From positions 1 through 47,168 of the forward strand of contig DF237599.1 in assembly GCA_000708835.1 (NCBI GenBank): 47,168 nt of DNA. Direction: 5' to 3'. Positions 1 to 47,168 of the stretch are shown piece by piece. The notes under the pieces are model-generated. The model worked only from the letters and a program-made list of their open reading frames with translations. It had not been told where the DNA came from and searched no databases. Position numbers and translations under genes: made by a program. The DNA comes from Klebsormidium nitens (taxonomy: Eukaryota > Plantae > Klebsormidiophyceae). How positions within the stretch are numbered: the stretch's first letter is position 1; each line of letters begins with the position of its first letter.

Positions 1-348
1 AGGCTCGGACCCCGGCGGCGTGCGTAAGGGGGTTTTGGAACCGTGAACTTTCGTGCGACATGTGAGACCGTTCGCAATTCTGCCGCGCCTAGTTGCTCTC
101 GTCTTGGAAGCAGGCTTGTCTGAGACCTTCGGAGGCTGCCAGGCGGGCGGCCGACCCGGGCCCGGCCGGGGTACGGTCAGACTCGAAGTCAGACTGCCCG
201 GAAGTTGAAAATCTGTGAGGCTGGGTTGCAGACTGCCCGGAAGTTGAACCTGAAAGTCGGCCGGGCCCCGGGCAGAACCGGCGCAGAACCGCGCGCGAGG
301 CGACGACTGCTTTGACGTCCTCGTCCATGGTCTCCTGGCCGGCGCCAT
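1..348 (-). CDS. Possible first exon of a divergent gene running off the window
   Basis: An ATG at 348 opens a stop-free frame to position 1 (MAPARRPWTRTSKQSSPRARF..), with an in-frame repeat (QLPGSL twice). No homology recognised. Confidence 0.25.
   Translation of the reverse strand, partial: MAPARRPWTRTSKQSSPRARFCAGSARGPADFQVQLPGSLQPSLTDFQLPGSLTSSLTVPRPGPGRPPAWQPPKVSDKPASKTRATRRGRIANGLTCRTKVHGSKTPLRTPPGSEP
190..248. repeat. 20-bp direct repeat, period 39
   Basis: CAGACTGCCCGGAAGTTGAA at 190-209 and 229-248. Confidence 0.95.
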
Positions 349-578
349 GGCCGCCTCTTCTTCTCCGGCGGTCCCCTGCGATTCAGCGTAACGCTTTTCC
401 GGGAACCTGCCTTCAGAGCGCCACACGCGCGCCCTTCCTGAGCTGAAAGGTGCAGAGGCTGCGGAATCCTACCTGCCGGGGCTGTCTCATCAGAGGTGTG
501 GAGCATCGCGCTGGTGACTGCTGGACGAGCTCAGGACGACACGATCTGGTGGGGCGAGCGTTCTGCGGGGCCGGGGAC

Positions 579-3500
579 ATGGCGTCGCTCCATAAAGAAC
601 CGCTGGAGATGGCCCTGGCGAGGGCCTTTGGGGAGGGAGGGCCCCTCGCGGAGGTGTATGTTGGAAAGATGAGATTCTCAAAGCTGATCCTTGGGATTTG
701 CGGGAAGCTAGAGCGACTGAAAACGTTTCACGCAGACGAGATTGCGTCCATCAAAAAGGGTTTTGAAGAGGAGAAGAAGGAACTGCTGGGCCTCACTGCG
801 GCCGCCAAGGGACAGCCAACCACCGCACGCCAAGTGGAGGCCCAGCCAGTCGCCAAGACTGGCGTGGATGAGGCCAGGCTGGCTGGCAGCGCCGCAGAGG
901 GACGACCTGGGGCGGAGTCCGCGGATGTTGCAACGCTACGCGGGCTGCAGGCGCAGGTAGCGGAGCTGCGCGCAGAGCTGGAGGCATGCGCTGCGGCGCA
1001 GGAGGAGAGCGTGACGGGCATCCAGGTGGTGGCCGCGCAGGGAGCCAGGTGCGGCAGGAACACGTGCAACACGGCACTGCTGAAACCCATTGAAGATTTG
1101 CGGAAGCGTGTATGAATGATCAGATGATGTGCAAAACGAGTTGGTTGTCGCAGCAGCGGAGGGTTGGTGTCTCATGCTCCCACCTCCTTCAGAACTTTGC
1201 GAGCAGGCTATGAAGCAAGAAGAGGGCCTTTATTGAACATTGCATGAGTCAAAACGTTTTTGTAATAAAGCTTGCCCCAGTACTGCAAGCTTCTTTGGCA
1301 ATTGCTTCTCCTGAAAACGTTTGATGGAAAGGTGGCACCCAAAACGTTCTATGAGGTAAGCAGCCCTGAAAACGTCTTGCTTGAGGGGCAGTCTTTTGAA
1401 GGCTATGATTGCAAACCAGCAGAAGAACGTTTCTGTTTAGTACCAGCCTTGAGAAAGTTTTTACAGGACTCCTTTTGTGAAAACGTTCTGATTGAGACAC
1501 TCCAAGAACGTTTCTTTGCGGAGCAGCCACTAAAACGTCTTCATGCAACAAAAGCCAGCCCTAAAAGCGATTTGAAAGGCAGTCAGCAGCGCTTTATCAA
1601 GACACAGCCATGGCAAACCTGCAAATGATCGGGCAGAGTCAGCTTGAAAGGATCTCATAAAGAGTCAGCAACAGCTTGGGTGGAGACATCATTCAAAACG
1701 CTTTTGTAAAGACATTTCGTCCATCTTTTGACTCTCTGCTATTCAACCCTAGTAGTTTTTGCAGTGCAGGCAAAACGCTTTGTTGGGGACAAGTTCGAAA
1801 TTGATTCAGTTGGCAGCAGTCTTGAATTTTGCTTTCTCCATGACATGCAGTCCCCAGAAACGTTTTCGTTGAGAACAAGCGCTCAAGGCGTTCTGCCCGC
1901 ATGCGCGCCCTGGAAACATTCTCTTTGAAGAGATGACAGAGAAGCTTGGTTTGGAGACGCCAAGTCCGAACGACCTACATCCATTGATGTGCTTGTTAAA
2001 CGTTTCGGTTGAGTAATAGCCCAGGAATCTTTTTTTGATGGAGAATCTTTTGTGTCCCAATACAGCCAGCCTGGACAATTTCGTCTTGAGCGCCTGCCCT
2101 CAGCCCCACTGTGTGCTTGCAAGCTTGTCTCCTCTCTCCCTGGACGTCTCCCATCCGCCGCTCTGCCTGCTCGCTTCTCTGTGGCCCTCTTCCGCATGCT
2201 TGCGGCTGTGCTCTGGCAAGGCTTTGCTTCATTATTTTCCCACCCCTGCTGCCTTGCCCTGGCCCTCTGCCCTGTCCTCCTCCGCAGGCTGCTCTGCTCG
2301 TCAGGCCCTGCTGATTCATGCCTAAGAGGGCGTCAAAACCCTCGATTGGACGGATTTGCGTCCACTCAAGCGCAAGGCTCGGGGCATGCTCTGGCTGGAG
2401 TTGGCAAGGCTGTATAACCGGGCCTGTCTTGCTTCCTGAACATTTTGACGACATGCTTGCGTCGCGATTGCCAGAGTAGCTCCGCCTGAGCCGTCTTGAA
2501 GGGTTTCTTCTCCTGGCTGGGCGTCTCGCTGCCACGGGTGGAGCTCAAACATGAGAGGGGTGTGCCAAGATTCAGACCTGTGTTGGTTCTCGTTCGGTTT
2601 CATGACCACCAAAGTCCGATGCGCATCTCTGTCGCTGAGGTGGACATCAGAAGCGGGTCCGATTGTCTTTGCTCAATTTGGTGCCGCTGATTGTCCCTGT
2701 CTGGGGCAGGTCCTCAAGCGACACAAGCGGGCCAGACGTCTTCAAGAGCACTCGTTTCAACCCTGTGTGTTCAAGTCTGCCGATCCTCCCTGGTCACCGA
2801 TTGTTGAGAGACAATGGCCGTCAGGACCCTTCGGCGGTTCCTTCCGGGGTTTGCTTTCTTTCCTGAGCCCATTTACCCCTTCGCTTTCAGACCCAGGACT
2901 GCCGACTGTCGCCGTATTCTGCAACCTGAAATCGTCAACGAATCGTTCTTGTGCAGGGACTCACGCTGGGTCTTCCGAGCCTCATCTCGTTTGGACCCAT
3001 TTGTGAAGAAGAGGCTGGTGTCTGTCCCCCGACCCAGGTCCTCTTGCTTTTCTCGCACCCTGGCAGGCCTACACTCCGTGTTCAAAGTGGACGCTAGCTA
3101 CCTCGAACCGCCCACTTTCTGGTGCATCGTATTTCCTGCTCGATCTAATCACCGCCTCCCCCCTCCTTTCCGTGCAGGTCTGGCTGCCCATCGTGCCAGG
3201 CGGTGAAGGCCACGGTGGGTGCCTGGCGCGCGGCAAACGGGCTGGCGGGCGCGGGCGAGACGGTGGCGAGCGCGTACGCGAAGCTGGACCTGCGCGACCG
3301 CGAGGCGCTGCTGGCCATCCTGGACCTCGAGAAGGCCGCGCCCGCCGCGGGGCCGCACGACGCACCCCCCGTAGGCGACGAGCTGACAGCGGAGGGCCTG
3401 CTGGAGCGGATGACCGACGCCAGTGCGGAAGGAGTCAAGCTGCGGGGCGGCAGCGCGGGCGCGGAGCGCGACGCGCGGGCGGCAGACGGGGACGTGGACG

Positions 3501-5755
3501 CGGGGTCGAGCCGCAGCAGCGACGAGACGTGGAGCTACGAGGAAGAGCAGAGAGGGGACTCGCGGGGGAGCGCGGCGGTGGCGCAATTGGCGGCGCTGTC
3601 GGAGGCGCTGGACGCGGAGGCGGAGGCGCTCAATCTGCGGCTGACGGCGGAGCGCGGGGTGGTGGGGGCGCCCGAGAGGAGCGACTGGGCGCAGGAAGCC
3701 AAGGAGGCGCGCGTGAGAAGGGCGGCCGCGGAGGCGCGTGCGCGGGGGGGCAAGGCGAAGGTAAGGGGAGGGAAAGACCGCCTACGCGGGGACGAAGGGG
3801 TTGCTGGGGTCCATCCGTTGGGCGGCTGCCCTGTCTCGTAAACCTGGGCACGCAAGGCAGGGGTATGAGGGACGAGAGCCCGACTGTGTCGGATTCGCTC
3901 ACTCCCGTCGGTTGACGGACGGGCGTTGCAAGGCTCTCTGATTGAAATCTAACACAAAAGCCTTTTCCTGACTCAGCTCTGTCGTGGCCGTGGTGCAGGC
4001 TGCCTCGAGTAAGCCTCTGAATGAGCCTTCGCGTCCCCCCAGCCGGCTGGGCCGCCTGCCCGTCAAGACCGCGCGCTACTCAGACAGCGAGGTACGGCCC
4101 CACGCTTCGGGCACTACACTGCTCGCGGACCGGCCTCGTGCCTGCCACGTTAGGCAGCCTCAGCGTTCTTCGCAAGCTGCTGAGGACGCTTTCTTAAATG
4201 ATTGGAATTGCGCGCAACAGCAGATTGTTTTTCAGAAACTCCTTTGCGTCTTTGCGTCCTGCAGCAGTCAAGCCCTCAAATGATGAGCAAGGGAAGGCGC
4301 CGCTTCGGACGCCCCTCCCATCCATCTGGGTATTGACCCCCCCCCTCTCTTTCGTGCAGTACGACTTCGAGCTGGAGGAGGCCCCCCCTGCGCGCAAGCG
4401 GCCGCGCCCCGACTCGCTGCGCCCGCTGGAGGAGCGGCCCAGCATGCCGCCGCTCACGCCGAGCCCCACCTGGAAGCTGAACGCCCAGCCCGACTGGAAG
4501 CCCGCCGGGCCGTCCCCGCGCGCCGTGCTGGGCCTAGCCTCGCCGCAGGCAGCGCGGGGTGGAGCGGGGAGCCTGCCGACCCCGCGCGTGACCAAGGCGT
4601 TGGGAGGCGCCGACTTTGTGCGCGAGCTGGACGCGTTCTGCAAGCCCAAGCACGGCAAGGACGGGCCGCGCTTCGAGGGCAAGCTGCGAATCTGGAAGAG
4701 CGGCGAGGTCGTCATGTTCTGCCGCTGCGACGCCTGCACCGCCAAGCACGGTGAGCACCTACCCCGACAGCCAGCCGGGCGGCCGCGGGGCTCCTGGCGG
4801 CTGCGGCTTGGCGTTTCAGTGGTCCGGGGAACGGGCGAATGTTCGTGTAAACTGAACGTCTGCGATATGAGCTTTGACACGGGTTGAGGGGATATTCATT
4901 CTGTCACATCATTGTGTTGGACGGAAGGGCCTTCTCTCGATTGCGTGTTGTCCTCTAGTCTGACGCCGGTGGGTTGTGCGCCGCAGGGCCAGAGGGCGTG
5001 GGCATGTCCCCGGTGGAGTTCGAGGTGCACGCGGGCCGCGGCGCGACCAAGAAGTGGCGCCACAGCATCTGGGTGGCCTACCCGCAACTGCATGGCCCAC
5101 CGCATGAGTCCACCATAGAAAAGTGCGAGGAGCTCAACGGGGGCAAAAACCTCACCCCGGTCGGGCTTACCGCGCCCGGGGCCGCCACGCCCCGACCGCC
5201 GCCGCCGCCACCCGCCATGCAGCGGCACGCGGACCAGCTAGTGCAGGTGAGCGCTGAGCGAGAGCCCAGCACGGCTCGTGGGGGTAAGAAGATCTGAGTC
5301 TTTCGAAAGCCGTGAGTTCGAAGGGAGATTACCCACTGGTCCAAAGCCTCTGCGACTTTTCTTGGTAGAAGGCGAAGCTTTGAGACACATTGGGTCCGGC
5401 TCATTACCTAATTGTTATTACTGTAGAGCTTTAAACTGCTACTCCAGACGTTTGATTCGCCCCCCTGACCGTGCAGTGTAAATCGTGTGGGAAATGGCGG
5501 CGCTTCCGGCGTGCGGTGCCGTCCGACTTTGCGCGGGCGGCGCGCGCGGCGGCGGACCCCGACTGGAAGTGCGCGGACCACTACGACGCGAGCGTGGCGA
5601 GCTGCCACATCCCGGAGGAGCGGTCGAGCCGCAACCGGCGGCCCGGGTGCGAGGCGTGCTACTTCAGCGAGCTCGGGTGCGCCAAGTGCCGCGACTGCAC
5701 CGGCTGCAATTACTGCCGCCCCGCGCAGCCGCCCGAGGTGGAACTGCTCGAGTGA
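579..5755 (+). CDS. ULT1: ULTRAPETALA-like SAND-domain chromatin protein with long N-terminal extension and C-terminal CW-like/ULT Cys-rich domain (paralog 1, ~691 aa)
   Basis: Six exons join in frame at GT/AG sites: 579-1048, 3178-3760, 3999-4091, 4360-4750, 4987-5246, 5477-5755 (phases 2,0,0,1,0; 2076 nt). SAND region: FEGKLRIWKSGEVVMFCRCDAC..MSPVEFEVHAGRGATKKWRHSIWV. C-terminus: HADQLVQCKSCGKWRRF..DPDWKCADH..SCHIPEERSSRN..GCEACYFSELGCAKCRDC. Both segments resemble Arabidopsis ULT1 as I recall it. The symbol means homologue, not proven orthologue; the start codon is tentative. Confidence 0.85.
1251..2010. repeat. Degenerate ~27-28 bp tandem array with AAAACGTT core in intron 1 of SAND paralog 1
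   Basis: The core A(A/G)AACGT recurs at 1251, 1314, 1341, 1369, 1424, 1480, 1505 and 1532, with weaker copies to ~2000. Units include CAGCCCTGAAAACGTCTT and CAGCCACTAAAACGTCTT. Confidence 0.65.
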
Positions 5756-7317
5756 CAGGCGGCACTGGCGGGCCTTGCGAGGGACGGGGGAATGTATAGC
5801 GGTGTGTTTGTCAATCCCGTGTAAGGGTTGCCCGTCAAAGGTAGCGGTCGCTAATCTGGAATTCATAAATGGTAAAGTTAAGAATGTCGACACTGGCCAG
5901 TTCGTTGACCCCTTCATCGTAGGCAGGGCTATCCGCTTTGGATTGGATTGCGTTTTCCAAGCTTCTACTGAGTAAGTAACATACCATGGTCTATAATCAG
6001 GCTCTTGCAGTGAGGTTATTTTCGTCAATCTCTAGGCAGATTGTTGCATCGACTTCTGCACTTATGATTGGCCAGATTTGTCAGCATGCGGTGCCTGCGG
6101 TTAGGCAAGGCAATACCTGCAGTCGGCCGGGCAGTCAGAATCTTGATGTATGCCGGGACAAGAGACAAGCTCACTTGATAAATATCGCCGCACTGTCTAC
6201 GGCCCATAAAACCAGGACCTTTGTTTGACTCGCATCTTGCAATGGTTACCGATCGTTGCGGATTGATTGCAAGAGCTCATGTATGCCGGCGCCGCAAGTT
6301 CCCAGCTCAAGAGCACTGCATCTTTCTCATGAAATTACTTTGTCCTCAGTCCTACGTTTTCAACGCCAGCTTCATTTATGGAAAGGTCCTGACATCGTAT
6401 CGTTTCCCGCGCATTCGGGAAAAATCGCAAGCTATAGCCCTTGTGTGAGCAAATCCCGCAGCATACATGCAGAGTCCTTGACGACAATGCGTCAGACTGC
6501 TTGTTTCCCCCGCATCGTTTAAAGAGTGCCTGACCGTGAAGATAAGGGTGGTGCGCGCCTAAGACCACCTCACCTACACGCCAAATCTTTCCCTCAGGTC
6601 ACTATGTGTCCTCATTCAGTATGGGCTGGACAATTGATTAGCGAATCGGTTGGGCTCTGTTGCCGCTATAGGTGGCTGTTCACCCTACCTCGTGTCACAC
6701 CTTGTATAGTAGTGCACAACATGATACATCCGCTGCGCAAATTCGGAATTGCAGTAGGTACAGTAACTTAGTCTTGCCGTATCACTGTGACTGGGGGATG
6801 TTGATACGCGATCCTTGATCCTCAAGGCCCCCGCCAAATCCTAGAGGCCACGTGTCACTCCAGGGTCGCATCGGAGCGTCACGTCAAAGTGTTCAGCGAC
6901 CGTTTGTTTCAACCGCTACAACACGGACAACTGAATGGCAGCACTGGCCGAGGCCAGGCGGTGACAAGCTCCAGATGTGACCTGCGACCCTCTCAATGTT
7001 GGCAGGGGGGAGGCGGAGCAGCCGCGCAGACAGGCCGACCAAACCAACACACAAGATTGCAATCCAGTCAGGCTGAGATACAATCATTGATCAACCCGCA
7101 ATCACCAAATAGATCGCAAGACGTGAAAGGGGCAGGGAGAGATTGCTGAACACTGTGTTGAGGAGTCAAGCTAACTATGTAATTATTCAGGGCGCTATCC
7201 CTCGAGAGTTCATTCTCAATTGGTTGACGCAGGAAAGGAGAGGGGGCGCATGTCCTTCCGCTGAGATTCTGGACCCCTCAGGAGCAGCGCCTATCGACAT
7301 TCAGACTGGAAAGCACG

Positions 7318-10300
7318 ATGCTGCAGGACGCTGTGCATTCTTCAGGGTCGCTGCCTCTGGAAGTGCAGCTTGCGGGGATGTTCAGCCGCGGTGGTCTTTT
7401 GGAAGACGCCCGCCTGGGAGGCATGCACGTTGGCAGACTCATGGCTAAAATCACCGCAAGCTTTGAGAGTCTCAAAGAACACCAGGCCGATGAAATCGCA
7501 GCGCTTAAGAGAGGCTTTCGACTGGAGATTGAGAAGCTCCTCGGTGACATTCCAGGGGACAGAAAGGAGACAGGACAGGATGTAGCGGGTTTTTGGCATG
7601 ATGAGTTGGAGACGCGAAGAAGCCACGAGGGATCTGATCCGTCATCAAACACAGAGGAGTCTTCAGAACAAGCCATCACTACCAATTGCACAGAGACAGT
7701 TTGTTTGCAGAACAACGAGATCAGCGAGTGGGATCCGCAGGACTGCACGGAGCTTGCGATGGTCTGTTCAGATCCACCCGCTGAGCACCGAACGATGCAA
7801 GGAGTTGACAGGTTGGTTGTTCAGAAGAGCATGCTCGTCGTCTCGAGCTTTTGACTAAGAATGATATCCCAGGTGACATGGCCGATATTGACCTGCTTCT
7901 GAGGGCCCCCTTAGAGGGCAACCATTTGGAGACTCACCCTCAGACACTCATACGCAGGTCTGGAAGATGCGCACCATCTGCTTACAGCTGTTCTCAGCAT
8001 CTAGCAAGTTACCATGACAGTCTATAATAATTACCTTAAGAGACATGTCAATCGTTTCAAGAGCATTTCAGAAGCAATTGGACGTTGTCTGTCAAGCAGA
8101 TTGACAATCGCATCCTGTAAACGTCTCACTTCTGAAATTTTTTCGTTTGCAAAGTGATCGGAATTCGGCAAGTTGGTCACTGCGCCAGCAGGTTTCTTCG
8201 CTTCGAAGGAGCGGTGTACTACTCTTCGCTTCTTTTCTACCAGCAAACGAAACCCCACGAAGTGAGAATGAAATAATAGCTCGGCGCAGACAGTTCGGCA
8301 GGAGTTGCAGTAGGCACCAAGCAGGCTAAGTTTTCAGGCCTTCACATGCGCGAGGTAGTAAACATGTACTCTGCACAATCATTTCAGCTCCAATTATTCT
8401 CGTCTCACCCGGAGGTTGCTTTGAGTCAACAGGACTTCTGGTCATCTCAGATTCATCCAACTTGAGTCGACAGGTACATCTCGTTGGCAGAAGTAGTAGC
8501 ACTCAATTGAAGCTTGCGTTCATTATGGCGCTTACAGGCTTACGGTTCTGCAGAATCCTGACTCGTAGTTTATGCATCCTCTGAGACGGTCTTTAAGGAG
8601 CAGTCCATGCGCTCTCACTGCCGCTTCGTTCCCTAGCAATGGCGTGGTTATCAGCTTGAAGGGACATCTCCTGATTTCTGCGACCCCTGTGCAGGTCGCC
8701 CCCCTTCCCAGCCCCCCTCGCCGGCACCTGCAAGCGCGCCTGGGACAGCATGGAGATGCTTCAGCGCACACACGGTTCGCACTGCCACGTGGATCAGCCT
8801 GTGAGTGGAGACCTGCCTGGGTGGGGCCAGGGCCTGTTGTCCCCCGCCAGCGTGCTCCCGACGGCCTCCTTCTCCGAGCAGTCCGGCATGTCATCGGAGT
8901 GGGGGGCCGAGGCGCGAGACACCGCGGGCAGCAGCGCGTGGGGCCCGCGGTCGGAGGAGGCGGACCGCGAGAGCGAGCGGCTCAACCTGGCGCTGCAGCC
9001 GGAACAGCGGATCGACGACAGCCAGGACGCGCCCTGGCGGAAGGAAGCCGCGGAGGCCAAGCGCAGGTTCGAGGACAGCCTCGCGCAGAGCTGGGCGCCG
9101 GAGCAGGCCGCCAAGGTGAGGCGACACGACTGCTTGGTCTGACCGTGAAGCACGACTTTGGCTTGGTCAGCACATGTCATTTGTAGAAATGACGAACTTC
9201 TTCTCTTCGGAGTCAGCGCCTGATCATCTCTGGGATGCGAGTCGAGATACTTCCACCGGAAGCTTTTCACCTCCGAAATGCCCTCTTCTCAGTCTCCTTG
9301 TTCTTCTCGATTCCGAATCCTCAGCCTGGTGTCCCAGATTACTCTGCCACTCACGAGCCGCAAACAACCACGCGGAACGCCCGGCCTTGGCTGCTCGCCT
9401 TCACCCCCGACCCCAAGCCCCTTCACGGCCGCCGTCGTCATCCCGGCCACTGCTCCTTCCCCCGCGGCCAAGCGCGTCCGGCGCAGCCAGAGTCCCTTCC
9501 GCGACTACCCCAGCCCCGCGCCCGAGCAGAAGCTTCCCCCGCGGCGGCCACGCCTCTGTTCCCGAGCATAAAGCGCGCGCGCACCAAGCGGCTCGTGGCG
9601 GCCGTCCAAGTGGCGGTCCTCGCACTCCCCTGCCCTTTCCCTCCCACCGCCGCCGAGCAGCGCCTGCCGCCCCCGCAGCCGCCCGTCGCCGCCGATCACG
9701 GACAGCCGCTGACGTCACCGGCTGCTCCGGCCTCCCCCCGGTCGCCGGCCCCTTCCTCGCTGAGCCCGAGCGCGTTGCTGGCGGACGAGACGGTGCACAA
9801 GTACCAGGCGTTCTGCAAGCCCAAGTCGGGGACGGAGGGGGCCAACTTCGAGGGGACGCTGTGCGTGATGCGCAGCAAGAGGGCCATCGTCATCTGCGCC
9901 TGCCGAGACTGCGTGGAGACGCATGGTGAGCAAACAGGAAAACCGAGATTGCAAATAAACTGCGAGGCGGCTTCGGAGTGGTGCTAACTTCGGTGTTCGT
10001 TTCAAAAAGAAGCTGGTGAGTGGAAGATGAAGGTAGCAGATGCTTAACTTTTGCGAGTCTTGAGAAGATGGAGAAGCCCTTTTGTCTGAACAGCTTCGCT
10101 TGAGATTTCGAATCCATTCGACAGTGGTGAAAGACTGTGAGGGCCCATTTCAAGTTGATCCAATTTGGACAAGATCGAAATGCCTTCATGTCCATGGCAC
10201 TTATGCGGTTCAAGACCGTGTTCTGACAATAACCCTCGCTCTGTGCTTTTCTGCGCCAGGCGCGGCGGGTCGCGGTCTGTCTCCGGTGGAGTTCGAGGCC

Positions 10301-10525
10301 CACGCGGGGCGGCTGCACCACAAGAAGTGGCGCCAGAGCATCTGGGTGCGCCTCCCCGCCGCGGGCGGCCCCCGCGAGACGACCGTGGAGCAGTGCCGCG
10401 CGCTGCAGGGGGGCAAGCACCTCGTCTCCGTGCCGGCCGCGCCAGACGCGCCGCCCGTCAGGACCAGCTCGCAAGCGCCCGGCCGACTGCGGCACAGCGG
10501 GAGTTCCGGGGTAAGCACGACGTGA
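7318..10525 (+). CDS. SAND-domain ULT-like protein, paralog 2 (no recognisable C-terminal Cys-rich domain)
   Basis: Exons 7318-7811, 8695-9115, ~9325-9925 (acceptor uncertain), 10260-10525 (or spliced at the GTAAGC donor at 10511). N-module PLEVQLAGMFSRGGLLEDARLG..QADEIAALKRGFRLEIEKLLG is homologous to paralog 1. SAND: FCKPKSGTEGANFEGTLCVMRSKRAIVICACRDC..LSPVEFEAHAGRLHHKKWRQSIWV. The phase-2 intron after the N-module and the phase-1 intron inside SAND match paralog 1. Confidence 0.75.
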
Positions 10526-12775
10526 ACTCAAGCTGTTGATAGGATAGTATGAAAAGATGTCCCCTTTCTGTTGAATGGATCTGGTCTCTTAGATGATCAA
10601 CGTCGAGACGAGCCTCGCAAATTGAGGAACCTCTTGCTTGTCGTGCGCCTTTTTCAAGGAAAACCTCGCTATCTGTTTTTGGTTTAGCTTCTCTCGGACC
10701 ATGCTCGGTTGCATCATTCATGTGTAGCCAAGCGCAGGTGCTTTCGAATCCTAGCGCTCCCTTCTCGTCCATTCATCTCTTTTCCTGACTTTCCGGATTC
10801 AGGTATCACGGTGCACTACTACGCGGAACTCGGCGAGCACTTTCCACAAGGCGGAGGAAGGACCTTCCAAAGAGTAATCAGTTGTTGGGAAATGAGTAAG
10901 GCTACGTTGAAGGGTGTCAGAGAAGTATTCCGATTTGCATTGATGTATTGATCAGATTGAAACTCTCAGAAAGAACAATTTGTCGTTTGCCTGTAAGCCG
11001 GCCATTAGGCACTGCTGTTCGTTGTTCTTGACAGATCGTTGCTCGTACTGCCAGCACTGGATTACAGCAGACGGAGAAAGCGGCAAAAGTATTGACCTTT
11101 TGAGGTTAGCAGAGTTGGCACAGAGGTTTAGGATTGTGGATCAGGACGGATTACACCAGGTGATTGACGGCGTGGTTTAAGATTAGGACTGCTGGATTAA
11201 GATCGTGATTGTCAGGTACTTTGTAGGTTTCTACCCTGTTACGACGTTGTCAAATGACGTGACATGATAATAATCAATTGTTACGACTCAATCGTAGACA
11301 AGGCATGTGCAAGTTTATCCTGCTTGAAGAGCCTCACAAAGTGCAACGTGAAGGACGCATCTGAACGGCCGTTCCTATAGCATAATCCTGTAATAATTTT
11401 CACTTGGAGTTTCGCGTCCATCGCCTAAAGGCTATGCAAGTCAAATGTTGTTGCGGATGGAGCGATGAATGGTTGCTGGCTTCCGGTTGCCGTTCTTGTC
11501 TTATCTCGACTATCCGTTTTCATACACGTCTACTTCGTAAAGAATTATACTCCACAGAAGGGCCACTGAGCTAGCGCTCCCATTGGGCAAGTCAAGCGAG
11601 CCGCGACAAGCACAGCTTTTAGCGCAGCTTGTCGAACTAAGAACCTGCGCACTTGGTTGTGGAAGATACGGCTACATTCACGAACCGGGCATCCCTTTCT
11701 CCTGTATTATTTCTTCATGTTTTGCACTCGTTCCGGCACAGCCCTAGAGAGGAAGCATTGTGGACACAGCCTGCGTTGGGACCAGAGGGATCAAAAGGGC
11801 GTCGCTTGACGTAAGCGCATGAATCTGGAAAATGAATGAATGACGTTTGGAAGCAATTACTTGAGCCCAAGTTTAACGATCCGCAAAACCAGCTCAAAAT
11901 TAGAGGACCCTCGGAGCTCGCGAGGGTCGCAGCAATCGTGAAGACAAAGAACTGGCTTGCATCGACTATTCCTCGCAGAATGAAAGGGTTTGCCGCGAGG
12001 ATGTCTTCCGAGCACATGGATAATCTTAAGGTTCCAAGGGGAACAACCTGAAATATAAAATGCATGTCTATCGTTTCAACTTTGAAGTAAGTCCAAACGA
12101 CTGACAATCAATGAAAAACTGCAAGAAACTTCTTTGAAACCTCTGTCTGGTTGCATGTCATCTTTGCGCTGTTAAGCTAACCGCAACTTTCCTAACTTGT
12201 GGGTAAAGATTCTGACCAGCTCGGGCATGAGTCCCAGCCACGCCAGGTCCTTGCCTCGAGCCCGTTCTCTTGGACTTTCCGAATGAGCGCGCTGCTGCTG
12301 GTCCAAGGCGGTACGCTCTAGGCCGGCGACCGTCGATGCGGCCAACGCGATACGCTGCCGCGGTGACGCGACGGCTCGCGCCCTGCTGACATTGACACTG
12401 ACACTCAGCAGTGACACCGAAGACGAGATCACGGCCCCACAGTGGACTGGTGCCATGCAGAGCGCGGCGGCGATATGCGGTAGCGAAGTCGTCGACATTT
12501 TCAAGTTGGTCTTGGAACATTCAAGCCTTCTAAGATCTTAGCTCCAAAAGCTGGGGTGCAGTCTTACAACTCCACGGTTGCGAGCATGTCTCTCAGGACC
12601 TGCGGCAGGTGTCAAATCAAAGGCGCACCACCTAAGAGGCAAGCCTAGAAGCTTGGAGGCGTTCACAGCTGCATGATGCTCCAGTGAACTTTTTGTTTCC
12701 GAGCATTCAGTTTGGCTACTAGGGTTGCTGAACTTAACATTGCTACAGTAGAGGGTTTGCAAAGGGCGCTTTACC

Positions 12776-15700
12776 ATGGCTCCCCGTCGTCTGCCTGCAG
12801 ATCTTCATGTAAAAAGTCCTCCCTCCAATTCTGTGCGAGGTAACGATCCGCTGAAGAACGCGTACCTTGGAGATCTGCACTTCCGCACGCTTCTGGAAGC
12901 GATAGCAGGCAGGCTGCAGTGTCTCGAGTCGCAGCACGAACAAGACGTTGCATGCCTGCAAAACAGCTTCGCGAGGGAGAGGGACGGGTTGCTTGCTCAG
13001 CTAAGCCGCCAAGATGGACAGGGCAAAGCCGAGGAAATGATGATGGGGGTTTCTGAAACGAAAGGAGTCGCTGGAAAGGATGAGGTCACGCAAGAGAAAG
13101 GGGAAAGAGGCTCTGAAGGGGCGACACGTCAAGCGATCGAAAGCAGTACCGTAAATCACAGACGTTCATCTCGTGGAACAGATCCTGACCCTTGGGGAAA
13201 AGAAAGCATTGCAAATAGAGCTTTCCCGCAAGAGGGTGAGCAGGTTTTCAGCGGTAACGTGACTGAAGCTCCGTTTGCAATAGAAGTCTCGAAAGAAGCA
13301 GAGCCGGCCAAGGTGATATTCGAGCCGTCCGAGTGGAGAGCAAAGGAAGACGACGATTCAATGCACGAGAGCAAGACACAAGGGATACACAATCAGGATC
13401 AGTCACTGAAACTTCTACGGCCCTCTTCGCTGGTGCAGGTCGGAGAAGAAAAGGCTTCAGGCAGACTTCTTGATTCCTTCCTTTCCAAAAATAGCACAGA
13501 GTTGGTGCAGGTTGGAGGAGAAAAGGCTTCAGGCAGACTTCTTGATCCCTTTCTTTCCAAAAACAGCACAGCAAAGCAAGCAGTACATATGGACTCGCAC
13601 ATGAACGCAGAAGCGTTATTGACAGATCAAGGAAAGGGCACAGTGCCTGTGGCTCTGGATTCGACCGAGCCTGGACCTTATTCTGCCAGCCAGTTCGACG
13701 TTGCAGTGAGCCAGATGCAGGACGCAGCCCGCAGAGAGGCAGTGAGGTGCACCTGCGTGCATGCAGGCTTCCTGAGCCAGCTGGGGCGCCTGTCACAGCA
13801 GAAAGCCAGGTGAGAGGACGCCCGACGGATTCAGTTTTTCATTGCGCCCCATCATATATTTGACTTCTGTACTCTGACGCGAGGACGACCATCGTTGCAA
13901 GATACGATGGCGTGCTCCTGTTTGACTCAGCAAGAAGGAATGCCAACATGGACAAGGCAGAAAGTAGTTGTTGTTTGCAAAGCAATGGTTAAGACTTAGT
14001 TTGCTTTTATCCGCATGCTTGATTGTGGAATTGCCGTTTTCAAGTCGGGTGAAACATTGTGTGAGGGTGAGACAAACGATCTCTGTCAAGTTTATTTTCA
14101 TTTGTCTTATGCTTTTATTCATTTTCAGATCCTGACGGAAAGTATCTGGTGCGAAGCTCTTTAAACCCGTTCTAATATGACGACATTTCGAACTTGTGTT
14201 GGTAAGCATGTTCGGCAGCTGAGCGTTCCATCCCTGCAGCGGTCGCTGCGCGGTGTGCCGCGAGGTGGAGCGGAGCGCGCGGTCGTGGCAGGCCCAGAGA
14301 GGGGACTGGCGGGACGACCCAGGGGCGGCGGAGAACGCGGCGCTGGCGTTGGTAGACATCAAGTGGAGCAGGACAAGCGTAGAGGCGATGCTGCTCCGCA
14401 TGAAGGCCCGGAACGCCAACGGAACGGCAGCAACTGGCGAGGGGGGTCAACGAGCACCGCTGACGTGGACGGATCACGGCGAAGACGCACTTCCTGGAGC
14501 TGACATGAGCCTCTGCAGCGATCAAGATCAGGGGCTGACTGTCAAGAGCCTGAGCCAAGGCGACGCTTCGGGTATCAGGGAATGCGCTGAAATGAAGGAG
14601 AGCAGCAGAGACGTGAAAGACAGCACAAGCACCCCTGAGGAACTCGAGACAGAACAGCAAATCGATGGCCTGGCTCTAAATAGTGAGGTTCTCTTGGAAG
14701 GAGAAGGAGCGCAGCCTGCGGAGGACAACGAGACGGTAGACGCGCGCGAGCGCGAGCGGTGGTCGCAGCAGATGCGCGAGCTGGCTGCCAAGGTCAACAG
14801 AGAGGCCCAGGGGTGGCAACGGTACGCGCGAGCAGCAGGCGCAGCGGCGGTGGGGAAACGGACGGCGGCAGGAAGGCGTGGCAGAAAGACTGTGATACGG
14901 AAGCAGGAGGAGATCGCACCAACGGGGGCAGTGACGAAGCGTGCCAAGGTGCTGCGGCAGGGGCCCCGGCAATCGTGGAAGCGGCGGGAGGCGCTGCAGG
15001 CGGCGGAGGAAGAGGCGCCGCGCGAGGAGCCGCGAGGATCAAAGATGCGCGGGGGATCAGGGAAGCGCGGGAAGAAGAGCATGAGGCACCACGCGGCAGG
15101 AAGAAGGGGCAGGAAGCGGACGGCGAACGACGCGGAGGTTGGGGGGACCGAAGAGGTGAGTAGCCTTCCGAGCGAACGGCGGGGGGTGCATTGCGCAGTC
15201 TCTTGCCGCGCCGCCAAAGGAATCAAGCATCACCAGAACTTAAATATCTTGCCGTGCGCCGCGGTGCTGACTTTAAGATTGTGAATACCGTTATAACAAG
15301 GGCAGCAAGCCAGTGGGGCTCGTGACGTGTACTACCAGTAAGGAGCTGCTCATATCAAGAAAGGAACTTTGCTAGCGCTAGGGATCCTGAAAGCTATTTA
15401 CAGTCACATTAAGGATCATCTTCTTCCAGGATCACGTGCTGACTACGCTTGACGGACCGGGGCCCCTTGCGACCACCGCGGGCGCGCAATCCCCGCTGAA
15501 AAGATTCGCGGGTGCCAGGACAACGGAGGTTAGCCGTGCACATCTTAGTCTTAGAAGCTGTTCCTCGTTCCTTGATTGCCAGTACTTATGTCAGTGTTCT
15601 TCATGCTCGAGATCCACGTCTACTCGAAGGCCTGCAGACGCTTGGTGGGTCATTCTATGCTTCGGTGGGTCCGGCTAACCGGAGCTGCGCAGCGACTCAC

Positions 15701-16752
15701 TTGGCGTCCGTTTCTCGTGCAGGTTGCAGAAGCACCTGCCGCCGTCTTCGATCTGTCCCCCGTTCCCGGTAACCCCCCCTCTTCTCCCAGGCATGCCCGC
15801 TTTCAAGCGAGGGCCGGTCCTGCTAGCCCGCTTCCACGTGGCCTGGCCCCGCAGACCCCCAGTCCCGTGAGAGAGCCCGCGAGGGGTCCGCCGGGCGGGG
15901 GCGACGTCCCCCCCGAGGCGGCGCTGAGCGACGCGCTGTGCCTGGAGGAGTACCCCGTGTTCTGCAAGCGCAAGCCGGGGGCGGCGGAGGGCGGCGTGCT
16001 GCCGGGCAAGCTGCGCATCTGGCACGGCGGCCGCGTCATGGTCGACTGCCTCTGCGCCGACTGCACCCACAGCTGCGGTGAGGGGCTGAGCTCTGCTTCA
16101 CTGACGGCGGGACTAAGTTCAACCCCGATGATTGAATCCTGCCAATGGATGCATAGAGACTCTCACGATGGGCATGGTGCTCGAAGCACGATTATTTGGT
16201 TCTTCCTTCTGGATCTCGACGTTGGTACGCGAAAAAACACGCCAAAAAAATGAAACGCAGCTTGGATACAAAGATGTTTCCGACATGGACTCTTGCTCAC
16301 GTCGATAAACCTGCCGGGCTTCCCTAAATGTCTGCCGTAAATGTTGTTGCCCTACTCTTTTATGCTCAGTGCTGTCCTTTTTTACTAGGCCCTCCCGGCG
16401 CACGTTGAGGATCTGGCAGTCTTTCAAAGAGCCGATCCGTTCTTCTTCTGCCAATCCAGCCCGTTCGCGCATCTTTTGGGTAATCTCTACGCCGTGCCGG
16501 TTGCTTGGTCTGACCGCCACTTCTCGCGTCTCGTTTGTAGGGCCTACCGGCCTGCGGATGTCCCCTGTGGCCTTCGAGGCCCACGCGGGGCGCGCGGCTG
16601 CCAAGAAGTGGCGCACCAGCATCTGGATCCGCCTGCCCGCCACCACGGCGGACGGGCCCCCGCGCGAGTGCACCCTGGACGACTGCCGCCAGCTGAGCAA
16701 GGGCAGAAGGCTCGTCCCGGGCGTCACCGGGGCTGCGATCGGAGGCGTTTGA
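12776..16752 (+). CDS. SAND-domain ULT-like protein, paralog 3 (~871 aa, ends shortly after SAND)
   Basis: Exons 12776-13809, 14240-15155, 15430-15528, 15723-16077, 16541-16752 (phases 2,0,0,1; 2616 nt). N-module DPLKNAYLGDLHFRTLLEAIAGRLQCLESQHEQDVACLQNSFARERDGLL; CxxC (GRCAVCREV); basic NLS-like GRRGRKR tracts. SAND: FCKRKPG..LPGKLRIWHGGRVMVDCLCADC..MSPVAFEAHAGRAAAKKWRTSIWI. Confidence 0.82.
13431..13570 (+). repeat. 72-bp in-frame tandem duplication in SAND paralog 3 exon 1
   Basis: LVQVGEEKASGRLLDSFLSKNSTE / LVQVGGEKASGRLLDPFLSKNSTA; copies start at 13431 and 13503. Confidence 0.95.
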
Positions 16753-17489
16753 CCGGTCGACGCTCTATCGAGGCCTTAAAGTAGACACAGCATGTGTGCC
16801 GCCACGTTATTACTCACCAGCGAGCTTGGAAATCTTAGAAGAATTTGTGCCTTTGCAGACACCGAAGCGGTCACAATCTTTGGTCTATCTTGTCGCTCAT
16901 AGTATGGACGAAGGTTTCGTTGATGTCGGGCGATTTCTTACAGACTTCAAGCCAGCCAAGGTATGCTACGTTGAAGTCATGGCGTTTCTGCTAGATGATC
17001 GGTCGAGAGCGTTTTGTGCTACGTGCGAGAACATTTAGGACTCAGCCGTTGGCTTTGTGTGCATGAGCTGAACAGAGATCTACTTAAGCCATGTCTTGCT
17101 GCATAATGATGCGGCCACTCTGACGGAACCAATTGTAAATATTGCAGCATGACTTCTGAAGTTTGATGTGCAGGAGCCTACATATGAACGTTACAGCACA
17201 TGCTGATATCGTCAATCGCAATGTTGGACAGTCCCCTGAACCCGATGCAGTTTCACCAAGAAGTTATGCATGATTGGACGATACAAGTTCTGTATTATGT
17301 AACTTCCATATGACATGAGCCTGTTTGTGCCGTGTACGTGATCCAGCTTCTTGACTGTGCGAAAGCCCCGCATCCGTGTTAAGATTGTGCGGATGACTAA
17401 AGAAGTCTGCTCTAATAATGAACGACACGCAATCATATATAAACAGTGGACGAATGGGTGGACTTGGCCTCACGTCTACTTCCTTCTCG

Positions 17490-19364
17490 TCACGTTTGCA
17501 TACACTCTGCCGTGTAGAGCTTCGGCTTGGACACGAGGAGGTGCAGTCCGTTGGCCAGCAGGACGTAGTACACCATGGCCGCTGCAGCCGTCACAAGGGG
17601 CGGAGTTCAGTCGAATCCGGTGCACTGACATCCCACCGCTGAGATCCTGGGGCGTCCAAGTCATCATTGAAGCAAGTCGCAACGACACGAGGTTGTGATT
17701 CATTCCTCTTTCATCTGATCTTGACTTGTAGTGCAAACTGGGGCAGCAAACGAGCATGCTTACCAATTTTCTGAACGATGTAGATGGCCGAATAGCCTGG
17801 TCGATGCCACACCCTGTCATGCGGACAGTGCAGAAACTCGAGGGCCTGCACAGCAAAGCAACGAACAGGCACTTATCTGACTCTGTGATTCATCGAACCT
17901 TGAAGCGATTCATCTCAAGCCCAAAGTAACACGCACAGACTTTGGTTGTTCGCAGCCTCGTTCTAGGCCGTTGCATTAAGGGCAGTCCAAGGTGCGCAAC
18001 ACGACAATGTGACCCCAGTGACAAGGTCCTTTAGCACAAAGTGTGCATATTTGTTGTAAGCGGGGTCACGGCAGAGGGAGGGCGGTCACGGCAGAGAGAG
18101 GGCGACCACAGCAGCGCTCACCAGGCGGTACAGCCGCAGGAGGAGGAAGAGCAGGAAGTGGATGAGGCACGCAGAGAACAGCGCGCGGTTCCGCACAAAC
18201 ACTTCTGCAAAAGTTGGCACTCCCCAAGTCAGAGCCACGTCGCTTGGGATGCAAGCTGTGAGATGCACAACTGGTCCCACGAGGTTGCAAACTCTGAACT
18301 TCAGCCCGTCTCATGATTCGAGCCATATGCAAAGCTCGGCGGTGACATAGCATTAGATCGAATTGTGCATGCCTTGCGTACGAAGAACCTGTCTCAGCTT
18401 AAACAAAATATACTCATATAACGCCTACAATATTAAGAAAGCTAAAGTGCTTTGCATCCGGGGGTGCCTACTCACTGGCGTAGAGTGCCTTCTTGACCAG
18501 GAAGGTGGATGACAGCAGGACGTAGAACGTGATCCAGGTGGCAAACAGGACAAACAGCTGCACGCTGTAAGAGGTGCCAGAAGATGGGACACATCAGTCA
18601 AATAATCAAAGTGAGCAGGCCGAAGGTCAGAACTTCTTGTTGCAAACCAATAATACCACAGCGCGCACTGCATTTACGACATTTATGATTGGATGTCCAG
18701 CTCGCAAGATCGTTTCCAGCTGAAGCTTGACGCCATTGATCGGCACGCGTTCAATCAGTGGGGCGGCAGCTGTCCCGGCATCACCTGAATGCAAGGACGT
18801 GGAAGACCAGCTGGGTGGTGGCCAGCTGGTCCAGGTACGTGGCCAGCACCAGGTCTAGCCCCAGCAGCAGGTATGCCACGCCCAGCGTGTACTGCACCCA
18901 ACAGGGGCACCCATGATCAGCACTGTTTACTGGGGCTATCTGGGCGGGAAGCTGCTGCACAACTGCGCTATGCATATAAGCACACAGCCGGAGGCAACAT
19001 AGGATCCGCAAATGCACTGCATGTCTATCCAAAAACAGCGGGCACTGGAGGTGCTGAGCTCAGAGACGGCTCACAAAATGGCAGGTGGCAGCTGGAAAGG
19101 CCCTCGAATCACTATGCAACTCGTCAATTCTTATGTTGGTCTTCCGCACATTATCTCTGGTCAGTGATTATTGCGTCCATAGCGCAGACCTACCAAAAAC
19201 GTGCTTTCGATGGCCACGTCTTTGTCTGCAGCATGAGCTGGCGGCCACACTCCAGGTCGGCCCGCCGAAGAGGCATCCTTTGCCTCAGCCTTTGATCTGA
19301 GGCTCAATGGCACTGCGCTGGACAAACTGCAAGCAGCTTGAGCAGCCACCTTCCGGGTCGCCAT
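17490..19364 (-). CDS. TMEM138: TMEM138-like multi-pass membrane protein (ciliary)
   Basis: Five core exons join in frame: 18891-18785, 18564-18476, 18204-18122, 17845-17764, 17581-17490, giving YTLGVAYLLLGLDLVLATYLDQLATTQLVFHVLAFSVQLFVLFATWITFYVLLSSTFLVKKALYAKVFVRNRALFSACLIHFLLFLLLRLYRLALEFLHCPHDRVWHRPGYSAIYIVQKIAAMVYYVLLANGLHLLVSKPKLYT. This is collinear with recalled human TMEM138 (LLSYDL..LFIIQ..NTFVFQAG..IWTDG..FQRLAAVLY..DPHFY). The first exon (19364-19194) and the last codons are tentative. Confidence 0.8.
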
Positions 19365-20187
19365 CGACCTTTCAGACAACTTACCCTGACCCTAGCCACC
19401 TTCCTAGATTCCTCAAACAGGCGCCAGAAGGGCGCCGGAGTCTAGACATGCTGTGACCCATTCCTGCATGGGGCCCTGCATTGAAGAATGGAAATTAGGG
19501 TTTGAGATTCTGCGGAGCTGAGTCTATAGGCTCGTGGCATATGGAGTACCCAGCTGTGTCCAGACGGTGCCGGGTGCAGTCGGGATCGGGAACTCCGGAG
19601 CAATCCACAATTGACGGCGGCGATGGACGAAGCTGCATATATCAACGGATGGAAAGCCTCAAACCTACTACTTTAATGCCTGGTACCGACCGCCCAGTTG
19701 TCTGCTTCTCCAGTCAAACGAGGTCGCCGACGACGCCGGAGTCGGAGGGGTTTCCCTGATCCGACGGCCGCATTTAATGCAAGGTAGAATCTGCATAATG
19801 CGGCCCAGCTCTTTGACACCGCACATGACGAGCTCTGGTTTATTCGGCTTCTGACGTTCTTCGTGTCAAGTCGAGGGTGGAAGCGGCACTCTGGGCCCAC
19901 TGTCCAAGAATGTCGTCCTGTGGGACGCTAGGTACGGCGGTCCCAGGTCAATGTGCTCGCACTTCGAGCCCTCAGCCTCACAGCAAGGGTGGGAGGACCA
20001 CCCATGGACTGTCCCCCATTTGCAGATGAGCACTGCAAATCATTCATGATTGTGAAGTTGCCTATGCAGAACGGCTTTTAAAAGGAGCCTCGTAAGACTC
20101 AGAAAAGCAAGAATCGAATCCTTGGAGGTTTTCCTCTCAAACTCTGCTCGTCGTGTACATCTCTCGAAGCAGAACCCTCCCTTCGCC

Positions 20188-23100
20188 ATGGCTGGCGCCG
20201 CATGCATCGCATCCTCCCCTGCTTCGATTGCCTCTGCAATCGGAGCTTCTGTGCAGCGCGTCGTACAGCAGGAGCGTTCGCATGGACGTGTGCGGGGGCG
20301 CATTGGGCCTGGGGTTGCTGCTTCTGGCTGGGCTGGCAGCAAGACTGCCTTCCTGCACACCCGGCAATGTCCCATGGGGGGAACAGCAGGCAAGATGCCA
20401 GGAGCTGCCAATGCACGGCGCAGCGCAGCTAGAGCTGCCCTGGCAGAGAGGTAGGGAATCCCTGAGAGGGCCATTCACAATCTTTTTCAAGAAGAATTGC
20501 CTGAACAAGCTGTCGGTTTGCAATAATGGGGCATTCACATCGGGCAATTCTCTTTTAGAACCCCTATTTGATGGAATCTGACACTTTGAGTAATTTGCTG
20601 CTCCTCTGATAGGATGACTGACAACCTAGTGTACATATTTGACTTTGATCATCTTGAACTCCACAATATGTTCTTCCTTGTTAAGTTGCCATGGCCTCAG
20701 ACTTGGTGCAAAGAAGCACTGCCTGCTACATGTCACTCCATTCTATAGGAGCTGGTAGTTGAGAACCAAGAGAATTGACTCTTTTGTTTCGCAACGTTTA
20801 CCTCACCCGTTGTTCTTGTCTCTCTCTTATATCAACGATCGCGGTCGCCTATATTGCCTGGTTGCTTTCTTGGCCCCCATCGTACGTGCAGACTACACAC
20901 GCTAGCCCAACAGCACGGCCAAAGACAAGACTGTCTATTGTCTTGAAGGGCAGTCAACAGAAGCGCCTTTTTTTCAACCCCTCCAGATGTGTTTTCCCCC
21001 TCTGTGCAGACAACCTGCTACAGCGGAGGCGGCCCACCAGCTGCCCGCTGCGTCGGATGCCCCGCTTGGCCTGGACGTTGACACACTGCAGCTGGCCCTG
21101 CATTCTGCGCTGCTGTCAGCACTGGCGTACAAGAGCCCCGTGCAAGTAGAGTACCTGCGCCTGCGCGCCAATGGCAAATCCCAGGAGCAGGCGCTGAAAG
21201 TCATCGAGGAACAGGTCAGGACGCACATGAGTTGCAACCATAATGACGCAATGCGCAGAGGCCATATGTCTGTTGATGCTGCCAGCTATTTGGGCAGTCA
21301 AGAGCATGTCAGAAAGTGCTGCTGGAACGAATTTTTGCTTCCTAAGAGCCAGCCAAAGCTCTGCCTTGAAGTCTGTTGACATCTTCACCATGCATTTCCA
21401 ACTCGTATGTTGAGAACTGCCATGCTCTGAAGAGCTTGCAAAGAGTCTGTCCGTCATCAATGTGTACCCGCTGCATTGACCGCCAAAAAAGCTACTCAGA
21501 GTGGATTGGTTGAGCATCACACATTGATCAGGAGCTGTTGACTACCAGTGCTGCAGTCTGGGGGTAGCATGATATAGGACAGCAGCATCCCATCAGGAGT
21601 TTTGTCTGCCGACCACCGTGGCTGTTGTTTGGGAATGTGCATGAAGATTGCCTGGGAGTTCCCCCAGCGAAAGGATTTTAAGACCCAGGCCTACTTAGCC
21701 TGATCTCCTGTAAAAAGCTCTCCTTGAGAGCTTCTGGAAACAGCCCACCGCTGGACACTGCACAGCAAGTTCCCTGTTGACCCCTCCTTTTCCAGGACAC
21801 CCTGCCAGCCTCTCACCCTTCTTCCTTTTCACTGTGTAGGCAGGCACGACTCCTGCCGAGCTGGGCGACCCAGCCAAACTGGAGCAGCTGGAGAAGGAGA
21901 ACAAGGAGCGCGGTTTTACCGACATCCTGACGCAGTTCGATGAGCCATCGCAGTACTTTGACGGCAAGCAGAGCCTCTTCATGAAGGCCACCGTGGTGAG
22001 GCCACTCACTGCTAACAGACGCATACGCATTATGCGTCAACCTCGTGCCCGTCACAATATTAACATGGATTTGGTGGAAGTTACTGCGGCAGGTCAGCGG
22101 ATCCTGGTCCTTGTCACAAGCATGCGTTTGGCAGAATCCTTTCATTTGCGCACGGCGGTTGCCCCTTGGCAAAGTATGCTATGCACAACTGCGAGCGCTA
22201 GCCTTGTTGCGTGTTGCCATTCTCCCTGCAACCCTGAATGGCATATCCAGATCTCTTTGGGCTCCCGTTGAAGTTTGTTTGTCAGCCATGCCACACCTCT
22301 TCATGCTGTGTCGATGATTGTAGCCCCTGAAGTATCCTCCTGTTACCGCACCAGCATAAGATCCCCATTTGCCGGCACGTCCACATTTTCGGGCCTTCTC
22401 GCACAAGCGGTGCCGTGCTCATCCCGCCCCCTCCCGCCATGCTGCCGCAGGCGTACGTGTTCTTTTGCCCGACGCCCAAGGGCCAGCGCAATGTGCTGTA
22501 CTGCGTGTTCCGCGGCACCGAGGGCCTGGAGGACATGGTGGCCGACCTGCAGCTCGCGCAGGTGCAGATCGCGCCGGAGCCGCCCGCGGGGAACCCCAAC
22601 CTGATCGGGGACATCAAGAAGATCATGCTGCACCGCGGCTTCCGCGACCAGTACGTCGCAGTCGCCACCGCGCTCACCAGGAACGTGGAGGTGAGCGGAG
22701 GCGGATGAGTAGCGGAAGCGTCGAGCGGGACGCAGCAGAAGTTGCGTGGTCGTTTGAGCACTTTCGAATGCTCCTGAAGGGGCCAAAGCGGATGTTCTGG
22801 AGTGCAGGAAAGGAGTTCCAGAGAAGCACGTGTTCCTCGACTTATTGAGTCCCTGCCAGCACGGCCACACATTGCTGTGTGCACCAGACTTGCAGAACAA
22901 ATCAAGCAATTTGAAGACAACCCGATGTCCCTAAAGCATCGAACCCTGAAGCATCGAACCCTAAAGCATTCTAAGAGCTGCTTTGTGGGAGTGCAACTTT
23001 TGAAGGACTCGACACGCGAGCCAATATCTCAGCTTGTCTTGTCGTGGAGTTTCAATATTCATTATTCCTGGATCATCACTTTTGATGATCCAGGAATAAT

Positions 23101-24484
23101 GAAAGATGTCAGAAACTCGTGGAACTGAGCTTTGATCGTTCCTAATGCTTTTGCTGCGCAGGCTGCTGCGCGTGCGGTGCTGCACAGCGGGGATTCGGTC
23201 GCCTCTGGCCCCGCCCGCCTGACGGACCTGTTCAAGGCCAAGGTCGCCAAAGAGGCCGCCAACGACATCGACGGCTTCGAGGTCGTCGTCACAGGTGGGG
23301 CATGACACGTCACGGCCCGGGGCCAACTCCCTGTTAAACCGGGCAACCCATATTCTTGGAGCATTTGACACCTGACGTTGTAATGTGCATCTGAGAAATG
23401 ACCGTCAAAATGCGTTGCACACCGTCAACACGAAGGCCTGTCGACTCCTCTTCGTTTCCTTCTTGTCTCGATCTTCTGGCGGACACATGGCTACCACTCA
23501 TCCAAGTCAGCCTCGAGCGCGACTGCCCTTCGTGTTCGGCCAGCTCTGCTCTTGACCAATCTGTGGCAGCTCGCCGCTCTTCTCCTTCCTCCGTTCGAGG
23601 CCCCCTAGGCAGAACGGCTCGCTGACCATCGTGCAAACAAGTGCCTTTGCTCCAACTATCTGCTAGTGCCCCTCTTTCCCACCCATCTCAACTCATTTGT
23701 GGCCTCACTCCCCGCAGGCCACTCTCTGGGCGCGGCCCTTGCGACGATTGGGTCGTTCGTGGCGGCGCTGGAGCACCCGCATGTGCGCGTGCACTACTTC
23801 GGCTTCGGCAGCCCGCGCGTGGGCAACAGAGCGTTCGTGGAGGCGTTCCGCCGCGTCATCAGCGGCCACGCCGTGCACTTCGCCAACCGGAACGACATCG
23901 TGACCGGCATCCCCATCCCGCCGCTCTACATGCACGTCCTCGGCGGCCACATGCTCGACCAGGTGCGCGCCCGCCGCGCCCGCGTGTCCGCTCGCGGAAT
24001 TTATAGCTGGTGCACAGTGGAACATTTGCAGTAGTTTTTGCTCTTCCCGTCTCCTTTTAAAGATCATCTGCTGGCGGACAGCTCGGATGCGGGCTTGTCC
24101 GAACGAGGCATGTGCCGGTTGCGTCAGCTAGCGACGCCCTTCTTTCTACGTCGCAAGCTACGTCGCAAGCAGAGAGTCTACTTTCAAGCTACTCTGCATT
24201 TGGAACACCAATCGCAGCAGCAATCTTAGAAGGTATATATCAGGCCTAAAATTTAATTCATCTTTTGCGGCGGTGGCGTGCAGGCGGGCAGCAAGGTGAC
24301 CGCATCGGCGTTGCAGGACGAGACGGGCGGCCTGAGTTCGACGGCGCAGTGGTTCGCCAACTCGCTGCAGTTCGTGGGCTGGTTCCGGAAGCAGAAGGAC
24401 ACCGTCCTCTGGTCGCAGCACGACATGGGCCTCTACATCGCGCGCGTGCGCGCCCTGCTGCAGCAAGCCAAGGCCGGCAAGTGA
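20188..24484 (+). CDS. Class 3 lipase (Lipase_3 alpha/beta hydrolase), probable plastid transit peptide (~480 aa)
   Basis: Exons 20188-20450, 21010-21214, 21840-21995, 22451-22690, 23162-23294, 23718-23962, 24284-24484 join in frame (1443 nt). Motifs: CVFRGT, DMVADL, LHRGF, VVVTGHSLG (nucleophile), FGSPRVGN, NDIV (Asp), QHDMGLY (His). The Ala/Ser/Arg-rich N-terminus (MAGAACIASS..) is transit-peptide-like; exon 1 is less certain. Confidence 0.9.
22929..22970. repeat. 15-bp intronic tandem repeat, ~2.7 copies
   Basis: CCCTAAAGCATCGAA CCCTGAAGCATCGAA CCCTAAAGCATT. Confidence 0.85.
23058..23103. other. Perfect 21-bp inverted repeat (hairpin) in lipase intron 4
   Basis: TTCATTATTCCTGGATCATCA (23058-23078), 4-nt loop CTTT, TGATGATCCAGGAATAATGAA (23083-23103). 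Outer GAGTTTC/GAAACTC could extend the stem. Confidence 0.9.
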
Positions 24485-26037
24485 TATAAGCAGACGAGAC
24501 GAGTATTTATATGCCCCGGTAACCGCGATGCAAAGCGGAATGGCGCCTTCCGGACTGACACCGGACTGTGTTTGGAGTGTGTTTGCTGACAGCTGATATA
24601 TATACATGTGTGAGAATAGTTTCCATTTTGAGTGGGGTTTGGTCTACACAGTTAGAAATTAAGCGTGGGATTGAGCTGCTCTGAGCTAGGTTGAGACGCC
24701 GCTTGAAACTCAGCAATTCGAAACTTTACAGAGGATGCGCGCGTCGAAAGTTTTGTGTCTAACGCTGACAAAGGATGAGCGAGTCTTTGGGCGGAAGTTT
24801 GAAGCTTTCGATTGCAGAATTGAATACTTATATAGGATACTATACAAGAGTAATTTACATAGAATACTTGTTTGATAAATGCAAGGCGCTGACAACGCGG
24901 CCTCTAAATCTGTACAAATCCGAAATACCTTTGAGGGTCGAGCTAGAGGTGGTTAAACCCGGCACTTACTGCAGACCGTCACTCAAAGTATAAGGGAACG
25001 GTTTGAAGCTAGGGAAGCTAAGAAACGTTTGTCGATTTGTGATGCTTGGTGTGCTAATAAACCCCTACTGGGCATAAAGTCTTTAGCTGCACTCTGCTCG
25101 TGCGGCGGCCCCTTGTATCCGCTGCACGTCCCAAGCCGCTCGACCACTTTTAATCAGGCAAAATACACGATGCCACCGGTCACACCGAGCTTGGAGCCTT
25201 GGTTGACGTACGGAACACTTCCATAAGTTCATAAGTTCGCGACTCCATGAGCAGATTGCACGGCAGGATCCGAAGAAAGAATCGTTCCCAGGATTGAACT
25301 CCACTCTCCTAACGTGCACGCACCATGCCAGCACATCCAATGAAGGTTTCCCACATCCATTAGTAGCTGGAGTGCTCGCACTGTGCCCGCTGAGATGCGC
25401 CGCGCCGTGTTGCAGTGCCGTCAACCATGCACGCGCGCCAGGCCCACGAAAAGTCGAGGCTTGCCGCGACGCAAGCCGGATCTGAAACATCAGGGTTTGT
25501 AATTGTAGTCACTTGCATTCACATCTCGATCCTAGTTAGCTGCGAGAAAGCAAGAATGATTGCGCATTTGGATCGTAAGCGTCGTTTCCGCGGCCTTCCC
25601 TAATTTTGAAGCATGTGCGAACAGTTGATGCAAACCCAGTACGTAACCCGCAGTGAGGCCTGAGAATCGGTGCATCTTTAAGAGGTTGCTCGGCTGGAGA
25701 CCACGCTAAAGAACCTTTCAGCGAAAGCGTTACACCCATGATGCATCGGACTGTAGGGGAGAGGTCTGAGCAATGCGCTCAAAATGTGGCTTTGCTGAAC
25801 AGAAACGTCAAATTGATGCATGATGGCTGAACATAACGGCAAACCATGCCCAACGATGTTGTTCCGAAAGGCTTCCGTAGCACGGAAATAGCAAGGGCTA
25901 CTCGTCAGCAACGTCAGTAAAACACTCAATTTGTTGTGTTGCTTCAATCTACTCTTTGCTGAAACAAACTACTACTCTTCTGATAGGCAATCCTTCCACC
26001 CAATCTGTATACGCTTGTCTGGCGCCTGCCAGAGCCT

Positions 26038-28120
26038 TTAGCATTTCTGGCATTCAGGGTCCAAGCAAGGGTCAGGGCCCGTCGCGACGAGGCTGAAGAC
26101 GAGTTGGATGGAGCCGCCCGCCGTGTCGTTGCGCACCAGCTCGCTGCCGCCCAGCCCCACCGCAGTCACGACCTGGCTGCGCCCAACAAGACAGGCGCCA
26201 CGTGTCAGGGTTTGGAGGCGGAGTGTCACGGGGAGGGTCCTTGTTTGACGAATTGCAATCAAGTGCTTTTTAGAAGCCGTTTCCAGGGCTGCTTCGAAGG
26301 AAGCATTTTCTTTGGGTGTTGTACGTGTGGCCTCATCAGTTCCAATCATTGCGTTTCGTAATAGGGGATAGCAAAGTCTGGCACGGATGTTGGCGGCTTT
26401 GCTGCCACGCTGCTGAAGATAGCCCGTCACGGTGGCTTACTTGAGGGGGACTTGAACGGTGCTCGTTGCTGTCATCTCCAGCAGCCCTGGAGGCTGCACA
26501 GAAAGCGTGACGGAGGGGTTTAGAGATCGTGAGAACTCTTCAAAAGTGACGCCGTGTCAAACCTTTCCGAAGCCGCCTATCTCATCTAAGAGCACCATTA
26601 TGAAAGACCACACCTACCGAGGTAACGTTCTAAAAGGACCCGCTAAAGGAGGTTCTCGAACGACTATCGCCGGTCTGACAGGGAAGGTTGTTCAGAAAGC
26701 AGCAATTTGAGAGCCGTGAAGCGCAGAAAACGGCCCCCGCATATATATCGGACGGTTGGGCAGTTGCACGGAAAGCAGGCAGGCCGGCGTTACCCGGCGG
26801 CGCTCACCAGCGGTCGGAAGGTGCCGGTGATCTGCACGGCCGGCAGGGTGCCCCCGCTCTGGAACACGATGTTGATGCCGGACTCGTCGAAGGGCTTGCC
26901 GGTCAGCGACCCGTTGGCGCGCGCCACGTGGACCACGGTCCCGCTGTTGGGGGCCACCGTGTACGTGCCGTCCGTCTGGTTGATCGGGAACGTCGGCGCT
27001 GCGCAGAAGGGGCGGAAAATCTGGTTCTGAGACGGCCCCGTTTGTTACGAAGTTACTGACGCAAAGTTAGCTTTTCTTGCATATAGTTTTCAGCCTCAGA
27101 CAAAGCAAGTCCCCACGAACTTCAAGGCTCTGCAATCGTCAGCGTAGCAATCGCACTCGCCCAGCCAGCGATAAAGTTTGAGGTCGCCGCATGTATTTAC
27201 AGTTGGATGATGCGAAGTTGAGTCTGCGTGGTTGCTGCGCTCACTGGAGACGTTGAGGCTGGCCCCGCTGATGGTGAGCGACCCGATGTTGGTGCCGCGC
27301 GCCGTTGCACTGGCGGTGACTGTCGGGGGGGCGGTCATCAGACTGGTGCTGCCAATGGCGGCCTGCAACCAAGAGGGGGACGCAGCGGTCAGCAGCGGCA
27401 CACGTGTCCCCGCATTGTTTGCGGAAAGCGGATCAGCGGAAAGCGGAGATACGTGCAGTGTAGCGGATACAGAATCATCGCAAGCTGCCAGGCGCGGCAG
27501 AGTAAACGCCCGTTCGCTTGCAAGAAAGGGCACTCGTGACACGGGCTCCTATGCGGTCGGCTCCTGCTTCCTGATCAGCAAAAAAGCAGAGAGGAGCAGC
27601 TTGGATGGGGGGCTTCTGAGAGCTCACGTTGGTTGGGAGTCCTGGCACGAGCCCGCAGGCCAACACGTCCACGGTCAAAACGCCTGCAGTCAAAGATGGT
27701 TGTTGCCTCCGCCGATCACTCAGAAAATCTTGAGGGTGAAGGCAATTTGACCACCAATTAGAACTATTTCCACTGCCAATGGATTCTGACACTTGAAAGG
27801 TAAAAATCGGGGATCGATCCAAGAAAGGTCACTACCTGCATTTACCTGCGTTGCAATCGGACGTGAATAATCATTTGTCAAACATTGAGGCAGCGCTATT
27901 GTCTTCGCAAGACCCAGCAGAAAGTTCACTCACCCGTGACCTGCACAACCGGGGGATCAAAGGTGATGTCCAGAGCGTTCGCTCCCGCCAGGCGCGGGGT
28001 CGCCGTCGAGTTGGGGCCCGCCACCGTCAACGTCGTGGACTGCCCCGCCACGGGGGAGAAATCCCACAGAGCGAACACCAGGGAAAGTAACAGCAGAGAA
28101 GAGGAGGTAGCTCTCGCCAT
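26038..28120 (-). CDS. Secreted beta-strand-rich glycoprotein of unrecognised family, paralog A (~247 aa)
   Basis: Exons 28120-27934, 27683-27628, 27362-27245, 26998-26808, 26493-26441, 26176-26038 (phases 1,0,1,0,2; 744 nt). Signal peptide MARATSSSLLLLSLVFALWDFSPVAG; 5 N-glycosylation sequons; every exon is homologous to paralog B. Confidence 0.85.
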
Positions 28121-28846
28121 GGCTGAGAGGTGCACTAGCGACGCAATGAGAGCACGATAAGCGACTTAGTTGGAAAGCTGGTGCTGGATGCGCTCCTTGT
28201 AATTGGGACCCACTGACAGCGCGCAGGACAATGTTGTCTAAGGCGGAGGGCGCGCCGGCATATGTAGGACCTGGCTACGTGAGGTTTTTTGGAAGAACAG
28301 AAAGAAGGTGTGACATCTGATGCCAGCTTGGCAGGCCGGGGGCCGCCGGCTCAGAAGACGTTATATCAAGTGTTAGCAGTTCATCCTGGATGAACGCCAT
28401 CATATTATCGATAAGACGATTGTCTCGCTTGGGCAGCTTGGCAGAAAAGCGCACTCTTGCTGGCAAAATCGGTAACATGCATCTGCCAACTCTTTTGGGC
28501 GCGTTGCGCTTTCGTACAGTATCTGGTCACTCCCAGATTCGACCCGCTGCGCGTGCTTTCGAACGTCAATGCACGTCAATATGCGGGTGCGCATTCCCCT
28601 ATTGCCAGCTATGTTGCATCGCCGCTAAGGCCAGCTTGGCAAGGACACGTGTCATAGGGTGCGTTCATGCATTTTGATGCACGGGCAATGTCCCAGGGTC
28701 AAAGCTGGGCAGCAATCGAGACAACTGCAAAGCACCGGCGCGCTTCTTCTCTTATTTGCTCTCGATCAAACCCGGAAGAACAAGCATTGCAGATATCTCC
28801 TTTGCAAAGATTGAGAGGGGCCCTGTGATTCACTTTGCGTCCCGCC
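28121..28846. promoter_or_regulatory. Probable bidirectional promoter region between the two secreted-protein paralogs
   Basis: Only 726 bp separate the divergent ATGs at 28120 (-) and 28847 (+). This is positional inference; no specific element was identified. Confidence 0.45.
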
Positions 28847-31085
28847 ATGGCTGCCTTTCTGCGCGTGCTGGTGCTGTTGCTGGTGTGCGGTGCGTGCTGG
28901 AGCGGTGCGGCGGCGCAGGGCCCCGCCAACCTGACCCTGGTGCAGGCCAACTCGACGGCGACCGTGGAGCAGCAGGGGGCCGCCACGCTCAGCCTCAAGT
29001 TCACGCCGTCCACTGTGCAGCTGGCAGGTGGGATGGGAGCAGAAGCTCGAAGACAAGTCTAGAAGATTGCTTGCTTAACGGATGTTTGCTTTCCCTCATC
29101 CAATTTCAGGTTCATGAATGGTTAGCTCATGCTCGGACGGATTTTTACTTCCAAAGCTGTCTTTTTGCTTGTTGTAAGTGGTGGGTTTGCCGGAGAAGAC
29201 AGAGGAGCTTCTGGCCTGGGCGGGGACCCAGTCAATCAATGTTCAGTTCAGGCTTGAACGGCTTTTGTGCGGCGTTGCAGGGATTGTCGAGATCAACGCG
29301 ACTAGCTGCAGCGGAGCGGGACTGCCCGCAGATGTGAGCCCAGCTTACTTTCAGTCAAAAGCTTATAGACCCTGACAATGCAAGCTCAAAATATCATCCG
29401 AACTTTGTAGAAATTCAGGCTCCCTTGTTAAGAAAGGATAACAGCTTGTCGTAAGCCCGCATCAGTACACTATATTTCACGTGGCTTACCGATTTTGCAG
29501 CCTGCCAACTCTGAGATCAAAGTACAAATGTTCCTTTTAAAGTTGATTGTCGAAAGGAAGCGGGACGATATTCTGAAGTATGCAATGCACCAAGATGTTG
29601 TTCTGGCGCTGCCTTCCCTCCTCGTTGCTCTTCTCTGCCGCACTGCGCCGCTGTGCAGGTGGTGCTGCTGGGCACCAACATCAGCACTTTGCCCCCCAAC
29701 ATCAACATCAGCGCGAGCTCGCTGGGGTCCAACATTGGCAGCTTCTCCCTCACCAACCTCACGCTCAATATCTCCGGTGAGAGTTCTATCTTCGAAGCAG
29801 CTTCTCTGCAGAGCAGGACTAAAGGTGACATGAATCTATGGCGCCCATTGGAGTACCTGGCTTGAATTGACTTGTTTGTCGTAAATGGAGCTTGCAATTG
29901 CCCCTAAATCGATGGCTTGATCCTCAAAGTTTGGATGTGCTATCGCCCCTGTTCTTGTGCCCGGAATGACTTCGTCAACAGCTCTGTATCTCGTACAACA
30001 GCCAGAACGCTTGCCACATGTTTCCAATCACTTCTGAGCTTGAACTTGGTTTCTCGCTTTGTTTGCAGCTCTGAGCTTCCCGGTGAACCCATCCAACGGC
30101 AGCTTCCAGGTGGTGGTCAACACGGGGACGGCCCACGTGGACGCTCTCAACGGCACGCTGACCGGCAACCAGATCAACCAGATGGACGTCAGCCTGCAGT
30201 TTCAGAACCAGTCCGCCGTCGTCAACGGCTCCTTCGTCAAGACGGTGAGGGGTTTACGAAAGGTCTGTTACAGAGTGCAGTGGGCACTCCGTTCTGATCA
30301 CCTTGCTGTGGTGTTGTAAGATGTAGTAGAGGGCCCAAGTTCTGTAAACGATTTGCGGGCAAGCTTTCCACCTCTCCTCGGAACCACAAATTGTGGGCCT
30401 TATGAAATAAAGAAGGAAGCAGGACAGGGTCAGACGGGTGAAGTGATTGAAGCCGGGGTCGCAAATCAATTTGGGAACATCCTGAATCCAACATTTGCGT
30501 CCTCTCAACCTCTTTTCGTGAGTCGCCTGAAGCCATCGCTTCGGCTATCTCGTTTTTCCTTTTCCTCTTTTGGCTTTTCGTATCTGCTACTGGCTGGTTT
30601 GACTGACGCTGCTGTGATCGACTGCAGGCTGGTGGACTGGACATGAGGGCGTCGTCAGTCGTAACCATCCCTCTGAGGTGACCTCTCTGTGCCTGTCTGC
30701 CAAGACCTCAGAACTCGTCAAAGCACTGCTTGATGTTCGAGCCAGTTAGGGCAAACTGAAAACGCTGTGCTGGCCTGCTTCGGCGGATTAGTTGGCACTG
30801 TTTAACAGTCTCCTCGTCATCGCCTGCGGCTAATAATGAAGTACTGGGCCTGTCAAGTAAAAGATGCCAATATGCGGCCTTGAAAGACTCCGTTCAAATG
30901 GTGTTGTTCCGCTCTTTCTTTACGTTCCGTCCATCTTGCGCTGCCGTTGCAGTGAGATCGTGGATGCGGCAGGCTTCGGCGGCAACGCTCTGGTGACGAC
31001 CGCCACAGCCGGGGGGTCCATCCAGATTCCCATCAATCTTCTAGCCAGTGGCAACAACACGTGCGCCAACCCAACGCCGAGCTGA
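28847..31085 (+). CDS. Secreted beta-strand-rich glycoprotein of unrecognised family, paralog B (~236 aa)
   Basis: Exons 28847-29027, 29281-29333, 29659-29776, 30069-30244, 30628-30677, 30953-31085 (phases 1,0,1,0,2; 711 nt). Signal peptide MAAFLRVLVLLLVCGACWSGAAA; 12 N-X-S/T sequons; shares motifs with paralog A (NSTAT, GLP, PP, G(S/T)NIGS, FP(V/I)N, NG(T/S)LTG, TAGGSIQ). Confidence 0.87.
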
Positions 31086-34059
31086 GTGACACCAATGCAA
31101 CGTCTAGAAGAGGGGAAAGCTAGGATGCTTTCAGTGACAGGCGCACTCCGAGAATAGACAAAGAACACTTTCCTGTTCAATCTGACAAGTGACGATGAAA
31201 GGATTCACAAGTGGACGGCATACGCAGGCCGGCACGTCGCAAGGCCCGGGACAACCGGTTTGTCCATGATTACATCTTATGAACCGTGTTAGTCGAGGAT
31301 GGACTAGGCGCGGCCGGGCTTAACCCAGTCCTTGTTCCAGAGGGTGTGTTGGAAAGCTACTTGATCATGCATCCCGCCTAGAAAGCCACCGTGGACATTG
31401 TTTGCATGGTCGTCATCACGAAGAACACTTGTACCCTATTGCGTATCGCGTGCGGATGTCTGCATTATGATTGTAAGACCTACTTTTGCTGTCCTTTTTG
31501 TACTCGCCGAAGTTGGTCTTTCGTTTTGATTGATGTTAGCTTTGAGAGCTTTGAGCATTTCGTGCATTCTGGTCAGCACTTTTCAGGCAGTCGACGTTGA
31601 AATGATTGGACGTCTTTAAGTGCAAGGCGCGGTGCCTGGAAGATTGTGACTAGCCGTACACATGGGCCTCGATATACATAGGACAGGACGTCCTATCGCA
31701 ACTGGCGTTCTGCAGCAATTCAGTATATCCACATCGGCGAGGACCCAATCTACAGAGGTAGGGTTGATTGCAAGGGCCGGGGTTGAAATTGTGGGCGCCG
31801 AAGGTTACGGCCCATTGCATCCTGTTGAGCGGGATTCTGAGCTGCTTGCGTTGATGTTTTAATGGGCTGTTGACCAATTTGCCCAGTAGCCCAGGTGGGC
31901 CGTTCCACTTCGGTTGGTCTCTGTTCCTCCAGCAGTGAGTACCTCAGGCTTGAGGTACATTCCTAAGAAAGTTCAAGAACCGACGCTATGAGCTTTGCGT
32001 AGAACCTTTGACCTTTCACGCTCGGCCAGCTGCGCGTTATTCATATGCTATTTGGCCAGCATGATATCTAGCGACACACTTATTTGTCTATGGGGTTTTC
32101 TGCACTTCCGCTCCTCGAGGCTCGTGTCGAGTCTGCTTTTTGATGATCAACGGGCATCGGCCAGTCCTGCAAACAAGAGCCGCCTGTTTGACATCTTCTT
32201 ATATTGTGCCGCAATTGTGCAACAAGGTGCTGTACAGCGTTCAGCAATATTTCAACCATTATCGAGACACGGGCAGGAGAGCAAGCCGGCTTGGAAGGCC
32301 TGGTACTTACAGGTTCCTATGGCACAGGGCAATCAAGCTCACTCTACGATCCGCCACCGGCATCTGATCAAGTTCTATGGACCCATATATAAAGGGTTCG
32401 ATCTCGATGAAGGGTGGTGGTGAGAAGCGGGGACGTGAATAGTAGATCGAAAAAGAGCAGCCGTGACGTGCCAATCATAGGAGTTGCAGCCGCACTCCGT
32501 GTCGTTCTTCCAGGCATTCTTTGCGACCGAGAGCGGCTCATCGTAGACTGCTTCCAGCGTCGCTGCTCCCAGATTCACACCAGCCTGCAAATCGTGTCGA
32601 CTTGCCCAAGTCACGCCTGGTTCCAAGCTGCCAGGTACTCTTCCCGAGTTACATCCTTCAAGACTGCAGCTATCAAGATATCGGCTAGTAGCTCAAGCTC
32701 GGCCAGGCCAGTGCTGAAAGCCGTATTGAAAGGCTAGCCTATTAGTGGTCATCTGCTCCGTAGGGCCTCAAAGGTTCACCCGAAGTCACTATACTTCAAA
32801 GCTGTGCCTCTCGAATACCTGGTAGGGCTTCTTAATCCCTACGTACGAAGACCTCCGCTTCTCAGGACTCTTCACCAAGCTTATTCTGCAAATCTTGGCG
32901 GATCCCGGCCTACCAGGCCCGTAGCTTATAGGAGACCGCGTCTGAGATGCACTCTTCCCCTTCATTAAACGGCTGGCAACTTTTGGCATTTGATCGGAGC
33001 AATTGTCTTGGATTCCAAGTGGGCCTTTGAAAGAGCTAGCTAAATATAGGTCGGACTGGTCGGGCTCAGTATGATAGCCTGTCCATGCGTAGTCAGGACT
33101 TTCGCTTCCCAGGTGGTTTTCTAGCCCAGCAGCGGATTGCGCTGGGGGTGAAAACCCGGCGCCAACGGTCGAGCTGCGGAAAGCTGATCCTGATGTGCCG
33201 TTGCGCTCCAATGGACGAAATTGAGCTCATCTGAGCTGTTTTAGGCTCGTGATCATGCTTACAATCCGAAAACGAAAACGCAGCCACTCCAAGAGCTGCT
33301 TGCAGACTTGCTGAGTGGAGGCAAAACCGTCGTCCGAGATAATGTAGACACTCGGTTAGGGCCGACCGATCTGCTTCCGTTGCAAATATGTGGTTCTGGT
33401 TCAACTAGTGGGTCCGCGACCAAGCAGGACGGTCTGGTTGGGTTTCATTGATCAATGCTGGCAAGGATTAATTCACCGCATTCGGCTTCGCACTCAACAC
33501 TTCTCGTCGGAGGGTCACTGCACATCGTCGTCCCTGATCTTTGTTCCTCATGCTACTTGCTGGCCGGCTGCGGCGGCCAGCTGTGAATGATTACTAATCA
33601 TTCAGTTAAGTTATATATATAAGTTATGATTATAGTGCATCCTGTAATGACCTCTCAAACCTCAATTATTGAGGTCTGTACTATCCAACAGATTATCATC
33701 CAGTTTCTTGGCTTCAGTGCGGTTGCCAAGAGCGCCAGCGGTGCTTTCGTGCAGCATCAGTAGGGAAACGTGAGGGAGAACGAGTGTCAAATCATTAGCG
33801 ATTGAAGCTTTGTCGTGATGCGACTCCGCTGTATTGGTAATCGTCCTGTTTAAGTGTCAATTGCGTTACAAGACATGAGTTTCTCAGGGCGGGTGACACA
33901 ATTACAGTCCTCTATATGACCTGCAGCCCCTTGTAATCAACGGCACTGCCCATGCTTGCAATATGCTTGTCATGCACATGATGCATAAAGGCATTGACGA
34001 TGTTCACAACAATTGTGCTAAAAGAGAAAAGCTGTGCAATCCTTTCACACCTACAAACT

Positions 34060-35072
34060 CTACAAACGGATCACTTGGGTGCCTGACAAACTCTCTAGCA
34101 AAGATGTCACACTCTGCGGATCCAAGTACCCTCCTCCTACTGCTTCCTGCCCAAGGGCGACTTTCTGAACCTTCTTAAACTGCTTCACGTAGTACTCAAG
34201 GTTGATCGCTTGCCAATCAACAAGGGTGAGGGAGCAAAGCTCGGGGGCCTCCGCTGGGGTCGTTTGAAAACGGAAAAAAGGACTCGCCTTGAGCGCAAAG
34301 ACTTGCAGCCTAGGGGCAATGATCGTCACTAGAGTATCCCCTTTTGCATGAGACACAACCAGCTTCGTCAGGTTGGGGCTCCGTAGCTCTTGAAACTGAA
34401 TATCCACCCCTGCCAGCTCAAGTTCCTGCAAGGCCGGCATCAAGGGGAGAATCCTACCACATGTTAAGGTGAGTCCCCCCAACCTGAGTACTTTAAGCTG
34501 CTCCATACCTTGCAAACCCATGTTGATTGGGCATGGGTTTGTGACATTGGTGAGACGACGTACCGGGCCGTTTGCCTCTGACTGTTGCAATGATTGAACC
34601 TGCTCATAGCTCACAACGGTCAGGACCTCGAGCTGGGTGCAGGAGCTGAGAAGTCCAAATAGATCTGTCCAACCATCTGGTGACAGAGTGTTCCCTCGGA
34701 CCTCAAGCAGAAAACTGCAGAGCGAAATCTGGGCCTCTTTGAGCACCTTCACCAAACAAGCGAGCCCATCTCTGCAGTTTAGCAGGTAAAGGAACACGTC
34801 TGTAAGCCCTGTCGAATTGCAGTCCCGCATGAAAGTGCTCGTATCCTTGACCTTGGGAGAGTAACGGTCGTGGCAACGATTTCACACATGCACCTTGAGG
34901 TGCAAATCTGCCTGAAAAGCCTGTTCACCACCTTCAAACCTGCCACTTCCTTCATGAACTTATGTAGCGCTGGTACACTCGCAAATGCATGCTGATGTTG
35001 GCATGCTTTCCTTATTATTTTCTCGGTGAGCCCGACATCAAGCTCCTCAAAGAAGCATCTCCCGCCCGCCAT
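34060..35072 (-). CDS. F-box-like / leucine-rich repeat (RNI-like) protein
   Basis: N-terminal FFEELDVGLTEKIIRK..LKVVNRLFRQIC resembles a degenerate F-box. The downstream ORF 34830-34060 has LRR-like units (CTQLEVLTV, MEQLKVLRLGG, MPALQELELAG, SPNLTKLVV, APRLQVFAL, APELCSLTL). The two parts are in different frames; the join (short intron or frameshift near 34850-34930) is unresolved. Confidence 0.6.
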
Positions 35073-35547
35073 TGCGGCCCCACTGGCACTCACCACCGCA
35101 CCTTTGGCCCAACAGCTACCCACCAGAGCCGGCCTGAGAAAAGAGAGAGGCGCCTAGAAGAAAGGAGTTGCGTATACAATACCTAGATTGGAACAGACAA
35201 GCTGGGATGCGGATCCTTGACTCTCATTGGTTGCATTCAAGCAATCTGGATTCTGCACCCATTCTGTAACCGTCAAAATCATTTCTTCAGCCTCTGCACG
35301 GCTCTGTTTGAGTCCAGTTCACAGTTTCAGTTCAGTGTGCACGTCTTTCTGAAGAGCACTGCGAGTGCACGGAAGCAGTCACAAGCAGCACTGGCTTTGA
35401 GGATCTTCAATCGACGGTCGTCCAGTGCCCACCTGTCTCTGAATGGGCCCTAGTATGTTTGATCGTAGGGACGTCAGGTAGGGTCTCCGGCGGCCTGGAT
35501 ATGCGAGGATGATCCCCCTCATCAGAAATTTGACCCCCCGAAGAAAA

Positions 35548-35815
35548 GGCGCCGAAGAGGTGCCGACATGGTTCAGCGGCGAGTCGGCGCCTCATCCGCG
35601 CTTGATTTCAGGCGCCCCGGAGGCGCCTCCAGGTCGGTGCGACACGTGGGCGCCTCGGGGGCGCCTCAAATGCGCAGCGCAGAAAAGGTGCCGACATGCT
35701 GCATGACGAATCGGCGCCGTTGTGGCGCCGAACCGTCACGCAATCTAAGGGCGCCGTTGTGACACTGTTGTGGCACCTGAAGGCCTCCAGCTTTTGGCAC
35801 CTTTTCGGCACCTGT
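35548..35815. repeat. Left subterminal GGYRCC motif array
   Basis: More than ten GGCGCC/GGTGCC/GGCACC hexamers in ~270 bp, several as GAARRGGYGCC- or GAATCGGCGCC-like units. Confidence 0.75.
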
Positions 35816-38800
35816 TCGCTTATCTTATATGCACAAGCACTGGCTTCCGCCAACTGCAGCAGGCCGAGCATAAACTCGTTGCAGCATACTGATCATCGAA
35901 GGACTGTGCGTGCCACAGAACAATGTCTCGAGCTTGACATCCGCTGAGATTGCGCATAAAACCAACCACTCCAAAAGAACTTGAACTTGGTCGAGAGATC
36001 TCGTCCTCAACATTTGGCATCAAGAGATGCCGTGGAGTGCTAGTCATTTGCCACGGATCTTGAATCGAAACATCATGATTCCGCAAACCTTACCGGTCCC
36101 AATGTGACGCTTTGCCGTTGAGTCCAGGCGGTTTCCATGAAACGAAATTTGTCAACTCCTAGTTTGACTAGTGCGTCTCACCTGGCGGTTCTCAAAGTCG
36201 ATGTCCTAGCTGTCCATTTCCCGCCCGCTCCCTTGTTGAAATTCTCCAGGATCCGTTCTTATCGGGTACCACAGTTTGGATAAAATGCGTTCTAAAAAGG
36301 TTTTTTGCGCCCACATATGATCCAAGCTGTACATTCAGATTGAGAGCTAAAAAGGAACGGACTTAAAAGATCAGATCTTCCACCGGAGTCTCCTTCGGGG
36401 ATTAATTCATGGCTAGCGTTACGTTATCAAACTGCACTCTCGTGAAGGAGGCTCCAATCAGCTCTTTTACAAGGAAGACTTGTTGTCCTCCGCTGAGCAC
36501 GGGTCGTCCTCAAAGTGAAAGGAACAATTTTCGAAATTAGAGACCCTGAAAAAAACGTCGTCCTTTCGATAATAAGGAGAGGACCGAAACCACCCATGTA
36601 CCTCTTTTAACCGCTTGACCAGTTGACGCTCCTCACAAGCTGAAAGCCAGATGTTTTCAGAGATTCAAAAAAGCTACCCCATGTCCCCTCACCATGTTCC
36701 TGTAGCTCTCCAGGATCGCACGCGTGCCCATCATGACCATGGCCTTCGCGCGCGTCAGCTGCACGTTGCTTCCCACCAGCCTCCCATACACGCCTGCCGG
36801 GTGCCATTTGCGTACTCGTCCTGGCTCGGAACACCGTGCATTCCTGCCGGGGATCTTTTCCTCTAGTGTGAACTTAACCAGCGTCACGCTCTTGAGCTTC
36901 TCGTAAGCGGCTGGGTTGAGGGACTTGTTGACGTTGGAAGTTGGCCCGAGGCCAAGAGAGGCTGGTGCCGAGGGAGTTTGCAGGGGCCCGGGGGCTTTTG
37001 GAAGGATCAATTCACGAGCTGGATTAAGTGCTCGACCTGCGGGGAGAGGGGTTGGAATAAGTTGATTGACTCCTTGAGCTCTGGATATCTTTGAATCAGT
37101 CCTTCTGTAAACATCTGGAGTTTCGATGAACAAAAGTCGATTTTCGGGTCTAGCTAATCAGGGTAGCGGTTTGCTGCTCAGAGTTGAAGGTTGAGGGCCT
37201 GAATCTTGACTGCTCCCTTTGTTTGGGCCCTGTGGACCGCTCTTCCTGATTCCAGCATGTTACAAGTCTGAAGTTGAAAGAGCAAAGGACTAGGTGGTTC
37301 GTTTCTGGTTAGGCGGTCAGCAGTACCGTCCCGTCACCTTTGCCCCGCTTTTTTCTGCTTCCCATCCTTATGTCTACTGTCGATCCTTGGAGACAAACGA
37401 ACAAACCTGCCCCTCAAAAGAGTCTCCAAAAATCCCCCCAATACAATGCCACTTTGAGGCGCCTATGTTTCAGCTACTGATAGCACTTGGCTGCTCACGA
37501 CTTCACTTTCAAGTTACGAGACCCCCCTGTCATCTTAGCCTTCCGGCACTTATCCTTGAGGCTAGCGCCCAGCATCGCTCCTCCAGTACCCAGATCAGCA
37601 GAATACAGAATAAACTCTGAGTTTCGAGAGTTACAAATAGAGTTTCTGGAAGTTGTAAGAGGCGCTGCAAAAGAGATACCATAAAGATTGCTATGAGAAC
37701 TATGGGTTTGAGTGATTGAATGCACCCTAGGTGGTTTGAAGGACATCGCACCTCGATGTTGGTGCTTTGAAGGCTCCCCATCTGCAGGCCTCCATGCGGT
37801 TGTCCTGAGCTGGTCAGATGAAACTTTGTTGGAGAGCAATCTGCACGTACAAGGGCAGCCGAAATGCCATCAGACGGGCCAACATGGACTTTGCTTTACT
37901 AAAAGATTTTGACACTGTTGAGCTTCACATTTACAAACAGACTACTGCAGGATGTAAGGCGTCAAAGCAATGTACATGGCTGCTGGTGAGCTACATGACA
38001 GCGATGACTTTGTGGAGGATCAATATTCTGTTCAATGCAAGCCCTGATTGGACCCTCAGAAGCCATAATAATGTTCGTCGGTGCCTTACAGGTTTAAGCA
38101 GATTCGAAGACAGCGTTTGCAGGACCCAGCTCAGTCGCGGATCAATGGCTTGCTCTCAGAGGAAGAATGTACGACGTGTGTACTACCAGCTTGGGCAATG
38201 GATCACAAAAGCAAAGCTGGTATCAACAAATAGAACGGGTGGTTTGGGAATCTACTCAGCTAATGCATCGCGATTTAAATCAAGATTTCTTGACTGAGCA
38301 CATTCTGACCCCATTCTGACTTTACTCAGAGCGTGGCAATGTTATGCATACAACACATCAGCAAAGCACTCTGCGCGGACTGAAAGTGATCATATTCCTC
38401 ACCTGCTGAATGTTGGCGGCTGCAGAAACTCCACCTGATTCCACCAGGCGCCGGCACACTCTAACTTTTCTTAGCGAGCACCTCAGGCTTGCTCGCGCAA
38501 TGCAATTTCTGATTGCAGATATCAGCTAGTTGGGGGCATTTACTTGATGAGACGCAGCGGCTCTTGCTCAGTTGCTGTAGGTATTAAAACTGCACGAGTC
38601 CCAATGGCAACAGGCTCACCTGTCACATATCGTCGAGCAAGCTGCTGAGGAAATTTGCAGAGCGGAAGCTGAGCACGACCGATTTCCACTTGCTGCTATC
38701 AACTTATGCAAATTGGACATTCACAGACGTTGCAACTATTGCGTTACGATCTGCAGAGACGCGTTCGTTGGCGCATCGCTACCCAATGTTTCCTATTTAG

Positions 38801-41509
38801 GTGTGTAACGCACTGAAGTTAGTGTTTGTACAAGAGTCTCTAATGTTAGGTTCAGGATTTCAGCTCCTTCTCGAGTCCTTGCACCGACTCTCAGCAAGTT
38901 GCAGCTAATTAGTTACATGTGGATTAGGGTTGAACTTTTGTGCAGAAGCTTTGCCATCCGCATTGGCGGACAAGCCGGCCAGAGAGTGATTTTTATTCAG
39001 GTGCTCAGCTCCTAGCAGTATGGTGGCAGCCGTTCACTTGCACAATGAGAGTGAAGAGAGGCAGTAGATCAGCTGGCAGAGATCCACTGCGTTGACAGGA
39101 GCTCGGAGAGTTGCGCAGATCTTGCTGATATGCGAAAAAGGTAGCCAGGAATGCTGGATTACTGTACCAACATGGCTTCTTGAGGTCCCAGAAGAAGAGG
39201 ATGCAGCAGAGTGTACTTCACAATTCGTTGTTTGCCCCTACAATCCTACTTGTGAGAACAACCAAGGCCCACTCATTCTTGCATGGTTTTAGCATCTGCA
39301 ACAGCTGACCATGGGATGCAGGTGAGCCTCAGGGTTTGGATGAGAATTTCATCAGTAAAAGGTGGCTCAGGTAGAGTGCAACAATCTCCAATTGTGTTTT
39401 CCGCGGCTGCCAGTCTGAAGGCCTTGAAGTTCAAGTCAGATTATTCCGATTAACGGAGGTGCATGTTGTCTGCAAGAATCACTTCTTTTACGTCTCTGCA
39501 AAGGTTGCTTATGCAGAATTTTCGAAATGGAATCAGCTTCAAAGGTTGGAGCAGCTAGAATGAAGCATAACTCGGAGCTTGTTGAGTGACTTGGAAAAGG
39601 AGGACTCAATCAGCCATCTGCATCAGCTTGCCAATGTTCACAACAGTGTTCTGCGAGAGTCAAAGCTCAAGCACCACTGCCTCTCATAAAAGTTGTTGAC
39701 GGTGTTAGAATATGGATCTTCAGGCAGCTACTTGTTCACCTTCTTGCATTACCTCAAAGGTCGATCCTCAGGACTACATAAGTGCGCGCTCTCCAGTCTC
39801 TGACGTAATAATCGCCATGGAAGTGTTGCAAAGGATCCTATCAGTAACATGATACCTGTAACAAAATACCGACTCAGACTGCCACACCCAAAGATTCCAG
39901 CAGATCAACAGCGGCCAAGGACGATTGCGCAAGCCAGGCATCATACAACAAATGAGAAGGCAGTGAGCTATATCAAGAAGGCCACAGCTCAGGGGTCTGG
40001 TCCGTGAAGTCACTCAGGGTTAGTTTGTAAGGTAAGCATATCTGGTTGGAGTTTTGTGATAGCTTTTCGTGAATGAGTCCTCACCCCCTAAATGTAACCT
40101 AGACAACAGGTCGGCCATGAGAACAACTTCTCAGCTTCTAAACTGATCGTGGTATCATCACAATGTTTGCTACGTTTTCTGAACTTCATTGCTTTCCAAT
40201 GAAACCCATTGAAGTTCGTCAAGATCGTCAAGCTTGGGCATTAACCAGCCTGAGGGTATGTCCGGTGAGCAACTCGACGGTTCCCATTTCGTACGTTCTG
40301 CTGGCTCCGTTTTTTAGCCTCTAGTGTAGTTCAGAAGCGTAGAAGTTCGCCCGTGTCACCAATTCAGACAGAAGACTCACCGAAATATGGTACCTCTGGG
40401 AATCTACATGACATTAAAGTAGGTTATGCATCGATTTTGCATCCAAAAGGAAGCGGACAAGCAGTTCTTGCATCCAACTTGGGCCGTTGGAAGGACGTTG
40501 GAAGGCTTCCTGGATGCTTTGTACCGTTTCTTGAGGTCAATCAAATCAAGCGGGTTCAACAGACTAATGTCTGATGCTGCAGGCAAGATATTGAAGGAAA
40601 AGCTTGTCGAAGACGCACGATTATATGCTCCCGCAGAATCCGGCCACTGGCACTATACGATGTCACAAAAGGTGAGATGCAGTAACTCTTCTTTCTTCCT
40701 TCGGATTCGAGCTTTGTTGTGAAGAGCATGTCAAGCCGTGTTAGTAGCCTAAACTGAGTCTCTGAGACCTGAGAATCAGCGTTCTCAATGGCCGGCATAT
40801 GTCCATGCCTCCGGTTTTGAAGGGGTTTGCCACAAAGTGGGGTTTCGTGCACAATCTGTTGGGTCTTCTGAGCTTCTTCGCTGGTATGGAAAAACTTCCG
40901 GGAATAATGTTGGCTGCATCGACAAGGAAGGTTTGTGTTCTGATCATTGAAGTGAACGCGAATTGAAGCCTCGAAGACCGGGTTCATTCTTTCACTAAGA
41001 CCTCACATCAGAGTTCCGGAGTGCTGGTCTGCCGTGCTTCAAAACAATCCTGAGCCCATCCTGAGCGAGTCCTTTACTCTCTTCAACAGGTTTTCGAAAC
41101 GCACTTGCCTAGCTAGCTACCGACCGCCGCCTGGTCACAGCGAGCGTCAATCGAATTGAGCTCTTGATTGCAACGTGTTGAGATGTGTGCAGTAAGTTAC
41201 CTCACAGCCTGTGTCATTTGGTGCAAGAATATCTTCAGGCTTGCCAACACGTCTCTCAGATCAGCACTTAGACTTGATCGTGAACAGACTTTTGGTCAGT
41301 ATACAGCTACGAAAGGTCTTCTAGCCTTCTGGAGTGACTGTCTATATGGACAACGCAGCAAAACGGAGACGCTTTCCCACTTAACCAGTTGGCTGACAAA
41401 GAATAAGACACGAACGAGTCGCTTCGACGTTGGATCGTGATTGAATGCTTCGTCCTCAGAGCAACACGTGGCATAACCAATGGGAGCCCATTGTGATTTA
41501 CACGCAACG

Positions 41510-41760
41510 AAATGGCGCTCCTCCGACACCATTTCGGCACCGTTGTGGCGTCTAGTTATCGCGCACTGTCTCGGCGCCAGTCTGGTGCCATCTCGTCATA
41601 TGCCCGAGGGGCGCCGACCTGGTGCCGAAAGGGCGCGCCGCCGGGGCGCCGTTTCGTCGCCGCACAGGCGCGCGGCGCGGTGGCGCCTGGACGGTAACGA
41701 ACCCTTGAACCCTTCGGCGCCGTTTCGTCGGGCACCGAAGCGGCGCCTGTGGGGCGCCGT
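41510..41760. repeat. Right subterminal GGYRCC motif array
   Basis: About ten GGYRCC hexamers, including GGCGCCGTTTCGTCG twice and GGCGCCGTTTCTTCG once. Confidence 0.75.
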
Positions 41761-42194
41761 TTCTTCGGGACCCCAAGTTCCTGATGCCTTAACTGGATTT
41801 CGAGAGGCTCCCGGCTCCGAGTTCCGACGCACGTCCGACCGTAATTTCAGGATGTCGCGCACATCGGGTCCACCCGGTCGAGATGCCCGGTTGATGACGC
41901 CCGATCTCAAGAGTGCGAAACTGCAAGCCGTGTCTGGATGACGTCAACTTGATGGCTCTGGACAAAGCCACTTTGCGCATTGCAGTTCTCTAGCCTCTAG
42001 GATAGCTGGCGCCTAGTAATGGAAGCTCTGTGCGAATGGTGGTAGTAACTTCGCCGCAGTGCGAGCTATGGCTCTTCATCTGGTCTTACCAGCACTATGG
42101 CAATCTGATTCCAGCTATTTCATAATCTTCGCGCAACGAACACCCTTCTATCTAGAGCAGGTGCATCCTGCTTGTGCCGCCCAGTGGGGGCAGC

Positions 42195-44820
42195 ATGAAG
42201 GTCTTCATCACTGGAGCGTCTGGTTTTGTTGGCACGCAGCTGATCGCCTATCTCAGCAAGTGTCACGGCGACTCTGTGGTTGCTCTGTCTCGGAGCGCCG
42301 TGGCCGATGAGAAGATCAAGCGGGCGTCTCAGCTGGTGCCCACCAAGGGCTGGCGGGAAGATGGTTCCCGCCCGGAGCCCGGCAAGGTGGAGATTGTGCG
42401 GGGCGATCTCAGCACAAAAGAAGCTCTAATGAAAGGTAAGTGGGGCCCCTGCGTTTCATGCAGCAGCTAGTCAGACAGCAGCAATTCGAAAGTTACTTTT
42501 GAACTGCTTTCGGACGGCAAGCCGCTGATGCTTACTTGTTCAAGCCTGCGGCACGCAAGAGCTCGCAGCTGGTGATGAATTCAAAGCTGTTGTAGGATCC
42601 CATTCAAGAGCGCAGTCCCCCAGCTGAGGTGAAACATGGGAAGCTTAGCGAAGTATCTGGAGCTGGGCAAGGCAACAACCAGCTGTGACTTACCTCTTCC
42701 ACATCTGGATTTTAGCTACCCCCTACCCGCAAGGCCAAGGCCTTCAACACAATGTGTGCCCGCATCTTCAGTACCCCACCCAGCAACCTAGTATATTCCA
42801 GATACAACTCACGTGCACATTGTATGTGCAGGCATGAAGGGGTGCGACGCTGTGATCCATGCTGCAGCTAAGGTTGAAATGTGGGGGGACTATGCCTCCT
42901 TCCGTGAGACAGCCGATGCCACACGCACTGTTGTGGAAGCAGCCAAGGCGGCAGGAGTCCCCAAGTTTGTGCACGTGGGCACCGAGGCTGTGCTCGTCAA
43001 AGTGAGCCGCTTTCCACACGGCTCTATTGTCCTTGGAGATCTCTTCCACTCAAACTCCAGCAGAATCGGTACCTGCCCCGAGTTCTCAGTTGGTTTGCTG
43101 GGCAATAGCATCCTCTTTACAATGCTTTTGTTGGTCAGTTTCTTGTTTAGATCACACCTAATCGCCGATGTGGCACTTTATTCTCACTAGACTGGTCAGT
43201 GTACTACCCGCTTGCCATAACAAAAGCCTCAGACTCTTTCACTGTCCATTAAAATGGCTCTCTCTTGACCTAATTGCACAGGAGGAGCATACGGCCAGGT
43301 TGAACAATTTCCTCCTGACGCCACTTCTCGCTGGAAGCTCGAATTGTGCCAGTTCTTAGACTCAATCACGGGATTCTGGGGGTCTAGACCAAGTACCCAT
43401 GGAGTCCAGACCCCATGGTCCTTAGATTCAATCATGAGAATTCCAGGATTATGGGGTCTGGGCTCTGGGGTTTCAGACTGTCAAGTTGTTAAATCGTCAG
43501 AATCAGTCCAGCTTTACCAATACTTCTATGCAGGCAAAGGGTCCGATTGGGCAAGTCGACGAGACTGCCTCAATCGACCCTCCACTGTGGGCCCCATACA
43601 CTCGAAGCAAGGCCGCCGCAGAGAAGATTGTGCTCGAGGCCAACGATCCGCCCAAGTTTGAGTGTGAGCAATATGTTTTTTGGTTACGTTGGAAAATTTT
43701 GGGGCTGCCTACTGACCTGGATTAAAAATGATGATGACTTGCTGCATGTGAACCCCTTGTAATAGTCCTTGTCGTCAAACACGTTGCAGAGGGGAGTCTT
43801 TCTTGCTTGCACTGATTGTACTCCCTGCGAACCGAAGTTAAGCGGTTTGAATCTGATCGTTCTGCTGCCAGAATCAAGGTCCTGTTGTGACGACTCCGAA
43901 AGCAGTGTTTCGGAGCGTTTGCATTTTCAAATGATGATACCGTGTCATCTTTTGACACGATGCCTTAACGGTTGTAACTCTGCCAGGCGCTTCAAAAGTC
44001 CAAAGGACCGCCGCTTCGAGTCTTTGCTGTGACGCCCTTGCACTTCTTGGCCTCATAGTGGACCACTTGTTTTGGCTCTTAGCCTTGACACTGCTTCAAT
44101 GCCGTGTGCTGTCCAGGCATCAGCGTGCGTCCGCGGTTCATCTGGGGTCGAGGCGACACGGCCCTCAAGCCGATGCTGGCCGCGGCCATGAACGACGGCT
44201 CCTACAAGTGGATCACGCCCTCCAGCCGCTCCTCCACGTGCCACGTCATCAACGTCTGCCACGCGCTGCGGCTAGCCGCAGAGGCCAAGGGCAAAGGTAT
44301 GTCAGCCAGGTACGGCATTGCGAGTTGGGAGTCAGTCCAAGCTGCCGGGTAGCCTGGGGTAGAAACAACGGGCGCATCAGGCAGTCAGCTTTGCGGTGGA
44401 GCAAGAAAATCGTCAAGTCGCACAGGTGCTTCGTGTTTCAGCCTGTACTTCGTCTCTTAGAACAGATGGTTTTATTTGCCAGGGGCTTACGCTTCCCCTT
44501 GCGGCGCAGGCGGTCAGATCTACTTCGTGACGGACGGCCCCCCGTTGTTGCTCAACGACTTCCTGGCGGAGTACATCTGCTCCGACCCCGCTGTCAAGAA
44601 GCCGAGCGGCAGCGTGCCCTTCTGGTTCCTGTGGCGCCTCGAGTCATTCCTAGAGAGCCTGCCGTTTCTAGGGTACGGCGTCAAGCGGAAGCCGCTCGCT
44701 GGCCGGCAGGCGCTCGCGCTCATCGGCCAGGACGTCATTGTGGACGACTCCAAGATCCGGCGGGAAATGGGGTACCGACCGCTGGTGACGGTCGAAGAGG
44801 GGCTCCGAGATGCCAAGTGA
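42195..44820 (+). CDS. NAD(P)-dependent epimerase/dehydratase, 3-beta-hydroxysteroid dehydrogenase-like extended SDR (~343 aa)
   Basis: Exons 42195-42435, 42832-43001, 43534-43663, 44117-44296, 44510-44820 join in frame (1032 nt). TGASGFVG Rossmann motif, DAVIHAAA, catalytic YTRSK (YxxxK), SVRPRFIWG, YFVTDG, DDSKIRREMGY. Confidence 0.92.
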
Positions 44821-46040
44821 CGGCACCAGCTTGTGAAGCATACAGCATGATGCCCCGCCTTGTGAGTTGCGTATATACTAGGCGTCCACATATTCTTTGC
44901 AAGGCATCGACGCCGAAGTCAGCGTTGCATGATCGTGGATGCGCCGCGAGTTGCAGGTACCCGTTGCTAAGTTTCCGTTGATAATCAAATATATGATCGA
45001 ACACTCTCTTATGGAGCGCATTACACCTAGGAACTTCAGCGGTTACAAGTCAAAGAATTTAGGGCACAACAACAATTGGTCAAATATGAAAAGATGAAGA
45101 ATCACCACTTTCATTGTTTGGGCCCCAGATATGTGTCGTTTTGTCCTGCGCATGCTGAATTGTGGAAACCTTCAACAAAGCTCACGTGCGAGTTCTCTAT
45201 CCATGAACCCTCTAGAAGTTTTTGCGTCAAACTTATGAGTGCGACTGAGTACATGTATCCATGCAATTGCAGAGGGGTGTACGTTCCATACATGGCCACA
45301 CTGGGCATTATATATAAGCACGTACGTAGCGCGTAGCTGAACCTCATCCGTTTTGCCCTTAGGTCGATGAGTCCCGATTCGTGGCCCCTGACCGTTTCAG
45401 GTATTAGAAATCTGCCTAGCATCCAACCACTTCAATGTGACATATACGACGCGCACACATGTGCCGGCTGAGCACAAAAATGGAAGCTGTAGGTCGTGTT
45501 GAAGACTCTTAGATTGAGGACCAACTGGATATGAGTGTGTACCTCCGAAGTGTGGCGATGCAGCATGAAGTGTTGGACCAAGGTCGCGGAGCTTCAGCCG
45601 GTCAAGTATGTGCTTACTTACTCTGGTTGCCGGGGTCTTCTCACATGCGTGGGGGCAGGCAAGTGCGGAACATGGATTGAACAGCCTTGCAGATATGCTT
45701 GCAAATAAGTAATCTGAGCACGTTTCTGATTTATTGCCGGAACTTGTGAGGACTGACCTTAGCGTCCTACAAAAGCAACCACCTGACAACCTACATGGCC
45801 GCTCTGCTGCATTGAAGTTATCTTCCTTTGCTAGCATAAGGTTCTATGCACTTTCTATCCGGCCTGAATCTGTACATGCCAGTGGGATAAGTGCCAACTT
45901 GACAACTAGATCCTCTGATTGCAAGAGGTGGATTTCTGGCGCGTGGCCAAAGAGACCGTATCAGCCACTCATCAAGCCTCCTAAGAGCTGGTTACTGGCC
46001 CTTTAATGGCTCAATTGTTATGTAACCGATACAGTCTCAC

Positions 46041-46750
46041 CTTTGCATCTCAACTTTGCATTTCTCCTTCTCTTTCGTATCAACACGTGCAGTGCCTCCC
46101 CCTTCTAGAGAAGGGATGGACGCGGCGAGCCTGTTGGTCGTCACCTCGAGCTGCTCTGCCAGGATCGATGTCTCCTCCTTGATGGCCAGCAGCTGCTGCA
46201 CCTGCCAGTGTGAGAGGGCGCACCCCTCCCGCAGAAAGCCGTGGGCCAACCATATCTGGTCGTGCAGCACGCGCCACTCGCGCTGCAGCTGCAGCGCCTC
46301 ATCCGCCCACTGCCTGCCAGCGCATTAACAACGGCGTTGTAGAATTGCCAAGATATCATGACGTGCAGCTTTCTGGGCAGAGGCTGGCAGGGCACAAAGC
46401 ACGAAGTGACTGCAGGAATAATCGTCTCAGGGTGTAGAAATGTAAATGATGTAGTCAGTATAAATGGATTCAAAAGCAAAAGCTCGGAAGTTTTGATCTG
46501 CCTTCTAGCAGCAATCTAAACCACCGCTGCTAGATCAAGTATATCCAACTAAGGTCGAGCTCTTTTGCAACATGCTGCGCTTAACCATGATGAAGCAAGG
46601 ACTCTTTGACAATGCAGGAAAGGCTGGGGACTTCTTGTTCGCCCACCTGTGAGGGCCGGTCAGCTTGTTCACATTGGCTGCCAGGAGCTCCACCTCGCGC
46701 GCGTTCGCTGCCTGGCGCTTCCGAGAGGCCTCTTCGTCAAGACGGGACAT
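46041..46750 (-). CDS. Hypothetical helical/coiled-coil protein, partial model
   Basis: Exons 46750-46647 and 46313-46041 join in phase 2 (..LTGPHR/QWADEALQLQREWRVLHDQIWLAHGFLREG..) with good GT/AG sites. A GTGAGA donor at 46040 implies further unresolved exons, and the start is uncertain. Confidence 0.5.
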
Positions 46751-47168
46751 GCCGTTCCTTCAACATTACTGCTCAGGACTGCTCAGCAAGAGTGTAGATA
46801 AGAGCAAGGCTACACAGCCTCACAGCCCAGTTGCTACCAGCAGATTGGAAGTGGTGGCACTTGAAAGCAAGCTAGCGGTGCAAGCATAGCCTTGTCAACT
46901 TTATCCCTGCACCGTAGTCAAATATAGCTCCTCTTGGTCATCAACACCTACCGCAACCGGATGCCCCCCGCTTCACTGTGCAACGAGCCCGCAACGAGGG
47001 CGCTGCCCCCTTTTGTTGAATTGAAACGTGAAGTGTTTTGTGGCTGGCTTGCAGGAGGTTGTTGAAGTTTTAATTACCGATCACTGTCACTGTCAGTGCC
47101 TGAGCCTGAGGGCCGAGGCTACAGCAGCACCTGAACAACTGTACACGTTGCAGCGGTGTCAAGAAAGT

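Follow-up and report, generated by a model that had tools for sequence, protein, structure and literature searches.

ULTRAPETALA1 (ULT1), which is specific to plants, acts as a switch between Polycomb and trithorax states. ULT1 and ULT2 of Arabidopsis are proteins of ~235 residues, matching PF23292 and PF23293, in which a SAND domain, a linker, a CW region and a Cys-rich zinc region follow one another. The roles assigned here to ULT1 residues (contacts with DNA, the acidic patch and the CXC domain of PRC2, and the zinc/CW positions) are those of a structural preprint, according to which ULT1 replaced the CW tryptophan with a buried Glu-Lys salt bridge (10.64898/2026.06.16.732580). The literature on the origin of the family is inconsistent: it has been placed in angiosperms only (PMC7947857), in ferns plus seed plants by curated classifications that sampled Klebsormidium nitens (PMC5737466, PMC6786969), and, with a caveat, possibly in streptophyte algae, a putative K. 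nitens homologue having been flagged in 2023 by GenEra (PMC10037820). Many SAND architectures are said to exist in green algae, whose VARL proteins are described as having the SAND domain only (PMC10137558).

The locus described here lies at the start of a 47,168-nucleotide stretch of K. nitens contig DF237599.1, which is the window of this analysis. It is best explained, with a probability of about 0.68, as a six-exon gene that is expressed and encodes a nuclear chromatin protein of 691 residues, the C-terminal third of which is a distant and less derived homologue of ULTRAPETALA. The gene model, its transcription and the significant colinear similarity to ULT1 are observed. Since a putative homologue in this alga had already been reported (PMC10037820), what is new is the anatomy of the protein, and the GenEra caveat now has a concrete, transcribed and conserved gene attached to it.

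All features are on the forward strand. The coding part of exon 1 (579..1048), defined by the open reading frame, its first ATG and transcript contigs, encodes residues 1-156 and two bases of a codon that takes its third base from exon 2 (3178..3760; residues 157-351), which is rich in Ala, Glu and Arg. Exon 3 (3999..4091; residues 352-382) is, like exon 2, backed by transcripts and orthologues, and exon 4 (4360..4750; residues 383-512) ends with one base of a split codon (G|GG). Exon 5 (4987..5246) supplies the other two bases and residues 514-599, in which the second half of the SAND domain is followed by a Pro-rich linker and the CW finger begins, and exon 6 (5477..5755) encodes the CW core, the Cys-rich tail and, at 5720..5755, the last 11 residues and a TGA stop that is evident in the sequence and the transcripts. 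The junctions 2/3, 3/4 and 5/6 are in phase 0, and arithmetic on the window coordinates gives an in-frame total of 2076 nt, or 691 codons plus TGA. The ATG at 579 is the first in frame, is preceded by an in-frame stop at 447-449 and is also present in the orthologues. GAQ90507.1 may be the accession of this gene.

Transcript contigs were taken from four runs, each of another study, with assemblies of ~40 Mb; that they derive from RNA is shown by intron removal at GT..AG sites. All five introns (1049-3177, 3761-3998, 4092-4359, 4751-4986 and 5247-5476) are GT..AG and are removed exactly, with zero mismatches, and the joint across intron 1 (2129 nt) is seen in all four runs. In three of them (X1, X9 and X10) one contig of 2.5-2.65 kb spans exons 1 to 6, and in the fourth (X2) two contigs are bridged at intron 1 by a mere 30-letter overhang. 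The 5′ UTR reaches upstream past position 300, with contigs covering 300-1045/1048, and the 3′ UTR ends at ~5913-6013. Because single spliced contigs cover all five junctions, one mRNA carries both the N-terminal exons and those of the SAND domain and zinc finger. The original prediction of six exons joined in frame into a SAND domain and a Cys-rich C-terminus is thus borne out, in its phases and at each of the five joins, by spliced contigs from four studies; the N-terminal extension, which it put at ~400 residues, is real and part of the same mRNA, and measures ~460 residues upstream of the SAND domain.

The first intron is unusually long, at 2.1 kb, and a Pfam search finds no known domain in exons 1-3, as might be expected if the N-terminal exons came from a separate upstream gene, or if the locus were a pseudogene. 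Such an annotation artefact is scarcely credible and was rejected, given the exact splicing on single contigs from exon 1 to exon 6 in three runs, an exon order that is the same in the paralogues and at two orthologous loci, and a dN/dS below 0.35 in each exon. The orthologues, in two related genomes, keep all six exons, with identities of 95% and 83% in exon 6; dN/dS over the exons is 0.10-0.34 (0.32-0.34 in exon 2). The gene is therefore conserved under purifying selection in both genomes.

For comparison with ULT1, a real Arabidopsis ORF found in a metatranscriptome contig (L002:277-987) was used as reference; the ULT1 strings quoted in the original prediction agree with it, barring small differences in the RLRVF segment, and the four algal motifs that it quoted are present: GKLRIWKSGEVVMFCRC in exon 4, HADQLVQ|CKSCGKWRRF at the exon 5/6 junction, and DPDWKCAD and EERSSRN in exon 6. 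The C-terminal 230 residues of the algal protein are colinear with residues 29-232 of ULT1. BLASTP against the reference gave colinear matches of 42.4 bits (1e-10), 35.8 bits (4e-8) and 18.9 bits (0.007), and the segments covered are, in their order on ULT1, 29-65, 65-97 and 142-232. An HMM built from 101 ULTs and run on the six-frame translation of the window, in 1439 pieces, recovered exon 6 at an E-value of 3.7e-11 and exon 5 at 1.7e-5, and hhalign of the algal and ULT C-terminal profiles gave a probability of 98.6% (E 1.4e-15) over 79 columns. Profile, BLAST and fold analyses were run exon by exon, so that the two SAND halves were scored separately and the first CW strand, in exon 5, lay outside the exon 6 fold. 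Residues invariant in 28 ULTs and the alga are the four CW cysteines, K147, R149, R150, W171, E188, R189, S191, R192 and C198/207/210/212/215/218; the spacing between Cys2 and Cys3, 27 residues, is identical. True ULTs score ~145-154 bits on both ULT models (~148 on SAND_ULT1) with no zf-CW match, and the ULT-specific Pfam scores of the algal protein are about a quarter of these. The best 120 of 376 ULT1 relatives are all angiosperm proteins.

The SAND domain (~residues 465-546; 4606..5087) is delimited by Pfam, alignments and the BLASTP matches to ULT1 29-97, and is split by the phase-1 intron 4 (4751-4986). Arabidopsis ULT1 has a phase-1 intron within 1-2 codons of this site, in the same SAND loop; another intron lies before C142 in the alga but after K180 in Arabidopsis. 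The domain carries a CxCxxC motif, with the CxC..C pattern common to alga and ULTs, and a KKWR stretch, a predicted DNA-binding motif that aligns with 89-RKWK-92 of ULT1, a conservative change within the R/K-K-W-K/R pattern of the two. With its halves scored unjoined, SAND_ULT1 (PF23292; cut-off 25) reaches 15.3 bits on 4600-4749 and 22.8 bits on exon 5, and generic SAND (PF01342; cut-off 22) 21.3 bits on exon 5 only, that is, on half a domain; true ULTs merely reach 14-16 bits on the generic model. The exon 4 part aligns with the first halves of ULTs by hhalign (E 8e-5, 20 columns). With the VARL/RegA proteins of green algae the locus appears to have in common the SAND core FE.H.G....K.W..S(I/V)W, long non-conserved flanks and tandem paralogues, but it differs from their SAND-only description (PMC10137558) by its CW finger and its ULT-like CxC..C.

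The core of the CW-type zinc finger comprises residues 1-52 of exon 6 (5477..5632) and is identified by its zf-CW score, by alignment and by hhalign. It contains the four CW cysteines, the Trp of CGKWRR, a second Trp in DPDWKC and the arginine pair of EERSSR. Residues 1-50 of the exon score 36.4 bits on zf-CW (PF07496; cut-off 27.5) vs 24.0 bits on zf_ULT1 (PF23293). As in canonical CW domains such as that of ZCWPW1 (PDB 2E61/2RR4), a four-Cys core is combined with the CGKWRR Trp, a W-x-C motif and IPEE after the fourth Cys. In contrast to canonical CW fingers, the algal one is preceded by a SAND domain and followed by a 7-Cys tail, and its first cage aromatic, before Cys1, is a Leu (end of exon 5, RHADQLVQ at 5223-5246), where ULT1 has F139 and 3 of 101 ULTs likewise have Leu; its Cys2-Cys3 loop is seven residues longer than that of ZCWPW1 and equal to the ULT loop.

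The tail (5633..5719) is short, has seven cysteines and resembles part of the Cys-rich subdomain of ULTs, as judged from the gain in zf_ULT1 score, shuffling and conservation. Its inclusion raises the zf_ULT1 score by ~14 bits, from 24.0 to 38.2 on the whole of exon 6 (cut-off 27), and it is invariant in the three algal taxa. Taken by itself, the tail matches no Pfam model and contributes 5 bits with bias correction, a score reached by 12 of 2000 composition-matched shuffles (none of 2000 without the null2 correction), and it can be aligned to ULT1 in two competing ways. P0001, an unrelated protein that contains GCSKCR repeats, scores 31.6 bits on zf_ULT1, so that passing this threshold is not very specific.

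These figures bear on whether an algal SAND protein acquired an ordinary CW finger and a generic Cys-rich C-terminus on its own, its likeness to ULT reflecting domain families in common and not a SAND-CW ancestor. The preference of the CW half for the generic zf-CW model, the weak tail, the unrelated Cys-repeat protein that also passes, the nearly equal scores of exon 5 on generic SAND and SAND_ULT1, the dating of ULT to euphyllophytes in the literature and the many SAND architectures said to exist in green algae (PMC10137558) would all fit such convergence. It does not account as readily for the colinearity over ULT1 29-232 with an identical CW loop length, for H135, E188, R189, S191, R192 and the G-C spacing into the tail, for the shared SAND CxC..C and the same-phase intron in the same loop, or for a tail that outscores 99.4-100% of composition-matched shuffles, and is considered unlikely, though a serious competitor. 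Under common descent, the dating of ULT to ferns plus seed plants requires losses in bryophytes and lycophytes; it can reasonably be inferred that the ULT-like SAND-CW order predates land plants.

In a PDB set without the ULT1 chain, the sequence search gave weak matches to the CW domain of ZCWPW1 and, for the SAND part, to Sp100/SP140 only, and the look-alikes of exon 6 in the ESM Atlas were all generic CW clusters (<=0.91). The AF2 model of exon 6, for which 28 ULT tails served as alignment, has a mean pLDDT of 55.9 and is unreliable in the tail (below 50), and Foldseek found no match to it in the PDB. Exhaustive HMMER with the 92 residues of exon 6 against 1.84 billion representatives, a size at which a relative of 35-40 bits cannot reach significance, returned only two repeat-rich proteins at E<=0.001, neither a ULT nor the protein itself, and a word-index search had no match among proteins of 51-161 residues, a length window that leaves out ULTs.

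The original prediction of a complete ULT architecture is right in that a SAND domain precedes a Cys-rich zinc domain, with significant and colinear similarity to ULT1, but not as to completeness: the CW finger looks canonical and keeps its Trp, seven of ten tail cysteines are present (six of them in register with ULT1/2), C159 and H163 are absent, the PRC2-binding loop is not conserved and the ULT models give about a quarter of the bits that true ULTs reach. In an alignment with 28 ULTs and a profile of 101, the alga has no counterpart of C159, H163 and three of the ten tail cysteines, all of which are likely zinc ligands and invariant in ULTs (C159 in 100 of 101). Judging from these residues, the algal zinc domain has probably one site fewer, three rather than four. 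All three algal taxa have Trp at ULT1 position 148, where ULT1 has Glu, and Asn at 193, where ULTs have Lys or Arg; Trp at 148 occurs in none of the 28 aligned ULTs and is not among the four commonest residues of the 101. Common to alga and ULT1/2 are H135, the four CW Cys, W171 and the acidic-patch helix E188-R189-x-S191-R192; EERSSR aligns with EERGSR of ULT1, its R189 and R192 being invariant in ULTs and the algal orthologues. Of the ULT1 residues contacting CXC (42-HRYGD-46 and K103), only G45 is retained; Y44, D46 and K103 are missing, and the algal loop has a five-residue insertion at the HRYGD position. Among 101 ULTs, D46 and K103 are invariant and Y44 is present in 99, with Phe in the other two.

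The identical domain order, the retained DNA-binding and acidic-patch motifs and the strong purifying selection could be taken as signs of a true orthologue that performs every ULT function, also that of a PRC2 (E(z) CXC) cofactor, and in which the differences are neutral drift and an added N-terminus. The missing CXC contacts, the loop insertion, the zinc site that is probably absent and the changes E148 to Trp and K/R193 to Asn make this quite improbable. Since the residues gripping PRC2 CXC are missing, the cofactor role was probably acquired afterwards, on the line to ferns and seed plants.

The preferred reading is that of a less derived ULT-like state, in which a SAND domain of ULT type is joined by a Pro-rich linker to a CW zinc finger, and this is followed by a short Cys-rich tail. 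By analogy with the structures in the ULT1 preprint, KKWR would bring the SAND domain into contact with DNA, and the zinc domain would be held on the acidic patch of H2A-H2B by the helix with the EER-S-S-R arginine pair, which would make the protein a nucleosome binder. As the CW Trp is retained, the finger may still have part of a surface for reading methyl-lysine. The protein suggests how the odd zinc domain of ULT arose from an ordinary CW finger: SAND-CW order, DNA-binding motif and acidic-patch arginines would be old features, and ULT would have lost the CW Trp and gained its extra zinc site and PRC2-binding loop secondarily. A bolder proposal, which is tentative and more doubtful than not, sees in it a surviving intermediate on the way from a CW finger that reads methyl-lysine to the zinc domain of ULT, anchored to the acidic patch by EERSSR, reading a histone tail with its CW Trp and making no PRC2 contact. 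If true, nucleosome anchoring by ULT would predate land plants, and PRC2-cofactor function would have been added later via one remodelled SAND loop and an added zinc site. This order of events is testable with a few recombinant domains, and the K. nitens protein can be set, as a natural contrast, against the new ULT1-PRC2-nucleosome structures.

Unlike ULT1/2, the algal protein has a 460-residue helical and disordered N-terminus. It appears to consist of long helices and disordered acidic and basic stretches, and would be a Klebsormidium-type addition, common to two tail-less paralogues; a role in self-association or partner recruitment is a guess. Alignments define a helical module (~residues 8-78; 600..812) common to the three tandem paralogues and the orthologues, with a long helix at residues 33-78 in the AF2 model (pLDDT 85-98); it belongs to no known family, and neither Pfam nor an ESM Atlas search with exon 1 gave a relative. 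A predicted complex of two copies of residues 5-80 scored 0.06, which speaks neither for nor against self-association. Exon 4 contains a basic RKRPRPD stretch (4393-4413) and a conserved PPLTPSPTWK motif. Downstream, tblastn, Pfam and the ULT HMM identify paralogue 2 (7318..10880), with the module, a SAND domain and a short tail without cysteines or zinc finger, and paralogue 3 (12777..16753), with the module and a stop immediately after the SAND domain. Within the gene itself, motif counts and repeat analysis reveal a cluster of degenerate AAAACGYYT-type repeats in intron 1, at ~1250-2020.

The gene at 579-5755 on the forward strand is composed of six GT..AG-bounded exons (579-1048, 3178-3760, 3999-4091, 4360-4750, 4987-5246 and 5477-5755), and the prediction that they join in frame is borne out by consistent phases (2/1, 0, 0, 1/2, 0), by a coding sum of 2076 nt, equal to 691 codons plus TGA, and by transcripts. 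The start is ATG 579, the earliest in frame downstream of a stop at 447-449. When contigs from four public runs, belonging to four studies, were aligned to 300-6200, a single contig of 2.5-2.65 kb in three of the four runs contained all six exons, with precisely the five introns left out and zero mismatches, and in the fourth run identical junctions were spread over two contigs. Coverage depth in the introns is 20-100 times below that of the exons in the contigs of the four runs, which are taken as RNA because the introns are removed. Since the contigs span exons 1-6 without introns, the N-terminal exons share an mRNA with the SAND and zinc-finger exons. An N-terminal extension of about 400 residues had been proposed; the extension is present and belongs to the same mRNA, but its length up to the SAND domain is about 460 residues. 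Exon 5 and intron 5 both end in GTGCAG (5241-5246 and 5471-5476), and the junction is therefore placeable at seven positions; read from the intron end, it still encodes Val-Gln. The transcript contigs reach upstream past position 300, and the 5' leader carries a uORF of about 40 codons (327-446; ATG 327, stop 444-446).

Family and similarity searches were made exon by exon. Exon 6 scores 38.2 bits on zf_ULT1 (PF23293; cut-off 27) and 32.7 bits on zf-CW (PF07496; cut-off 27.5). Taken alone, exon 5 scores 21.3 bits on SAND (cut-off 22) and 20.7-22.8 bits on SAND_ULT1 (cut-off 25), and the end of exon 4, also alone, 15.3 bits on SAND_ULT1. Exons 1-3 have zero Pfam matches. Neither an exhaustive HMMER search nor a word search with exon 6 as the query recovered any ULT. 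ULT sequences were sought in a metagenome collection by a pattern drawn from the window's own motif (C-G-K-x-R-R, 17 residues, D-P-x-W-K-C), which led to a full-length spliced cDNA of Arabidopsis-type ULTRAPETALA1 (ULT1) in L002 (ORF L002:277-987, 237 aa) and to its genomic copy in L001. Both are JGI 'metagenome' records (Ga0006556J51387_1018697 and Ga0041059_1001323, respectively) and are host plant material within environmental data. With ULT1 as the query, 120 named ULTs, the best 120 of 376, were obtained, all of them from angiosperms.

In BLASTP, ULT1 residues 29-65 match the end of exon 4 (18.9 bits, E 0.007), residues 65-97 exon 5 (35.8 bits, E 4e-8) and residues 142-232 exon 6 (42.4 bits, E 1e-10). 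The three matches are colinear with the window pieces and, together with the zf_ULT1 score, uphold the prediction of a SAND domain followed by a Cys-rich C-terminus like that of ULT. An HMM of 101 ULTs, run against all 1439 six-frame pieces of the window, gives matches below E 1 only for exon 6 (39.4 bits, E 3.7e-11) and, at 20.9-22.7 bits, for the second half of the SAND domain in this gene and in its two tandem paralogues. Profile-profile comparison aligns exon 6 with 28 ULT tails (98.6%, E 1.4e-15, 79 columns) and the first half of the SAND domain with ULT over 20 columns only (E 8e-5).

The original prediction of a complete ULT architecture is not supported, as the scores are well below those of true ULTs, the Cys/His set is incomplete and the PRC2 loop is not conserved. 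True ULTs reach 143-154 bits on both ULT models, just 14-16 bits on generic SAND and zero matches with zf-CW, which places the algal protein at a distance from the ULT cluster and nearer to generic families. Passing the zf_ULT1 cut-off is of low specificity, since the unrelated P0001, a 1635-aa protein from the representative library in which LGCSKCRYSKTGCAKCR occurs in eight copies, exceeds it too (31.6 bits). That repeat looks like the algal Cys-rich tail (ELGCAKCRDCTGCNYCR) and may represent a small zinc module of its own, so far undescribed.

The main rival reading is an independent fusion of SAND and CW domains, which we consider unlikely. On zf-CW, the CW half (residues 1-50 of exon 6) reaches 36.4 bits, versus 24.0 on zf_ULT1, and no Pfam model matched the tail, the 7-Cys stretch after the CW finger, when it was searched alone. 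Against the ULT HMM, the tail scores 5.1 bits, reached by 12 of 2000 shuffles, and 14.0 bits without composition correction, reached by none of 2000; its likeness to ULT exceeds composition. The reading that we prefer, with a probability of about 0.7, is that of a proto-ULT, a nucleosome-binding SAND-CW protein that is homologous to ULT and less derived.

The C-terminal domain of ULT1 holds four zinc ions and is composed of a CW subdomain (133-194) and a Cys-rich subdomain; within this domain, H135 and H163 help zinc binding, E148 replaces the invariant CW Trp and pairs with K193 through a salt bridge, F139 is the sole cage aromatic, and R189 and R192 bind the H2A-H2B acidic patch; in its SAND domain, 89-RKWK-92 binds DNA, and 42-HRYGD-46 and K103 bind the CXC domain of SWN (preprint 10.64898/2026.06.16.732580). 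Among 101 ULTs, little or no variation occurs at these positions. The algal protein keeps H135, the four CW Cys, K147, R149, R150, F151, W171, E188, R189, S191 and R192, a Cys2-Cys3 loop of 27 residues, and C198, C207, C210, C212, C215 and C218, as well as G45, C63, C65 and an equivalent of C69 in the SAND domain, where KKWR stands for RKWK. Where ULT1 has E148, K193, F139, C159 and H163, the algal protein instead has Trp, Asn, Leu, Phe and Ala, respectively, and it lacks three of the ten tail Cys; its SAND domain is without Y44, D46 and K103, and that loop is five residues longer. Judged from sequence, the seven Cys and the H135 equivalent of the Cys-rich part would suffice for two zinc ions, compared with three in ULT1. 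The tail has a second plausible alignment, GCEACYFSE against ULT1 GCELCRFSE (215-223), so that more than one zinc site is a candidate for the missing one. Overall, the locus is an expressed ULT-like SAND/zinc gene, but not a full ULT, given Trp at 148, fewer Cys and no PRC2 loop.

Codon D72 of Arabidopsis ULT1, which lies in the SAND loop past the CxC...C strand, is interrupted by a phase-1 intron. Algal intron 4 is also of phase 1 and lies in the same loop, 1-2 codons apart, whereas the remaining introns differ, being located before C142 in the alga and after K180 in Arabidopsis ULT1.

Within the N-terminal extension, residues 8-78 form a module kept in orthologues and in both tandem paralogues. 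In the AF2 model, residues 33-78 make up a long helix (pLDDT 85-98), and a further helix at 112-155 follows after disordered residues; neither Pfam nor the Atlas yielded a relative. A profile search with the module returned four ORFs, which lie on L003, a contig from a Logan assembly, and on L004, a 116-kb contig from a JGI metagenome; each contig carries an orthologue with the six exons in order and a paralogue downstream. These related loci, like the GC-rich exons and the spliceosomal introns, fit an assignment to Klebsormidium nitens. Exon 6 is the most conserved exon (95% identical in L003, 83% in L004; exon 1, 84% and 60%), and none of the 11 Cys, the Trp, the EERSSR residues or the His that precedes the first Cys varies across the three. 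The dN/dS values, 0.10-0.20 for the SAND/zinc exons (0.29 for exon 4 against L004) and 0.27-0.34 for the N-terminal exons, indicate purifying selection on the whole protein, including the extension. Both paralogues in the window, at 7318-10880 and at 12777-16753, have the N-terminal module as well as SAND domains that score equally on the ULT models, and they end without a zinc finger.

ULT was earlier called angiosperm-only (PMC7947857; PMC3880041). GenEra listed a putative K. nitens ULT homologue, GAQ90507.1, 'if reliable' (PMC10037820), an accession that may correspond to this locus, and a ULT-like gene in K. nitens is thus not new in itself. The novelty lies in a gene model backed by transcripts, the CW Trp that the protein retains, its smaller zinc set, the lack of the PRC2 loop, the N-terminal module and the paralogues without a tail.

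Paralogue 3 carries in its first exon, at 13431-13571, a 72-nt stretch that is duplicated in tandem and in frame (two copies, 92% alike, 24 residues duplicated). An ORF at 34060-34830 on the reverse strand weakly matches F-box-associated LRR repeats (PF24758, 22.6 bits, under the cut-off); among further long ORFs tested at 18-45 kb, none matched a Pfam family. Of ten matches to AAAACGYYT in the window (1.6 expected by chance), eight lie in intron 1, at 1250-2020, where they form degenerate repeats of the type AGCAGCCC-TGAAAACGTCTT spaced by about 80 nt. The orthologous intron of L003 (4738-5503) holds seven of that locus's nine matches (0.5 expected); such clustering could reflect either regulatory elements conserved in the intron or an old repeat.

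Follow-up and report, generated by a model that had tools for sequence, protein, structure and literature searches.

The 3' end of a gene in Klebsormidium nitens appears to combine two zinc domains, the CW finger known from readers of methylated histone H3 lysine 4 (H3K4me) and the C-terminal domain of the plant protein ULT1, raising the questions of how the two are related and of whether the algal protein reads histone tails or engages nucleosomes in another way. The gene lies in a 47,168-nucleotide stretch of contig DF237599.1 (GenBank assembly GCA_000708835.1); this whole stretch is the window, and all positions are given in its coordinates. A prediction made from the letters of the window alone (the original prediction) had proposed that the tail of ULT may be a degenerate form of the CW histone-reader fold, with the algal protein as an intermediate in which DNA binding by SAND might be linked to the recognition of histone tails.

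Reviews up to 2021 termed the ULT1 tail a B-box motif (PMC7947857), and Pfam has a separate zf_ULT1 model (PF23293). A June 2026 preprint has since presented a 1.6-Å crystal structure of ULT1 residues 132 to 237, in which a CW subdomain (residues 133 to 194) and a Cys-rich subdomain together hold four Zn, with H135 and H163 of the CW part helping to ligate zinc of the Cys-rich part (bioRxiv 10.64898/2026.06.16.732580). This structure thus supports the proposal of a degenerate CW fold in the ULT tail, and the proposal is not new. In ULT1 the methyl-lysine cage is lost: F139 alone remains, and E148, which agrees with the KERR given for ULT1 in the original prediction, occupies the position of the invariant Trp and is salt-bridged to K193 (bioRxiv 10.64898/2026.06.16.732580). 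The H2A/H2B acidic patch is bound by residues 187 to 195, among which R189 acts as the arginine anchor, R192 makes a second contact, and E187, S191, and Y195 also take part; an R189E/R192E mutant loses nucleosome binding (bioRxiv 10.64898/2026.06.16.732580). The architecture and anchor are defined by crystal and cryo-EM data, and ULT1 retargets PRC2 to nucleosomes through this CW-derived domain, which no longer reads histone tails (bioRxiv 10.64898/2026.06.16.732580). Algae and the evolution of the domain are not mentioned in the preprint (bioRxiv 10.64898/2026.06.16.732580); a putative ULTRAPETALA homologue, GAQ90507.1, was listed for K. nitens in a 2023 paper (PMC10037820).

Gene structure and expression

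The gene is expressed from the forward (+) strand and spliced at GT..AG introns, and the module studied here forms its 3' end. Transcript contigs from four public runs of four studies were aligned to positions 500 to 6400, and all are 100% identical to the window. The spliced contigs establish six exons (up to 1048, 3178 to 3760, 3999 to 4091, 4360 to 4750, 4987 to 5246, and 5477 to ~6030-6080), and translation from an ATG at 579 yields a coding sequence of 2076 nt and a protein of ~690 residues, the N-terminal ~400 of which consist of coiled-coil and low-complexity sequence.

Intron 5 (5247 to 5476, + strand, GT..AG, phase 0) interrupts the CW finger, and the junction 5246|5477 is present in contigs of four runs, giving the protein sequence ..RHADQLVQ|CKSCGKWRR.. 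across the joint. In the four runs the joint was recorded as 5240 to 5471 with 'cut +6'; the final six bases of the intron repeat the final six bases of exon 5, which is why the translation of positions 5471 to 5752 reads as VQ plus the last-exon product. The original prediction had read the domain across this intron, with LVQ closing exon 5 at 5246, and the transcripts prove the splice to 5477. Downstream of 5477 no further splice joint was found in the transcript contigs of the four runs; therefore, the protein ends at the stop codon at 5753 to 5755 (+ strand) and its short tail is genuine. The contigs are unspliced from 5471/5477 to 5913-6080, and the 3' UTR extends to ~6030-6080.

The last exon matches both the CW and the ULT1 zinc domain models

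We ran the database searches exon by exon, each exon serving as a separate query. The last-exon product matched zf_ULT1 (PF23293) at 41 bits (cut-off 27, E value 3.3e-10, profile positions 6 to 85 of 99) and zf-CW (PF07496) at 37 bits (cut-off 27.5, E value 3.3e-9, profile positions 4 to 46 of 47), and no other Pfam family, B-box included, was recovered at an E value of ≤10. All of the zf-CW motifs named in the original prediction (VQCKSCGKWRR, WKC, YD, and SCHIPEE) are present in the translation of 5471 to 5755, which reads VQCKSCGKWRR .. DPDWKC .. HYD .. SCHIPEE, and at these E values chance does not account for the match. Residues 1 to 52 of the exon product on their own scored 38.2 bits against zf-CW and 26.5 bits against zf_ULT1, the latter just below the cut-off of 27, and the Cys-rich tail on its own matched no Pfam model; the tail nonetheless adds ~14.5 bits to the zf_ULT1 score of the whole exon (41 bits versus 26.5 bits for the CW half).

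The sequence relatives of the last exon in the PDB are CW domains only (MORC3, ASHH2/SDG8, ZCWPW1, and ZCWPW2), with E values of 0.3 to 0.5 when the exon sequence alone was the query and as low as 0.002 when a small profile was used, in a copy of the PDB that contained no ULT1 structure. The clusters nearest to the exon in a language-model atlas are likewise all zf-CW, with a best score of 0.93, and a feature search of this atlas with zf-CW excluded returned no usable match. Among the families listed for an atlas cluster that comprises 134 ULT2-family proteins of land plants, zf_ULT1 is present and zf-CW is not; this gives indirect support to the view that the tails of land-plant ULT proteins score too low for the zf-CW model, which the algal tails pass.

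The aromatic cage of the CW subdomain is predicted to be incomplete

The CW subdomain occupies 5477 to 5626 (+ strand; zf-CW, 38.2 bits). All four conserved Cys of the predicted CW Zn site (C-x2-C ... W-x-C ... C) are present, at 5477, 5486, 5570, and 5603, along with the invariant wall Trp of KWR (5495 to 5497), the second Trp of the W-x-C motif (5564 to 5566), and the PEE motif (5612 to 5620). Leu (5238 to 5240, + strand) occupies the cage floor position, three residues ahead of the first Cys; this is a direct reading across the transcript-proven exon junction, and so the replacement of the first Trp and the retention of the second are both as the original prediction described them. The floor residue is Trp in canonical CW domains, F139 in ULT1, and Thr496 in MORC2, and the spacing from floor to wall is nine residues in the alga, ULT1, and MORC2 alike. 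No third cage aromatic follows the PEE motif in the alga; an Arg motif occupies that position.

Judged from its residues, the methyl-lysine cage of the algal protein is incomplete, with a Leu floor, a retained wall Trp, and no third aromatic, and canonical reading of H3K4me is therefore unlikely. The closest published parallel is the CW domain of MORC2, which has Thr496 at the floor and keeps the wall Trp505 and which is folded yet binds no H3 or H4 peptide (PMC5811534). Leu is bulkier and more hydrophobic than the MORC2 Thr, and some residual binding of methyl-lysine may result.

A candidate arginine anchor and the zinc ligands of the tail

Directly after the PEE of the CW subdomain the algal protein carries E-E-R-S-S-R (5615 to 5632, + strand), which matches the ULT1 acidic-patch contacts E187-x-R189-x-S191-R192, the roles of these residues being taken from the preprint. 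The residue-by-residue mapping between the window and ULT1 uses only the residue numbers of the preprint and spacings, and it needs one single-residue indel; E-E-R-S-S-R stands one residue further from the wall than its counterpart in ULT1. When the exon product was shuffled 200,000 times, the pattern E.R.SR arose, at any position, in only 0.8% of cases. The residue that follows is Asn, at the position of K193 in ULT1, and the ULT1 cage closure by the E148-K193 salt bridge is not conserved, since the alga has Trp and Asn at these two positions.

The Cys-rich subdomain (5648 to 5716, + strand) is a short form with seven Cys in the pattern C-x2-C-x6-C-x2-C-x2-C-x2-C-x2-C, exactly as quoted in the original prediction. 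A His at 5226 to 5228 (+ strand), four residues before the floor and seven before the first CW Cys (H-x3-[floor]-x2-C), corresponds to the zinc ligand H135 of ULT1 and is also His in the relative from Chlorokybus atmophyticus described below. The equivalent of H163, 15 residues after the wall, is Ala, and residues 10 to 36 of the exon product contain no His. The tail has seven Cys and no His, compared with ~10 Cys in ULT1, a number obtained by arithmetic (12 ligands are required for three Zn sites, and H135 and H163 supply two). Seven tail Cys and one His would make eight ligands, enough for two Zn, and the ligands for three Zn in the Cys-rich subdomain are not all present. Because the second His ligand is missing and the tail has seven Cys rather than ~10, the algal module probably holds about three Zn in total, one fewer than the four of ULT1.

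A probable SAND domain precedes the CW finger

Exon 4 (4360 to 4750, + strand, with borders set by spliced transcript contigs) encodes a linker and the N-terminal half of a probable SAND domain (..KLRIWKSGEVVMFCRCDAC..), and exon 5 (4987 to 5246, + strand, bounded by transcript junctions) encodes its C-terminal half, a Pro-rich linker, and the first CW strand, RHADQLVQ (5223 to 5246). The exon 4 half alone had no Pfam match; the exon 5 half of this intron-split domain scored just below the cut-off for SAND (21.3 bits, cut-off 22) and below that for SAND_ULT1 (20.7 bits, cut-off 25). A motif scan of exon 5 identified KKWR at 5049 to 5069, a putative DNA-contact motif that corresponds to the DNA contact RKWK of ULT1. 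The PRC2-contact motif of ULT1, HRYGD, is not in exons 4 and 5, and a PRC2 link for the algal protein is therefore not supported by its sequence. The window also carries two neighboring SAND paralogs, and a six-frame pattern scan found no hidden CW exon belonging to them.

A full-length relative in Chlorokybus and its predicted fold

When the 94-residue exon was searched exhaustively against 1.84 billion representatives with phmmer (HMMER), three matches were returned. One of them is a true full-length relative, the 622-residue Chlorokybus atmophyticus protein Chrsp118S01740 (P0003), which shares 42% identity with the last exon of the window. Word-index searches with the C-terminal region of the Chlorokybus protein, a 223-residue profile, and a 94-residue profile found nothing past this protein, and a scan of metagenomes returned one contig (L001) bearing a generic CW exon that is broken by an intron and is not ULT-like. 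The placement of the best match in another early streptophyte alga fits K. nitens as the source of the window. Pfam assigns to the Chlorokybus protein, in order, ZF-HD_dimer, SAND_ULT1, and zf_ULT1 overlapping zf-CW. At the positions compared above it has Trp at both floor (F139 of ULT1) and wall (E148), His at the positions of both H135 and H163, and a tail of 11 Cys and two His, and the motif of the acidic-patch contacts is absent.

The original prediction had proposed structure prediction and fold comparison as a check. The AlphaFold model of the window exon, built on a two-row alignment, reached a pLDDT of 50, was unusable, and was excluded from the fold search; the model of the Chlorokybus domain, with an alignment of two or three rows, reached 52 overall and ~70 over the CW core. 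The Foldseek search of the PDB with the Chlorokybus model placed CW domains at all of the ~30 best matches, albeit weakly (best E value 0.02, probability 0.99), and VIA-align gave Z scores of 2 to 3, also weak, for those CW chains. The nearest shape neighbor of this model in the ESM Atlas is the ULT2 cluster mentioned above, labeled 'ULTRAPETALA 2 family' (TM score 0.42, 70 residues aligned), whose members carry SAND_ULT1 and zf_ULT1, and the nine rows that follow are all zf-CW proteins. These model-based results for Chlorokybus are weak, and all of them point in one direction. B-box structures were absent from all 98 Foldseek matches of the Chlorokybus model.

Discussion

The interpretation that we favor, with reasonable though far from full confidence, is that the algal module is a ULT-type CW and Cys-rich zinc domain, probably with three zinc ions, that likely docks on the nucleosome acidic patch and is unlikely to read H3K4me in the canonical way. 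The data demonstrate the gene model, the identity of the domains, and the positions of the residues, and from the residues present we infer the zinc stoichiometry, the acidic-patch binding, and the loss of reading. A CW-type finger with four Cys and one Zn would pack against the Cys-rich subdomain, the two Arg of E-E-R-S-S-R, carried on the helix after PEE, would face the H2A/H2B acidic patch, and KKWR of the SAND domain would contact DNA; together these contacts would dock the protein on nucleosomes. By analogy the working mode is most likely that of ULT1, given that the conservation of E-x-R-x-S-R suggests ULT1-like binding to the H2A/H2B acidic patch. The Arg motif is missing from the Chlorokybus relative, so the anchor could be specific to a lineage or, at the 0.8% frequency found by shuffling, could have matched by chance.

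The module might instead be a working H3K4me reader in which the wall Trp and the Leu floor serve to couple SAND DNA binding to H3K4me. Its invariant Trp, four Zn Cys, and PEE are consistent with this, as is a CW half whose match to zf-CW (38.2 bits) is better than its match to zf_ULT1 (26.5 bits); moreover, K193, which occludes the ULT1 site through its salt bridge with E148, is Asn in the alga, and the presence of both Trp in Chlorokybus indicates that reading is probably ancestral. We nevertheless regard a working reader as unlikely, since the floor Trp has become Leu and MORC2, with its floor lost, binds none of many H3/H4 peptides (PMC5811534), and since the Arg motif stands where a third aromatic after PEE would be found. 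The coupling of SAND DNA binding to histone-tail recognition that the original prediction envisaged is doubtful on the same grounds, the MORC2-like cage being one that binds no H3 or H4 peptide.

It is still less probable that the protein is an ordinary CW protein whose Cys-rich tail and SAND neighbor resemble ULT by convergence. With 41 bits over positions 6 to 85 of 99, the exon as a whole exceeds the zf_ULT1 cut-off, and its order of SAND, CW, and Cys-rich tail recurs both in ULT and in the Chlorokybus protein, the latter of which passes SAND_ULT1. Three further features fit ULT: the His ahead of the first Cys, the E-x-R-x-S-R motif, and the long Trp-to-Trp spacing of 23 residues, which Chlorokybus shares. 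Convergence would account for a CW half that at 26.5 bits misses the zf_ULT1 cut-off of 27, for a tail that alone matches nothing, for exon-wise SAND_ULT1 scores under the cut-off, and for SAND exons that resemble the Chlorokybus protein weakly in pairwise comparison, and a repeated GC-x2-C-x6-GC-x-KCR resembling the start of the tail is found in an unrelated 1635-residue protein (P0001). A B-box-like zinc finger in the tail, the name given to the ULT1 tail in reviews (PMC7947857), is very improbable: the ULT1 crystal structure is a CW and Cys-rich fold (bioRxiv 10.64898/2026.06.16.732580), and we rejected this assignment on the absence of a B-box both from Pfam matches at an E value of ≤10 and from the 98 Foldseek matches.

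The ULT-type module that we favor bears on how the plant domain arose. The original prediction of an intermediate holds insofar as the exon passes both Pfam models, but the exon is not simply a half-way form: ULT1 kept the floor aromatic and lost the wall, whereas the alga lost the floor and kept the wall, so that, at the level of these residues, the two show different degenerations and the alga cannot simply be placed midway from CW to ULT1. Chlorokybus, with its two Trp, looks closest to a working reader. The three forms, a Trp-Trp cage with no anchor in Chlorokybus, a half cage with an anchor in the alga, and a cage closed by a salt bridge with an anchor in ULT1, line up with the streptophyte branching order. 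We tentatively raise the idea, while leaning against it, that a SAND-linked CW reading H3K4me was converted stepwise to an acidic-patch anchor, with the anchor arising before the last cage Trp was lost and with the alga as an intermediate; if this order is true, the alga would preserve an intermediate stage in which both contacts may still be in use. The CW fold of the ULT tail is already known (bioRxiv 10.64898/2026.06.16.732580), and the new observation is that the alga has retained one of the two histone-reading Trp lost in the plant protein. Algal relatives with one or both cage Trp thereby provide a natural series for dating the switch from reader to acidic-patch binder, and this series also raises the question of whether a chromatin role of SAND-CW proteins predates land plants and the PRC2-ULT1 partnership.

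Comparison with known systems

With the canonical H3K4me-reading CW domains (ZCWPW1, MORC3, and ASHH2/SDG8; PF07496) the algal domain shares the four-Cys Zn site, KWR, W-x-C, and PEE. It differs from them in that the floor Trp is gone, the insert from the hairpin to W-x-C is nine residues longer in the alignment, and the CW is fused to a second zinc subdomain. The CW of MORC2 has the same cage state, with the floor Trp replaced and the wall Trp kept at a spacing of nine, but it has no Cys-rich extension and stands in the context of a GHKL ATPase, and its degenerate face docks on its own ATPase module. The Chlorokybus protein resembles the algal one in the order of SAND, CW, and Cys-rich tail, in the 23-residue Trp-to-Trp spacing, and in the His before the first strand; unlike it, the Chlorokybus protein has both cage Trp (WLQC and KWRK), a His corresponding to H163, a longer tail with 11 Cys and two His, no Arg anchor motif, and an N-terminal ZF-HD dimerization domain. 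As in Arabidopsis ULT1, the algal CW core is followed by a Cys-rich tail and placed after a probable SAND domain, a His lies four residues before the floor, E-x-R-x-S-R comes right after PEE, and PF23293 is passed. The algal protein departs from ULT1 in its wall Trp in place of E148, its floor Leu in place of F139, its Asn in place of K193, the lack of H163, and its length, ~690 residues compared with the 237 of ULT1.

Tandem SAND genes and the CW/Cys-tail exon

Three SAND exons in tandem on the + strand of the window have in common the motif ..FE.HAGR...KKWR.SIW.., which lies at 5049-5069 in the first gene and at 10322-10342 and 16603-16623 in two paralogs. The CW plus Cys-tail exon is present only in the first of these three genes; a six-frame pattern scan found no second exon of this kind in the 47-kb window. 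Because ORFs near 7318-7854 and 12776-13813 are similar to the coiled-coil region (..H.DE.A..K.GF..) in that gene's exon 1, duplication of whole genes seems to be the origin of the tandem set, with the CW/Cys tail of the paralogs seemingly lost afterwards or else never copied.

Splicing of intron 5

The joint between exon 5 and the last exon can be drawn at seven positions because GTGCAG forms the final six bases of exon 5 (5241-5246) and again of intron 5 (5471-5476); only one placement gives GT..AG. Translation begun at 5471 yields VQ, identical to the VQ of the spliced message. In transcript run X1, a contig over 5217-5500 leaves intron 5 unspliced and reads straight through it, at a depth of 6.4 versus 148 for the spliced form, and could stem from a retained intron, pre-mRNA, or DNA carry-over. 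The read-through frame has a stop codon at 5295-5297, and its predicted product would be a tail-less SAND protein resembling the two paralogs.

Related proteins

A CW-type exon (..LQCTACGKWR..EWTC..) was found at 1793-1951 of the GC-rich metagenome contig L001 (VFQP010012171.1), where it ends abruptly at an apparent intron and is followed by a long ORF rich in Ala/Pro; it probably represents another green-algal CW protein. The 1,635-residue protein match P0001 has at least eight copies of LGCSKCR-x-SK-x-GC-x-KCR within residues 440-620, and their C-x2-C-x6-C-x2-C spacing is that of the four leading Cys in the tail encoded by the window (GCEACYFSELGCAKCR). These copies may constitute a free-standing, repeated version of part of the ULTRAPETALA (ULT) Cys-rich subdomain, or they may merely have the Cys pattern in common with that tail. 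The Chlorokybus atmophyticus SAND-CW protein P0003 (Chrsp118S01740) carries a ZF-HD dimerisation domain at its N terminus (residues 39-85; 40 bits), whereas the window's first gene lacks this domain, its exon 1 being coiled-coil in appearance with a weak HalX match as its sole hit.
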